DNA of 52,548 nucleotides from an uncultured Methanosarcinales archaeon (GTDB lineage: Archaea > Nanobdellota > Nanobdellia > Woesearchaeales > CAZYIM01). Shown in pieces: positions 1 to 52,548 of this stretch. The position numbers and the translations under genes are program-made. The notes under the pieces were generated by a model that ran no database searches, was not told where the DNA came from, and saw nothing but the letters and a program-made list of their open reading frames with translations. How positions within the stretch are numbered: position 1 is the first letter of the stretch; the number at the start of each line of letters is the position of its first letter. The stretch is from NCBI GenBank assembly GCA_964647565.1, contig CAZYIM010000015.1, positions 1 to 52,548 on the forward strand. The letters run 5' to 3'.

Positions 1-92
1 ATTTCCAGTAGATATCAAACAAACTGCCTCACAGCGTTCTGAACCCAGCTCACGAACCCTTTTAATGGGTGAACACCCCCACCCTTGGCCGC

Positions 93-122
93 CGACAGCG
101 AACAAAGCTTCGCTTCGTTCAA
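93..122 (-). other. 30-nt BHB-type intron in 23S rRNA (H91 loop, ~E. coli 2534)
   Basis: Removal restores archaeal consensus GGCCGUGCAGAAGCGGCC. Junction reads GCAG-AA|U ... CUGU-CG|G with central helix GCAG/CUGU and an internal hairpin UGAACGAAGC/GCUUUGUUCG. Confidence 0.85.
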
Positions 123-179
123 TTCTGCACGGCCAGGATAAGATGAGCCGACATCGATGTAGCAAGCCGCGCCGTCGAT

Positions 180-208
180 AAACCCGTAAATAGCTATTGC
201 TATCTACA
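180..208 (-). other. 29-nt BHB-type intron in 23S rRNA (H89 loop, ~E. coli 2477)
   Basis: Removal restores GAGAGCUCAUAUCGAC. Junction reads GCUC-AU|U ... GGGU-UU|A, with a 9-bp intron stem GUAGAUAGC/GCUAUUUAC. Confidence 0.88.
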
Positions 209-2845
209 ATGAGCTCTCGGGCGCGACAACTCTGTTATCCCCGGAGTAACTTTTTGGTCATCACTAGCCCCTATCAAGGAGGCATAGTGGTTCGCTAGGC
301 CAACATTTCTGTTTTGGATTTAATCTTGTTATAAATCCAATCAGGCTGACTTTTGCCCTTGCACTCTACACCGGATTTCTGACCCGGTTGAGTCAACCTT
401 TGGGCCCTGCTGATATTTTTTCAGCAGGGTGCCACCCCAGCCAAACTGTCCACCTACAACTGTCCTTTTCTAAAGAAAAGTAAGCAACATAAATTTCGAA
501 GAGTGGTGTTTCATTGATGTCTATTCACGATCTGGCGACCGTAACATAACAACTCCCACTTACGCTGCACAACAAAATTCATGCTACAATTATAAGCTAC
601 AGTAAAGTTTCACGGGGTCTTCACTTCCCACTGGAGATCTCTGGCTTTTGCACCAGAAAAGAGTGTTCGGTGGCTTCTAGTTGGGGACAGTGGAGATCTC
701 GTTACGCCATTCATGCAGGCCGTCATTCAAACGGCAAGGCATTTCGCTACCTTAAGAGAGTTATAGTTACCCCCGCCGTTTACCAGCTCTTAGGCCCCTT
801 GAAAAGGGCTTTAAAGTACTGGCACTGGGCAGACGTCACCAACTGTACGCACCTTTACAGGCTAGCAGTTAGTTAAGTTTTTGTTAAACAGTCGGACCCC
901 CCTTGTTATTGCACCCTGCAATAGCAACCATAAAGCAACTAATGCAGGGACCCCTTAAACCGAAGTTACAGGGCTAATTTGCCGAATTCCCTCAACTAGA
1001 TTATACCATCACACTTTAGGCTATTCACCTAGGGGCACCTGTGTCGGTTCTGGGTACGAACATTAAGAATATTTTTTATTTCCTTTTTCAAGGTCTCCAA
1101 GCATTAGCTAAATAAACCATAAAGTTTACTTATCCCAAGTTTAATCAAATTCTCATCATTATAATACTCCTTTGATTTATCTTGGTTAACACAAACGATG
1201 ATTTGTGTTAGCCTAGCCAGAAGAGTCAGAAAATAAACTTGCGTTGCCGCACATATCAAAATGGTACAGGAATATTAACCTGTTTCCCTTTCCCAAAAAA
1301 CCTATTAGGATATTGGTTAGGATCGACTAACCCTTGACTGATTTACATTGTCAAGGAACCCTTGCCCTTCCAGTGACAGAGATTCTCACTCTGCTAAGAT
1401 CCTACTACCGCCAGGATTTTCATTTTAATAAGGTCCACATCCTTTCACAAAAATGCTTCTATCCTCACTAAACGCCTACCTACTGTATTCTATTTAGAAA
1501 CCTATAGTATCGGTAATCAACTTAGCCCTGTCCATTTTCAAAGCCTACAACCTTGACGAGTAAGCTGTTACGCACTTATTATAGGATGGCTGCTTCTAAG
1601 CCAACCTCCTCGCTGTCTTTGGGTATAAACATTCTTCACCCTTTAACACTTAGTTGATATTTAGGGACCTTAACTATAGTTTGGGTTGTTCCCCTCTCGT
1701 GATTAGAGCTTACCCCTAACCACCGTTTCCCAGAGTCTTCAGCACTACAAAATTCGGAGTTGGACAAAAGACCGAACCCTTTCGGGCCCTAAATCCCTAA
1801 TCCGTATCTCTACATTAATAGTTGCCTAATCTGAGACTTGACTACGATCAAATTTGGTAGGAACCAGCTATCACCGAGCTCGATTGGCTTTTCACCCCTA
1901 GCCCCAGGTTAGAAGAACGCTTGTCCACAGCACCTCTGCAGGCCTCCACAAGATTTGACTCTTGCTTCACCTTACCCAGGGTTAGATCGCTCGGCTTCGG
2001 GTCATATTCAAATAACTAAGGCACATTAATACCTTTCTCATTGCAAAAGCTAAGAAAATTCGGTTTCCCTATGGATACTCTTTTTCAGATTATCCTCGCT
2101 ACTCAAATATACTCCCTGGCACGTTTTTCGAAACGCACGATAGAACTCCAAAGAGCACTATCCTTCCATAGTTATCAGGTTTCAGGATCTTTTAACTCTC
2201 TATTAAAAGTACTTTTCAACATTTCCTTCACAGTACTAGTACGCTATCGGACTCAAAGTGTATTTAATGTTAGAAGTTAATACCTCCCAAATTAGTGCTT
2301 CAAATCCAAGAAACACTACTCAAGATACTATCAAAATCCACTAAGTTACCTTTACAGGACTTTCACCCTCTAAGGTCCTTCATTCCAGAAGAGTTCAAGT
2401 TCCCTAGTTAGGATCAAAGATAGTCTTACAACACTACATTTTCTTCATGTTTCCACAAAGAATTCAGTTTGCATTACGCTGTTTTAAGTCGCTCTTACTA
2501 ACAGCATCTTATTTAATTTCTTTTCCTTCAGGTACTAAGACGTTTCAATTCCCTGAGTTACCCAACCTTAACGGTTTCAAGCTGATGTCAGATTCGGGAA
2601 TCTCTGGTTCAAAGTGTGCATACCACTCGCCAGAGCATATCGTAGTTAGCCACGCCCTTCATCAGCATTTGAGCCAAGTCATCCACCTGATAACATTTGC
2701 CTAAAATGTGATCTTGCCTATGCATGGTTTCATCAACAGGAATATAGGATGTATTCTGTCTTCACCCTTCATCCAATACCATCAGATATTGAATTGCTAA
2801 TAAAAATAATTTATAATAGTTTGTAATAGTAATTATGATTATAAA

Positions 2846-2965
2846 TGGACCCGTCGGGAAATTCAAGCCAAACAATAAAGTTCAAGCATTTTGAACCCGA
2901 GACCCCCGCCTCTCTTGTACAGAGTATTGCAAGGGCGGTATTCTACCAGACTAAACTACAGGCCC
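2846..2965 (-). tRNA. tRNA-Ala(UGC) in the 16S-23S spacer with two introns (37/38: 2912-2927; 59/60: 2860-2889)
   Basis: Acceptor GGGCCUG/CGGGUCC-A, anticodon arm CCGCC-CU-UGC-A, T arm UCGGG-UUCAAAU-CCCGA after intron removal. BHB helices CUUG/CAAG and UUCA/UGAA. Confidence 0.93.
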
Positions 2966-3021
2966 GTATGAAAATAAAATGAGTAAGAATAGATTGATCA
3001 TAAAAACTTATGAAAATAAAA

Positions 3022-4591
<1,570 letters not shown>

Positions 4592-4883
4592 TAGTTCCTA
4601 ATTTCTGAGCATTCAACAAGTTGAATACAACGGAAATTGTTAATCCTTACATTCGAAAGAATGCTTAGAATTATTTGTTCGGTCGCAATTAATATATTAT
4701 ATAGTTAAAGTATATTGACTTGATTTACCACATTCTTACTCATACTTGAAAGTCTATTTCAAGCATCAATTTTTGACAACATTAACTTTCGTTAATGTGG
4801 AGCTGATGTGTAAAGAATCACGTTTCGGACTCTTGCAGAATTGATGTATTCACATCAACCAATTTTTTAGGAAAAAATGGACG

Positions 4884-4967
4884 TTTATAAAGATTTCGTT
4901 CAGGATTAAGGGCTTTCTTAAAACTGATTAATTATATTTTTAGTGAAGCTATTATATAAATGTTTCG
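4884..4967 (-). promoter_or_regulatory. Tandem archaeal BRE-TATA promoters of the rRNA operon
   Basis: Minus strand reads CGAAACATTTATATAA (4967-4952) and CGAAATCTTTATAAA (~4898-4884) upstream of the 16S leader. Confidence 0.6.
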
Positions 4968-5242
4968 ATTTTAACCATTTGTTGGTGGTTAAAATTGAAG
5001 CTCAGAACTTGTTTTGAAGTTCTCGTGTTTCGATTTGTTACTACTCAGTAGCTTATTTAAAACCAAAATAATTAAATATGAGAACATTCTTTTTATATGA
5101 AAATGTCAACAACTAACCTTATATCTATTGTTCTGATTTTGGTAGTTGTTGTACTGGTATAAGCAAGGCCGTGTTTCTTGGGCTTTGCTGGTGAATTAAC
5201 TTCTAGTAAAGTCTATACGGGCACGGTAAAAAGGTGATAGAA

Positions 5243-5599
5243 ATGAGTATAGATAACGACGTGAAGCAAGCCGATACAATTACGACGGTAATTGGACAAG
5301 AAGGGATAGTAATAGAAGTGCCGGTGATAAAAGCCCAGCCTGCATATCTGGGAGAAGTTCCTCTTTCAGATTACGCTACTACCATATTCATACCTAAAGG
5401 CGCAACATTGCACAAAAGACCCAAGTCTGGTTTTGTGAAATTCTTTAGCGGTGCGAAACCAACATGCAAGGATGCTAAAAGATGGTATGCGATACCTATG
5501 GAAGATGGCCAAAGGGCTACACGGCTAACCTACGGAAATTTCAGGAGAGGTAAGGATCCTGGAGAACCGTTCTATATGTATGGTGGTGATGATCGCTAG
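5243..5599 (+). CDS. Hypothetical protein
   Basis: ORF with ATG at 5243 after AGGTGA SD. No recognisable motif. Confidence 0.55.
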   Translation: MSIDNDVKQADTITTVIGQEGIVIEVPVIKAQPAYLGEVPLSDYATTIFIPKGATLHKRPKSGFVKFFSGAKPTCKDAKRWYAIPMEDGQRATRLTYGNFRRGKDPGEPFYMYGGDDR

Positions 5600-6795
5600 A
5601 CTTTTTTAATGTTAAGAAAATCCTTAGCAAACACGCCTACAACTGTTGAAAGGAAGATGCTGTAGAGAACAAACAATAGTGCTAAGTTTAGCATCAAATC
5701 AACACCTATTATATGTTTGAAGTTTGTGGTAAGGATAAGTACAATCACTGCGACATCAATTCCTTTAGGTACATTAAGGCTCATGAAGATTCTTTGCTTA
5801 AGGGTGATCTTGGATCTGGGAAGTGCCATCTCGATTGATAGATACCTGATGCCTATATATATTAGGAAGAGGATGGTTCCTTTGATCAGGGCTTCGAGGT
5901 TTAGATTGACAAGCAGTTCAGTTCCAAAAAGTATGAATACGAGGATTGTGATAGCATGAGCAAATATCGAAGCGAATTTCTCGAGCTGTAGCTTATGTTC
6001 AATGTGGACATTGCCAAAGATTAGGCCAAAGATAGTGACAGATATTACACCATTTCCTCCCAAAACTTCAGCGAGCACAAAGGCAATGATTGCTGATGTG
6101 ATCAGAGCAAGGTGAGAAAGGTGAGTCAAAAAGAATCTCTTCATTATATAGACTACCAAAGTGCCGATGACTATTCCTACGATAACAGCCACACCTAATT
6201 GCATAAAGAACGGAATGAATTCGCTAAATGCTTGTTGGAATACGCCAGAACCTATTTGCTTGGAAGGTGTTAGGAATTTTATCAGGGTGAACGTGATGAC
6301 AAGTGTTATTGGGGTGTTGAAGATAGATTCGAACTTAAGGACATCAACGACCTTGTTCTTGAGCTTGCCAAGTGTTGATAATGAGACGAGAGGATCGATA
6401 CCAAAAGCCATCACAGAGAATATCAATAATAGTATAAGGGAGATGCCGCTGTCTGGATTGAACTTGAAGAATATTGCGGCAAAGATTGGAAGTAAGAGAA
6501 TTATTAATATGAAATAGCTGGCAATAAGCCTAACGACTTCTTTAGAGATCTTTAAGATATCCTTGATCTTGAAGTGGACCGTACTGTTGAAGACCACCAT
6601 GATCAGTGCAAGGGTAGCGATAGTTATTGTGAACTCCTTTGGGAACCAGATAAGATTGAAGATCTTCAAGAGCATGCCTGCCAATACCAGGAATAGGATG
6701 TTAGAGGTCTTTAGCTTGTGGGCGAGCACAGAGCATAAAGTGCCTATTAATAGAATCATAGCTAGGTAAAGAATATGGACTATATGAACTTCCAT
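5596..6795 (-). CDS. Cation/H+ antiporter (CPA1, NhaP-like)
   Basis: About 12 TM helices. GIDP (TDP-like) motif, FESIFNTP (ESxxND-like), PKG motif near the C-terminus. Confidence 0.85.
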   Translation of the reverse strand: MEVHIVHILYLAMILLIGTLCSVLAHKLKTSNILFLVLAGMLLKIFNLIWFPKEFTITIATLALIMVVFNSTVHFKIKDILKISKEVVRLIASYFILIILLLPIFAAIFFKFNPDSGISLILLLIFSVMAFGIDPLVSLSTLGKLKNKVVDVLKFESIFNTPITLVITFTLIKFLTPSKQIGSGVFQQAFSEFIPFFMQLGVAVIVGIVIGTLVVYIMKRFFLTHLSHLALITSAIIAFVLAEVLGGNGVISVTIFGLIFGNVHIEHKLQLEKFASIFAHAITILVFILFGTELLVNLNLEALIKGTILFLIYIGIRYLSIEMALPRSKITLKQRIFMSLNVPKGIDVAVIVLILTTNFKHIIGVDLMLNLALLFVLYSIFLSTVVGVFAKDFLNIKKV

Positions 6796-6877
6796 ATATT
6801 GAAATCTGATTGTGTACTATATATTGATTTAGAATTCCGGAAGAGTGGTTAATGGTGACGTGTGGCTAAGGAATATA

Positions 6878-6961
6878 ATCCAGCAACATCATTGGCAGGC
6901 AGAACGATTTGCTTCGCAAATCTCAGGATGAGACATCCTGTCTGCGCCAATGTTGCTGGAT
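6878..6961. repeat. Y-shaped palindromic intergenic element (copy A)
   Basis: Outer inverted repeat atccagcaacat..cattggc / gccaatgttgctggat encloses two hairpins, gatttgc-ttc-gcaaatc and caggatg-aga-catcctg. Confidence 0.75.
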
Positions 6962-7031
6962 CTAATATTTAGATTGTTAACTAGATGTTGTTTATGGATA
7001 TAAGAATTGAAGAATTAGAAATGCGAATTAT

Positions 7032-7142
7032 TTATTCTTTCTCTTTCTTTTTTCTTTTTTCATACGCTTTCTTTGCCATTTCCATCGCATCTGGCCTTTC
7101 TTTTTCCAGCGTCTTGAGCTTCTTTTCAACTTGTTGCTTCAC
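7032..7142 (-). CDS. Putative 36-aa basic small protein (MKQQVEKKLKTLEKERPDAMEMAKKAYEKRKKKEKE)
   Basis: Open frame with coding-like purine-rich composition and a GTG start. Below the ORF-track cutoff. Confidence 0.35.
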   Translation of the reverse strand: MKQQVEKKLKTLEKERPDAMEMAKKAYEKRKKKEKE

Positions 7143-7276
7143 ACCTGATCTTGGGTGTTAGTTAACCTCCAATATTTAATTAGTCTTTGGAAAAATAGGT
7201 GATTTAAAAAACTATCGCATGAATCATTGCAAAAGTTATATAAACTAGTTTATCTGAAATTGGTTAAGGTGTATAA

Positions 7277-10200
7277 ATGCGGAAATGGATACTCGCTGTT
7301 TTTGTTATGATGCTGTTGCTTATTTCTGCTTGTGATGAACAGACTATTGGTGGCAGGGCTTTTCAAAAGCCTCCTGCTGGACTGACATCTAGTCAGATGG
7401 TTCCGTTTGCATTGCCGACTCTGCAATCTTTTCAGGAACAGATATTGGGGCAAGAGTATTTTACTGACAGCACAATAGCTCTTAACTTGCAGCAGCGTGT
7501 TGATTCCGCGGGTTTCAAAGGTTCTGTTACTTTAAATAGCATCGACAGTTATGTGCGTATTGTACTTGAGGATGTCGATAGGAAAGAATATTTGGTTTTT
7601 TCATCTGATTACCTATTGATTGACAAGACAGGAACCTTTGACTTCGAGGATGTTTGCGAAGAAACATGTTCTCTGAATTCTATAAGACCGGTTTTTGTGA
7701 GGATTGAATTGCATGATGCATCTGTTAATATTGGAAAGATTTCTTTTGGTATTCCTAATCCTGGTCGTCTTTCAAAGACTATGGCTACGCCTGTTCAGAT
7801 AGTGGATTCTCAGGTCAAGGTTAAACTAGAAAAGATAAATGAGATGAAACTGAAGCACAATCTTGACTGGGAAGCAGGAGAGACTGAAATATCTAAATTG
7901 AGCTATGCTGAGAAGAAGAAGCTGTTCAACGGACAGTTGCCTAAGCTCTATGGCTTTGATGCATATGTTGGAGGAACTTTTGAATTTCCTACTTCTTCAT
8001 CAGGTGCTGATTATAAATCGATGAGCGAATCTGATCTTCCTGCTTTTCTTGACTGGCGAGATGTGAACGGCCATAACTGGTTGACTCCTGTCAAGAATCA
8101 AGGGGGTTGTGGAAGCTGCTGGGCCTTTGCATCGTTAGGCGCATTTGAGTCTATTATCAACCTTTTCTATGCAGATCCTACCATAGATATTGATCTTTCT
8201 GAGCAAGACCTTGTTTCTTGTTCTCTTGCAGGTAATTGCAGTGGAGGCGGTGTGACAACAAGTGCAGTCAGATACATCATTAATAATGGTACTGTTGACG
8301 AGGACTGTTTTCCTTATGTTGCAAACGACACTCTTTGCGATTCTGGAAGATGTTCGGATTGGCAGAGTAGGCTATGGAAGACTTATGGATATAAACATAT
8401 TGGGAAAAATGTTGAGGATATTAAGCAGGCTTTGATAAGCGATGGTCCCTTGGTCGCCTCTACCTTTGATATCTTTAATGGAGGTCACGCAATGGTCTTA
8501 GTAGGCTATGGCACAACTGAAACCAACAGGAATTATTGGATATTCAAAAACAGCTGGGGTAAGAGTTGGGGTGATGCTGGTTATTTATATGTCTATGCTG
8601 ACTCGATGAAGACTTATTTTGTGGATGCAATTATGGCTCCTGTCTATCCTCCAGCTAATGTTAATCATGAACAGTTATGTTATGATAATGATGCTGATGG
8701 CTATTGTTGGTGGGGTATGGGTGATAAGCCTGATTCTTGTCCTTCGAATTGTGATTCTACTCCTGATTGTGATGATACTCATGCCTCAATTACTTCTTGT
8801 GGCTCTGAGACTGGATCTTTATTTGTTAATTCATCTCCTATAGGTGCAGAGGTTTTTCTTGACGGCTCTTTAAGAGGAAATACGCCTTTATTGATTTCTG
8901 GTATTATTGAAGGAACTAGAGAACTTGAGATTAAGAAAGAAGGTTATTATCCTATGCCGCTAACTGTTGAGGTTTCGGCTGGTGAAACCAAGTCGCTGGA
9001 TGTAGAGCTCGAACCTAAGGGCTATGGCAACCTTAATATCTCTACAAATGTAAGCTATGCTGAAATTGATTTGATGTTTCTGCGGAATACGAGCCTGAGA
9101 TTCTCAAACATCAGTGAATATTATCGGTCATTTTTCGTTGAGAACATCCCCTCAGGTAGGTATCAAATGACTATTACGTCACCCAGAAAAATTACTCTAG
9201 TTCAGACAATCACTGTTTATCCTGATCAGACGACAAATTTAAGGTTTAATTTGAATAATATTCCTGCTGGAACCGGTACTGTTAATGTTTATTCTGATGT
9301 TCCGGATACTAAGTTTCATATCTACTGTCCACCTTTTAATGAGCGAGATGTCTTTACGCCTAAGACATACATTGTGAACAGTGGTTATTGTAGGGTACAG
9401 TTCTTCTTTAAACAGACTCTGAGGGGATATAGAAGCTCTTCTTGGACTACTAAATTGTTTTTGGTTTTGCCTGACCAGGTTGTGAATGTCTCATTGACAT
9501 ATGAAGATGATATAGATAATCACATGCCGTTTGGTCAATTGCTGCTTGATACAATTCCCTCGGGTGCAAATGTAACGACGCCTTCTGGGGAGTTTATAGG
9601 CGTTACGCCTGTAGATATTGAACTCATGGAGGGTCATTATTACTTCTTTTTCAATAAGAAGAATTGTGAGACTTTTCCTGAATATTGGGGTCAATATGTT
9701 TTTGTTGAGGGACACAAGACTAATGAGTATACATTCAGGCTAAAGCCATCTGGTGACGGTTTTGGTAACATATACATAGAGTCTGATCCTCCTGCTAAAG
9801 TCAAGCAGACTAGGCCTTATTGGAATGAATACGGAACGTCACCTGTTCTAATTAACAATCTGTCTGCTGCAAAAGAATACACGTTTGTAGTTGTTCATCC
9901 TGATTATGGGATTCATAATATCAAGACATGGGTGATTCCTGACCAGACCCTCAATTTTTCAGTCAAGCTGGTGCCCAGAGGACCAGCCAATCTCACTATA
10001 AACACTACGCCACCTGGTGCAAAGGTGATGTATGGTCATAAGCTATTAGGATTAACTCCGACTCAATATTTCACATTGAATCCTCAGATGCTGGATGGTA
10101 AAAGATACTTTTTTTTAATCAAGGATGGTTATTATTCTAAGCATATCAAAGTTGTTTTTGATGAAGTGGGGCAGGTTTACAGGCACTATGAACTAACACC

Positions 10201-10927
10201 TATCCATCCAGATGATGGATCTCTATCCATAGATTCTAATCCTGAGGATGCAAGGGTGTTTGTTAATGAGGCTTTCAAGGGTCTTACCCCATTGACCTTA
10301 AAGGATATGCCTGCTGAGAAAGTTATTGTTAAGATAGTAAAAGAAGGTTATGCGGAGTATATCAATAAGGATGTTCAGATAACTGCAGGGAAATCAACAG
10401 ATCTTTTTGTTGCTTTGATATCTGCTGCTGACGATACTGCTTTCTGCCCTCACGTCGCTAATGGCAATGCATATGATCCCTGTGATACAGGTGATTTATG
10501 TGATTCAGAAAATACTGCCGGAAGTACTACATGCCCTCTGAACTCTCATAGCTGTTATTTCGCAGGAGAATGCGTTGGAAATGTCCAGTATGGTGGGGGT
10601 ACTAACCTAAGGGATGTCAATGGTGATGGTATTGCAGGCGCTATCTGTATGGGTATTCCAAGATTTGATAGGGGGGTAACTGTTGCAATTGAGGACACAG
10701 ATAATTCGGGTTCCTGGGTTGATTGTGATGCTGATCAGACCATATGTGAGGGTATCTATCATAGCTACAATAACTACGAGAAAAGATGTGGTTATAACTG
10801 GGTAAAAGGTTACAAATATGTTCTTCGGAAAGATGGAGATTTTAAATCGGATCAAGGCGCCTGTTGTGGAGATGATCCTGGAGAGGAGTATATTGAAGTA
10901 GCCAATATCTGTATTCCTGCGTATTAA
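7277..10927 (+). CDS. Secreted/lipoprotein papain-family (C1A) cysteine protease with multiple PEGA domains
   Basis: Signal peptide ending ISAC. Catalytic motifs QGGCGSCWAF, GHAMVLVGY and WIFKNSWG. Repeated S/T-x-P-x-GA..G-x-TP PEGA motifs and a Cys-rich C-terminus. Confidence 0.9.
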   Translation: MRKWILAVFVMMLLLISACDEQTIGGRAFQKPPAGLTSSQMVPFALPTLQSFQEQILGQEYFTDSTIALNLQQRVDSAGFKGSVTLNSIDSYVRIVLEDVDRKEYLVFSSDYLLIDKTGTFDFEDVCEETCSLNSIRPVFVRIELHDASVNIGKISFGIPNPGRLSKTMATPVQIVDSQVKVKLEKINEMKLKHNLDWEAGETEISKLSYAEKKKLFNGQLPKLYGFDAYVGGTFEFPTSSSGADYKSMSESDLPAFLDWRDVNGHNWLTPVKNQGGCGSCWAFASLGAFESIINLFYADPTIDIDLSEQDLVSCSLAGNCSGGGVTTSAVRYIINNGTVDEDCFPYVANDTLCDSGRCSDWQSRLWKTYGYKHIGKNVEDIKQALISDGPLVASTFDIFNGGHAMVLVGYGTTETNRNYWIFKNSWGKSWGDAGYLYVYADSMKTYFVDAIMAPVYPPANVNHEQLCYDNDADGYCWWGMGDKPDSCPSNCDSTPDCDDTHASITSCGSETGSLFVNSSPIGAEVFLDGSLRGNTPLLISGIIEGTRELEIKKEGYYPMPLTVEVSAGETKSLDVELEPKGYGNLNISTNVSYAEIDLMFLRNTSLRFSNISEYYRSFFVENIPSGRYQMTITSPRKITLVQTITVYPDQTTNLRFNLNNIPAGTGTVNVYSDVPDTKFHIYCPPFNERDVFTPKTYIVNSGYCRVQFFFKQTLRGYRSSSWTTKLFLVLPDQVVNVSLTYEDDIDNHMPFGQLLLDTIPSGANVTTPSGEFIGVTPVDIELMEGHYYFFFNKKNCETFPEYWGQYVFVEGHKTNEYTFRLKPSGDGFGNIYIESDPPAKVKQTRPYWNEYGTSPVLINNLSAAKEYTFVVVHPDYGIHNIKTWVIPDQTLNFSVKLVPRGPANLTINTTPPGAKVMYGHKLLGLTPTQYFTLNPQMLDGKRYFFLIKDGYYSKHIKVVFDEVGQVYRHYELTPIHPDDGSLSIDSNPEDARVFVNEAFKGLTPLTLKDMPAEKVIVKIVKEGYAEYINKDVQITAGKSTDLFVALISAADDTAFCPHVANGNAYDPCDTGDLCDSENTAGSTTCPLNSHSCYFAGECVGNVQYGGGTNLRDVNGDGIAGAICMGIPRFDRGVTVAIEDTDNSGSWVDCDADQTICEGIYHSYNNYEKRCGYNWVKGYKYVLRKDGDFKSDQGACCGDDPGEEYIEVANICIPAY

Positions 10928-12597
10928 TTTTCTTGTTTCAATATATTCATCAATACATCCGCAGTCTTGTTTGGATCGTGTCTTATCAATGAGCGGGAGA
11001 TCTTGTCCTGCTTGTTTTGTTTTTCCTTTGTGTCTTTCAACAGGTTTGCCGTGATTACCTCTACATCATTTAGTTGATGAGAGTTATCCTCAACTTTTAC
11101 CTCTTCTTTTGCGCTGTATTTATTGAGCAGTTGGTTTTCAGGCTCTTGAGAATTCACAATCACATAATCGAGATCTATGAACTTGTTTAAGCTTTTTGTA
11201 AAATCAGTCACTTTCAAGAAATTGGTGGCCTTGGTGCTCATCAGGTTGCAGACATAGACTTTCTTGGCCTTTGATTTATTTATAGCGGCTGGAATCCCAC
11301 TTACCAGCATATTGGAGAGGATGCTGGCATTGAACATGCCGGGTGCAACCACTATAAGATCTGCGTTCTCTATTGCATGGAGAGCATTAGGATTTGCATT
11401 CACCTTCGGACGAAGTTCCAATTCTTCAACATGGTTTATTATGTCCCGCATCACATTGTGTTTTGATACCAGGTTTTCTCCTTTTAACACGAGTCGGGAT
11501 TTGAGGGCTGCGTGTAGGTCTGTCTTTTCAAGAGTGACTGGGATGACATTTCCCCTGATAGAAAGAATGTTGCTGGCGTGCTCTACAGCGTCTGCAAAAT
11601 TACCGTGCACTTTCTCAAGCGCAGACAATAATAGGTTGCCGAATGAATGTCCTTTCAATCCGCCGTTTGCAAACCTATAGTTGATAAGATCTCTCATCTT
11701 TGAATCTGATTCTGACAATGCAACCAGACACTGTCTAACATCTCCTGGCGGCAACACCCCAAGTTCATCCCTTAACAAACCAGTACTGCCTCCATTATCC
11801 ACCATGTTTACAATGGTTGAGAGTTTACATTTTTTCTTTTTCAAGCCTCGTAGCAGCATAAAATTACCCGTACCTCCGCCTATGGTGACAATAGATGGTT
11901 GTAGGGGGGTGTTTCCGTTCTCAAAACCTTCGATGATCTTCGGAAGCTCAGATATCTTTTCTATTTTAAAGTCAGGCACTTCTAAATCATTCAGGGGTTC
12001 GATATCCTGAAAACGGCCTTGTTTGATCTGGACTGTGAGAAAGCCAAGCCTGTTGGACATCCTGATCTCGTCATGTAGCTTATCGCCAACAGATATCACT
12101 TCGTTTGGAGTTGCCCTGAAATGTTTTAGTACTTGTTTAAAACAGTCTTCTTTTGGAGGGCCTAAGTATTGATCGCTTACCAAAATCAGATCAAATGCGT
12201 CATGAAGTTTTAACATGTGCACTTTTCTCATCTGACGTTTAAAGATGCCTGATGTGACCAACGCCAGTTTGTAGTCTGTTAGTTTTTTTAGTGTGGGTGC
12301 AACGTCTGCAAAAAGGGATATCTTCTCTACCTGTTCGTTATTGTACTCTTTATATGCTACATTTACTAGTTCTGGATCAACTACTGCATATTCCTGGCAT
12401 AGTTTGTCAAATAGTGCACATTTTTCTCCATATTTTTTTAGAATTGATTTACTTTTTTCATAGGCTTCTTGCTCTGTGCAGGGAAGGCCTGCATTAACCA
12501 TTGCCCTTATCGCTCTTCTCCTCGCAGATTCAACAAGTGTTCCTGTGCAGTCGAATAATGTGTCGTCCAAGTCAAATATGAGTACCTTGATTTTCAC
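10924..12597 (-). CDS. Fusion of a HAD-superfamily hydrolase and a YvcK/GlmR (UPF0052, CofD-like) domain
   Basis: N-terminal FDLDDTL and VGDKLHDEI. C-terminal IGGGTG, VDNGGSTG, PPGDVR, GHSFGNL and IRHDP. Confidence 0.88.
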   Translation of the reverse strand: MKIKVLIFDLDDTLFDCTGTLVESARRRAIRAMVNAGLPCTEQEAYEKSKSILKKYGEKCALFDKLCQEYAVVDPELVNVAYKEYNNEQVEKISLFADVAPTLKKLTDYKLALVTSGIFKRQMRKVHMLKLHDAFDLILVSDQYLGPPKEDCFKQVLKHFRATPNEVISVGDKLHDEIRMSNRLGFLTVQIKQGRFQDIEPLNDLEVPDFKIEKISELPKIIEGFENGNTPLQPSIVTIGGGTGNFMLLRGLKKKKCKLSTIVNMVDNGGSTGLLRDELGVLPPGDVRQCLVALSESDSKMRDLINYRFANGGLKGHSFGNLLLSALEKVHGNFADAVEHASNILSIRGNVIPVTLEKTDLHAALKSRLVLKGENLVSKHNVMRDIINHVEELELRPKVNANPNALHAIENADLIVVAPGMFNASILSNMLVSGIPAAINKSKAKKVYVCNLMSTKATNFLKVTDFTKSLNKFIDLDYVIVNSQEPENQLLNKYSAKEEVKVEDNSHQLNDVEVITANLLKDTKEKQNKQDKISRSLIRHDPNKTADVLMNILKQEN

Positions 12598-12615
12598 TGT
12601 AGTTTACCTCTGTTG

Positions 12616-12700
12616 AAATAAATATTCCTGGCCAGGCGAGGCGCTAGCCGAGTAAGACTTTCGCAGAAAGTCTGTCTGTGCCAGGAAGGAATATTTATTT
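12616..12700. repeat. Y-shaped palindromic intergenic element (copy B)
   Basis: Outer inverted repeat aaataaatattcctggc / gccaggaa-ggaatatttattt encloses ggc-gcta-gcc and agactttc-gca-gaaagtct. Confidence 0.75.
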
Positions 12701-12800
12701 TATTTTTTTCCTTTTAATTTTCTCTTTCTGCATCATAGAAAGGCTTATATATAAGTATTATTAAACAAATTATATTACCGTTAAAAATAAAATTGTAACA

Positions 12801-13736
12801 ATGGGTGATAAAATGATGCTGATTGAAAAGACAAAAGAGGGTATTAAAAACTATTCTGCCAAGGAGATCAAATACAAATATTTCAAACACCTGAACTCTC
12901 ATTTGGCTAAAAGGATACTAAATGAACTTGCAATTAAACCAGACTATCCTAAGAACATTGCAAAAAAACTTAAAGTCCATGAACAAAAGGTGTATTACCA
13001 TATCCGTAATCTTGAGAAGGCGGGCATAGTTGAGCATATAAGGACTGATGTTACTAAGGGTGCCAGCGCTAACATTTTTAAGCTTTGTGAACCGGTTATT
13101 GTGCTTAAATTCAGTGACGTGAAACCGACAGGTCAGATGCCTGCAATTAAGGACATCTCTGAAGAGTTCTTTTATCCGTTGATCGATAATGGTCGGCTTA
13201 ACGCCACCGTGGTTGTTGGAAGTCCTGATCCTCACGGTCCTGAGAAAGCCAGGAGCCGGGATGGCTATTATGGCATTGACCTGGCCCTATTCATAGGTAC
13301 TTTCTTAAACCAGATGGATGATCGGAAAGTCAAGCTGGATACAGAGGTAAATGAAGATGAGCTGCGTGGCAATCTAGTCTTGATTGGCGGGCCTGTTGTC
13401 AATAATATCACCCGACAGATCAACCATAAATTGCAGATATTCTTTGATGAGAAAAACCATTGGGCTGTCACCTCAAAGGTCAGCGGCAAGAGTTATCATG
13501 CTGATGAAATTGGTGTAATAGTCAAATGGAGAAACCCTTTCAATCCTAAGAAGTTTGTGCTTCTAGTTGCTGGGAAGAGGTATGCGGGTACCAAGGCGGC
13601 CATAATCGGCATGATCAAGCATTATGGTGAGGTTCTTAAGGGCAATAAGCACAATCCCAAGATCCTTGCAAAGATATTTGAGGGTATAGATCTTGATTCA
13701 GACGGCATTGTGGATGATGTAGAAGTGATTGAGTAG
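12801..13736 (+). CDS. ArsR-type winged-HTH protein fused to an S-layer-C-like domain
   Basis: HTH segment IAKKLKVHEQKVYYHIRNLEKAGIV. C-terminal NLVLIGGPVVN, NPF and LLVAG..GTKAA motifs. Confidence 0.75.
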   Translation: MGDKMMLIEKTKEGIKNYSAKEIKYKYFKHLNSHLAKRILNELAIKPDYPKNIAKKLKVHEQKVYYHIRNLEKAGIVEHIRTDVTKGASANIFKLCEPVIVLKFSDVKPTGQMPAIKDISEEFFYPLIDNGRLNATVVVGSPDPHGPEKARSRDGYYGIDLALFIGTFLNQMDDRKVKLDTEVNEDELRGNLVLIGGPVVNNITRQINHKLQIFFDEKNHWAVTSKVSGKSYHADEIGVIVKWRNPFNPKKFVLLVAGKRYAGTKAAIIGMIKHYGEVLKGNKHNPKILAKIFEGIDLDSDGIVDDVEVIE

Positions 13737-13739
13737 ATA

Positions 13740-14375
13740 CTAGAACCTGTCCTGCAGGATCTTTACTGTTCTTTCAAACAACTTAAGATCTGGTTGTTCT
13801 CTCCAGTTCCAGTCCTCTATCCCTTCTGTTTTTGCAATGACTCTTCTCATATATTGTGAAGGGATCTGGAAATTGACCTCTGTTACAAACTTTTTTTGAT
13901 CAGAAGGTTGGATAAACATGTATGATGCTTGCTGTGCCTGGAATATCTCAGATAGTGGGCTGAAATCAGATATCCTCTCGAGCTTAAAATATTGTTTAAG
14001 GTTCAGCATATCTGCCATGTTTTCAAGCAATGGCGGTATTATCTTATTTTCGACTGTTAAGATATGCAGGTGCGCATGGTCAAGACAGCCGCCGCCTCTG
14101 TGGCTGCAGACCCTTGGGCCATGTTCGAACACTACAACATCTGACTTGTATAGTTCTGAAAGTCTTGATTTGGTCTTTTCTGTTATCTGCTCAAGTTCTT
14201 TATGCATTTTTTTGGGGATGTGGCCCACACCCCTGAAGTGTTTTTTTGAGCAGACCAATAAGTATCCCTCGCGTTCCATCTGCCCTATTGTTGGTACTAC
14301 AAAGAAATTCTTTGATTCTGTTATGATGTTCTTTTTCTTGTCATATTCCAGCCCTAACCTGCAGCATGTAATCAT
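13740..14375 (-). CDS. HIT-like hydrolase (CwfJ/Cwf19 C-terminal-like)
   Basis: GYLLV..KKH, FEHG, CLDHAHLH and SQYMRR..WNWR motifs. Start moved to the internal ATG (MITCC). Confidence 0.7.
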   Translation of the reverse strand: MITCCRLGLEYDKKKNIITESKNFFVVPTIGQMEREGYLLVCSKKHFRGVGHIPKKMHKELEQITEKTKSRLSELYKSDVVVFEHGPRVCSHRGGGCLDHAHLHILTVENKIIPPLLENMADMLNLKQYFKLERISDFSPLSEIFQAQQASYMFIQPSDQKKFVTEVNFQIPSQYMRRVIAKTEGIEDWNWREQPDLKLFERTVKILQDRF

Positions 14376-14631
14376 TATAAAAAGGGGTCTGTTTTTTAAT
14401 ATAAATCTTGCTTTTCTAAGGACATTAAGAATCATGATTTCTCGTCGGAAAACGCAAGATTTAAAAGTCTTTCTATGGGCTTTTTTTAGCCTCCTCGTCT
14501 AAAAAAACCGAAACCTTTATAAATGTTTCTAAATTCGTCTTTATAAATGTATTGTAGTTATTAATACATCACAATAACTACACTTTAAATATTTTGCGTA
14601 AACGTTATAAAAATTCGTTGGGGAGATAACA

Positions 14632-15555
14632 ATGGCATATGTAAAAAAATGCCCTGAATGTGGCGGAATCAATTTATTCTGGAATAAAGAGAAAGGAGAG
14701 GTCATCTGTAGAGACTGTGGTCTTGTTGTAGAAGACAAGATGGTCGATTTTGACCAGGAATGGAGAGAGTTCGACTCTGACGCTGCTGAAAGGAAAAGGA
14801 GAACTGGAGCTCCTATGAGCTATACCCAGTTTGATCAAGGTCTTGGGACAGACGTTGGAAAAAAATCAGATCTTTACGCCCTTGGCGGCAAATCAAAGAA
14901 CAAGTTCTTCAGGTTAAGGAAATGGCAGCAAAGAATCTCTACTGCAATTGAAAGGAATCTCAAGATGGCTCTTTCAGAGCTGAAGAGAGTATCTTCATAC
15001 CTTAAGCTGCCTGGCTCTGTTGAGGAAGAAGCATCTAGGATATATACCCTGGCTGTTCAAAAAGGCTTAGTAAGGGGGAGAAGCATGGAAAGCGTTGTTG
15101 CAGGAGCACTATATGCTGCTTGCAGAAGGCATGATGTGCCCAGAACCCTGGATGAACTTGGAGAAGCCTCAGGTATTGAGAAAAAAGAGATCGGAAGGAC
15201 CTATAGGTTCATCACAAGAGAGCTTGGAATCAAGATCCTGCCTAGTAATCCATCTGATTACATTGCAAGGTTTGCATCAGCTCTTAAACTGAATCCTGAA
15301 ACCCAGTCCAAGAGTGTTGAGCTTATTGAAAAAGCTCAAAAAGTCGAGTTGACCTCTGGAAGAGGACCTACTGGAATCGCTGCAGCTGCACTATACGTGG
15401 CAGCGCTTATCAATGGCGAGAAAAGGACTCAAAGAGAGGTTGCAGATGTTGCTGGCGTGACTGAAGTTACCATCCGAAACAGGTACAAGGAGCTTCTTGA
15501 GAAGCTTGATCTTGAAAAAGAGATCAAGAAAACCAAGAAGAAAAAGAAATCTTAA
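14632..15555 (+). CDS. tfb: Transcription initiation factor IIB (TFB)
   Basis: Zn ribbon CPECG..CRDCG, EWREF B-reader, two cyclin folds (RGRS..PRTLDE, GRGPTG..TEVTIRNRYKEL). Confidence 0.98.
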   Translation: MAYVKKCPECGGINLFWNKEKGEVICRDCGLVVEDKMVDFDQEWREFDSDAAERKRRTGAPMSYTQFDQGLGTDVGKKSDLYALGGKSKNKFFRLRKWQQRISTAIERNLKMALSELKRVSSYLKLPGSVEEEASRIYTLAVQKGLVRGRSMESVVAGALYAACRRHDVPRTLDELGEASGIEKKEIGRTYRFITRELGIKILPSNPSDYIARFASALKLNPETQSKSVELIEKAQKVELTSGRGPTGIAAAALYVAALINGEKRTQREVADVAGVTEVTIRNRYKELLEKLDLEKEIKKTKKKKKS

Positions 15556-15588
15556 CAGATTTCTTAATTTTCTTTCTTTAACAGAACG

Positions 15589-16041
15589 ATGGTATCAAAT
15601 ATTATAACACCTGAAAATGAAAACTTTGATGCTGATACTGTTTATAATCTATTTAAAAATTATGCTGAATCTGAAGGTGCAATTGTTTCAGTAGGGGATG
15701 GCTGGAAAAATTATTTTAAGTTGTATAATGATCCGCCGATTGATGATTTCTTTCAAGAAAGAATTTCAGCTATAATTGAGCAGAAGCCTGATTTCTTTGA
15801 AAATAATGATATTATGCTTCCTGAAAATTATATGGTTGCTCTTTTTGATCATTATTATGGTCGTCCCGAACTTATGCAGCGCTATGGTAATAAAACGATT
15901 AATGTTCTAGCTAATAAGGCCAAAGTATGGATTGAACATATAAGGTTTTATTTAATAGAATATCCTGATCAAGCAGAATTAAACCACGCAGTAGCAGAAT
16001 TTAAAACCATTATGGAAGGTAGATATAAATTACCTGAATAA
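15589..16041 (+). CDS. Hypothetical protein
   Basis: 150-aa AT-rich ORF filling the gap downstream of tfb. Confidence 0.65.
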   Translation: MVSNIITPENENFDADTVYNLFKNYAESEGAIVSVGDGWKNYFKLYNDPPIDDFFQERISAIIEQKPDFFENNDIMLPENYMVALFDHYYGRPELMQRYGNKTINVLANKAKVWIEHIRFYLIEYPDQAELNHAVAEFKTIMEGRYKLPE

Positions 16042-16044
16042 ATT

Positions 16045-17283
16045 TTATGTTTCCTTTTTTTCTCTTATTACAAAAACCTTATCGTTTTTTCTTAGTTTTT
16101 CTGTTGATTGTACTGTGATTTGGCTGTTTTTCTTTGCCAGTTTCGAAGGTTTGTCATCTACCCAGATTTCTTGGGCTTGGACATAGACAGCTCCAGTAGT
16201 GGGACCTGTGATCAGAATATCGTCGCCTTTTTTCACACTTGCAGCTTCCAGGTGCATCAATGCAATGCCCTTCTTTGCATAATAGTTGAGCACTTTTCCT
16301 ATGTATGTCTTGGTTGTGGTTGCCTTTGAGCCATATTCGCCAGACCATTCACCGGCTTTTCTGCCCAGGTAGTATCCGCCTTTCCAAAATCCCCTATTAT
16401 ATACTGAGGATAGCTGTTTTCTCCATCTCTGTACTTTTGCCTTGCTAAAAGTCTTATTTTGAATGCTTTTTACAGCATTATTGTATGTCTTTACAACAGT
16501 ATATACATAGTCTGCTTTTCTTGCTCGGCCTTCTATCTTGAATACAGCTACGCCTGCATTGACTAGTTTGTCAAGCATGCCAATAGTGCAAAGATCTGCG
16601 GGGGACATGATGAATCTGTTTTTTATCTTTAGCTTATCCCCTGTCTCATCGTCTTCAACAAGATATGATCTTCTGCATGCATGCAGGCAATCTCCTCTAT
16701 TGGCTGAGTGATTATATTGAGCAAGGCTCATGTAGCATTTGCCTGAGATCGCAATGCACAGAGCTCCGTGTACAAAGACCTCGATCTGGATAAGTTTGTT
16801 GCTGGGCCCTCGGATTTTCTCTTTTTTTATGGCTTGGCAAATCTTTTTTATCTGATCAATATCCAATTCTCTTGCCAGAACAATGACTTCAGCAAACTTT
16901 GAATAGAATCTAACTGCCTCAATATTGGAGATGTTAGCCTGTGTGGACATATGTACTCTTAATCCAATTTTCTTTGCATATTGAAGGACTGCCAGATCAT
17001 GGGCAATGATTGCGGTTATACCATATTTCTTTGCAGCATCACATGTTTTATGCATCTCAATTATGTCGTTGTCATAGATGACACTGTTGACCGTAAGATA
17101 GCTGTTCACATTATTCTTTTTGCAGATAGCTGCAACTTTGGCTATATCGCTTTTACAAAAGCCAGTTGCGCCCCGACTTCTCATGTCAAGCTTACCCACC
17201 CCGAAATAGGTGGAATTTGCACCTGCTTTGATGGCTGCAGCCAGGGTTTCAAAAGAGCCTGCAGGTGCCATAATCTCTGTCAT
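16045..17283 (-). CDS. U32 peptidase-family protein (TrhP/YegQ-like, probable tRNA hydroxylation)
   Basis: EIMAPAG, HMSTQAN, LAREL, EVFVHGALCIAISGKC, NRGDCLHACRR and FKIEGR motifs, plus a C-terminal beta-barrel. Confidence 0.9.
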   Translation of the reverse strand: MTEIMAPAGSFETLAAAIKAGANSTYFGVGKLDMRSRGATGFCKSDIAKVAAICKKNNVNSYLTVNSVIYDNDIIEMHKTCDAAKKYGITAIIAHDLAVLQYAKKIGLRVHMSTQANISNIEAVRFYSKFAEVIVLARELDIDQIKKICQAIKKEKIRGPSNKLIQIEVFVHGALCIAISGKCYMSLAQYNHSANRGDCLHACRRSYLVEDDETGDKLKIKNRFIMSPADLCTIGMLDKLVNAGVAVFKIEGRARKADYVYTVVKTYNNAVKSIQNKTFSKAKVQRWRKQLSSVYNRGFWKGGYYLGRKAGEWSGEYGSKATTTKTYIGKVLNYYAKKGIALMHLEAASVKKGDDILITGPTTGAVYVQAQEIWVDDKPSKLAKKNSQITVQSTEKLRKNDKVFVIREKKET

Positions 17284-17388
17284 GATATTGGTTGATGTTG
17301 TAACAGTTAAAATGTTTTCGCTGTTTGGGTTGGGATATCAATAAACTTTTTATATGAGCTTTACAATTTAAGCCCTAGAGGTGAAAAA

Positions 17389-17808
17389 ATGATAGAGTAT
17401 ATCATAATAATTATTGCATCTGTAATCGGCCTTTTCATAAGCGCTTTATTGCTTTGGCTGAGTGCAAAGATCTTCAAGCAGAAACTAAGCTATGGGAAAT
17501 CTTTGGGTCCCGCTGCAATTGTTGTGGTGTCGGGTCTATTTTTCAGTTTGATAGGCCTGATTGATCCTATAATTAACATAATCACGTCGATTTTAGGCAT
17601 GCTGGTGGGTCTTGCTCTCTTCTTGACATTACCTTCGCTATTGCTTAAAATGGAGTGGAACAAGGGACTGCTCGTAGGCTTAGTCTGGATGGTCTTTTCA
17701 TTTGTTCTGGGCTTGATCTTGATGGTCATAGGTGGAGTTATAGTTGCCCTTGTTTTAGGATCTGCAATGAGCAACATGATGACAGGTTTTGCAACACTTT
17801 TTGCCTAG
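17389..17808 (+). CDS. Hypothetical membrane protein (4 TM)
   Basis: Hydrophobic ORF with GAGGTGA SD. Confidence 0.75.
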   Translation: MIEYIIIIIASVIGLFISALLLWLSAKIFKQKLSYGKSLGPAAIVVVSGLFFSLIGLIDPIINIITSILGMLVGLALFLTLPSLLLKMEWNKGLLVGLVWMVFSFVLGLILMVIGGVIVALVLGSAMSNMMTGFATLFA

Positions 17809-18119
17809 AATTTGAAAAGGGCTCTTTCAAAGTCCTTTATTTTTTTATTTTCTATCTTTACCCCTTCTTTTCTTAGAAGTCTTATTTTCTTTTCTATGTT
17901 CTTGCCTTGGGTTTGGCCTGCAAAACCACCAATCTTGCCATCGCTAGATACAACCCTGTGGCACGGCACAACAGGGGCATAAGGATTATTCCTGAGTGCT
18001 TGGCCGACTGCTCTGTATGCATTGGTCTTCATGGCTTTGGCCACATATTTGTAGGTTGTCACACGGCCTTTGGGCACTTTTTTAGTCAGGGCATAGACTT
18101 TTTCTGAAAAACTTTTCAT
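17805..18119 (-). CDS. ogt: O6-methylguanine-DNA methyltransferase (MGMT, C-terminal domain only)
   Basis: VPKGRVTTY, YRAVGQAL and intact PCHRVV. Start placed at MKSFSEK. Confidence 0.9.
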   Translation of the reverse strand: MKSFSEKVYALTKKVPKGRVTTYKYVAKAMKTNAYRAVGQALRNNPYAPVVPCHRVVSSDGKIGGFAGQTQGKNIEKKIRLLRKEGVKIENKKIKDFERALFKF

Positions 18120-18171
18120 ATTTTCGGGTAAGATAAAATGATTTATAAATAATTCTATCTTTAATATAGTT

Positions 18172-18390
18172 ATGATTGGATTTCTCAGAAAGCCATTCAC
18201 TAAGAAGGATTATCTGACTGGCAAGATATCCCAATATCATAAAGAGCAGGATGAATCTGCCCAAGAACCGGATTATAGACCTTATATATTGAGACAATAT
18301 GAGGATCTGATTGAATATGTCTGTGAAGAATATAAACCAGGATTTCATCGAGAATACTATCGTTTTAAATCTGAGAAACAATTGCCTTGA
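18172..18390 (+). CDS. Small hypothetical protein
   Basis: 72-aa ORF after an AT-rich TATA-like tract. Confidence 0.45.
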   Translation: MIGFLRKPFTKKDYLTGKISQYHKEQDESAQEPDYRPYILRQYEDLIEYVCEEYKPGFHREYYRFKSEKQLP

Positions 18391-18973
18391 AGTTTTTTTC
18401 TGAATAGTTTTTCTTGTATTGTTCTGCAGCTTTCAGAATTTTCTTTTTTTCGATCTCCAGACCTTTGCTTTTCAATAGAATCCCCACTTTGATACTGACA
18501 ATGAATTGACAGAATTGAGTCACATTCTTTGGCCGTAGAGTGTGTTTACAACGCTCAAAGTCAAGTAATATAGGCTGCATTTTTCTTATTACGATGTGCT
18601 TATATGGATAGGTCATCTCCAGCTTGTTGATGCCAAGTTTATCTAGTTTTCTCATCTGTTCGAAGACCAATATTAATACCTTTTGGATATCTTTCTTTTC
18701 AGCCCGTTCTAAGAAATCAAGAATTCTTTCCCCATCAATGTACTCCATTAACAGCTGGTGCTTATTGAATCCGAGCAGCTTGGGGCCAATACCTAGCTGG
18801 TTGACAAGCTTCAGGTGATGGGCTTCATTCTCAAGCCTGTTTATTGCCTTGCTCTCGGGGTTGATCTCCTTGATAGCAATCTCTTTACCAGCTAAAAGCC
18901 CTCTATAGACGATGCCTCTTTTACCTTTTGCTAGAAATTCCTCTTTTATTAAGTCAGAACTTGATCTTGCCAT
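18365..18973 (-). CDS. Archaeal Ser/Thr kinase-like protein (RIO/Bud32-related)
   Basis: AKGKRGIVY, IAIK, ENEA, LMEYIDG and LLDFE motifs. Confidence 0.85.
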   Translation of the reverse strand: MARSSSDLIKEEFLAKGKRGIVYRGLLAGKEIAIKEINPESKAINRLENEAHHLKLVNQLGIGPKLLGFNKHQLLMEYIDGERILDFLERAEKKDIQKVLILVFEQMRKLDKLGINKLEMTYPYKHIVIRKMQPILLDFERCKHTLRPKNVTQFCQFIVSIKVGILLKSKGLEIEKKKILKAAEQYKKNYSEKNFKAIVSQI

Positions 18974-19937
18974 CTATCCACTCACCTGGTTTCCTTGAGA
19001 TTATATTATCGTTTTTATCTTTTACCTCATCATAGGTCTGCACTAGGAAATAGATCGGTACTAGCAGGTTGTTAAATTGTGAGTAAAATGCATCACAGCT
19101 GATCTGTTTGATTTTTACAGATGTCAATTCGCCTGTTCCTGCTGTAAACCTATATATTTCAGGTGTGATCTCTTCCTTTATAACAGTTACCCTTGCCCTC
19201 GCGCCGTTGACCAGGATCTCTATTTGACAGCTGTCGTCTCCGACATTGAAATAGGATTCGTGATATTCCAAGAAGTTGTGGAATTTGTTTATGAAATCAT
19301 CTGAGCTGATCTGGATACCTTCTTGTATCAAGGGATATTTGTTGTCTGGATCCTCTCTATTTACGATTTCATAAGGTTTATTGCCTATTTTTCGATATTT
19401 TGTCTTGATGTCAAGTTTTTTAACATTCAGGATCTCCTCAAGTTCGACCTTTATATTGCCATTCTTTTTTGTGACCTTCCGCTCATATTTAATTTCTTGA
19501 CCTATTATTTTCATCTTGGCCTTGCCATGTATTATTCCATCGTCTTTATCAGGATCATATTTCTTTTCATTAAGGTCTAATGTGATTTGGCATTCTTTGA
19601 ATAACCTAAAAAAACCTAAACCTACTTTATTTATCAAACCCATTATACCTCCTTCATGATAATGGATTGAATATTTCTGGTCAAGCTTGCCTGTTGTGAC
19701 GAATTTTTCGGCTATTTCTTCAAGCTCTTCATAATGTTCATCGACTGTTTTTTCCAGATAAATCTTTCTCTTAACATCGTGAGCTTTTTCGTAAAAGTCT
19801 GTTGACTCCACAGGCAAAGTTTTTAGCACTGGTTTGGGTCCTTTGGGTTTTAAATCTAGTTTAGTTTGGGCTGCAATTGGCATATATGCCAGAAATATAC
19901 TAAATACTAATGCGGATATTCCCTTTCTCATAGTCAC
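18954..19937 (-). CDS. Hypothetical secreted protein
   Basis: 327-aa ORF with an N-terminal signal-like segment. Confidence 0.7.
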   Translation of the reverse strand: MTMRKGISALVFSIFLAYMPIAAQTKLDLKPKGPKPVLKTLPVESTDFYEKAHDVKRKIYLEKTVDEHYEELEEIAEKFVTTGKLDQKYSIHYHEGGIMGLINKVGLGFFRLFKECQITLDLNEKKYDPDKDDGIIHGKAKMKIIGQEIKYERKVTKKNGNIKVELEEILNVKKLDIKTKYRKIGNKPYEIVNREDPDNKYPLIQEGIQISSDDFINKFHNFLEYHESYFNVGDDSCQIEILVNGARARVTVIKEEITPEIYRFTAGTGELTSVKIKQISCDAFYSQFNNLLVPIYFLVQTYDEVKDKNDNIISRKPGEWIDGKIKF

Positions 19938-20067
19938 TTCATTATTAAAACGTTCGGAGTTTTATATTAATTTTTCTATTATTAAGTGCAGAATCTTTTG
20001 AAATAGTTACTGGATAGTGGTTATGATGGAAAGATTTATATAGTTAAAACAACAATAATAGCAATAT

Positions 20068-21366
20068 ATGTCAGAAAATCTTCGTACAGTGCAGGTCAGC
20101 AAGCTGATCTTGTTGCTAAAGGAGTATAAGGTTGCCAAGAGGAACATACAATGGCATCAAGATATGCCTAAAGATATTTACGATGAATGTATGACCATTT
20201 ACAACGACAGCAAGGCAGGGATTCTAGAAGAACTGCAGACGATGACTGATAACAATTCTGGTTTTAATCTTGAAGAGATCATGGATTCGATGAACTTCTT
20301 GACAGATGAGCTGCAAAGAACAGGTAAGCATATTCATGATGCTGTGTATGAACAAAAAAGCACAAAAAAAGATGATCCTGAACTTCTGGCAATGTTCAAA
20401 ACCTTTGAATTTGCTGCCTGGAGGTACCAGGAATTTGACACTTTGAGATTGTATGTTGTAAATCAGTTCGCAAAAAATCTTGGCAATAGAACTGATATTG
20501 ATGAAGAATATCGCCAAGAACTGATGAAACAGGCTGCCTTACAGATACCGGACACCTATTATGAAACGCATAAAATTCTGGATGAAGTAAGTTTTAATGA
20601 GTTGGTCAAATCTGTGATTTTAGATAGGAAAAAAGCAGGCTTCTCTCGATTCAAATATGCTGGTAAGAGTGAACTGCTACAAAAGATCTGGCCGAAACTC
20701 AACTGTGGTCTGGAAATCCTGAAAATGATTGATGATAAATCAGAGATGACCTTCCTTGATATGAAAGAAGCCCGGTTAGAGCTTTATCCCTATAACCAAG
20801 AGCTGATTGACCAGATCGGGGAGAAAGTAGATTACCTTTCCCAGGCAGAGACAATATGCTCCCTTAATTATCTTCATTATGTAACACATCTTAGTATGGC
20901 TATAGTTGAACAAAGCCTTGACTTTGTTACGAGATTTGGCCACATCTCAGATCTCAATATAAAGGAGCTTAAGGATGCTCATTTCTTCATGGGCTATGCT
21001 GAGAGATGTCTTAGGATGTACAATCTTGTTCTTGCCAACTGGTCTGTGACAGGCGGCGGGAAACCTTTGACAGGTGTCAAAGAATTTGACTCTGAGTTCT
21101 ACTCTGATAAGATCGATGAGTTTACAGGATTGATTGATCAGATAGGAGATGATCCGATTTGTTATAAGGAAAAGAAAAAAATGGATTTGGCTGTCGAAGA
21201 TGAAAGATATGAGGACGCTGCGGGCTTGAGAGATACAATCAAGCTTAAGCATAAGACCTATGCTGAAGAAGATTATGTCTTTAAGCCAGTAGATATACAA
21301 ATAGCTCTTCAAAGTGAAGTTTCATGGACGCCAAATTTTGTTTGGTATAATCCTCTTCCTGAATGA
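20068..21366 (+). CDS. Helical hypothetical protein with a C-terminal UVR (UvrB/UvrC) motif
   Basis: KKMDLAVEDERYEDAAGLRDTIK matches the UVR pattern. Confidence 0.7.
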   Translation: MSENLRTVQVSKLILLLKEYKVAKRNIQWHQDMPKDIYDECMTIYNDSKAGILEELQTMTDNNSGFNLEEIMDSMNFLTDELQRTGKHIHDAVYEQKSTKKDDPELLAMFKTFEFAAWRYQEFDTLRLYVVNQFAKNLGNRTDIDEEYRQELMKQAALQIPDTYYETHKILDEVSFNELVKSVILDRKKAGFSRFKYAGKSELLQKIWPKLNCGLEILKMIDDKSEMTFLDMKEARLELYPYNQELIDQIGEKVDYLSQAETICSLNYLHYVTHLSMAIVEQSLDFVTRFGHISDLNIKELKDAHFFMGYAERCLRMYNLVLANWSVTGGGKPLTGVKEFDSEFYSDKIDEFTGLIDQIGDDPICYKEKKKMDLAVEDERYEDAAGLRDTIKLKHKTYAEEDYVFKPVDIQIALQSEVSWTPNFVWYNPLPE

Positions 21367-21814
21367 TCCTGTCAACTTGTTCTTTATTGCTTAATGAGCT
21401 GAAAAGCAGCAATATCTTTCCTTTTGGTTTGAGATATGTCTTTGCTTGTTTGAGAAAAACAGCGATTAGTTCATAACCTTCGGGTCCGCCGTCAAGAGCA
21501 ATATCAGGGGCTTTTGGCTCATTCGGAAGATATGGAGGATTGAAAATAATCAGATTGAACTTACCAGTTATTTCGGAGAACAGGTCTGATTCGATTACCG
21601 CTAGGTTATTGATTCCTAATTCTGCAACCTTAGCTCGGACATACTCTACTGCATCTGGATTGACGTCAGCAGCCACAACCTCATTTGCTGTGTTGGCAGC
21701 TTCGATTGCTAAAATTCCTGAGCCTGTGCCCATGTCAAGTACTCTGCCGTTGGCATATTTCTCTATCTGTTTCTGGATAAGATAGGAGTCTTCCCTAGGT
21801 TCGTAGATGGGCAT
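21281..21814 (-). CDS. HemK2/Mtq2-family SAM-dependent methyltransferase (release-factor Gln methylase)
   Basis: IYEPREDS, VLDMGTGSG, FNPPY and DGG..G motifs. Confidence 0.92.
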   Translation of the reverse strand: MPIYEPREDSYLIQKQIEKYANGRVLDMGTGSGILAIEAANTANEVVAADVNPDAVEYVRAKVAELGINNLAVIESDLFSEITGKFNLIIFNPPYLPNEPKAPDIALDGGPEGYELIAVFLKQAKTYLKPKGKILLLFSSLSNKEQVDRIIQEEDYTKQNLASMKLHFEELFVYLLA

Positions 21815-21845
21815 GGATAGATGTTGTTAGGCTGACTATAAAAAG

Positions 21846-22133
21846 TTAATGCACATAATCATCAGGGACATTGTACCAGTGGGTCTTTATCCTCCTGTAC
21901 AGCTTCTTGTTGCGTTCTCCTGTAAATCCTGCTTCTATTCCCCTGCTAACTGCATAGATAAAAATCTGAGGTGAAAGAGCTGCGAATCCTGTAATGTAGG
22001 GATTATCCCAGATTAAATCTGCGGTCATGCCTGCAAGCGGGCTAATGAACATTCCTGTGAGGAAAAATCCGACCACTTCGTGAGGTGCGGGTTTTAGGAA
22101 TGCACAGATGTGCTCTAGTTTTCTGCTTTTCAT
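21846..22133 (-). CDS. Hypothetical small membrane protein
   Basis: 95-aa ORF with two hydrophobic segments. Confidence 0.55.
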   Translation of the reverse strand: MKSRKLEHICAFLKPAPHEVVGFFLTGMFISPLAGMTADLIWDNPYITGFAALSPQIFIYAVSRGIEAGFTGERNKKLYRRIKTHWYNVPDDYVH

Positions 22134-22222
22134 TGTGATGTGCGATAGTGTTGTTGAGTATTTTAATTTGTGTTGTTAAAAAATTAACAACATTTAAATA
22201 TAAGTTGTTCCTAAGTGGTTTG

Positions 22223-22942
22223 ATGATTGATCAACTGAGAGAACTCGGGCTCAATGAGAACCAGGCGAAAGTCTACATTGAGCTGACCAAGAGGGGGAGT
22301 ATCTCTGCAGGAGAGCTTGCAAAAAAGCTAGGCATAAACAGGTCCCTGACCTATATTGTTCTAAACAGCCTTGTTGAGAAAGGGCTGGCCAGCCACGTAA
22401 CCAAGAACCATAAGCGTTTTTTCTCAGCAGCAAAGCCAGAGAATATAGTGCGGTTGGTGAAGGAAAAAGAACAGATAGCTAGGGGCCTTTTGCCTGAGCT
22501 TAAGAACCTTGAAAAAATTAAAGAGGATGAGCAGAGGATCAATGTCTTTGAAGGTAAAGAGGGCTTAAAGACATTCTATGAAGAGATCCTCAATTCTCGG
22601 GAAAAAGATCTTTGCTTCTTTGGGGCGACCGGAAGAAGCTATGAGGTGCTTAAGTACAGGATGCCGCATATAGCCAAGGAGGCTGTTGGAAGAGGACTAA
22701 AGGGGCGGGTATTGGTTAACAAGAAACCTGCTCGCAGTGATTTTTTTAATCTACCTAATGTTGAGGTGAGATATCTGCCCCAAGTCAACAGCCAGGCCAC
22801 AACGACCATCATGAAGAACAAGGTGATGGTGCATATCCTTACAGATAAGCCCGTGGTGGTTAGTATTGAGAATAAGGCATTGGCCAAAGGCTATAAGAGT
22901 TATTTTGAGTTTCTTTGGGGTATGGGTAAGGTTGTTAGTTAG
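22223..22942 (+). CDS. TrmB-family transcriptional regulator
   Basis: LRELGLNENQAKVY..ELAKKLGINRS..L.SLVEKGL, FEGKEG and YFEFLW. Start at MIDQL. Confidence 0.9.
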   Translation: MIDQLRELGLNENQAKVYIELTKRGSISAGELAKKLGINRSLTYIVLNSLVEKGLASHVTKNHKRFFSAAKPENIVRLVKEKEQIARGLLPELKNLEKIKEDEQRINVFEGKEGLKTFYEEILNSREKDLCFFGATGRSYEVLKYRMPHIAKEAVGRGLKGRVLVNKKPARSDFFNLPNVEVRYLPQVNSQATTTIMKNKVMVHILTDKPVVVSIENKALAKGYKSYFEFLWGMGKVVS

Positions 22943-22993
22943 ATGCTGTAATTTCTGGCAAGGTTTTTATATACTTCTTGATTACCTTTTTTC

Positions 22994-24055
22994 ATGTTCG
23001 GCAAAATTGGGAATTTTTTAAAGAGAACTCTTTTGTTAGGTGTGTTATCTTATTCATTGATAGGTCCTTCGCACCTGCATGGCCAGCAGGAAACTCCATT
23101 GCCTGGAGTCATTCTAGCTCCAGATTCTACAGCCAAAGTCACTCTTGACTGTCTTACACAAAAGCTCTTCTCTTATGAGAATTTTAATGCTGTTGATACA
23201 TCTTTAAAGATTATAAATGTTGATCTTTGTTTTGGTGATGATTCATTAAGTTCAATATACTTTAACCATGTAGATCTGGTTGCACGGCCTATCAGGGATC
23301 ATTTCCTGAGCAAGAACATTCTGGTGAACTTGCAGTTTGTCGATTCCCTTAATTTTGATATTTACAAACCCGGTGAGCATATGGGTGTGAATGTTGTTGG
23401 CCTGGAAAAGTGGATGGACATTTTTGCCACTCATAGCGGGATGGATACTAGTAGTACCATAGGCTTCTTGAAATATCACTTGTCTGGCATGTTTATGCAG
23501 GGGGTGAGCTATAATAAAACAGGATTTGCCGCAATTAATGTAGCTACCAAGGATCAGAGGCTTACATATTTCCTAGAAAAACTCATGGTGAGGCCAAAAC
23601 TTGCCGATAAGATACTTACTGCTGACTTGATCAGACAAGCTAAAAACGAGATAAAGATTTTTACTGTAATGAACGCTCTTTTTGAGTTCCCTGATAACTA
23701 TACACCCAGAAACCTGGCCAGAAGCATTGTCCATGATCTGCATCATATGTTTGGCATTTATCATTCCTTTGAGTTTACTGATGATCCTGTTGCAGATTAT
23801 CTTGAGACTGATCCTGCAGTGCCTAATCTGATGAGTTATGATGTTGGTGCGACGACAAAAGAACGGCCTCTAGGAGCAGATTTGAATGAATTTCAGGTCA
23901 AGATCCTCCATAGTTTTCTTAACAAAGGTAAGGTGTACCAACAGCTTAAAGTCGTGGACTTTAATTACCATAAATATATTGTGTTCTTGCAGACAGCCAA
24001 CAATTATCATGCACAGCCTTATGAGAATCATCCCTGGAAGATGCTGATGTTCTGA
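22994..24055 (+). CDS. Secreted metzincin-like protein (HDxxHxxGxxH, Met-turn NLMSY)
   Basis: Signal peptide, HDLHHMFGIYH and NLMSY. Confidence 0.65.
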   Translation: MFGKIGNFLKRTLLLGVLSYSLIGPSHLHGQQETPLPGVILAPDSTAKVTLDCLTQKLFSYENFNAVDTSLKIINVDLCFGDDSLSSIYFNHVDLVARPIRDHFLSKNILVNLQFVDSLNFDIYKPGEHMGVNVVGLEKWMDIFATHSGMDTSSTIGFLKYHLSGMFMQGVSYNKTGFAAINVATKDQRLTYFLEKLMVRPKLADKILTADLIRQAKNEIKIFTVMNALFEFPDNYTPRNLARSIVHDLHHMFGIYHSFEFTDDPVADYLETDPAVPNLMSYDVGATTKERPLGADLNEFQVKILHSFLNKGKVYQQLKVVDFNYHKYIVFLQTANNYHAQPYENHPWKMLMF

Positions 24056-24141
24056 GAATTGTTTTATTGTTTAATTTTATCTATTTTTTAGTAGTAACAA
24101 AAGGAAAACTTTATAAACTCATTTTTTTTCTAACCATCAAA

Positions 24142-25365
24142 ATGACTTATAAGCCTAAGCTCAATCCTAAACGTGGATTTATGATAGAGAAATTCATAAC
24201 CCGCCAGGATGTTGAGCAGGCTAAAATGATTCTTAAAGAGAATGATGAGCTTGTCTGGGCTGTAGGTTCAGCTAATTATGATCATCAGAAAGGTATGATG
24301 CTGACTGCGGGTGAAAGGATAGATCTAATCGATTTTACGCTCCAGGCAGAAGGCCTTGATCCGAACAGGTACATGATAGTGCCTATCGAGGACTATATCG
24401 AAAACAGCCGGTGGATTGCAGACACTTGTGAACTTGCGCCAAAATGGCACACTATTTATACTCGTAATTTCAAGAATGCTACTGAATTTCGGACATATCA
24501 GCGAAAGTATGGCTATAATATCCAGACAATAAAAGAACAAAGACATGAAGAAGAGGGTTTTGATCATTATGGACTGATTGCCAAGCATCTTGCTGGAAAC
24601 AAGGCTGCACTAAAGGAGCTCAATGTTTATGTTCCTAATGCAGTAATTGACAGGATAATGCAGCAGCAAAACTTGGTTGAAAGGATAGACACAGAGTATA
24701 ACCGTGCAGAGCATGATTTTAACAAGGAAATCGAGATCTTGAATGATCGAATATTATTCTTAGGCAGGCTTAATCCGCTTACTGGCAACTGGAATGACAG
24801 TACTGGCCATATTGCGAATTTTAAGTATATTCTTGAAGAAGAGAAAAAACACTTGATTATTGCGATCGGCTCAGCGAGCAAGAGTGATCGTGATAATAAT
24901 CCCCTTTCAGGCGGAAAGAGATATGATTTGGCCAGATATTTGCTTCAGGCAAAGGGTATTGATGCAAGCCAGTTCACTATTGTCCCTGTCAGGGACATAA
25001 GTGCAGATACTGCTTATGCTAACAAAGTGATTTCTGTGTGTCCTCCTTTTAAGGGAATTCTTGCAGGTAATGATGTAACCTTAAGGCTTTTTGGCAAGGG
25101 TGCATATGAACAATGGCCTGTCAAGAGGAATAAAAATCCTAAGACTGGCGAAGAGATTTCTGCAAGCCTGGTTCGGAAGATAACTACAACGACTATACGT
25201 GAGAGTCATACTCGGGAAGAGCTTGAACAGCAAGAGATTCCCTTGGATACTCGCAGGAAGATAGAGCGGAATCTTAAAGGTTATGTTGATCCTGCAGCAC
25301 TAAAGAAGCTGCCTTTTGTTGAATTCTACGAGACTATGAAGTTCTTGACATTTAAGATAGAGTAA
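24142..25365 (+). CDS. Tandem-domain NMN adenylyltransferase (NadM)-like nucleotidyltransferase
   Basis: Two repeats of the archaeal NMNAT pattern (LVWAVGSA..LTAGER..IVPIED and LIIAIGSA..NPLSGGKR..IVPVRD..ISAS.VR). Start at MTYKPK. Confidence 0.75.
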   Translation: MTYKPKLNPKRGFMIEKFITRQDVEQAKMILKENDELVWAVGSANYDHQKGMMLTAGERIDLIDFTLQAEGLDPNRYMIVPIEDYIENSRWIADTCELAPKWHTIYTRNFKNATEFRTYQRKYGYNIQTIKEQRHEEEGFDHYGLIAKHLAGNKAALKELNVYVPNAVIDRIMQQQNLVERIDTEYNRAEHDFNKEIEILNDRILFLGRLNPLTGNWNDSTGHIANFKYILEEEKKHLIIAIGSASKSDRDNNPLSGGKRYDLARYLLQAKGIDASQFTIVPVRDISADTAYANKVISVCPPFKGILAGNDVTLRLFGKGAYEQWPVKRNKNPKTGEEISASLVRKITTTTIRESHTREELEQQEIPLDTRRKIERNLKGYVDPAALKKLPFVEFYETMKFLTFKIE

Positions 25366-25436
25366 ATTCTATTTTTATCACTAAATAGTGGTAAATTATC
25401 GAAACATTTATAAAGGTTAAAATCAATAAATAGTAT

Positions 25437-26066
25437 ATGGGGGAAACAATCTCAAATAGACTAGCAGATACAGGTGTAATCGCCTGGGATGTAGGCAGAT
25501 ATAATTCTGCTATGCCTGCTGCTTCCTTGGATGTAGTCATAAATGAGTCTAAGCAATCCTGGTTTGATTCTGCCAAGAATCTGGCAATAGCTGCTGCTGA
25601 ATGGTACTTCAAACCAAAATCCTTTGAAAAAAGCGGGAAAATCTATGAGCGATTGGGTGTTCGAAAGCTTAAGAAAGGAGTTACAAACATTGGTAAATTC
25701 GCATATACCGCAGTGGGAAATATTGTATGCAGAAAACTCGACAAGAAAGAACGTAAAAAAACCATAGAGGAGGCATTTAAAGCAACAAAAAGGCCTAATA
25801 ACTACTGGCTATGGGATAAATCTTCTAAAGGCTTAAAGAGCTATGAGAAATACACGCGGTTCAATGAGGTATTCCACGTATTTGGTGGTGCATTTACAGT
25901 TGCAAATGGTTTGTATTTCCATTCCCACGGCAATGAAGCAATGGTGATATTCGCTAGTTCAGCAGTCATAGCTCAAGCTTACCTGGTAATGACTCAAAGA
26001 TACAACAGAAATAGGCTTCTAAATGTTCAAGAGAGAATGAATGCCAGATCAGGAGGTGCAATCTAA
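25437..26066 (+). CDS. CrtO-like (glycosyl-diaponeurosporenoate acyltransferase family) membrane protein
   Basis: YF..FE..G.IYE.LGV, TRFNE..H and QRYNR.RL motifs. Confidence 0.65.
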   Translation: MGETISNRLADTGVIAWDVGRYNSAMPAASLDVVINESKQSWFDSAKNLAIAAAEWYFKPKSFEKSGKIYERLGVRKLKKGVTNIGKFAYTAVGNIVCRKLDKKERKKTIEEAFKATKRPNNYWLWDKSSKGLKSYEKYTRFNEVFHVFGGAFTVANGLYFHSHGNEAMVIFASSAVIAQAYLVMTQRYNRNRLLNVQERMNARSGGAI

Positions 26067-26896
26067 TGACTTCGATCGGTGGTTTATGTGGATATGATCC
26101 AAGATTTGATAAGACCTATGCAGTTATTTTTGCAGATAGAGGTGTAATCAATACTTCTAATGGTCAATCTACTTTTGGAGACGATGCTACAAAAATGAAT
26201 ATATCTCCTTTTTCAGATTACATGTTTACGCAGGCGGGAACTGGTAATGGCTGGTGTAAAACGATTTTAGATGATGTTAAACAGAATCCTGCTGATGAAG
26301 GATTGATGGATTTCTGGAAGACCTCGCCACACGGGGACTTTATAAGGCTTTACAATCATCTGGCTTTTCTTAGTCCGGATATTGCAGATGACGCATTTCC
26401 TGCTAAATTTTACCAAGAGCTTAAGAGCGGAAAATCCAGGACAATTAAACAGCTGAACAAGCTTTTGGATGACTGTTTTGATGATTCAGGGGGATTGAGT
26501 ATGCTTTATGCGACGAGGCAGGGCGGTCCTGTTAGTCTGTATTTTATTTCTGATGATGGACTAGTAAAACAACAGCTATATTACACATTCAATCCGCGTA
26601 GTATCGTTATGGGGCAAGAAATTAAAGAAGTGATTGCAAAGGAACAGATAAATATTGTTGAAAATCGTCTTGTGGCATCACTGCCTGAAGTAATGTACAT
26701 TGGTTTCGAAGCTTTACGTTTAGTGAATTGGCATGATGTGGGTAGTACGGGTCTAGATATGGCAGTGTTGACGGAAGATGGAGCCCATTCTTTTAGGCCA
26801 AGCATGGATATGATCATGAAAACGCCTAATGAGGAGACTGTGGTGAAAGTTCTGGCGTATGCTGATAATATTATAAAAACTGAGGTGAACAAATGA
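26066..26896 (+). CDS. Divergent proteasome beta-subunit-like Ntn hydrolase
   Basis: N-terminal Thr, IFADR (Asp17), TKM (Lys33), QAGTG (Gly47) and HDVGSTGLDMAVLTEDG (cf. RDxxSGG.DVAVITxxG). Confidence 0.7.
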   Translation: MTSIGGLCGYDPRFDKTYAVIFADRGVINTSNGQSTFGDDATKMNISPFSDYMFTQAGTGNGWCKTILDDVKQNPADEGLMDFWKTSPHGDFIRLYNHLAFLSPDIADDAFPAKFYQELKSGKSRTIKQLNKLLDDCFDDSGGLSMLYATRQGGPVSLYFISDDGLVKQQLYYTFNPRSIVMGQEIKEVIAKEQINIVENRLVASLPEVMYIGFEALRLVNWHDVGSTGLDMAVLTEDGAHSFRPSMDMIMKTPNEETVVKVLAYADNIIKTEVNK

Positions 26897-27135
26897 AAAT
26901 CAAAAAAATCCATGATGATATTGCGGATAGAGTTGATCTGTTCACACAAAAACACCACATAGCATTTGGTCTATTGGGTTCAGGACTGATGATGTATGGC
27001 GCGATAAAAAAAGATCTTAGTGTGATTAATACTGGATTACTTTATTGTATAACTGCTCAGACTGCATCCAATCGCAGAGGTGCGCGGTTGAGAAAGGAAA
27101 AAAATCAGATATTGTATGAACGAGGTGAAAAATGA
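26893..27135 (+). CDS. Small hypothetical membrane protein
   Basis: GAGGTGA SD, ATGA overlap with the upstream gene, hydrophobic hairpin. Confidence 0.7.
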   Translation: MKIKKIHDDIADRVDLFTQKHHIAFGLLGSGLMMYGAIKKDLSVINTGLLYCITAQTASNRRGARLRKEKNQILYERGEK

Positions 27136-27506
27136 ATGCAGAACAATTGGTATATTTTACATACACATTTGGAGACAAGTTTGTGGGCAAGACACAAGCG
27201 CTGATGGATGAAAAAAAGAGTGGCAAGTTTAAGTTTTTAGATGGGACTCTTAAACTAGAAGAAGGCAAAGCATATTGGACCCAAAATCATCCGATGGTCA
27301 CACCAGAGATAACCACTGCATTCTCAGAAGGGGCACATTGTGCACTGCCGAGGCCTACAGTACCTGTAAAGAGTGGAAGGGAAGCTTACACTCTGCTTCA
27401 GAGCGCATTGGTCTATCATATTCTAAAACCAAAATCAGAAAGATTCTTCATCAATCCAGCAGACACATTGAGTGGGGAAATGAGAAATTTTATTGATAGA
27501 AATTAA
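27132..27506 (+). CDS. Hypothetical protein
   Basis: GAGGTGA SD and ATGA overlap. Confidence 0.7.
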   Translation: MNAEQLVYFTYTFGDKFVGKTQALMDEKKSGKFKFLDGTLKLEEGKAYWTQNHPMVTPEITTAFSEGAHCALPRPTVPVKSGREAYTLLQSALVYHILKPKSERFFINPADTLSGEMRNFIDRN

Positions 27507-27517
27507 GAGGTGAAAAA

Positions 27518-28963
27518 ATCACAACAGCAAATCCATTACAAGATTTTGAAGAAATAATTCAGGAATATGATGAAGCTACTAGATATGTTAATCTTCAGCT
27601 GGAAAAGATATTAATGGAATCCGGATCTCAATCTTCATCCAATTCTGGTTTTTCATTGCCTGATATCCGCTCTTCTAAAATAAAACCTCGCGTAAATATA
27701 TCGCCTTTTTCTGACGTTCAAACACTTGAACAGGCATCAAAAATGGCAAGAGAAATTGTTCATAATCTAGATGAGAATGACTATATAAATTTACGTGTAG
27801 GCGATTTTGATATACAGTTTCAATCAGAAAAGTTTGTTGGTGATTATGGCCAGGATGTTATTGAATATGGATATACTATTAAAATTCAAGAGGCACCCCA
27901 GAAATATAGAGCTGTTTTTAGAATGGATCAAGATCCTGATAAAGGAGTTGTCGAGAAAGGAAAATTCAATAATTTTAACTATTCTCTAATTTTCAGATAC
28001 GATCCCACACATGAATTTATTCAAAGGAGTGAAGATCAAGGATCTACTTTAGCTAAAAAAATTCAATATGAGATTTCTAAGCCTGAAAATTTTCAATTTA
28101 TTGAGGACCTGTTCATGACTGAATATGAACTTTGCCAGGAAAGGGCTGAAAAGAATATTTCATTTGACAATGTTTCTAATTCAAAAAAATTATTTAAACA
28201 AATTGATGATCTGCTAGATCAACCATTTGAGGAGATCCTGGGCATCCAGAATAAAACCTTGAAAGCCAAACGATACTCTGGCAAATTAGGTAAGGCATTT
28301 CTTTACTGCAAGACTGGACTAGAATTCCTAAAAGGCTGTATTGCACAAAAGAAAATTGTTTCCAGATATGCAGAAAAAGAAATGAGTGCTTATTTAAGCA
28401 CAGATTTAAAATTCATGCTGGCAATGTTCCACACTTTTATTGGAAAGAATCTTGAGAACTGTTATATTGACGGCCAAACTCTTGAAACCCAGCCTTCTTT
28501 TCACGAGGCAGTTATTGTCCAGGCCCATGAACAACATCATTTTTACGCAGATCAATTGCTAGAAAACGCATTTAAGGAAGATAAATACTCACTATATAAC
28601 ACAAAAGAGGTTGTTGAAGGTGGAGCAAGGCATTTTCAGGTCTTGATGAATGAACATCTTGCAGATACCACTGGAGATGAGCGATTCAGATATGCTGGAA
28701 GAGAAATGGTATTGTGGGACTTGGCAGGTCTTTATTTCAGCCTTTGCAAAAAACATGATAAGACTCCTATAGTTAGTAATGACAAAGTAGATGAACTCAC
28801 TACCCAATTTTTAGGAAGAAAAGTTGAAGAGAAGAGCATAATCTTTGCGAATGAGTATGCTACAGGATATGTCATGTTCAAGCTTGCAGAAAAAAAACAT
28901 TCTCCTGCAGAGATTCATCAGAGTGTTCTGAACAACAATGCATCTGTTCTTTTAGATAGCTGA
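27518..28963 (+). CDS. Hypothetical protein with HExxH...E zincin-like motif; probable ATC start
   Basis: AHEQHH followed by VEGGA. The frame is open 32 codons upstream of ATG 27614, back to an ATC just after SD GAGGTGA. Confidence 0.65.
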   Translation: MTTANPLQDFEEIIQEYDEATRYVNLQLEKILMESGSQSSSNSGFSLPDIRSSKIKPRVNISPFSDVQTLEQASKMAREIVHNLDENDYINLRVGDFDIQFQSEKFVGDYGQDVIEYGYTIKIQEAPQKYRAVFRMDQDPDKGVVEKGKFNNFNYSLIFRYDPTHEFIQRSEDQGSTLAKKIQYEISKPENFQFIEDLFMTEYELCQERAEKNISFDNVSNSKKLFKQIDDLLDQPFEEILGIQNKTLKAKRYSGKLGKAFLYCKTGLEFLKGCIAQKKIVSRYAEKEMSAYLSTDLKFMLAMFHTFIGKNLENCYIDGQTLETQPSFHEAVIVQAHEQHHFYADQLLENAFKEDKYSLYNTKEVVEGGARHFQVLMNEHLADTTGDERFRYAGREMVLWDLAGLYFSLCKKHDKTPIVSNDKVDELTTQFLGRKVEEKSIIFANEYATGYVMFKLAEKKHSPAEIHQSVLNNNASVLLDS

Positions 28964-29029
28964 TTTTTTCCCATAATTTTATATACTTAATCTGTTTTCT
29001 TTGTCTAAAGCTTAGAGAGGGTGGTTGTA

Positions 29030-30025
29030 ATGACATTTGGATTAACTGATTTTACATTCTTTGCTGTTGTTGACCTGTTGGTAAGGGACAACATGAAGAA
29101 ATTTGAGACAAGACTGCTTCCGACTTTGAGGGAGGCTGGCAATTCTACTGTTAATGGCTTGATTAAGGATGTGCCGCCAGAAGGATATTATAGCGAGACT
29201 TCTGAACTCAAGGAGTATCTGAACATACTTCGCGCAATGCAAAACAACGAAGGTGCGAATGTGACCAGCGATGCGATCATTAAGATGAGAAATATCTATG
29301 ATCGGTCCTTGTTCGGATTAGGTCCGTCAAAGCCAAATAAGTACGATTTTGAAAAAAAAGCTCTAGAATGGGATCCTTCGATGGGCTATGCTGCACTCTC
29401 ACCAATGCACGATACCTTGAGCCTGGCTATCAAGCATGTTCTTGACAGGGATGGTTTTGATGGTATGGAGATCCAGAACATCATGAGGGAGACTGAGAAT
29501 GTTGATCTGGGAGAACATTTGGTGGGTCTTGCGGTTCTGGTTGACAGGATGTACGCCAAGAAGAACAACGGTGTTTACAATCCAGTTGCCTGTACTTTAG
29601 CAGCTGAGACAACTGTCGGTTCCAGGGCATCTGTTGCTTTTGGAGGTGGCCAAAGCATGCCAGAGCTCTCTCCTGAGGTTGAGGAGATGGGTCTTAAGAT
29701 CATCAAGGGTTACAACCAGCTCTTCAGTGAGTATCCTGAAGGCAAAGGCCTTAATATTACCGACAAGCCCAAGGAGATAAGAAAACTTGCTAAGGCTGTT
29801 GCAGCAGAACAGGTCTTAGGCAGGTGTGTCATGGTAGCAATAGATGAACATGTAGATCCGCCTATGTACTATCATTGGGGTGTTACCCTGGATAAAGATA
29901 AGGACACAGGATATCCTTTCCACACTGTTGCAGTTGACTTCTTGGATGATCATATTGTGACCAGTGAGAAGTACAGGGAACAGGTCTTTGATAACTTGCA
30001 TAAAAAAAGAAAAAACAGAGCTTAG
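29030..30025 (+). CDS. Hypothetical protein (weak DUF3160-like segment)
   Basis: GYYSETSELKEYLNILRAMQ resembles the DUF3160 G-H/Y-Y motif. GAGGGTGG SD. Confidence 0.6.
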   Translation: MTFGLTDFTFFAVVDLLVRDNMKKFETRLLPTLREAGNSTVNGLIKDVPPEGYYSETSELKEYLNILRAMQNNEGANVTSDAIIKMRNIYDRSLFGLGPSKPNKYDFEKKALEWDPSMGYAALSPMHDTLSLAIKHVLDRDGFDGMEIQNIMRETENVDLGEHLVGLAVLVDRMYAKKNNGVYNPVACTLAAETTVGSRASVAFGGGQSMPELSPEVEEMGLKIIKGYNQLFSEYPEGKGLNITDKPKEIRKLAKAVAAEQVLGRCVMVAIDEHVDPPMYYHWGVTLDKDKDTGYPFHTVAVDFLDDHIVTSEKYREQVFDNLHKKRKNRA

Positions 30026-30405
30026 CTCAAGTAATGCACAATCAACACATGATTGATGTGTCTTTCTGAGAAGAAGTGCTTTCTATAGGCTTCTGCATCT
30101 TTTTTTGTGTTGAAATAGACAGGTTCTATATATTCTCTTGGGCAGACATTTATGCAGTCCTTTGTCAGGCCGTAGTAACCCACAGGTATGCATGCCATAG
30201 CACCGATCTGTTCCATTACAGACCATACCCTCCGAACATCTTCGTACCTTCCATTAAGATACCATTCATCCTGGGTTTTGCTCAGCTTTTCAAAATCAAT
30301 CTTAAAATCTTCACCTTCCATGTCCACATGCTCTGCAACAGCCTTGATGATCCTGTCATCATATCCTCTTCTCAGTCTTTGCCGAATAATTTTTTCTAGT
30401 TCCAT
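30022..30405 (-). CDS. Hypothetical protein
   Basis: 127-aa ORF with AGGTGA SD. Confidence 0.65.
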   Translation of the reverse strand: MELEKIIRQRLRRGYDDRIIKAVAEHVDMEGEDFKIDFEKLSKTQDEWYLNGRYEDVRRVWSVMEQIGAMACIPVGYYGLTKDCINVCPREYIEPVYFNTKKDAEAYRKHFFSERHINHVLIVHYLS

Positions 30406-30466
30406 TTTATCACCTAAGAACTCTAATTCAAAATTATCTATATGAACCTTTGTTGTAGAGAATTCA

Positions 30467-30881
30467 TCAACTGATTTGTAATAATGGTAGTATTTCTTTG
30501 GTGTTTAGAACTTTAATCCTTTTTTGCTTTTTCAGTTTCTTATCATCCGACCATATTGTACTATTTGAAAATGCGAGGCCGCAAGCAATGAAAATAGCGT
30601 CATTAATGTCAATATCTTTTACTATTTTTATCGCTTCTCCTATGTTTGACTAAGATCTTATTTGGGATTATTTGGACTTTTAAAAGAATGATTGATAGAA
30701 GCCGATCAAACTTTGATGGTTCCATTCTTGATTTTTCTATCAGCTTTTGTTTATGCTTTTCAAGCTCTTCGAATATAAATTCTGGAAATAGAAAACTTCC
30801 TTGATACTCTAAAATGAGTCTTCTGGTTGTTGAGTTTTTAACCAATGCTGAAAACAGAATATTTGAATCAATAACAATCAT
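30467..30881 (-). pseudogene. vapC: Frameshifted PIN-domain (VapC) toxin
   Basis: The N-terminal frame (IVIDSNILFSAL..EEL) stops at 30609. The PIN C-terminus EAIKIVKDIDINDAIFIAC..IWSDDKKLK continues in the +1 frame from ~30638 to the stop at 30467. Confidence 0.85.
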
Positions 30882-31099
30882 CCAACAAACCTCTTGGTAG
30901 CAAGAGATTTTATTTTCTTATTAAATTCTTTGACATCTTTTTCGGAAATTTTACTCTTTTTAGCAAGTTTTTCAGCAATTCTTAATGTTTCAATTTTCTC
31001 AACTATTGCTTTTCTGGCTACTTCACTCCATCTGATCTCAGAAAATTGTTTCATCTTTTTATGTACTGGATCTGGAATGGCGAGGGTTATATTAGTCAT
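30878..31099 (-). CDS. Ribbon-helix-helix antitoxin (VapB-like)
   Basis: MTNITLAIPD..MKQFSEIRWSEVARKAI. Overlaps the PIN gene start (ATGA). Confidence 0.85.
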   Translation of the reverse strand: MTNITLAIPDPVHKKMKQFSEIRWSEVARKAIVEKIETLRIAEKLAKKSKISEKDVKEFNKKIKSLATKRFVG

Positions 31100-31142
31100 T
31101 TCACTTATATAAGTGATTTCACATATATAAATATTTCGCTAA

Positions 31143-31691
31143 CTAAGCCGGAATGTTCTTTAACTCTTTTTTCAGTTTTTCTATCTGCGGCTTGGCCATC
31201 GCTTTTGCAGACTCAAGATTGATCTTCATGAACTTTCGCTCATACCTATTTTCAAGTTCTTCCTTGGTCAACTTTTTCCTGCATAACTCCTGCCAGACAT
31301 CGTCAAACAAGACACCCAATGCATCGGCACATTGGATTATCTTGACCTCGATCTCATTATCTTCATGTGCATGTTGTGTCCTATGCTTTGCTATGCATTT
31401 GACCACGAGCTTTTTTTGCTCTTCAGAAATATCTTTGTCCTCTAAAAACTCTTTAGCAATCTCAGCGCTGGTCTCGTGATGGGTCTTGTTGCCCTTGTAC
31501 TTGCCAATATCATGAAGAAATGCTGCCAATTCAACCACTAACTTGTCAGCAGCCTCTATCCTGGCTAGTTTCATAGCATAAGTCCTTACTTGCAGGGTGT
31601 GGGTCCAAAGTAGCTTATCTTTCTGATCTTTATAGCAATATTCCCTGGCCAGCGCAACAGCCTCATTTATGAGCTTTTTTTTGATTGACAT
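31143..31691 (-). CDS. HD-domain phosphohydrolase
   Basis: H..V, LAAFLHDIGK, HH..SA, KH and QCAD motifs. Confidence 0.9.
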   Translation of the reverse strand: MSIKKKLINEAVALAREYCYKDQKDKLLWTHTLQVRTYAMKLARIEAADKLVVELAAFLHDIGKYKGNKTHHETSAEIAKEFLEDKDISEEQKKLVVKCIAKHRTQHAHEDNEIEVKIIQCADALGVLFDDVWQELCRKKLTKEELENRYERKFMKINLESAKAMAKPQIEKLKKELKNIPA

Positions 31692-31959
31692 GCTTCTTGT
31701 CTTCTTTCCTTTTCACAATAAAGTAATAGATTATTGCACCGATCATGCCGCACAAGACAACTATGAGAATCCACAAGGTCTTATCATCTTCCTTTGGAAA
31801 ATCCCTTTTGATGACATCGATTAGCATCAATATCCAGATGACAAATCCCGCAATCATAGCTGCAAAGAATGCAAACCAGATTACAGTGAAGATTATCCCG
31901 AATATCAATGAGATGATACCTGCTGCCATTCCAATTGCATCTGACATATTAGATATCAA
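31663..31959 (-). CDS. PLDc_N-domain small membrane protein
   Basis: WILMLIDVIKR..KTLWIL..IGAIIYYF. Confidence 0.8.
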   Translation of the reverse strand: MISNMSDAIGMAAGIISLIFGIIFTVIWFAFFAAMIAGFVIWILMLIDVIKRDFPKEDDKTLWILIVVLCGMIGAIIYYFIVKRKEDKKHVNQKKAHK

Positions 31960-32051
31960 TAATCGGTTGTTAATAAAGCTTTCTTTTGTGGGAAGAAGGA
32001 GAAAACATCTCCTTCTACACTAAACTAATCCTGCAGGGTGTGCTCTTAGGT

Positions 32052-33104
32052 CTACATCAGACTTTCCTTATTTACAGGAAATGGTGTTGTCGTTCTTATA
32101 TCCTCTGATCCGAGTACATACTGCGTCACCCTGTTAAGGCCGATGCCGCAGCCAGCATGCGGAATACTACCTTGCTTTTCGAGATGACCCAGGTACCAGT
32201 CGAAATTCTTGAGTACCCTCTTATTGAGCTCTTCATCTCTTTGGATCGCAGGATTGGTTATCCGTTCAATCTCCACCAGATCCTTGAACATCTTTGAATC
32301 AACCAGCTTTCTCTTGACATTAAAATGTTCATATTCCCTTTCAGCAGCACCAACAGCCTCTCCACCAGGGGGCAAAAGAAGATCCGCACTGTTTACAAGA
32401 TACTGGTTGTCTGCATTGGTCCTCATGTTGAAGAATTTGATCTTCTCAGGATAGTGGGTGATGAACATAGGCTGGTTGCCATGCATCTGCATCAATTCAC
32501 TTTCAAGCTTTGAGTCAAAATCATCTGCCCATTTCAGAGCATGTTTCTTCTCAAGGGATTCCAAGGCCTCTGTGTATGTTATCCTCTTGAACGGCTTCTT
32601 GATATTTTCAAGATGGCTGTAATCAATATCCAGGAGCTCGAGCTCTGGTTTGGCATACTTGAGCACGCTATCAACCATGGATATTATGGTGTTCTCTATA
32701 TGACCCAGCAGTTCATCCAAATCCCCTGGGAACTCAATCTCTAATAGTGGGAACTCTGCCAGGTGCCTGGGATCTGCCTCAGGTTCACCCCTAAAACTCG
32801 GGCCGTCGCAATACACTTTGCCAATAGTCGGCACAAAAAGTTCAAGATAGAGTTGCCCTGTCTGTACCAATGGCGCTTTCTTGCCAAAGAAATAGGTCAT
32901 GATCAGGGTATTCACATTCTCACAAGAGCCAGTTATATTGGTTATGTGCGGCGTACTTATTCTTGTAAAGCCGGCCTTCCTGAAATAATCCCTGGCCCCT
33001 TCATATAACTCGCTTTCTATCTTTGCAACAGCTGCCATCTCTGGCGTACTTACAATTTCATGCCTATTCTTGGTTTCTACTAATTTCTCTAATTTCTCAT
33101 TCAT
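32052..33104 (-). CDS. Archaeal asparagine synthetase A (AsnRS paralog lacking the anticodon-binding domain)
   Basis: Class IIb motifs (TP.I, QTGQLYLE, FRGE..RHLAEF..E.E, GGE..GAAERE, PHAGCGIGLNR) with no N-terminal OB fold. Confidence 0.8.
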   Translation of the reverse strand: MNEKLEKLVETKNRHEIVSTPEMAAVAKIESELYEGARDYFRKAGFTRISTPHITNITGSCENVNTLIMTYFFGKKAPLVQTGQLYLELFVPTIGKVYCDGPSFRGEPEADPRHLAEFPLLEIEFPGDLDELLGHIENTIISMVDSVLKYAKPELELLDIDYSHLENIKKPFKRITYTEALESLEKKHALKWADDFDSKLESELMQMHGNQPMFITHYPEKIKFFNMRTNADNQYLVNSADLLLPPGGEAVGAAEREYEHFNVKRKLVDSKMFKDLVEIERITNPAIQRDEELNKRVLKNFDWYLGHLEKQGSIPHAGCGIGLNRVTQYVLGSEDIRTTTPFPVNKESLM

Positions 33105-33116
33105 TTCTTTCCTCCT

Positions 33117-33183
33117 AAAAAAAATCAGAGCTCTCGCTATTACTAAATGAATAGCCCTAGCTATGAGAACTGATTTTTTTTTT
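33117..33183 (-). terminator. Hairpin with flanking A/U tracts between pyrB and asparagine synthetase
   Basis: Stem aaaaaaaatcag/ctgatttttttt with alternative inner hairpins (gctatt/aatagc or atagc/gctat). The U-tract abuts the GGAGG SD of the next gene. Confidence 0.45.
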
Positions 33184-33186
33184 CGT

Positions 33187-34287
33187 CTAGTGTATCTCTA
33201 GGTGAGAGTAATAATTGTCCATGACTTCCTGTGTGTTGAAATTAACTTTAAATCTATCTTGCTCTTCAGTCAGTATCAACTCGAGGGCAGCTCTAACCCA
33301 GATTCCATTTCCAGCCTGGATATAGACAACACTTCTTGGATCTGTGAACTTAATGTCTGAAAGTTCTGGATAAGGCAACAAGGTTCCGTCTTTTTTCATG
33401 GTCTTGATTGGAAGAGGGTGCATGATGATGGCCCAGGGTGGTAAGAGGTCGACATTATCTTCTGTGATTCTGAAATATGGTCTGACTTCCTTGGTGAGTT
33501 GATCTTGGACCTCTTTGTATTCTTTGTCAGTCATATCCTCTGTCCTTAACCTTTCTTCTTGCAACCGAGTCATGTATGCAACATCAGCTAGGGGGAGGAC
33601 TGAATTCAAATCACGGGTTATCTGGTAATCGCATCCAACGCCATCTAGGTAGTCCAGGATGTCCTGCCCAATCTGGAATTCGTCGGGTGCGCAGAATATG
33701 AACTTGGTTGTGGGATCCAGCTTGGCATCAAGATATGTGTTCGAACGTACAGTCCTACCGTATTTTAGATCTCCAATATATAGTTTGGTAAGACCTTCTT
33801 TTTTATTGTTGAATCTTTCCCCTTTGAATTTTTCTACAGTATACCAATCAAGAAGCGATTGGGTTGGATGCTGCCCTGATCCATCGCCGCAATTGACTAT
33901 CGGGATCTTTGATACTGCTGCTGCCTTCATCACAGATCCTGTCTCGGGATGTCTGATGGCCATTATACTTGCAGGATATTCGCTAAAAACCCTGACTGTG
34001 TCTTCAATGGACTCCCCTTTAGCAAATGAGGACATCTCTTTGGCATTCTGGGTTCCGATAAAAGTTCCGCCTAGAAGTGTCCATGCATCATTCGTAGATG
34101 TGTAGGTCCTACTTGAAGGTTCAAAGAATTGAGTTAGAAGTAATTTGCCATCCCTGGTCTTCAGGTTTCTCATGGCATTATGCTTCCAAGAATACTTAAG
34201 AAAATCAGCACGCTTCATGATTACTGCGCACTCTTTATGTCCAAATTGCCTGGCATCTAGAACATGTTCACAATGTAATTTATTCAT
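33187..34287 (-). CDS. pyrB: Aspartate carbamoyltransferase catalytic subunit
   Basis: FFEPSSRT, SFAKGES, IRH, HPTQSLLD, GDLKYGRTVRS, TRLQEER and HPLP motifs. Confidence 0.92.
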   Translation of the reverse strand: MNKLHCEHVLDARQFGHKECAVIMKRADFLKYSWKHNAMRNLKTRDGKLLLTQFFEPSSRTYTSTNDAWTLLGGTFIGTQNAKEMSSFAKGESIEDTVRVFSEYPASIMAIRHPETGSVMKAAAVSKIPIVNCGDGSGQHPTQSLLDWYTVEKFKGERFNNKKEGLTKLYIGDLKYGRTVRSNTYLDAKLDPTTKFIFCAPDEFQIGQDILDYLDGVGCDYQITRDLNSVLPLADVAYMTRLQEERLRTEDMTDKEYKEVQDQLTKEVRPYFRITEDNVDLLPPWAIIMHPLPIKTMKKDGTLLPYPELSDIKFTDPRSVVYIQAGNGIWVRAALELILTEEQDRFKVNFNTQEVMDNYYSHLEIH

Positions 34288-34502
34288 TTATACAACCCCC
34301 TATGAAAAGAATATCCCTGAAGAAAAAGAGTTTTTGTTTTCTAGGAATATTGCTCATCCTAAAAATAATGATGATTTCTTTTTCTTTATATCTTTTGTTG
34401 TTCTAGAGTATATACTCGACGACAAAATGAGAAAGGTACCCCCTATCTAAAACTATAAAAGATGCTTTTTTATTTAAATCTTTCTTACCAACAACAAGTA
34501 AT

Positions 34503-34617
34503 AGTTTCTTTTTGATAAAAGAAAACTCAGCTTACTGTCGCTCGCAAGTTTTCTTTTTGATAAAAGAAAACTCAGCTTACTGTCGCTCGCAAGTTTTCTT
34601 TTTGATAAAAGAAAACT
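34503..34617. repeat. Tandem mini-array: 3 palindromic 25-26-bp repeats with two identical 19-bp linkers (45-bp period)
   Basis: AGTTTTCTTTT-TGAT-AAAAGAAAACT at 34503, 34547 and 34592; linker CAGCTTACTGTCGCTCGCA. Confidence 0.9.
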
Positions 34618-34645
34618 TTATAAATTTTATAAAATATAAAGAAAT

Positions 34646-35125
34646 ATGAAACCTAAACCTTCTTTTCGGAAAGTAATCAAGGAAGAGCTCGCTTCAAAAA
34701 CAGCTAAAGACTTGATGAAAAAGAAATTTGACAAGATAGATGTTGATATTCCTATCAGGAAAGTGGTTAGCATCTTTGACAAAAAGAACCTTCATGTCTT
34801 GACAGTTTTTGACGGTAAGACTTTTGTTGGAGAGATATTTAAGGTCGATCTTCTTAAATTGGTTGTCAATGTTGATAAGGTACCTCAAAAAGAGATTCTC
34901 GAGATGGGTTTCCATATGGATTATGGTTATTTTGCAAAGACTGCCAAAGATGTAGTTACTGAACATAAGGTTACTGTCTATGAGGATGACCTGATTGAAG
35001 ACATTGCACAGATTATGCTCAAGAATGAAATATATAGCTGTGTAGTGCTTGATAAAAAAGATAATATTGTGGGCGTAATTACAGAGACTGAGATCTTAGC
35101 TGAGATCATGAAACAGGGCAAATAA
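34646..35125 (+). CDS. CBS-domain pair protein
   Basis: TAKDLMKK..VGEIFKVDLL and TAKDVV..VVLD..IVGVITETEI. Confidence 0.85.
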   Translation: MKPKPSFRKVIKEELASKTAKDLMKKKFDKIDVDIPIRKVVSIFDKKNLHVLTVFDGKTFVGEIFKVDLLKLVVNVDKVPQKEILEMGFHMDYGYFAKTAKDVVTEHKVTVYEDDLIEDIAQIMLKNEIYSCVVLDKKDNIVGVITETEILAEIMKQGK

Positions 35126-35126
35126 A

Positions 35127-36272
35127 ATGGAAATATTGCTTGATATTATATTGGTGCTTTTCCTGGCTAAGTTATTGGGCGGCCTCTTTGAGACTATACG
35201 CTTGGTGGAGTTGCTTGGGGCTATAATTGCAGGATATCTCCTAGGTCCTGTTTTCCATCTGGTGGATGTAGCGCATATTGAGCCCTTTGGTAAGATTGGA
35301 TTGATATTGATCTTATTCCTTGCAGGTTTTGAAGAGTTCAACTTAACTGAGATTCTAAAAGAGAAGGTGGGCATCATATCGACTGGAATAGTAGGTGCGG
35401 TTGTGCCATTCCTGCTCGGTTTTTTTACCGGTGTCATCTTTGATTTTGCAATAGCAGATGCTTTGTTCATTGGCGGAGCTATGGCTGCTACCTCTGTCTC
35501 TATCTCTGTTGGAACCCTGATTAGCACCAGGAAAGTCAACACCAAAGTGGGCAGATATGTGGTAGCTGCCAGCATCATCGATGATATCATTGGTTTGGTG
35601 ATCTTGATCTTCATTGTTGGCTTTGCATCTACTGGCAGCATCAACAGCGTAGGTGTTGGTATAGTCCTGCTTAAGATTTTAGGGTTTGCAGTAGGATTTG
35701 CTATTGCTCTTTATGTGATTCCTAAGTTCTTCAGATTTATTTTCAGGATGCGAACAGAAGAGCTGGAGATATCTTCTGCTATTGTGATCATATTGCTATT
35801 GGGATTTGTCTCTGAAAAACTGGGATTTTCAAGCATTGTTGGGGCATTTCTTGCAGGCATTGTACTCTCGAAAGTGCCGGCCTTAAAGACCCGGATAGAG
35901 ACTGAGAAATTCGAAGCCATTGCCTTGGGATTCTTTGCACCATTCTTCTTTGCATGGGTTGGCTTCCAACTGCAATTTGATTTGAGTATTATAGGCGTCT
36001 TTACACTGGTGTTCATCCTGATTGGCCTTTTCGGCAAGATCATTGCAGCCTATATCGGAGGCATGATAGCCAAGATGAATCTTGTGGAAAAACTAGCTAT
36101 GGGTGTAGCCATGATGCCGCGAGGAGAGGTTGCGCTCTCAGTCATGCTTATAGGCTTAAAGATGGGTGTTGTAAATAACACAGTGTTTGGAGCAACCTTT
36201 CTGTTGATACTGGTTACAATATTGTTGACACCTATGATATTAAAGCCATTGCTGAACAAGGTGCCTGCCTAA
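35127..36272 (+). CDS. Cation/H+ antiporter (CPA2, KefB/NapA-like)
   Basis: LFLAG.E, ATSVSI, ASIIDDI, GAFLAG, PFFF and MMPRGEV motifs. Confidence 0.92.
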   Translation: MEILLDIILVLFLAKLLGGLFETIRLVELLGAIIAGYLLGPVFHLVDVAHIEPFGKIGLILILFLAGFEEFNLTEILKEKVGIISTGIVGAVVPFLLGFFTGVIFDFAIADALFIGGAMAATSVSISVGTLISTRKVNTKVGRYVVAASIIDDIIGLVILIFIVGFASTGSINSVGVGIVLLKILGFAVGFAIALYVIPKFFRFIFRMRTEELEISSAIVIILLLGFVSEKLGFSSIVGAFLAGIVLSKVPALKTRIETEKFEAIALGFFAPFFFAWVGFQLQFDLSIIGVFTLVFILIGLFGKIIAAYIGGMIAKMNLVEKLAMGVAMMPRGEVALSVMLIGLKMGVVNNTVFGATFLLILVTILLTPMILKPLLNKVPA

Positions 36273-36312
36273 GAATTCTTATTTAAATCAAACAAAAGGT
36301 TTAAATATTTAG

Positions 36313-36630
36313 ATGGCCTGCTCTTTTTTTATGGAAACAGCAGATTATATGCAAGTTAAAATAAGGACTGGCCTGATGAAAGATTACTTTAGCCCTGAAT
36401 CCCTTGACCGACACAAAGAAGAAGATCCATCGCAATATGCGAATGTGGTTGCATTTATAGAAAATGAAGAGAGATTGCTTACTGAAGGGCGCAAAGGAGA
36501 ATATGCGCTGTGTTACCAGGGAAAACTTTGGGGAGTGAATAAGGAAAAATCTGCATTATTATCTGATTTTTGGCAGAAAGAAGGCAGACATGGTTGCATT
36601 TGTGATATAATAGGTGGAGAACAGCAGTAA
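36313..36630 (+). CDS. Small hypothetical protein (DUF5678-like tail)
   Basis: GEYALCYQGKLWG motif. The true start may be the ATG at 36331. Confidence 0.55.
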   Translation: MACSFFMETADYMQVKIRTGLMKDYFSPESLDRHKEEDPSQYANVVAFIENEERLLTEGRKGEYALCYQGKLWGVNKEKSALLSDFWQKEGRHGCICDIIGGEQQ

Positions 36631-36631
36631 A

Positions 36632-37093
36632 TTATTTCAGAAACTTATTATCGACTTCTTTAATATACTCTTTTACCCTGTTTATGATAGAATTCAGATA
36701 ATACTTCTCGACATTCTCGTTGAAAATGTTTGTTAGGAGTGAGTTTTCCCTGATCCTGTAGTTGTTGCCGACCTTCTCGACAAGGAAAAGATCTCTGAGT
36801 CGCAACAGCTGTCTTCGGATATTAGAGGGTGCAACACCCAGTATCTGCAAATTATGCTTTTCCCTGCTATCAATGGTCAACTTCTCAACTTCAGTAGAAG
36901 TCAGCTCTTTTTTTTGTTCCAGCATGACCATCAAGACATCAACAACAACATCTCGGGAATCTCCTGGCTGTAAAAGTCCAAGAGATAGGCATAGCTTTCT
37001 TATCAATTCCCTACCTTCAAGAGACTGTGGATTCTCATACTTCCTGAGGGTTATCTCAGCCAGAGGTGTGTCAACAGAGATGGTCTTTGCCAT
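36632..37093 (-). CDS. Winged-helix transcriptional regulator-like protein
   Basis: EITLRKYE..CLSLGLLQPGDSRD..SNIRRQLLRLRDLFLVEK. Confidence 0.75.
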   Translation of the reverse strand: MAKTISVDTPLAEITLRKYENPQSLEGRELIRKLCLSLGLLQPGDSRDVVVDVLMVMLEQKKELTSTEVEKLTIDSREKHNLQILGVAPSNIRRQLLRLRDLFLVEKVGNNYRIRENSLLTNIFNENVEKYYLNSIINRVKEYIKEVDNKFLK

Positions 37094-37160
37094 AGGATTA
37101 TCTTTGGAAGAATCGTTTATATAGTTTTGGTTTTAGAATTAAATAGAATATGTTTTTCCG

Positions 37161-37892
37161 TTATAGTCTAAGAAGAACATCTTTGGAGTTTCTAAAGCGT
37201 TCGTCTTTCTTTGCCAATTCAAGATGAACGTATTGGCATGTAGGTTTGTGCTGGCAGTCATATATGCAAGGATAACCCAGATAATGATAGCCTTCTGGCG
37301 CCATCATTGAATCGCATAACCCCAGATGAATAACTGTGATCATACTTTTTGGTGTTAAATTTGATTTATAATAAAGAGCTGGTAAGGTGAATCCATTTTT
37401 TGTAGTCCATATCTTGATCTCCTGTCTGGCTGGCTTGATGCCGATATAATTAATCAGTATTTGCATGTGCTCTGGAATTTCCAAGTATTGAATAAGTTCA
37501 TGATTCCGAGGCCTTAAGTTGATTGAATAATCATAGTCCTTATTTTTTGTAGATTGGTTTCTTCTTGCACGCCAAATAATATGATCCGGATGATCTTGTA
37601 GCTTTTCTACCAGCTCTCTGAATTGCGCACTTTTATCCTGTTTGTTTATTATTTCCTGGGTATAGTAGAATTTCTCCCCTTTTTTTAGAAGCTCTTTTTC
37701 AAGTACATCTGATGCCAGATCTAGCTCTCGACCTTCTTGCATGCATTTGGCAAGGTCCTGCTTGAAATTGGGATCCATTTTTGTGCCCAAATCAAGGTCA
37801 TCTTCAAATTCATATTTTTTATTTCGTTGTTTCTGGATTGCATTGTTGATACTTTGGAAAACTCGCATGAAATAGTGAATTTGATTAAGCAT
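37161..37892 (-). CDS. Hypothetical protein with Cys/His-rich C-terminus
   Basis: Long ORF with C..C.H..C..H motif near the end. Confidence 0.6.
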   Translation of the reverse strand: MLNQIHYFMRVFQSINNAIQKQRNKKYEFEDDLDLGTKMDPNFKQDLAKCMQEGRELDLASDVLEKELLKKGEKFYYTQEIINKQDKSAQFRELVEKLQDHPDHIIWRARRNQSTKNKDYDYSINLRPRNHELIQYLEIPEHMQILINYIGIKPARQEIKIWTTKNGFTLPALYYKSNLTPKSMITVIHLGLCDSMMAPEGYHYLGYPCIYDCQHKPTCQYVHLELAKKDERFRNSKDVLLRL

Positions 37893-37992
37893 AAAAACTT
37901 TATTATTATCGAGCAGTAAACCTGCTTATATTTTAAATTCTAAGAAACTTTTTAAATAAATAATCCTTGCCTTTAAACAGAGGGCTGGAAAA

Positions 37993-40900
37993 TTGAGGTT
38001 TACAATAGCAAATAAGCTAATTGTCTTTTTAATTATATTAGTGTTAGTTGCCAGCATCTCAGCTCTAGCAAAACCGAATAAAACTCCTTTTTTTTCGTCA
38101 AATAATGATCTTATTACACAATCAAATACCCAACAAGATATCTCTGTGATAATTGTGCTCAAATTCCAACCTTTAAGTTCTACAGCCTCAGAAATAAAGA
38201 GCGGTTATAGGGTTAGTCTAGAAAAATATCGCGAGCGTATTGATAAACTGATGGGCAGAAGGCAGCCTATTGTGCCCAGGGGTTATAATGAGATGATATC
38301 ACAAGAGCAGCAAGAACACGAATTGAGAGAAATTGGTGCTGATTCTGCGTATAGGGGATTTATGAGTCGCCTTTCTACTGAAAAACTAAATAATCTTAGA
38401 GAGAACCAGCAAAAATTAGATGACCTTCAGGATCAGATAAAAACTCACATCTTTGAAAGACAAGAGGCCCTTGTCAAGAGCGACCAAAGTCAGATAAGTT
38501 CAATTGTTGAAGACTGCGGAGGTATTGTTGTCGGAGATAGTGTTGTTATTAGTTCGGTCTATGCAATCATACCATCATCTTGTCTTGATAACATAAAAAA
38601 TAATGATCTTGTTGCAGATGTATATGAAAATAAGAAACAGCAGATTAATCTTAACATTAGCGTTCCTACAACCTTGGCGACCACATGGTATGCCAATGGT
38701 TTTAATGGAAGTGGTTGGGACATAGCTGTAGTTGACACAGGGATCGATGAATCCCATCCAGCCCTTATTGTGTCTTCTGCAGCAGTGTTCCATGCTACCG
38801 GCCAACTCGATGCAGATTACGATGACAATTTCACAAGTACAGATGATTTCAATGGCCACGGTACACATTGTGCAGGTATTGTGGCCAGCCAGAACACCAC
38901 CTTTAAAGGGATTGCTTTTGGAGCAGATCTGATTAATGCTAAATTTGGATGGCGTGGTCTTGACGGTAATGGTTACGGCTATGACTCTGATTCATTTGAT
39001 GCCATGGATTGGGCAATAAATACAGCAGGGGCTGATGTCATCAGCAGAAGTTTTTCGATGTGCAGTATTGGCTCTGCAGACTGTGCTCTAGCCAGATATC
39101 TTGATGCAGTTGTGGATGATCTTCAGGTCCATGCTGTCAATTCAGCAGGCAACAGCGGCCCTTCGGGATCCACTGTTGGAGGTGTGGCCTATAATGCATT
39201 CAGTGTTGCTAATATGCATGATTCGATTTCAATAGCTCGAACAGATGATTTCTTGCTTTCCACGAGTAGCAGAGGCCCGACAGTTGATTGGAGAGTCAAG
39301 CCAGACATTACTGCACCAGGAACCATAATATCTTCATGTGCCCATGATTGGGAAACCAGTGATGATTTCATCTCTTACTCTGGCACTAGCATGTCAGCTC
39401 CGCATGTTGCAGGAGCGGTTGCTTTGGTCCTTGATTATAAGGGCTACAATTGGGATCCTAAGGCAGTCAGGGCTCTTCTTTTTAACACTGCAGAAAATAA
39501 CTATTTCAATGATCCGACTGCCTTTGGTTGGGGATATATAGACCTTGATCATGCATATGTCCATAGGGATGATGTGATCCTTGAAAACCTGACTGAGGCT
39601 GAACATCTCTACTATAAGGGTAATGTCTTTACAGGCGACAAAGCAACCCTTGTTTGGAACCGACACGTGATTTATGCAGGTTCTGAAGAACCTTCTACTC
39701 TGTATGCTCTAAATGATCTTGATCTTTATTTTTACAATGAATCCAATAACTATGTGATTAACTCATCACTTAGCGGTTCAGATAATGTTGAGCAGGTCAA
39801 AGCCGATACCAACTACACAGATGTCATATTGAAAGTGCATGCATATACCCTGAATTTTAACCACGGTTCTGATACAGAGGAGTTTGCATTGGCAATGGAA
39901 GAGAATTTTGTCCAAATGACAGGTCCAAACATTTCGATTGAACAATCATTGCCTGCGCTCGCATCAAACCAGACTAATTTTACAATTATTGCAACTGCTT
40001 CGAATCTTGGAGACATCTATGCCCACAATGTCAACGTAACGCTTAGTTTGCCTAATGGCCTTGCAATCTTAAGTGGTGCTAATCCCCAGCAACTGGGTTC
40101 TATTGCAAATGGCAGTAGCAAGAACGCTACATGGATTTTAAATGCTTCAACTGGAGAAATAACATATCAGAATGTGACTGTATTTTTCAATACCAGTAGT
40201 TTTGGTGAGAACGAGTCAGAAGAGAGCTCTGAAGGATCTGTCTTTGTGACTGGGGGTGATGTTAATGTTGAAAGCAACGGCACTTCAGACCAGGCATCTT
40301 GCGATGATAATCAAAGTGTGAACGAGATCACAGGAATAGGTCCTGTAGGTGAGTATCATCTTGCCGGAGGCAACATAACCCTGATGATCAACTGGACTGG
40401 TTGGCATAATGGTGATGACAATCACTGGGCGTTCTTCATGAACACATCTGCTCAACCAATAGGCACTTGCAAATCATATTATAATGATAGTCCCTATCTT
40501 ACTTACACCTTAAACTGTTCCATTACTATTCCTAATAATGCGACCATAGGTTTAAATGTGATCAATATAACCGTGGACGATAAGAATGGTTACTGTATTC
40601 CTGGAGAGAATGGTGTAGATGCAGAAGGATTTACTACTTTTAATATTAGTCAGGGTCCTAATATCAGCATCCAATCCCCTGTTGACAACAGATATTATAC
40701 TTCTAGCAGGGTGTTGCTGCATATCACCACAGGGGAAGATGTCCAATGGATAAGGACGTCTTTTGATAATGCATCTAATGTTACAGAATGCAATGACTGC
40801 AACACCACAATGAGAAATTTTTCATTTCTTACAGAAGGAAAGCATAGTCTGGATGTCTATACGCTTGATTATTTAAGCAACACATATTATAGGAATGCCA

Positions 40901-43569
40901 CATTTTATGTTGATACTGTATTTCCCAATATAACCGGTCAGGATCCTGCAAATAATTCTCAAAGAAATCATAATGGTACAAATGTATCCTTCTATGTTAA
41001 CTACACTGAGAGTTATGTTGATTACATCCAATTATTTTGGAATTCCAGTCAATCAGCTTGGACTAATATTAACTTTACTGGTTGCCCGTCCGGAGCAGAT
41101 CAACAGTGTGCTCCAAGTATTAACCTTTCAACCTTTCCTGACGGTACATTTATCTGGTATTTCTTCAGGATTCTCGATCTTGCCAATCAGTCAGAAAACA
41201 GCACAATATATAATTTTGAATTAACATGTGTTTCTAATTGGACCTTGAATACTACATGGTCTGCATGTGATACTTCAGATCTTCAATATAAAAACTACAT
41301 TGACCAGAATAATTGTCCAGCTGCAGTTCCCCCTGATCCTATTAATCAGAGCTGTAACTATTGCACCCCGACCTGGATGAATGCTAATGAGAGCTGCAGG
41401 ATCAATGATAGTTACCTTGTCGGTTATTCTTACACTAATTCTTGTTGTGCTGATACTGGTTTGCAATCAGATTGTACAATTCCTAATAATTCATCTGCCA
41501 GCTGTAACTACTGTACCCCGAGTTGGGAAAATGTTAACAGCAGCTGCAGGATCGATGACACATTTGCAATTGATTATTCTTATAATAATAGTTGTTGTGC
41601 AGATACAGGTCTGCAATCTGACTGTACAATCCCTAGCAACACATCTAGTACTTGCAACTACTGCACGCCTACATGGCAGAATATCAATAGCAGCTGCTAC
41701 CAGAACGAAACCTATTCGGTAGGATACTCTTACAATAACACTTGCTGTGCCGACACTGGATTGCAGACAGACTGCATAATAACTGACAACTCAACAGATT
41801 ACTGTGATTATAATAATGATAGTCTTTGGGGTAATGTCAGCAATATAAACACTAATCTGGAGAACTTGAGTGTCGCCATAACAAATAACATAACAATAGA
41901 GTTTAAGCAGGATAATGATACAGTTGTTGAGTTGGAACATAATACGTCAGAAACTCCTTTGAATATCTTTAATGTAACCATAGAGAAACAGGATAATTCG
42001 AGTGAAATTGGCAGTCTTATTATTATAGGTATAAACCTTTCTGAGAATAACACCAAGACTGTTTTTGTTGATCGCCTGAACACTTCCATATTTTCTGTTT
42101 GTATCAAAGATTCTGCGATATTAAACATCTCTGAGATAAGCGCGGCATGCAACAGCACCAACGAAACCATGGTACCCTGTAATGGCACATTAAAGAATGG
42201 CTACAACTGTTCTTTGTTGGCCAATAATACCCGATATAGAATATCTGGGCTGGTTCATTCAGGAGCAGTTGAAAAATCATGTTCAGAGAATTGGGATTGC
42301 ACTGGATGGTCTGCATGTGTTGGTAGCTCCCAAACAAGGACATGTACTGACTTGAATGCTTGCGGTACATCCTCTGATATGCCCTCATTGATCCAAGCCT
42401 GTACGCCTGGCGGGGGCGGAGGCGGTGGAGGTGGCGGAGGGGGTGGCACCTCAGAGAAAGAATATTCCAAGCTTGTCTCTAGAATCCTTGCTAGGGATGG
42501 TCTGGATCTTGAGATTGACAAGAAGTTGATCCCTGTCAATAGGATCTTGGTTTCTGTAATCAATGATGCTTCCAATATCAGGATAAATGTTGAGGCCTTT
42601 GATAAAAAACCTTATGGAGTTACCAATGAGTTTGATAGATTATGGTTTGCATATCTTAAGGTTTTGGCAATTGATCTTGATCCTGCTAACATTCGGAATG
42701 GCAAGATTTTTTTCTGGGTCAACAAGAGTTGGCTGCAGAATAATTCTCTTGCTAAAGATGAGATTGCACTTTTCAAATACATTGATCATAAATGGATAGA
42801 ACAACTTACTAAATTCTTAAGTGAGGATGAACTGAACGTCTATTATGAGGCTGAGACTGCAGGTTTTAGTTATTTTGCCATAGGCAACCAAGTTATTGAA
42901 ACGCCTAAACCTCCTGTTGTGGTAGTTGAACAAGATGAAAACAAGACAGTAATTGAAAATAAAACAGATGTGGTTGTACCAGGCGGTGATAGTGGAAGCA
43001 TAATTAAACCACCTTCTGAATCGCCAGATGTTGATTGGTCCAATTCTTTTATAGTATTTATTGTTGTAGCCATGATTGTGGGAATACTTGTGATTGTTAT
43101 TGTTAATCTGTATCAAGCCGGAAAAGAAAACTATACAGATAAGGATTTTGAAAAAGGCCTTGAGAAATATAACAAGATGCTTGATGTCTATAATCATGTT
43201 TCAGTTGGCAAGAAGAAGCTCTTATATGCTAAATTGAATGATATGTATAAGGAACTGGCACCTCAGATCAGTAAGAAGATGATTAAGCAGATTCAAGCAG
43301 AGATTGTCAGAATGCAGAAATTAATTTCAGAGAAAGACTATAAGGACAGTAGACGTGAATATGAAATTATTCTACGTGATTATAAATTCTTGACCAAATC
43401 AGATAAAGTTAAGCTATACTCCACTCTATATAGAGCACATGAAGATCTGATGAAGCTTCATAAAAAATTGGTTAAGCCAAAAAAAGTCACAAAACCTAGG
43501 CCCAAAAAATCCGCGCCAGTAAAAAAAATACCCAAGGCGAAAGCTTCCAGACCTGTGAAGAAAAAATGA
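37993..43569 (+). CDS. Large membrane-anchored subtilase (S8) with Ig-like, Cys-rich and PGF-pre-PGF domains
   Basis: Signal peptide. Triad VVDTGID / HGTHCAG / GTSMSAPHVAG. Poly-Gly linker, AGFSYFAI, C-terminal TM and a basic cytoplasmic tail. Confidence 0.92.
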   Translation: MRFTIANKLIVFLIILVLVASISALAKPNKTPFFSSNNDLITQSNTQQDISVIIVLKFQPLSSTASEIKSGYRVSLEKYRERIDKLMGRRQPIVPRGYNEMISQEQQEHELREIGADSAYRGFMSRLSTEKLNNLRENQQKLDDLQDQIKTHIFERQEALVKSDQSQISSIVEDCGGIVVGDSVVISSVYAIIPSSCLDNIKNNDLVADVYENKKQQINLNISVPTTLATTWYANGFNGSGWDIAVVDTGIDESHPALIVSSAAVFHATGQLDADYDDNFTSTDDFNGHGTHCAGIVASQNTTFKGIAFGADLINAKFGWRGLDGNGYGYDSDSFDAMDWAINTAGADVISRSFSMCSIGSADCALARYLDAVVDDLQVHAVNSAGNSGPSGSTVGGVAYNAFSVANMHDSISIARTDDFLLSTSSRGPTVDWRVKPDITAPGTIISSCAHDWETSDDFISYSGTSMSAPHVAGAVALVLDYKGYNWDPKAVRALLFNTAENNYFNDPTAFGWGYIDLDHAYVHRDDVILENLTEAEHLYYKGNVFTGDKATLVWNRHVIYAGSEEPSTLYALNDLDLYFYNESNNYVINSSLSGSDNVEQVKADTNYTDVILKVHAYTLNFNHGSDTEEFALAMEENFVQMTGPNISIEQSLPALASNQTNFTIIATASNLGDIYAHNVNVTLSLPNGLAILSGANPQQLGSIANGSSKNATWILNASTGEITYQNVTVFFNTSSFGENESEESSEGSVFVTGGDVNVESNGTSDQASCDDNQSVNEITGIGPVGEYHLAGGNITLMINWTGWHNGDDNHWAFFMNTSAQPIGTCKSYYNDSPYLTYTLNCSITIPNNATIGLNVINITVDDKNGYCIPGENGVDAEGFTTFNISQGPNISIQSPVDNRYYTSSRVLLHITTGEDVQWIRTSFDNASNVTECNDCNTTMRNFSFLTEGKHSLDVYTLDYLSNTYYRNATFYVDTVFPNITGQDPANNSQRNHNGTNVSFYVNYTESYVDYIQLFWNSSQSAWTNINFTGCPSGADQQCAPSINLSTFPDGTFIWYFFRILDLANQSENSTIYNFELTCVSNWTLNTTWSACDTSDLQYKNYIDQNNCPAAVPPDPINQSCNYCTPTWMNANESCRINDSYLVGYSYTNSCCADTGLQSDCTIPNNSSASCNYCTPSWENVNSSCRIDDTFAIDYSYNNSCCADTGLQSDCTIPSNTSSTCNYCTPTWQNINSSCYQNETYSVGYSYNNTCCADTGLQTDCIITDNSTDYCDYNNDSLWGNVSNINTNLENLSVAITNNITIEFKQDNDTVVELEHNTSETPLNIFNVTIEKQDNSSEIGSLIIIGINLSENNTKTVFVDRLNTSIFSVCIKDSAILNISEISAACNSTNETMVPCNGTLKNGYNCSLLANNTRYRISGLVHSGAVEKSCSENWDCTGWSACVGSSQTRTCTDLNACGTSSDMPSLIQACTPGGGGGGGGGGGGGTSEKEYSKLVSRILARDGLDLEIDKKLIPVNRILVSVINDASNIRINVEAFDKKPYGVTNEFDRLWFAYLKVLAIDLDPANIRNGKIFFWVNKSWLQNNSLAKDEIALFKYIDHKWIEQLTKFLSEDELNVYYEAETAGFSYFAIGNQVIETPKPPVVVVEQDENKTVIENKTDVVVPGGDSGSIIKPPSESPDVDWSNSFIVFIVVAMIVGILVIVIVNLYQAGKENYTDKDFEKGLEKYNKMLDVYNHVSVGKKKLLYAKLNDMYKELAPQISKKMIKQIQAEIVRMQKLISEKDYKDSRREYEIILRDYKFLTKSDKVKLYSTLYRAHEDLMKLHKKLVKPKKVTKPRPKKSAPVKKIPKAKASRPVKKK
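41353..41802 (+). repeat. Three in-frame 150-bp repeats encoding a 50-aa six-Cys module
   Basis: CNYCTPxW.N.N.SC...YSY.N.CCADTGLQ.DC.I occurs three times. Confidence 0.9.
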
Positions 43570-43937
43570 ATAGCGGTGCTTACTTATTGATTATATTCCT
43601 GAATAAAAGTTCTAAAATCCGAATTGGTAAGCTAGGAACGATTTTTTTCAAGAAAGGATGGTATGTCTATGTTGGCAGTGCCATGAACAATCTAGACGCG
43701 AGGATTGAAAGGCACCTGTCTATCAGGAAAAAGATTCATTGGCATATTGATTATTTTCTAGCTAAGGCGAGGATTGTAGATGTTATTAGGAAACCTAGCA
43801 GGAAAAAACAGGAATGCATCCTTAGTAGGAATATATTGAAATTATCGAATGATTCTGTGTTTGGCTTTGGATGCAGTGACTGCATATGCAAGAGCCATCT
43901 ATATTATTTTAAGAATAGACCTATGATTTCTGATTAG
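43566..43937 (+). CDS. GIY-YIG nuclease family protein (DUF123)
   Basis: GAYLL..GWYVYVGSA..RIERH..HWHIDY..EC..GFGCSDC.C.SHL. Confidence 0.9.
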   Translation: MNSGAYLLIIFLNKSSKIRIGKLGTIFFKKGWYVYVGSAMNNLDARIERHLSIRKKIHWHIDYFLAKARIVDVIRKPSRKKQECILSRNILKLSNDSVFGFGCSDCICKSHLYYFKNRPMISD

Positions 43938-44523
43938 AGTCCAAAGCCTGATCAACAAAGATCCAATCATCCGGCCAGTCATCTTTCATGATACCCTTTT
44001 CCATATTCTTATATGGCAGATAGTTGTGATGTCTTCTTAATGTGTGGGTTATCTTGGCAACAATGACCTCTTCAATTGCATCCGCGCCTAGTTTGCTTTT
44101 TACATAGGGTATAAATTTGCCATTAAATTCATCAACCAGTTCTGCATCGCTTCTGGCATCCATGATAATTAACAAAGCAAGGCAGCCGCTCTTCTCTCCA
44201 AGGTACGATAGGCTGATATAGCTTGACCGAAACTCCATGAACTTGTTATCATACTCTATTGATGTTAGAAAATCTTCTCTGGTGACGCCAATCTTGAATT
44301 TCAGGATATATAGCTGTTTTGCATTAAAACCACCAGTTCCGTCTATACCTGTATCAAAAGATGTGAAGTATCTCAGCAGGCCTTCAGTCTCCAATTGTTT
44401 TCTTTTCCTGTTAACAGTCATAACAGGTATCTTGGTTCTTCTTCCTATTCCGTTATCTGAAATTCTCGGATTTCTGATTAGTTCTTTAACTATTTTCTTC
44501 TCATGAGCATCTAGTTCTCTCAT
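43921..44523 (-). CDS. Lrp/AsnC-family transcriptional regulator
   Basis: LDAHEKKIVKEL..NPRISD..IP..TVNRKRKQLE.EG. Confidence 0.85.
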   Translation of the reverse strand: MRELDAHEKKIVKELIRNPRISDNGIGRRTKIPVMTVNRKRKQLETEGLLRYFTSFDTGIDGTGGFNAKQLYILKFKIGVTREDFLTSIEYDNKFMEFRSSYISLSYLGEKSGCLALLIIMDARSDAELVDEFNGKFIPYVKSKLGADAIEEVIVAKITHTLRRHHNYLPYKNMEKGIMKDDWPDDWIFVDQALDSNQKS

Positions 44524-44588
44524 TAAAACACCCCCTTGATATGAATATATCAGGAAAAGAAGGAATCATATATAAATATAACTGAGAT

Positions 44589-45731
44589 TTAACTACGGTT
44601 CATCTCTATTTTACTGTGCGTCGTTTGGACAACAGGGAATTCCGTCATTACATAGCGCATGGCTTCCTTGAGTAGTTTGGTGTTTTTATAGGTCTTCAGC
44701 TCTAGTAAATAATATGGTCTTTTAGCATTGATAAAATCAACAGAAACCAAAAGCTTCGGATCATTAGCAATCTCTCTTTCAAAGCGGATCCTTGGCGATC
44801 TAGTTTTTTTATGTATCAAGGATTTCAATAATTTTTTTGCCTTTTTATCCTTAATATCATCCAAATTAGTTGGCATTTTCTGGTCCAGCACAAAAAACAA
44901 TTTTTCTTTCTTTATAGGGAAAAACCTATGCTGGCTCATCTCTGTTTGAGTAATTTCACTAGCCCTTGTAAACACGATCTGTGCTGTTTGCATCCAGCCA
45001 TTTCTATCTCGGCTGCATCTCTGTCTCAATCTTAACTTCGGACTTCTGCCAGAAAAAATCGGAATTTTACTATCATAATAAATATCATTATACATCAAAG
45101 GTCTTGAAAATCTACTGATATTGAAACGTCGCGATATCTGATCAAGAACATCTTCTGGCTTTTTCTTGGCACTGATAAAGAATCTTGATTCATAATAAGA
45201 TTCAAAGCCAAAACCAATCTTTTTTAACTTTTTCTTGAAAAGTAAATATCTTAGCTCATTAAAACCAACCTCTAATCCTGAGACTGCAAAGACGGCAATT
45301 ATAAAACTCACTGCCGCAAGAATCCATACAGGTGTTTGTGGATAAATAGCAATACCTAGAAGCATAAGAACTGCATAAATAGGGTCGTGGATCAAAATAT
45401 CTTCTGTAAGGCTCTTAAATCCACCCCTAAACGCCTTGGCAAAATAACTTTTAAAGCTTGCTCGTTTCTTTTTTGGAGTTGTTCGATAGACATCTAATGC
45501 TTCCTTGAAATGCGCAGGAAAAAAACCAATCTTTTCAACAATTGGGCCTGTCAAAGCCAAGACAATAGGTACAGTCGCAAAAAGTCCGACAATGGCTGTA
45601 CCGATGATGTTGATGACCATTGCGATTGCCTCATCCCTGCCAAATCTCTTGAAGACATCCCAGAACGGATTCTCAGGTACATGGATAGGGGTCTCCGAAA
45701 CCTCTTTTGGAAGAAGATCAATATCAGACAT
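44589..45731 (-). CDS. Membrane protein with a C-terminal CYTH/VTC-like domain
   Basis: Four N-terminal hydrophobic segments, then YESRF, YNDIYYD, LRLRQR and LLELK. Confidence 0.6.
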   Translation of the reverse strand: MSDIDLLPKEVSETPIHVPENPFWDVFKRFGRDEAIAMVINIIGTAIVGLFATVPIVLALTGPIVEKIGFFPAHFKEALDVYRTTPKKKRASFKSYFAKAFRGGFKSLTEDILIHDPIYAVLMLLGIAIYPQTPVWILAAVSFIIAVFAVSGLEVGFNELRYLLFKKKLKKIGFGFESYYESRFFISAKKKPEDVLDQISRRFNISRFSRPLMYNDIYYDSKIPIFSGRSPKLRLRQRCSRDRNGWMQTAQIVFTRASEITQTEMSQHRFFPIKKEKLFFVLDQKMPTNLDDIKDKKAKKLLKSLIHKKTRSPRIRFEREIANDPKLLVSVDFINAKRPYYLLELKTYKNTKLLKEAMRYVMTEFPVVQTTHSKIEMNRS

Positions 45732-45772
45732 CTTTTGAATAATAGTGTGGAGAGTTTATAAATATTTCTTAT

Positions 45773-46156
45773 AGAAAATATGGGTCTCTGGGGACTGAAA
45801 GTTCTCAGAAATTCAACTCCTTTGAATTTGGTTCTTCGGAGTTGAATTCACCCGGACTGTTTCGAAACGCTTTTGCTTTCGAAACTCGAACAAAACGTAG
45901 TTTTGTGAAGATGTTCGAGTCCGTAGCATAGTCTGATGTCTATGCTGGCGTAAGCTTAAGAAAATATGGGCCTCTGGGAACTGAAAGTTCTCAGAAATTC
46001 AACTCCTTTGAATTTGGTTCTTCGGAGTTGAATTCACCCGGACTGTTTCGAAACGCTTTTGCTTTCGAAACTCGAACAAAACGTAGTTTTGTGAAGATGT
46101 TCGAGTCCGTAGCATAGTCTGATGTCTATGCTGGCGTAAGCTTAAGAAAATATGGG
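45773..46156 (-). repeat. 2x186-bp tandem repeat made of the tRNA-Val 3' end interrupted by hairpins
   Basis: Units 45773-45958 and 45959-46144 differ by 2 substitutions. The anchor agaaaatatggg recurs at 45773, 45959 and 46145. Confidence 0.93.
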
Positions 46157-46267
46157 CCCACCCGGACTCGAACCGGGGATCAATGCCTTTCATAAGCACA
46201 ATTTCTTATGCTCTGTAAGGGCACTGTCATAGCTTCTAGCCAATTAAGGTCACTAGACCATGGGCCC
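46153..46267 (-). tRNA. tRNA-Val(UAC) with two introns (D-loop 18/19: 46234-46250; 37/38: 46189-46213)
   Basis: Acceptor GGGCCCA/UGGGCCC-A, GUGCC-CU-UAC-A, CCCGG-UUCGAGU-CCGGG. BHB helix CUAG/CUAG in the D-arm. Confidence 0.93.
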
Positions 46268-46339
46268 ATAAGTGGTGACACGTAGCTTAGCGTGCACACT
46301 TATTCATAAAAGACTCCTATTTGCTTTAAATAGTTTTCT

Positions 46340-47605
46340 TTATTTCTTTGCACGTTTATCCTTGAAATGCCAGAAATGATGACCTCTGAAATAGGCCTCT
46401 GTTACATGTATAAAATGGTGTTTTTTTAGTTCAAGGACTTTTTTCTCAATCAAGTGCAGGGTCTTGGTGTAAGAGATGAAATAAAGAGCTCCAACAACTA
46501 GGCCTAGTGCTGAGAGCAGTTTGAATGTGCTTTCAAAACCAATCCTGGTAATGATGGATTGAGCTATCATGCAGATGATGAAAGTGCCAATTCCATAACT
46601 TGACTTTAGTAGGGCATTGGCAAGGCCATGTTCCTCTTTGGGCGTCATCTTGACGACAATAGACGATAGCTTTACATTTGCGTTATATGTGTTGAATCTA
46701 ACAAATGCCGCAGAGATGAAAAGACCTATTGTGTTGGTAAATGTGCCTATCAGGTAGTTGCCGACTGCGCCTAGTAAGAATCCTGTTGGGATCAAGAACT
46801 TTGATTTAATACCATCGGCAAGCTTGCCTATTGGTATCTGGATAAATGCCATGAAAAGACTGAGTACAGAGATGAAGCTTCCTATTGCAACATAGCTCCA
46901 AGCTAGGTTTTCCTTAAGGAATATAGGGAAGAAGGTGCCAAAAAACGAGGATAGCATAAAAGCCATCATCATTGTTACCCATACCTTCATGAAACTCTTT
47001 TTCTTGATGACATCCATACTTTCCTGGTAGAATGACATCTTCTGCTCTTTTATCTTAGTGCCTTTGATAAAGCCCACCATCACTATCGGTGGTATGAAGA
47101 TATATGCTGACATTGAGAAAAGAAGCGTGTAGCCTGCTGAACCTATGATGACGCCTGCAAAATAGGGGCCCAGGAAGGCTCCTGCAATCGCCAGCATGAC
47201 CATGACTGAAAAATATCTGCCTTCTTTTTTAGGAGGACAAAAATCAAATAGGCTTGCTGTCATACCTGTCCAGAAGACGCCCATTGCAGCCATTCCTAGG
47301 ACATTAAGGATTAGCAAAGGCACATATGCTTTTGCATATATCAGACCTGAAGCAAAAATAAAATTCATGATAATTCCTGTCAGGATCAGCTTTCTCCTGC
47401 CAATCTTGTCACATTTGGCACCCGCAGTTATCCTAAGGACTGCATCTCCGAGGCCTGCTATGGCCACAAAGAGTCCGACTGTGGCGATTGAATAGCCAAG
47501 GTCCTTGATATAGATGGGAAAGAAGCTTCTGCCCAGGCTGTTGCCCAGCGGAAGCAGGAATGCAAGGATGTAAATGATGATAAGACTCTTGTTTATTTTA
47601 AACAT
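46340..47605 (-). CDS. MFS transporter
   Basis: 12 TM. GAKCDKIGRR and GKLADGI motif-A copies. His-rich C-terminal tail. Confidence 0.9.
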   Translation of the reverse strand: MFKINKSLIIIYILAFLLPLGNSLGRSFFPIYIKDLGYSIATVGLFVAIAGLGDAVLRITAGAKCDKIGRRKLILTGIIMNFIFASGLIYAKAYVPLLILNVLGMAAMGVFWTGMTASLFDFCPPKKEGRYFSVMVMLAIAGAFLGPYFAGVIIGSAGYTLLFSMSAYIFIPPIVMVGFIKGTKIKEQKMSFYQESMDVIKKKSFMKVWVTMMMAFMLSSFFGTFFPIFLKENLAWSYVAIGSFISVLSLFMAFIQIPIGKLADGIKSKFLIPTGFLLGAVGNYLIGTFTNTIGLFISAAFVRFNTYNANVKLSSIVVKMTPKEEHGLANALLKSSYGIGTFIICMIAQSIITRIGFESTFKLLSALGLVVGALYFISYTKTLHLIEKKVLELKKHHFIHVTEAYFRGHHFWHFKDKRAKK

Positions 47606-47722
47606 TTAGACTCTTTTAGAAACCTAGTTTAATAAGTTTATCTTCCATTTTAGAGTGGTAAAGTTTTTATATTAGTTTATGTTTCTGTTTATAAAATCTT
47701 TATTTATTTGGGGTGGTAAAAT

Positions 47723-48892
47723 ATGGACAAAGTAAATGTTACAGACGTGACTACGGGAGATGCCGAATTTGGTCTGAATCTGATGCCATATCTGGGGAAT
47801 GGAAATGTAACCTTTTCTCCAAACAGCATTAGAACTGCTTTTTCTATGCTTCTGGAAGGAGCTAAAGGAAACTCAGCCAAAGAATTGGTTGATGTTCTCA
47901 AACTGCAAGAGGATGATCTTGTAAGGCAAGCCAGTTATACGGGGCTGTTGAAGCAAATGAACAAAGAAGTTGAAGGCTATAAGGTAAGGCTAGCTAATGG
48001 TTTATGGATTGAACAGAGCTGGTTAATGAACGAGGATTTCAAGAGTAAATTGACAGACTGTTATTCTGCAGTGGCAGACAATGTTGATTTTAAAACCAAC
48101 GCAGAGGATGTTATAGAGGAAATAAATGGCTGGGTAAATGAAAAGACAGAGGAAAAGATCAAAGAGCTTTTCCCTAGTGGATCCTTGAATGCAGACACAG
48201 TCTTAGCTTTAGTCAATGCCTTGTATTTCAAAGGTGAATGGGACAATAAATTCGATGATGAACTTACACAAAAACAGGACTTCACTCTTCTGAATGGTGA
48301 AACAGTACAAGTTGATATGATGAGGAAAGGGGAAGTTGAAATGAAACAAGATGAATATTTTTTGCTGCCCAATTTTCGTTATGGAAACTTTGATGATGTC
48401 CAAGCTGTAAGACTGCCATATAAAGGTGAAGAGATGTATAAAATGGTCTTGCTTCCGCCTGTTGACAGCGATGTTGTACAGTTGGAAGGTTTCTTAAGAG
48501 AACAGCCTGATACGCTTCTGGAATGGATGCAGAGAATGTATCATAGAGATTTTACAAGGCTCGAGATTCCCAAGCATGAAGTAAAAGGCAGCTATGACCT
48601 GATTCCATTCCTGAAAGATCTTGGTCTTTCAACAATTTTTCAATCAGGTACGGCAGAATTAAGTGGTATAGGATCAGGTCCCTTGTTTGTGAGCGCAGTC
48701 CAGCACGAAGCTTACTTCAAATCAGACGAGGAAGGCTCTGAAGGTGCAGCTGCAACAGGTATAGGTGCCACATTAGAATGTATGCCACCGCCGTCTGTTG
48801 AATTGGTGGCTGATAGGCCATATCTGGAATTGATTGTGCATGAACCAAGCAAGTCAATTCTTTTCATGAACAGGATTGCAGATCCAAGGTAG
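47723..48892 (+). CDS. Serpin (inhibitory-type hinge, no signal peptide)
   Basis: FSPNSI, INGWV.EKT..KI, NALYFKGEW, hinge EEGSEGAAAT and ADRPY..ILFM. Confidence 0.95.
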   Translation: MDKVNVTDVTTGDAEFGLNLMPYLGNGNVTFSPNSIRTAFSMLLEGAKGNSAKELVDVLKLQEDDLVRQASYTGLLKQMNKEVEGYKVRLANGLWIEQSWLMNEDFKSKLTDCYSAVADNVDFKTNAEDVIEEINGWVNEKTEEKIKELFPSGSLNADTVLALVNALYFKGEWDNKFDDELTQKQDFTLLNGETVQVDMMRKGEVEMKQDEYFLLPNFRYGNFDDVQAVRLPYKGEEMYKMVLLPPVDSDVVQLEGFLREQPDTLLEWMQRMYHRDFTRLEIPKHEVKGSYDLIPFLKDLGLSTIFQSGTAELSGIGSGPLFVSAVQHEAYFKSDEEGSEGAAATGIGATLECMPPPSVELVADRPYLELIVHEPSKSILFMNRIADPR

Positions 48893-48906
48893 AATTTTTT
48901 TTATTT

Positions 48907-49098
48907 TTATTCTTTTATTATCTCTAGAATTTTCTTTGCATTACCTGCGTGCCGGAACTCATCAGAGATAATTTCGTTAAAATCCTTTTTCACATCTTCA
49001 TCATCACAAGCAGCCAGAAGCTCTTGATACAACTTTACATACGATATCTCTAGTTCTGCTATTTCTTCGAACATCTCAATTAAAACTTCATTGCTCAA
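48907..49098 (-). CDS. Small ferritin/rubrerythrin-like half-domain protein
   Basis: ELE..Y..L..F.EI.SDEFRH (ExxH) motif. TTG start overlapping the upstream stop. Confidence 0.7.
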   Translation of the reverse strand: MSNEVLIEMFEEIAELEISYVKLYQELLAACDDEDVKKDFNEIISDEFRHAGNAKKILEIIKE

Positions 49099-49310
49099 GA
49101 TCCCACCTTCTCGATCATTTTGGAAATCATTTCCTTATGTTTTCGGGTTTCTTTAAGGTTTTGTTCCCAAAGCTCTTTAATTCTTAGGAATTTCTCATCT
49201 CCCGTACTCCTTAAAAGTTCCCATATATCTTCTGTATCATATTTTAGAACAAATTCCTCTTCCCAGTACTGGGCTTGCTTAAGCTTTTCTAAGAACTCTT
49301 GTTTATTCAT
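49095..49310 (-). CDS. Small ferritin-like half-domain protein
   Basis: WEEE..Y..L..ETRKH motif. Start at MNKQ. Confidence 0.6.
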   Translation of the reverse strand: MNKQEFLEKLKQAQYWEEEFVLKYDTEDIWELLRSTGDEKFLRIKELWEQNLKETRKHKEMISKMIEKVGS

Positions 49311-49366
49311 CGTATTTTTTATAGGTGAGTAATTTTTATAAACTTTCTGTTTAACCGAAAAAAAAT

Positions 49367-49807
49367 TCAATCATATACCTTTTCCTGTTTGCAGAGTTCC
49401 ATGGGTGGTGCGATTATATCTTTTATCTCAACATCATCAGGCGAGGCATTTATGTTTTCCATACCATTGACACTCATTCCCATTGGTGCAACCCACCTTT
49501 GGTATCGTTTGCTGCCACATTCACCATCTATGCAGAGCTTGTAGGTTAGGTGTAATGGGGCAGGTTCCTGGTTCTCAAGCCTAATCCAGGTCTGAGTCAC
49601 TCCATTTACTACTTTCTCTCTCTTTTCAAGGTGATAAGCTGGATTTTCCTTGGTTACACAGACTTCCTCATAATGGAAATTATCTTCTGTCCGGGGATCT
49701 TCACCGCCGCCTATACGCAGAAGAAATGAGAGTCCTGCGAGAACAAATATTCCTACTGCAACTATTACAAGAATCATCAAACCAGATATTTTTTTTTTCT
49801 TCACCAA
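49367..49807 (-). CDS. Hypothetical membrane-anchored protein
   Basis: Basic N-terminus, one TM, four Cys. GGTGA SD. Confidence 0.65.
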   Translation of the reverse strand: MVKKKKISGLMILVIVAVGIFVLAGLSFLLRIGGGEDPRTEDNFHYEEVCVTKENPAYHLEKREKVVNGVTQTWIRLENQEPAPLHLTYKLCIDGECGSKRYQRWVAPMGMSVNGMENINASPDDVEIKDIIAPPMELCKQEKVYD

Positions 49808-49913
49808 AACTAATCACCAATAGCTACGGGATAATAGGTTGTATTTATGTTTTTTGATAGCTTTAAGCACATCTCAGAAAGTTTTAAATAAAAACACCTC
49901 TCTCTGGTTTTAA

Positions 49914-51137
49914 ATGCTATTAGAAACTGTCTTCCTTTTATTGGCCGGCATCCTGTTCATAGGTGTGCTTGGAGAGGTTATTTTCAGGAAGACCAATATA
50001 CCTGACGTCATTTGGCTTCTTGTGATAGGTATCATCATTGGGCCTGTGCTTAACTGGACATCTTATCTTGCACTTAAGGATGTTGCACCATTCTTTACAA
50101 CATTTGCATTGATATTCTTGCTTTTCGAGGCAGGTATCAATATAGATATTCATGAATTTTTTCGAAGTGCTTCTAGAGGTATGCGATTGAGCATCAGCAG
50201 CTTTATCCTTTCAGCAGCAGTCACTTTCGGCATCTGCATGGCACTTGGTAAAGGTTTTATCATATCCTTGCTTGCAGGAACTATCCTGGCAGGAGTGTCG
50301 TCAGCTGTTGTCCTGCCTATCATCAACAACATGGAGATTTCCAAGAAGACCAAGATATCCCTTGTTTTTGATTCTGCCCTTTCAGATGTACTTTGCATTC
50401 TTGGAACTGTTACCCTTATAGAGATTTTTACTGCTGCAACTGCAATTGATAGCATGGGTGTGGCGAGAAATATGCTTTCATCTTTCTTAATACCTTTGGC
50501 CTTTGGAGGCTTTGCAGCCTTGTTATGGAACAAGATATTGCTTAAGCTTGAGAACCATCAATATATCCTAACTTTGGCTGTGATGCTTATTGTATATTCA
50601 CTATCCCAGATGTTTGGTGGTAATGGCGCAATTGCCTGCTTGATGTTTGGTTTGTTGTTAGGAAATTCAAAGAAAATTGTTGGATTGTTCAAGAAAGTCG
50701 AGCAAAAGAAGCATTCAATAACCCGTGCAGGCAGGGAAGCCTATTCGGAAGTTGCCTTTTTCATGAAGACATTTTTCTATGTATATCTGGGCATTTTGAT
50801 TAATTTCTCAGAACCCTTGAGCTTTGTTTGGGCTTGTCTGATCTTGTTGGGATTATACATGGTGCGTCCCTTGGCAGTATTTCTTTCGACACGAAAGGAT
50901 ACCCCTGTTTCCGAGGTCAAGATAATGGAAACTTTAATTCCTAAGGGTCTTGCAGCAGCTGTGCTAATACAGCTTCCAATAGAGGCTGGTATTCCTGGCG
51001 CAGAATCCCTTGTCAACATAACACTGGGAGTCATTCTGATCAGTATTGTTCTTTCTTCTGTTTTCATCTATTTTATCAAGCATGATTTCTACAAAGGAAT
51101 ATTTCCATTTCTACATAAAAAGTATTTGAAGAAATAA
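49914..51137 (+). CDS. Cation/H+ antiporter (CPA1, NhaP2-like)
   Basis: IPDVIWL..G...GP, LLFEAG, SSAVV.P, DSALSD, FFYVYLG and PKGLAAAVL motifs. Confidence 0.9.
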   Translation: MLLETVFLLLAGILFIGVLGEVIFRKTNIPDVIWLLVIGIIIGPVLNWTSYLALKDVAPFFTTFALIFLLFEAGINIDIHEFFRSASRGMRLSISSFILSAAVTFGICMALGKGFIISLLAGTILAGVSSAVVLPIINNMEISKKTKISLVFDSALSDVLCILGTVTLIEIFTAATAIDSMGVARNMLSSFLIPLAFGGFAALLWNKILLKLENHQYILTLAVMLIVYSLSQMFGGNGAIACLMFGLLLGNSKKIVGLFKKVEQKKHSITRAGREAYSEVAFFMKTFFYVYLGILINFSEPLSFVWACLILLGLYMVRPLAVFLSTRKDTPVSEVKIMETLIPKGLAAAVLIQLPIEAGIPGAESLVNITLGVILISIVLSSVFIYFIKHDFYKGIFPFLHKKYLKK

Positions 51138-51149
51138 GTGTGAAAATAT

Positions 51150-51968
51150 TCATTTTTTATTCATCAAAAAATTTTTAATATTTTCTAAAGATTCACTATT
51201 ATTTTCTTGATAGAATTTTAAAGGATTTAGTAAATTATTAAGGATTTGTTTTCTTTGTTTCAAGGTAGAGTTAGGCGGGCAAAAGCCAAATCGTATCCAA
51301 ATTTCAATTTTTGAATTATGCTTAGGATTTCTAAAACCTATTTTTTTAAGAAATTGTTCAACTCCTTTTATGGTGTCTATAATAATAGAATGTATGTGAT
51401 ACTCATTTTTTCTTTGTTGTATAGGTTTCTGTAATCTACAAGGTATTTCAATACCTTGCAACAATTCAAATACTTGACCAATTAACTGTTGAGAAATCGA
51501 TGCTAATTTTATTTTTGGTTTATAATGAAAGATAGTATATAAAGATCTTCTTTTTGTTTTATAGTTACTTTTACAGAAATAAATACTTCCGTCTGTATCA
51601 AAAAGACCTCTAATAAACGCCTTTATTTGACAGTTTGTTTTAATGATATCTGGAACTTCAACATGCAATTTCTTACCTTTTTTTAGATTATAATTATTTA
51701 AAAGAAACTTGACAAATTCTTTATCAAAAAGAAAAATACCACAAACACCCGTTGAGTTATATTTTTTAATAACAGTAGGGATCTTTAATTGAATTTTAAA
51801 TATCTTATTGAATGAGGGACATATGATTTTGTTATAGAACTCGATTTCTTCTGTAATATCCCCTGTGAGTGTAAATTCTGAATATCTTTCATTAATACTA
51901 ATACATCCGTCACCAATATGCCATCCCAGAAATTCAGAAATTTTAATTGGTTTTTTCATTAAACTCAT
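51150..51968 (-). mobile_element. Free-standing double-motif LAGLIDADG (DOD/intein-type) homing endonuclease gene
   Basis: EFLGWHIGDGCI and AFIRGLFDTDGSI motifs, and FLKKIGF.NPKH. Noticeably AT-rich. No intein splicing termini. GGAGGTG SD. Confidence 0.9.
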
Positions 51969-52158
51969 TTTTTACACCTCCTAAGTATTATTAGATGTTT
52001 ACTTAGGAAATCTTATTATGATAATAACTTAGTAAATGTGTTTTGTTGGTAAGCAAAAGATATATTTGTATGTTTTATAGACCTCATCAAATAGAAAAAT
52101 GAGGTTTAAATATATTTAGTGAAAATTTTCGGAGAATTTAATTAAAAATTGAAAAAAA

Positions 52159-52346
52159 TGCGAGGGAGGGGACTTTCAAATCCTGAAGGAGAGTTGTAGT
52201 CTTCCTCTGGGATATTCGAACCCCTGGATCCACTAAGGAACAGGATTTCTTCCTGATGTGGTGTAACTTGAATGTTACTCATCTGGTCTTAAGTTTCGCA
52301 AAGATATTTCTTTCCTGCGCATTTGACCAGACTCTGCAACCCTCGC
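52159..52346 (-). tRNA. tRNA-Leu(UAA) with three introns (30/31: 52295-52313; 37/38: 52247-52287; 59/60: 52173-52214)
   Basis: Acceptor GCGAGGG/CCCUCGC-A. After splicing: CAGGA-CU-UAA-GA-UCCUG, variable arm, AGGGG-UUCGAAU-CCCCU. BHB helices CGCA/UGCG and UUCG/UGAA. Confidence 0.92.
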
Positions 52347-52548
52347 ATTAGTTTAAAATGGTTTTATATATTTTTAAAAAGCTTTCTCTTTCGGGCTTGC
52401 ATAGTATACATTTTTCAATCATCTACGCATTAATATATCAGTGTACAAATTACTACAAAAATTAGTCAGTATACGCATACCTACATTAATGTAGTAAAAT
52501 AGTAACATTTATATATAAGTACCTCTTAAGTATAGTCACTATATTGTT

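Follow-up and report, generated by a model that had tools for sequence, protein, structure and literature searches.

Hairpin-rich tandem units behind a tRNA-Val gene of a DPANN archaeon: a candidate family of small inserts at tRNA gene ends

The window, a stretch of 52,548 nucleotides on contig C15 of a DPANN archaeal genome (G000), contains a tRNA-Val gene followed directly and on the same strand by two near-identical, hairpin-rich units of 186 bp. The insert is best explained as a member of a lineage-specific family found at the very ends of tRNA genes. The Val unit itself may be a non-autonomous element of small size that inserts at the tRNA gene end, carries att-like repeats and was doubled by recombination between them, a reading that is regarded as evenly poised between right and wrong. 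It is favoured by a second Val locus with its stems kept, the genome-wide habit of such inserts and their relatives in the order; by modules shared between inserts whose arms are tailored to each tRNA, a polarity of the elements' own and sporadic presence; and by decaying downstream copies and integrase elements of the same geometry in the genome. A preliminary description had proposed either a tRNA-targeting palindromic micro-element with att-like ends or a structured RNA array. The former is the alternative that fits best, in a wider form, so that the interpretation as a whole is partly supported.

Standard tRNA detection misses genes in this genome, which is of practical bearing. ARAGORN with default settings reports no tRNA in the window and, with introns allowed, calls the gene but mistypes it as Thr. 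Rfam gives a partial tRNA match of 16 bits at tRNA-Val, which is sub-threshold, and otherwise chance-level matches (E <= 10, positions 45000-47000); its tRNA model matches at only 11 places (E <= 1) across all 2.7 Mb of the genome. A strict brute-force tRNA search gave extra genes. The anticodon TAC, a 17-nt insert in the D-loop and an intron in the anticodon loop were read from an alignment to the tRNA-Val(GAC) genes of contig C32 of this genome and of the relative G010.

Tandem Repeats Finder delimits the repeat at 45768-46158 (period 186, 2.1 copies, 98% matches, score 759), confirming the two units of the preliminary description. The parts that it listed are likewise present in both: the tRNA 3' end in three ordered pieces (GTTCGAG, AGTCCGGGTG and GGCCCATATTTTCT), the palindromes hpB, hpC and hpD that separate the pieces, with hpD imperfect by one A.C, the 11-nt antisense copy of the T-arm (CGGACTCGAAC), and two additional hairpins, GCATAG..CTATGC and ACAAAAC-TAC-GTTTTGT. 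The latter, hpA, is a tip hairpin that stands immediately before the tRNA-end copy. When hpB and hpC plus hpD are deleted from the downstream copy, GTTCGAGTCCGGGTGGGCCCA is restored with exact exon continuity. Units 1 and 2 disagree at 2 of 186 positions, which lie in the final 13 nt of unit 2, one inside hpD and the other inside the last piece. The conserved mismatch of hpD is A.C on the tRNA-sense strand and G.U on the antisense strand, and hpD of unit 2 has a second such position. The motif GCTTACGCC could pair with GUGGGCC of the tRNA end by means of two G.U pairs. The 172-nt insert between the bounding repeats is non-coding; the sole ORF is a 66-aa frame at 45999..46199, across the tRNA end and unit 1, which was set aside as a probable by-product of the repeat.

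Table 1. Parts of the tRNA-Val locus and of the two 186-bp units (window coordinates)
Feature	Position	Position in unit 2	Strand	Remarks
tRNA-Val(TAC), intron-bearing	46153..46267		-	G1 = 46267, A73 = 46153; intact 3' end = copy F1
Unit 1	45967..46152		-	Trailer, antisense arm, hairpins, interrupted second copy of tRNA positions 53-73
Unit 2	45781..45966		-	186 bp, unlike unit 1 at 2 positions
Bounding direct repeat GGCCCATATTTTCT, copy 1	46145..46158		-	tRNA positions 68-73 + 8 nt T-rich trailer
Bounding direct repeat GGCCCATATTTTCT, copy 2	45959..45972		-	Computed coordinates
Bounding direct repeat, copy 3, decayed to GACCCATATTTTCT	45773..45786		-	Native flank beyond
GCTTACGCC motif	46133..46141	45947-45955	-	Invariant in C15 and C32
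Hairpin i, GCATAG..CTATGC	46112..46131	45926-45945	-	Not in the C32 copy
Antisense T-arm CGGACTCGAAC, 11 nt	46099..46109	45913-45923	-	
hpA, ACAAAAC-TAC-GTTTTGT	46076..46092	45890-45906	-	Tip hairpin CAAAAC..GTTTTG
Piece GTTCGAG	46071..46077	45885-45891	-	tRNA positions 53-59
hpB, GTTTCGAAA..TTTCGAAAC	46045..46071	45859-45885	-	At 59/60 of the tRNA-end copy
Piece AGTCCGGGTG	46035..46044	45849-45858	-	tRNA positions 58-67
hpC, AATTCAACTCC..GGAGTTGAATT, 11-bp stem	45996..46034	45810-45848	-	At 67/68 of the tRNA-end copy
hpD, TCTGAGAAC..GTTCCCAGA	45973..45995	45787-45809	-	Imperfect stem

A second locus of the same kind is found on contig C32, where tRNA-Val(GAC) (30691-30763) is followed by a single unit with its parts in the same order. 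This unit shares 70.8% identity over 216 nt with that of C15 (blastn, E 4e-20), and its copy of the piece 53-59 is degenerate (CCTCGAA). Stems were compared from the bases by script, as the MAFFT alignment set the arms of hpA out of register. Among the 9 pairs compared in hpB, 7 are identical and 2 are changed on both sides, and among the 10 of hpC the corresponding numbers are 7 and 3; the two stems together thus show 5 double-sided changes with no single-sided change and no broken pair. That the stems stay paired through compensatory changes may be because a recombination machinery or a single-stranded intermediate needs the hairpins. Further relatives of the unit itself are few. Across this genome, blastn recovers C15, C32 and, behind tRNA-Ser on contig C1, a fragment of 39 nt, but nothing else, and in 40 genomes of the same order no relative was found, the one match being 22 nt long (E 0.007). 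The hpD pattern occurs at 45 loci in metagenome_contigs, none of them with the flanking pieces of the unit; the antisense-arm pattern occurs at 39 loci in genome_contigs (37 bacterial and 2 haloarchaeal), none with three or more further unit motifs; and two 15-mers match 48 and 29 loci in viral_contigs, none resembling the unit. Mobility of the Val unit itself would accordingly rest on two loci, which counts against the reading as an insertion element.

Folding of the 186-bp unit exceeds chance. The folding energy of unit 1 is -61.5 kcal/mol as sense RNA (z -7.5, equalled by 0 of 200 shuffles), -69.9 kcal/mol as antisense RNA (z -6.5) and -40.4 kcal/mol as sense single-stranded DNA (z -8.7), and the z value of tRNA plus unit is -8.3. 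In the minimum-energy fold of tRNA plus unit, the 5' acceptor strand is paired to the last piece, and the antisense arm is taken up by the first copy. Such strong folding, in units placed directly behind the tRNA on the same strand with only a weak T4 run between, would suit a functional RNA, the units being either a co-transcribed 3' trailer of tRNA-Val with a role in maturation or regulation, or stable RNAs of about 186 nt that pair with the T-arm. The compensatory changes between C15 and C32 are in line with this, as is the better folding of short 3'-side relatives in tRNA sense, with G.U pairs. However, the whole unit is the stabler on the antisense strand, the A.C of hpD that is conserved in sense becomes G.U on the other strand, as does the second one in unit 2, and in members of the family on the 5' side of tRNA genes it is the antisense strand, relative to the tRNA, that folds. 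The elements are moreover missing from congeners, the downstream copies of tRNA ends decay, and no Rfam family is matched between 45000 and 47000 at E <= 10. A functional RNA is considered quite unlikely on this balance. The repeats behind Escherichia coli tyrT, 178 bp long and each with the tRNA 3' end, yield the rtT RNA, and the preliminary description had drawn the analogy. The likeness in layout holds, since the Val units likewise follow a tRNA gene immediately, as tandem repeats of about 180 bp that each contain the tRNA 3' end. Homology finds no such backing: the two belong to different domains of life, there is no sequence or Rfam match, and in the Val units palindromes divide the tRNA end, which an antisense copy accompanies.

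Simpler inserts accompany many other tRNA genes of this genome. A copy of the gene's own 3' end, scored as an exact match of at least 10 nt from the last 25 nt of the tRNA within 318 nt downstream, follows 10 of the 20 tRNA genes at a distance of 45-110 nt, compared with 84 of 5000 random sites. Copies of 5' ends lie upstream of at least five tRNAs (contigs C8, C19, C26, C2 and C36). Amongst 12 genomes of the same order, 4 of the 26 tRNA loci with downstream sequence carry a copy in direct orientation that is 11 nt or longer, and some of these copies form arrays of 2-3. The elements of the family are 45-190 nt in size and non-coding, and their repeats range from 10 to 28 nt, a spread that counts against the reading as an insertion element. 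Their arms match each local tRNA, and their end motifs and tip hairpins are common to different inserts. For example, the motif TGAACGT(G)AGTGAATG adjoins the tRNA end in sense on the 3' side of tRNA-Leu on C3 and in antisense on the 5' side of tRNA-Ser on C2, and the tip CAGCAAC..GTTGCTCG is common to G000 and the genomes G008, G069 and G078. The tip pattern designated K1 occurs in 8 of 401 genomes of the order, the reversed control pattern giving a single match, and 6 of the 9 places where it occurs lie less than 200 nt from a tRNA gene end. Related elements therefore do exist elsewhere, namely the C32 unit and the simpler relatives at other tRNAs, and the copies behind other tRNAs carrying that tRNA's own sequence, for which the preliminary description had suggested a search, are found in the form of inserts with arms matching each local tRNA.

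The inserts are mirrored in orientation between the 5' and 3' ends of tRNA genes. For short elements, the strand reading repeat, motif, arm, tip, repeat gives the better fold in 8 of 9 cases on the 3' side and in all 4 on the 5' side, and fold polarity is thus a property of the element, independent of the direction of tRNA transcription. In the Val unit the strand signals conflict, as hpD favours antisense and GGCUUAC:GUGGGCC favours sense, and this counts against the reading as an insertion element. The inserts occur sporadically between congeners: in G004 two copies stand behind tRNA-Thr(CGT), and none of the three genomes of the same genus has an insert at the matching tRNA. Decayed downstream copies of tRNA ends include GACCCA (Val, C15), ACTCCCTGCA (C3) and the copies of C36 and L031. 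Such decay, along with the sense, antisense and sense order of the T-arm copies, the perfect palindromes and a tandem doubling of the slippage type, would also be produced by a neutral rearrangement, that is, by fold-back or template-switch errors of replication at highly transcribed tRNA genes, with neither mobility nor function. The modules that do not derive from tRNA (the end motif and the tip hairpins) are, however, common to different tRNAs and to genomes of different families; the two diverged Val units have kept the same layout and show compensatory changes, and the elements are mirrored between both gene ends. Neutral rearrangement is decidedly unlikely in the face of these features.

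Part of the pattern could come from assembly, the tandem copy number having been wrongly unrolled from the de Bruijn graph, in which event a single unit would still be real. The genome is a metagenome assembly in which the repeat exceeds typical k, and among public runs 8 DNA runs and no RNA run contained this DNA, the four that were aligned being contig sets of low depth with no cover over 45394-46145. This explanation appears very improbable, as it would have to account for units that differ at 2 positions, for a distinct junction to the unique flank, and for arrays of 2-3 copies with diverged spacers at other tRNAs here and in relatives.

Archaeal tRNA genes are unusually rich in introns, the origin of which is unsettled, and non-canonical bulge-helix-bulge introns occur at T-loop position 59/60; intron 'transposition' has been proposed in Thermoproteales. 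The stretch between the tRNA-end copies could itself be read as a present or former T-loop (59/60) intron plus an acceptor-stem (67/68) intron with a duplicated last exon, the tRNA being made with or without splicing and the locus being a snapshot of intron gain or loss. T-loop introns at 59/60 are frequent in this genome, in the tRNA-Ala at about 2850-2965 of the window and in tRNAs of C19, C30, C2, C36 and C22; related genomes have long T-loop introns there, and the tRNA-Val(GAC) of G010 carries an intron of 130 nt exactly at 59/60, without the first copy. The hairpin hpB, situated at 59/60 of the downstream copy, has the 3' end YGAA-A[CU]-AG|U, which is the local 3' signature of 59/60 introns, YGAR-AG|U, with 2 additional nt and so near to typical. 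Similar hairpin modules recur across different tRNA genes, as in the Thermoproteales case, and the fold of tRNA plus unit, with its pairing of the 5' acceptor strand to the last piece and of the first copy to the antisense arm, is also consistent with an intron. Several features speak against it. An intact, contiguous 3' end precedes the Val unit, so that splicing is not needed, and GACCCA in the terminal copy of C15 would give a mispaired acceptor stem. The piece 53-59 of C32 is degenerate, the antisense arm forms an unbroken helix spanning 59/60, and the short members of the family begin their copy at positions 60-63 and lack the motif. A strict scan for bulge-helix-bulge structures (3-nt bulges and a 4-bp helix at the splice sites), which is insensitive and recovered the canonical motif in only 1 of 6 test tRNAs, found no motif common to C15 and C32. 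Similarity of the G010 intron to the units is weak, with z values from global alignment against shuffles of 0.8 for C32 (105 of 500 as good) and 3.3 for C15 (3 of 500). The intron explanation is thus deemed unlikely.

A broader proposal joins the two processes: hitherto undescribed miniature hairpin elements of this DPANN order would home to both ends of tRNA genes and later become introns. Homing would be directed by a folded, single-strand-specific site with a stem that is a copy of the local acceptor end. Insertion would duplicate the tRNA end and so leave the gene functional, and if the inner copy were later lost, the insert would become an intron of the T-loop or acceptor stem. The Val unit would be an intermediate caught in this course, its downstream copy carrying a near-intron at 59/60. 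The proposal is put forward as unlikely; if true, it would supply the long-sought route by which non-canonical archaeal tRNA introns arrive. Folded single-strand recombination sites are known in integron attC and in the attP(+) hairpin of the CTX phage, and the present inserts resemble them in their imperfect hairpin, a stem that mimics the target, strand-specific pairing and arrays at one chromosomal site. They differ from them in that many tRNA ends are targeted rather than one site and in that the cassettes are empty. A 2012 study linked the integration of a mobile element at a tRNA gene to scattered tRNA fragments and intron gain; that element is 1.8 kb long and encodes a recombinase (PMC3293823), unlike the present elements. 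The arrival of archaeal tRNA introns is treated as an open question in a recent preprint (10.64898/2026.10.13.758758), and a search of an open-access library found no description of such inserts. These are tiny, non-coding, hairpin-built and recurrent, and they leave the gene unbroken while duplicating the tRNA end. If mobile, they would occupy a novel parasitic niche offered by very small genomes, and would provide a concrete and testable route by which an insertion that duplicates an exon becomes an intron.

Three other sources of the inserts were considered and found no support. Pfam searches of G000 (86.9% complete) gave 0 matches to reverse transcriptase (PF00078), which is at odds with a retroelement-derived insert, 0 to Cas1 (PF01867), which is at odds with a casposon or Cas1-mediated insertion at tRNA 3' ends, and 0 to the Y1 transposase (PF01797). 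For a MITE or transposase-driven element, terminal inverted repeats were not seen, and the repeats of 10-28 nt have no fixed length.

The preferred reading, that of a small insertion element with att-like repeats, places the Val unit beside integrating elements of a known type. tRNA genes are classic landing sites for integrating viruses and plasmids. The PYG1 island of Pyrococcus yayanosii, for example, is 21.4 kb long with 44-bp repeats of the tyrosine-integrase att type (PMC9897764). As in attL/attR duplications, a direct repeat of the tRNA terminus, here GGCCCATATTTTCT, stands on both sides of the insert with the intact gene at one side and a partial copy at the far end, and tandem accretion is possible. 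The Val insert differs from attL/attR islands in having 172 nt between its repeats, non-coding and without integrase or element genes, in its inverted target copy and nested palindromes, in belonging to a hairpin-insert family that occurs mirrored at both gene ends, and in the family's repeats of only 10-28 nt. In size the inserts also fall far below every known integrative element, and ordinary attP sites are not known to contain an arm that complements the local tRNA end, a feature that leaves the model without an explanation for the re-tailoring of arms; both observations weigh against it. The inserts would be miniature non-autonomous att-bearing elements, or stripped-down remnants of such elements, that enter at the tRNA end through site-specific recombination, most likely with tyrosine integrases borrowed from resident tRNA-integrating elements. 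The hairpins would be required by the recombination machinery or by a single-stranded intermediate, and the tandem doubling would be secondary, the 14-nt bounding repeats having undergone unequal recombination or slippage. The tRNA would draw on the first 3' end, which is contiguous, and the copies downstream would be relics.

Host integrases directed at the same part of tRNA genes do exist in this genome. There are 6 Phage_integrase matches, though none on C15, which weighs against the insertion-element reading, and elements with an integrase and a 12-13-nt repeat of the tRNA end are found. On C22 an integrase gene of 409-431 aa starts 90 nt behind a tRNA. On C33 a truncated homologue (49% identity over 139 aa, E 2e-47) lies behind tRNA-Ile together with an ATPase-like ORF, and a copy of 12-13 nt of the end of this tRNA-Ile is found on C44, 118 nt from the end of the contig.

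Directly behind the tRNA-Val(TAC) gene of the window lies a non-coding, hairpin-packed array that repeats with a period of 186 bp (2.1 copies, 98% matches in Tandem Repeats Finder), and this bears out the two tandem, same-strand units of the preliminary description. ARAGORN at default settings reports no tRNA in the window, and Rfam gives only a partial, 16-bit match to this gene. Alignment with two other tRNA-Val genes reveals the anticodon TAC, an anticodon-loop intron and a 17-nt D-loop insert; the Thr type assigned by ARAGORN with introns allowed is wrong. Each unit starts with a T-rich trailer, GCTTACGCC and hairpin i, continues with the T-arm in antisense (CGGACTCGAAC) and hairpin A, and closes with three pieces of the tRNA in order: GTTCGAG, from positions 53-59; after palindrome B, AGTCCGGGTG, from positions 58-67; and after hairpins C and D, GGCCCA, from positions 68-73. 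All details earlier described within the units are present, with the correction that hairpin D carries an A.C mismatch on the tRNA strand. Between the units there are two differences, both towards the end of unit 2. Folding is far more stable than that of shuffled sequences on either strand and as DNA (z -6.5 to -8.7), and none of 200 shuffles is equally stable. An assembly error in the tandem copy number is very improbable, and would affect that number only. Since TTTATAAA follows directly on the last repeat copy, the array ends where the likely promoter of the neighbouring gene starts. A basic 66-aa ORF with a GTG start, which extends from the end of the tRNA across unit 1, is probably a chance product of the repeat.

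Coordinates of the tRNA-Val array and of related features (no prefix, window; C, other contigs of the same genome; L020, locus in a same-order relative)
Feature	Position	Strand	Remark
tRNA-Val(TAC) gene	46267-46153	minus	
Unit 1	46152-45967	minus	directly behind tRNA-Val gene
Unit 2	45966-45781	minus	directly behind unit 1
Bounding repeat, third copy	45786-45773	minus	14 nt, decayed
TTTATAAA	45755-45762	minus	about 24-31 nt upstream of next gene's ATG at 45731
66-aa ORF	45999-46199	minus	
tRNA-Ala(TGC)	~2850-2965	minus	behind 16S rRNA 3' end near 3030
45-bp tandem repeat	34505-34617		
150-bp repeat	41424-41697		
Val-unit fragment	C1:107015-107052		behind tRNA-Ser(CGA)
Duplicated tRNA 5' end	C8:9926-10044		
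Duplicated tRNA 5' end	C19:~49905-50022		
Duplicated tRNA 5' end	C26:36250-36412		
Duplicated tRNA 5' end	C2:23198-23290		
Duplicated tRNA 5' end	C36:18309-18426		
59/60 T-loop intron	C19:49768-49916		
59/60 T-loop intron	C30:~34725-34857		
59/60 T-loop intron	C2:~23010-23198		
59/60 T-loop intron	C36:~18197-18320		
59/60 T-loop intron	C22:42253-42433		
Integrated element with full tyrosine integrase gene	C22:42253-43750		integrase gene starts 90 nt behind tRNA
Integrated element with truncated integrase N-terminus and 564-aa ATPase-like ORF	C33:26822-29250		behind tRNA-Ile
12-13-nt copy of C33 tRNA-Ile end	C44:17793-17805		118 nt from contig end
tRNA-Val(GAC) with intron	L020:1711-1915		

A second locus, on contig C32, carries tRNA-Val(GAC) followed by a single unit with its parts in the same order (70.8% identity over 216 nt). 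Conserved between the two loci are the pieces derived from the tRNA, the antisense arm, GCTTACGCC and hairpin D; hairpin A is retained with a different sequence, and hairpin i is missing from C32. Every one of the 19 pairs in hairpins B and C is kept, five having changed on both sides and none on one side only. Searches for a further copy of the unit found none in the genome, 40 relatives, metagenome contigs, representative genomes or viral contigs. A 39-nt fragment on C1 shares 82% identity with a part of the Val unit, and its antisense T-loop copy matches the Ser T-loop (GATTCGAAC).

Duplicated tRNA ends are frequent in this genome. Among 20 tRNA genes, an incomplete list, 10 have their own 3' end copied downstream (exact, at least 10 nt of the last 25 nt, within 318 nt), as against 84 of 5000 random sites; a full archaeal tRNA set comprises about 46 genes. 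Short inserts of 45-90 nt at Ser, Leu, Gly and His tRNAs follow a fixed plan: a purine-rich end motif adjoins the gene and is followed by the last ~12 bases of the tRNA in inverted, imperfect copy, by a small tip hairpin, and by a second tRNA-end copy with a few trailer bases. At one C22 gene a 91-nt unit is doubled in tandem. Copies of the 5' end occur upstream of five or more tRNA genes; the five listed are 15-28 nt long and lie around hairpin inserts at a distance of 71-135 nt upstream, and two of these inserts bear the end motif in reverse complement. Elements are mirrored at the two gene ends, each with its own polarity, and TGAACGT(G)AGTGAATG adjoins the tRNA end both 3' of a Leu gene (sense strand) and 5' of a Ser gene (antisense strand).

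The distribution among same-order relatives is sporadic. These relatives have small genomes, on which the assignment to DPANN draws. Counted on the best-scoring, most canonical tRNA loci, 4 of 26 with downstream sequence have a downstream tRNA-end copy, among them arrays of two and of three whose spacers have diverged. In relative G004, tRNA-Thr(CGT) has two downstream copies, and the matching gene has none in all three congeners. Of the 401 genomes of the order, 8 contain one particular tip-hairpin pattern, six of its nine places being less than 200 nt from a tRNA gene end, and the tip CAGCAAC..GTTGCTCG is common to genomes of different families. The insert arms always match the neighbouring tRNA, while the non-tRNA modules are shared. 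A neutral fold-back duplication leaves these shared modules without explanation and is quite improbable. The downstream tRNA-end copies have decayed (GACCCA here, one mismatch at C3, several at C36 and at locus L031 of a relative), which suggests that the tRNA end in use is the contiguous first copy.

In minimum-energy folds of 13 short elements, the strand reading repeat-motif-arm-tip-repeat folds better in eight of nine 3'-side and in all four 5'-side elements. The favoured strand of the latter is antisense to the tRNA, so not all elements can be parts of tRNA precursors. These antisense-folding members count against reading the unit as a trailer RNA, as do the greater stability of its own antisense strand and hairpin D, which pairs A.C on the sense and G.U on the antisense strand, in unit 2 at two positions; even with the helix GGCUUAC:GUGGGCC favouring the sense strand, a trailer RNA is improbable.

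This genome has many T-loop introns at 59/60 that end YGAR-AG|U, and they help to explain why only 11 Rfam tRNA matches at E <= 1 occur in 2.7 Mb. The spacer tRNA-Ala(TGC) of the window has both an anticodon-loop and a 59/60 intron and scores only 21.9 bits with the Rfam tRNA model. The unit itself may be such an intron, as palindrome B stands at 59/60 of the downstream copy, its end resembles local introns plus two extra bases, and a tRNA-Val(GAC) of relative G010 has a 130-nt multi-hairpin intron exactly at 59/60, lacking the inner copy. This is nevertheless unlikely: the helix made by the antisense arm crosses 59/60 without a break, the terminal copy carries a mutation, and an insensitive scan found no strict splicing motif linking the sites. 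The G010 gene follows, at about 165 nt, another tRNA whose own 3' end is duplicated.

The best explanation, given about an even chance, is that the 186-bp unit belongs to a family of insertion elements that sit at tRNA gene ends, are small, non-coding and built of hairpins, and have att-like repeats as their boundaries. The elements would probably have been moved or left behind by site-specific recombination, perhaps through a single-stranded or folded intermediate; resident tyrosine integrases are the only candidate enzymes found. The Val unit would afterwards have doubled by recombination between the 14-nt bounding repeats. Architecture, second locus, family, mirroring, sporadic occurrence and decay are observed, whereas the enzyme, the intermediate and the sequence of events are inferred. 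How the internal arm comes to match each tRNA is left without explanation by the insertion-element model. tRNA-integrating elements of the usual type in this genome share the geometry of the inserts, and the C44 copy is the probable far-end repeat of the C33 element. For reverse transcriptase, Y1 transposase and Cas1, the Pfam families searched had no match in this 86.9% complete genome.

The likeness to the E. coli tyrT/rtT repeats is one of layout only, and no description of such tRNA-end inserts was found in the open-access literature searched. The attL/attR repeats of integrated elements have the same geometry (PMC9897764), and for Caldiarchaeum it has been proposed that the integration of mobile elements is linked with tRNA fragments and with the gain of introns (PMC3293823). 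The present inserts differ in scale (45-190 nt, no genes), in their inverted target copy and nested palindromes, in their mirrored placement at the two gene ends and in strand-specific folding.

Two other repeats occur in the window. The perfect 45-bp tandem repeat (2.5 copies) holds the palindrome TTTCTTTT..AAAAGAAA and is closely followed downstream by an AT-rich, promoter-like stretch and the start of a gene. The 150-bp repeat (1.8 copies, 75% matches) is probably within a coding region with Cys/Thr-rich repeats.

Follow-up and report, generated by a model that had tools for sequence, protein, structure and literature searches.

Why does a free-standing homing endonuclease gene lie beside a tRNA gene that is interrupted by three introns? 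The question is raised by the window (the whole stretch of 52,548 nucleotides of DNA from a DPANN archaeon analysed here, which belongs to a genome designated G000), in which a LAGLIDADG gene and a tRNA-Leu(UAA) gene are found next to each other on the same strand (Table 1). A precedent is provided by a process called collaborative homing, which PMC3984707 describes as one in which a free-standing nuclease targets the intron insertion site of an uninterrupted allele, and the intron gives protection and is co-converted. The answer favoured here, which is offered tentatively and with a confidence that stops a little short of even, is that the nuclease targets tRNA-Leu(UAA) genes, and that the introns constitute a putative immunity of the target site and ride with the nuclease gene.

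Table 1. Features of the nuclease and tRNA-Leu(UAA) locus in the window
Feature	Position	Strand	Basis
LAGLIDADG homing endonuclease gene, free-standing, 272 aa, ATG start	51150..51968	(-)	ORF list
Shine-Dalgarno-like GGAGGTG, 6 bases 5' of the nuclease ATG	51975..51981	(-)	sequence reading
Run of seven T right after the tRNA discriminator base; putative terminator	52152..52158	(-)	sequence
tRNA-Leu(UAA) gene, 188 nt, four exons and three introns	52159..52346	(-)	spliced product folded by ARAGORN
Intron 3, 42 nt, position 59/60, T loop, non-canonical	52173..52214	(-)	ARAGORN on spliced form
Intron 2, 41 nt, canonical position 37/38	52247..52287	(-)	ARAGORN on spliced form
Intron 1, 19 nt, position 30/31, anticodon stem, non-canonical	52295..52313	(-)	ARAGORN on spliced form
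A/T-rich TATA-like box, about 16-32 nt 5' of tRNA position 1; inferred promoter	52362..52378	(-)	sequence

The nuclease gene

The predicted protein contains two LAGLIDADG motifs (motif 1 at about G19-D20-G21 and motif 2 at about G121..D126-G127), followed by about 55 residues that form a helical extension at the C-terminus. It matches the Pfam family LAGLIDADG_3 (PF14528, E 3.5e-8), a profile search against the PDB returns 1dq3 at 1.7e-6, and 114 homologues were found, the top one having 64% identity across 90% of the query. Residues D20 and D126, which occupy the positions that are catalytic in I-CreI and I-DmoI, do not vary in any of 40 aligned family sequences, and neither does the rest of G19-D20-G21 and D126-G127. 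The AlphaFold model (pLDDT 94.7, pTM 0.92) has a pseudo-dimeric alpha-beta-beta-alpha-beta-beta-alpha fold, and its best Foldseek matches are I-Tsp061I (E 4.6e-9), PI-PfuI (1.4e-8), and I-DmoI (6.5e-8). As read, the gene is intact, with both catalytic aspartates present, and it is probably an active, selfish gene for a single-chain LAGLIDADG homing endonuclease.

A stop codon is present immediately 5' of the ATG, giving a stop-to-stop frame of 273 codons; because this stop closes the frame, the gene is not contained within a larger protein or an intein. A gene for a Na+/H+ exchanger (Pfam E 2.3e-34) flanks the nuclease gene, and ordinary chromosomal ORFs are located beyond the tRNA on the side away from the nuclease. 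(An intein or an intron-borne nuclease was considered for the window and was ruled out by the upstream stop, the ordinary neighbours, and the lack of a group I intron at gathering score.) A sequence-only reading of this DNA had described a two-motif LAGLIDADG gene with its own Shine-Dalgarno sequence, co-oriented with tRNA-Leu(UAA), downstream of it, and outside any intron or intein. This description is confirmed, with 190 nt separating the 3' end of the tRNA (52159) from the ATG (51968).

The tRNA-Leu(UAA) gene and its introns

Neither ARAGORN nor Rfam (at gathering score) calls a tRNA in the unspliced gene. Removal of three stretches leaves 86 nt, which ARAGORN folds into a clean tRNA-Leu(taa) cloverleaf; this 86-mer has a long variable arm and the anticodon UAA, and it aligns with 38 other tRNA-Leu(UAA) genes. 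No other gene of G000 matches the tRNA-Leu(UAA) pattern, and from this, together with the regular form of the spliced tRNA, removal of the introns from the RNA is predicted. (The sequencing runs that contain the stretch comprise eight DNA runs and no RNA run.) Oligo-T is an archaeal termination signal, which is the basis for the terminator in Table 1, and TTTATAAA boxes similar to the inferred promoter precede tRNA-Leu(UAA) in relatives.

Archaeal tRNA introns of the bulge-helix-bulge type have two 3-nt bulges, which contain the splice sites, with a 4-bp helix between them. Intron 1 has a central helix of CGCA/TGCG, in which 4 of 4 pairs form, and a 3' bulge of AA. This helix covaries in 34 distinct alleles of the 30/31 intron (33 from stored loci plus that of the window): CGCA/TGCG occurs in 17, GGCA/TGCC in six, GGCA/TGCT in five, AGCA/TGCT in four, and other pairings in two. 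In intron 3 the T stem serves as the outer helix and the central helix, TTCG/TGAA, forms all four of its pairs, one of them a G-U; in the minimum-energy fold of this intron with its flanks (-19.5 kcal/mol), the T stem closes the motif. Intron 2, read by hand, pairs at 3 of 4 positions of its central helix (CTTA/GAAG) and has an inner helix, CCAGATG/CATCAGG, with one mismatch. As judged from these pairings, introns 1 and 3 have the bulge-helix-bulge form and intron 2 has it in a relaxed version. Their lengths of 19, 41, and 42 nt make them too small to hold a gene, and so the earlier claim of three bulge-helix-bulge introns, none able to encode a protein, also stands.

Nuclease genes follow particular tRNA genes in DPANN archaea

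The whole 2.68-Mb genome has only three LAGLIDADG genes, and since all three abut tRNA genes, the adjacency is above chance. Among 80 related DPANN loci, the nuclease gene has a tRNA within 300 nt in 61, and in 49 the tRNA is directly downstream and co-oriented; of the 85 tRNAs in these loci (called by ARAGORN with the linear flag, -l), 66 lie no more than 300 nt from the nuclease gene, while 16.9 would be expected by random placement. Most of the nuclease genes in these loci lie 0-70 nt from the 5' end of the tRNA, and one (L055, from a micrarchaeote) is inside a tRNA gene. In the sample examined the family is confined to DPANN.

In a tree of 99 nuclease proteins the tRNA partner changes 31 times, compared with 47-54 times in 200 label shuffles, and a clade of 34 rows (SH-aLRT 96) goes with tRNA-Leu(UAA). 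Within the 17-row subclade that includes the window, the nuclease gene may be downstream of the tRNA, upstream and divergent, or upstream and co-oriented, and across the Leu(UAA) clade its distance varies as well (100-190 nt downstream, divergent, or upstream); the clade keeps to tRNA-Leu(UAA) whatever side or strand the gene takes. A second clade is linked to tRNA-His, which is intron-less in 9 of 9 cases, and the loci linked to tRNA-Arg(TCG) have an intron-less tRNA in 6 of 7. The family is thus DPANN-wide, with each clade tied to one tRNA gene and that of the window tied to tRNA-Leu(UAA).

The 30/31 intron and the nuclease gene

A BLAST search with an intron-less tRNA-Leu(UAA) query favours intron-less genes and missed the gene in the window; a pattern scan that is blind to intron state was used instead, and this recovered 104 tRNA-Leu(UAA) genes from 201 genomes of the same class. 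An adjacent nuclease gene is present at five of these 104 loci: at 4 of the 13 genes with a 30/31 intron versus 1 of the 91 without it (Fisher 7e-4, uncorrected for relatedness). The other nine genes with a 30/31 intron have no nuclease gene nearby, and for the 59/60 intron no association with the nuclease is seen. A similar picture is obtained from a conserved 19-nt block of the anticodon arm: among nuclease-linked genes whose exons fit the consensus, 0 of 26 have it unbroken, versus 43 of 99 unlinked genes (4e-6, uncorrected). The arm is a variant one in six more linked genes (L019, L024, L025, L027, L029, and L066). Within the class scan alone the same comparison gives 0 of 5 versus 43 of 99 (p 0.075). 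The linked loci are related to each other, so that these counts may go back to just a few independent events; three near-duplicate pairs are among them. In the subclade of the window, all 15 members with a readable anticodon arm carry both the 30/31 and the 37/38 introns (the arm of L150 is not readable, as this locus ends at a contig start). L025 and L029 are the two full-length Leu(UAA)-linked genes without introns, and in both the anticodon stem is changed.

Taken together, these counts partly support a statistical tie between the 30/31 intron of tRNA-Leu(UAA) and a neighbouring homing endonuclease gene. The nuclease-intron correlation to be expected from the sequence-only reading is therefore present, both in the 30/31 intron and in the broken arm. 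The broader expectation, that tRNAs beside LAGLIDADG genes are enriched in non-canonical introns, holds for position 30/31 but not for 59/60, nor for the intron-less His and Arg clades.

The same reading had also proposed that the nuclease could explain the accumulation of introns in this lineage, and this part is not supported. Introns are present in 17 of the 18 tRNAs of G000 that ARAGORN detects, and with only three nuclease genes in the genome, nucleases do not explain this genome-wide load. The tRNA-Arg(UCG) of G000 has three introns and its tRNA-Glu(UUC) has two, and the contigs that carry them have no LAGLIDADG gene. (A census of hidden tRNAs in G000, using 33 reference anticodons, recovered 15 genes, which are examples rather than a full count.) Homing would thus leave the intron at 59/60, and most of the others in G000, unexplained.

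A possible mechanism

How could introns that lie outside the nuclease gene be of use to it? In the favoured explanation, the enzyme would cut nuclease-free copies of tRNA-Leu(UAA) inside the 19-bp invariant anticodon-arm block, GCAGGACTTAAGATCCTGT, and repair would then copy the nuclease gene plus the tRNA allele next to it. In the window, the block is divided into segments of 5+7+7 nt by the introns at 30/31 and 37/38; a chromosome in which the block is split in this way would be protected, and the host splicing endonuclease would take the introns out of the RNA. The introns would travel with the nuclease gene and could outlast its loss, and the whole would represent an archaeal, protein-spliced counterpart of collaborative homing in phage. 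Counting against this is the canonical 37/38 intron, which alone would break the block and which is common without a nuclease (47 of 99 unlinked genes), making the need for a 30/31 intron puzzling.

A more general proposal would be that bulge-helix-bulge tRNA introns are kept, and moved between lineages, for breaking the sites of tRNA-targeting LAGLIDADG enzymes, with nuclease and allele forming one unit of gene conversion. This we consider unlikely; if true, it would give a specific account of how non-canonical introns reach the tRNA genes of DPANN archaea and why they stay there.

Alternative explanations

The strongest competing explanation, plausible though on the doubtful side, is that the enzyme is a homing endonuclease of the tRNA locus and that the introns are functionally unrelated to it. 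The target would then be located in the flank or at the edge of the tRNA, immunity would be conferred by point changes or by the insertion as such, and the introns would be host features under a permissive splicing endonuclease; the association would arise by co-conversion, by shared descent of one tRNA-plus-nuclease module, or by lineage effects. Gain and loss of the gene in relatives bears directly on this. Of two genomes of one genus, G151 has both nuclease and introns and G062 has neither. In the genus g109, G163 has the nuclease gene and G220 and G107 lack it. G163 exceeds G220 by a single-gene stretch of about 760 nt, bounded on one side by the tRNA and on the other by an upstream segment of 35 nt that both genomes have. 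The 37/38 intron of nuclease-free G220 is identical to that of G163 and its 30/31 intron is related, and nuclease-free G107 has introns at the same positions, indicating that the coming or going of the nuclease left the introns unchanged. In relatives the nuclease gene is thus inserted or deleted on its own next to the tRNA, and its presence goes with that of the introns in G151/G062 but not in G163 versus G220/G107. The 40 genomes compared from the order of G000 all belong to other families. Accordingly, the earlier prediction that nuclease and introns would be absent together from sister strains is upheld by the first comparison and contradicted by the second.

Contigs from four sequencing runs covering 50900..52548 are fragmentary, and no piece bridges the locus in either a nuclease-bearing or a nuclease-free form. 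They contain three joints of low support (side 26-33), which may come from other organisms.

The unchanged introns of G220 and G107 thus favour functionally unrelated introns, as do the nine nuclease-free genes with a 30/31 intron, the intron-less tRNAs that adjoin other nuclease clades, the intron-less L025 and L029, and the excess of intron-bearing tRNAs over nuclease genes in G000; in addition, insertion of a nuclease gene within 0-70 nt of a tRNA 5' end could itself split a target. However, the constancy of the tRNA-Leu(UAA) partner through changes of side, strand, and distance points to the tRNA body rather than to its flank, and the failure to find an unbroken block in any of the linked consensus-exon genes, together with the altered anticodon stems of both intron-less linked genes, also counts against this explanation.

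It is improbable that the protein is a domesticated, vertically inherited LAGLIDADG-fold protein (such as an RNA maturase or a WhiA-like regulator that binds DNA) that is no longer a mobile nuclease. The many clusters at 48-64% identity, the conserved length of about 270 residues, the conserved C-terminal helical extension, and the appearance of WhiA at rank 22 of the fold matches would all suit such a protein, but both catalytic aspartates are invariant, the top fold matches are active archaeal homing endonucleases, and the gene differs in presence between members of one genus, changes side and strand within a clade, and is patchily spread, with a homologue of any kind in 13 of 41 same-order genomes and a nuclease at few tRNA-Leu(UAA) loci (5/104). 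Less probable still is an integrated plasmid or virus that has the tRNA gene as its attachment site and carries the nuclease gene as cargo: a paralogous locus on contig C33 does have an ORF like an integrase N-terminus and a VirB4-like ATPase after the tRNA (read from translations), but this reading was set aside for the window on its ordinary neighbour genes, the exchanger gene among them, and it is further opposed by the absence of an integrase-like ORF, by eye, from the translations of 49500..52548 in the window and from the first 60 residues of the ORFs at 52000..59186 of contig C15, by the single-gene difference between G163 and G220, and by nuclease clades that follow tRNA identity.

Relation to known systems

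Reported cases of collaborative homing are said to include F-CphI, encoded beside an ORF-less psbA group I intron in cyanophage S-PM2, and T4 mobE with the I-TevIII intron. As in these, the free-standing nuclease gene of the window adjoins a gene that is split by ORF-less introns. In contrast to the phage cases, the introns are bulge-helix-bulge elements of 19-42 nt that a host protein would excise, rather than self-splicing ones, the host gene is a tRNA gene of an archaeal chromosome with two introns in one putative site, and the nuclease is a LAGLIDADG enzyme. T4 SegB, a GIY-YIG enzyme and an example of the 'intronless homing' of Seg and Mob proteins, reportedly acts in the T4 tRNA gene region and promotes the inheritance of itself and that region. 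It too is free-standing beside tRNA; however, it is a phage enzyme of an intron-free system, whereas the family described here is cellular and LAGLIDADG, with clades that each follow one tRNA. Enzymes of the I-DmoI, I-Tsp061I, and I-PorI type share the fold, the host domain, and (through bulge-helix-bulge rRNA introns) the splicing system of the window, but they reside inside their own rRNA introns, while the window nuclease lies outside the introns and beside a tRNA gene. LAGLIDADG endonucleases are also present in group I introns of archaeal rRNA, according to PMC6125680.

The multi-intron tRNAs of Thermoproteales, ARMAN/DPANN, and Asgard archaea resemble that of the window in having introns at 30/31, 59/60, and 37/38 and in their removal through bulge-helix-bulge motifs. 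On the origin of such introns, a 2026 preprint devoted to the tRNA introns of Asgard archaea says 'how they arrive remains open'; the words 'homing', 'LAGLIDADG', and 'DPANN' are absent from its text (bioRxiv 10.64898/2026.10.13.758758). A literature search by title and abstract opening found no description of a tRNA-Leu-linked nuclease element. Going beyond the Asgard preprint, the present work has one non-canonical intron statistically tied to a nuclease gene, an association that bears on how archaeal tRNA introns are acquired, especially at non-canonical positions. Its putative target, the invariant anticodon-arm block, is explicit, which makes the idea directly testable, and the family is a natural source of meganucleases whose targets in tRNA genes are conserved. 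The finding also accounts for genes in these genomes that standard tRNA finders miss.

Organization of the tRNA-Leu(UAA) locus

The tRNA-Leu(UAA) gene of the window escapes both ARAGORN and Rfam when the unspliced gene is used, with no tRNA call at 52346..52159. Excision of its three introns leaves 86 nt, for which ARAGORN gives a regular tRNA-Leu(taa) fold, and the gene is the sole tRNA-Leu(UAA) pattern match in the window's own genome. Intron 1, at the non-canonical position 30/31, has a perfect central helix, CGCA/TGCG, and a 3' bulge of AA. This helix covaries over a set of 34 distinct alleles, the window's and 33 from other loci (CGCA/TGCG in 17, GGCA/TGCC in 6, GGCA/TGCT in 5, AGCA/TGCT in 4, and CGCA/TGTG and CGCA/GGCG in 1 each), while the AA bulge is constant in all. 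Intron 2, at the canonical position 37/38, has a relaxed motif with 3/4 pairs, as read by hand from the fold output; in intron 3, at the non-canonical position 59/60, the T stem serves as outer helix, and the central helix is TTCG/TGAA.

Features of the tRNA-Leu(UAA) locus and the other LAGLIDADG genes of the same genome
Feature	Location	Strand	Remarks
tRNA-Leu(UAA) gene	52346..52159	minus	188 nt
Intron 1	52313..52295	minus	19 nt, position 30/31
Intron 2	52287..52247	minus	41 nt, position 37/38
Intron 3	52214..52173	minus	42 nt, position 59/60
Seven-T run		minus	directly 3' of the tRNA-Leu(UAA) gene
A/T-rich spacer		minus	190 nt, between tRNA-Leu(UAA) gene and nuclease ORF; GGAGGTG at its end
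LAGLIDADG ORF (gene 1)	51968..51150	minus	272 codons, by ORF reading; adjoins tRNA-Leu(UAA)
Na+/H+ exchanger gene			convergent; stop 12 nt from LAGLIDADG ORF end; Pfam E 2.3e-34
LAGLIDADG gene 2	contig C51		stop abuts 3' end of convergent tRNA-Met(CAU)
LAGLIDADG gene 3	contig C33, in the stretch 26206-28011 (= L003 1438-3243)		last codons overlap 5' end of a tRNA

A stop codon lies immediately 5' of the ATG of the nuclease ORF (the stop-to-stop frame is 273 codons), and the ORF is therefore free-standing; the same stop rules out an intein or a part of a larger protein. At gathering score, neither a group I intron nor any other Rfam family is found at the locus. The sequence-only reading had described a free-standing nuclease ORF, co-oriented with a three-intron tRNA gene at a spacing of 190 nt, and this observation is confirmed in every respect; its interpretation as collaborative homing is partly supported.

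Pfam assigns the ORF to LAGLIDADG_3 (E 3.5e-8). A search of a protein collection gave 114 homologues, about 60 of which are 48-64% identical and ~270 aa long and, where named, are Woesearchaeota or Nanoarchaeota proteins. G19-D20-G21 and D126-G127 do not vary among 40 aligned family members. These residues end the two LAGLIDADG motifs, and by I-CreI and I-DmoI we take them to be catalytic. The AlphaFold model of the protein is confident (pLDDT 94.7), and the solved structures that match it best are homing endonucleases of archaea: I-Tsp061I, PI-PfuI, and I-DmoI. A profile search against the PDB matches 1dq3 (1.7e-6). A C-terminal helical extension of ~55 aa is kept across the protein's clade.

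Association of the nuclease family with tRNA genes

The window's genome (2.68 Mb in 86 contigs, 87% complete, 1.85% contamination) has only three LAGLIDADG genes, on which Pfam and the family profile agree, and each adjoins a tRNA gene. In the tRNA-Met(CAU) on contig C51, A1 pairs with U72 and two intervening sequences are present; the tRNA on C33 is intron-bearing and of uncertain identity. Following the C33 tRNA are an ORF resembling the N-terminal part of an integrase with a scrambled C-terminus and then a VirB4-like ATPase (names read from translations), which may represent an integrated element at the same tRNA.

Homologues and related loci of the window's nuclease carry DPANN (Woesearchaeota-like) names. 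In the best 80 of 390 related loci, drawn from 185,579 species genomes, every phylum-level record name is DPANN archaeal; seven loci are named only 'archaeon', and four are binned under other names, 'uncultured Methanosarcinales' for three and 'Patescibacteria group' for one. Within these best 80, 66 of the 85 ARAGORN tRNAs lie at most 300 nt from the nuclease gene, versus 16.9 expected by random placement, and 61 loci have such a tRNA. Of the nearest tRNAs, 49 follow the nuclease gene directly on the same strand, 56 are no more than 100 nt away, and 20 overlap it or lie at most 5 nt off.

A tree of 99 nuclease proteins shows 31 changes of partner tRNA, versus 47-54 in 200 label shuffles, and its clades include those of His(GUG), Arg(UCG), Leu(CAA), and Gln, among others. 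The window protein belongs to a 34-row clade (SH-aLRT 96) whose partner is tRNA-Leu(UAA). In most loci of its 17-row subclade the nuclease gene is 100-190 nt downstream of the tRNA; it is divergent, on the 5' side of the tRNA, in L016, L017, and L148, and upstream and co-oriented in L154 and L261. The constant partner is the tRNA gene, not the flank. The nuclease gene is intact and faithful to tRNA-Leu(UAA).

At L055 3888-4742, on a Candidatus Micrarchaeota MAG contig, a family LAGLIDADG ORF lies inside a tRNA gene: acceptor halves GCCTCCG / CGGAGGC close over a 761-nt insert flanked by a 10-bp inverted repeat (GCGCAGAAGC / GCTTCTGCGC), and the D arm in the 5' part and the T arm in the 3' part are regular. 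The ARAGORN call of Leu(cag) looks doubtful. At L080 3827-4680, a LAGLIDADG ORF has an intron-less tRNA-Leu(UAA) 86 nt upstream of it and, on its other side, a tRNA-Thr(GGU), whose D loop contains the stop codon of the ORF; this ORF is outside the Leu(UAA) clade, and its nearest labelled partners on the tree are Gln and Leu(CAA/CAG).

Linked consensus tRNA-Leu(UAA) genes lack an unbroken anticodon arm

When 38 tRNA-Leu(UAA) genes are aligned, the longest run conserved in at least 90% of them is a 19-nt block of the anticodon arm, GCAGGACTTAAGATCCTGT. Both conserved introns of the window's subclade lie inside it. LAGLIDADG target sites are ~20 bp. The Leu(UAA) clade supplies 33 loci, selected via the nuclease rather than the tRNA; 26 have consensus exons, and in all 26 one or two introns split the block. 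In six others (L019, L024, L025, L027, L029, and L066) the arm itself is changed, and two of these (L025 and L029) are intron-less full-length genes; the remaining locus, L150, is cut by a contig end.

For comparison with unlinked genes, 201 genomes of the same class were scanned with a pattern that is blind to intron state (GCAGG, 0-30 nt, ACTTAAG, 0-30 or 31-61 nt, ATCCTGT); the reversed pattern gave 0 matches in the same scan. Removal of three duplicate loci and one spurious row (L239), with the low-scoring L219 and L222 classed by matched strings, left 104 tRNA-Leu(UAA) genes outside the window's genome. A LAGLIDADG gene is within 100 nt of five of these, in five different families, one being a weak profile match (E 2e-4). 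The block is unbroken in 43 of the 99 genes with no adjacent nuclease and in 0 of the 5 with one (Fisher's test, p 0.075); for the clade (0/26) versus unlinked genes (43/99), the value is 4e-6, uncorrected for relatedness. A nuclease is adjacent to 4 of the 13 genes that have the 30/31 intron versus 1 of the 91 that lack it (Fisher's test, 7e-4, also uncorrected). These uncorrected values overstate the case, because the linked loci, which include three near-duplicate pairs, descend from few ancestors.

The Leu(UAA)-clade nuclease avoids unbroken arms. A block split in every linked consensus gene is what one would expect of an enzyme that recognises the anticodon arm and does not tolerate an intact site. 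We tentatively favour, as a reading that is quite possible, that the gene encodes a selfish and active LAGLIDADG endonuclease homing to the tRNA-Leu(UAA) locus, with the 30/31 and 37/38 introns protecting its carrier. What follows on the cut site, on immunity, and on co-conversion is inference. The endonuclease would cut the uninterrupted block in nuclease-free alleles, and repair of the break would copy the nuclease gene and, along with it, the adjoining tRNA allele. The carrier would be protected by the 30/31 and 37/38 introns, which the host splicing endonuclease would take out of the RNA, and the introns could outlast the decay or deletion of the nuclease gene.

In the collaborative homing of phages (PMC3984707), a free-standing nuclease targets the insertion site of a neighbouring ORF-less intron in the uninterrupted allele, and the intron protects its carrier. 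Intron-less homing has a parallel in T4 SegB, found in the tRNA region of the phage. A free-standing homing endonuclease with a protective intron is a known pattern; what differs here is that the introns are archaeal protein-spliced micro-introns and the tRNA gene is chromosomal.

LAGLIDADG genes occur within archaeal rRNA introns, among them group I introns in DPANN rRNA genes (PMC6125680); that text does not use 'free-standing', and where it speaks of 'tRNA intron' it deals with types of intron generally. An Asgard tRNA-intron preprint (10.64898/2026.10.13.758758) says that the route of intron arrival 'remains open', and 'homing', 'LAGLIDADG', and 'DPANN' are absent from its text. Searching by title and abstract start found no description of LAGLIDADG genes next to tRNA genes in archaea; few subscription journals fall within this search, and one may be published.

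Introns without nucleases

The main rival, which is somewhat doubtful but must be taken seriously, is that the protein is a homing endonuclease here too, but the introns are linked bystanders. The predicted correlation of the nuclease with a non-canonical intron holds for position 30/31 in the counts above, but 9 of the 13 genes with this intron have no nuclease beside them. The 37/38 intron is common without any nuclease (47/99), and alone it would already split the block; the 59/60 intron is present in nuclease-free genes too (e.g. L125 and L128). Partner tRNAs are intron-less in 9/9 of the His-linked clade and in 6/7 Arg(UCG)-linked loci. Across the 80 loci, ARAGORN calls an intron in 30/61 adjacent tRNAs versus 3/19 more distant ones, a suggestive excess that is confounded by tRNA type.

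The proposal that the nuclease explains intron accumulation throughout the lineage fails. Introns occur in 17/18 ARAGORN-called tRNAs of the window's genome, and spliced alignment, with ARAGORN confirmation after splicing, revealed a hidden tRNA-Arg(UCG) with three introns (C2:4323-4478, minus strand) and a hidden tRNA-Glu(UUC) with two (C48:14579-14721, plus strand), on contigs that contain no LAGLIDADG gene. Three nuclease genes therefore cannot account for the accumulation as a whole. An ARAGORN tRNA-Thr(tgt) at 46152-46268 (minus strand) of the window has a 41-nt insert at the unusual position 28; it scores only 16 bits with Rfam, and no nuclease is beside it.

Gain and loss of the nuclease gene

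The 40 genomes nearest to the window's own belong to other families of the same order. A nuclease homologue is present in 13 of the 41 genomes (the window's included), the best of the others being 40% identical. In one genus, the nuclease varies by species. In genome G163 its gene sits between a 35-nt segment with a TTTATAAA box and tRNA-Leu(UAA), while in G220 this segment (97% identical) is directly before the tRNA, a difference of ~760 nt. The insertion (L222 770-1566 versus L221 1534-1590) lies between the TATA-like box and the tRNA start. A second TTTATAAA box, before the G163 tRNA, comes from the 3' end of the nuclease gene, which appears to capture the promoter of the tRNA and to supply a substitute.

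Of the sister comparisons, only G151/G062 and G232 versus G142 (family f47) are informative, and one is neutral. The anticipated joint presence or absence of nuclease and introns is seen for G151, which has the nuclease gene and two introns (D arm and 30/31), and G062 of the same genus, whose exons are nearly identical and which lacks introns and, over the 316 nt available upstream of its tRNA-Leu(UAA), any nuclease gene. It breaks down in the genus of G163, where the nuclease differs while the introns stay: G220 keeps an identical 37/38 and a related 30/31 intron, and G107 has introns at the same positions as the nuclease-bearing G163.

Among relatives, the nuclease gene is gained or lost as a single gene. 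Domestication of the LAGLIDADG protein fits poorly and is improbable; its motif ends are invariant, and the gene comes and goes between species. Carriage of the nuclease as mobile-element cargo also fits poorly and is the least probable reading.

The window's genome is unusually large for its group (40 same-order genomes are 0.6-2.1 Mb). The window's contig, C15, extends to 59186, with an N run just beyond the window end. At the other end, positions 1-4591 (minus strand) hold an rRNA operon (16S, 3022-4591; 23S, 1-2710, cut by the window start), in whose spacer a weak tRNA-like match at 2892-2965 (minus strand; 21.9 bits, below gathering score) is possibly an interrupted spacer tRNA.
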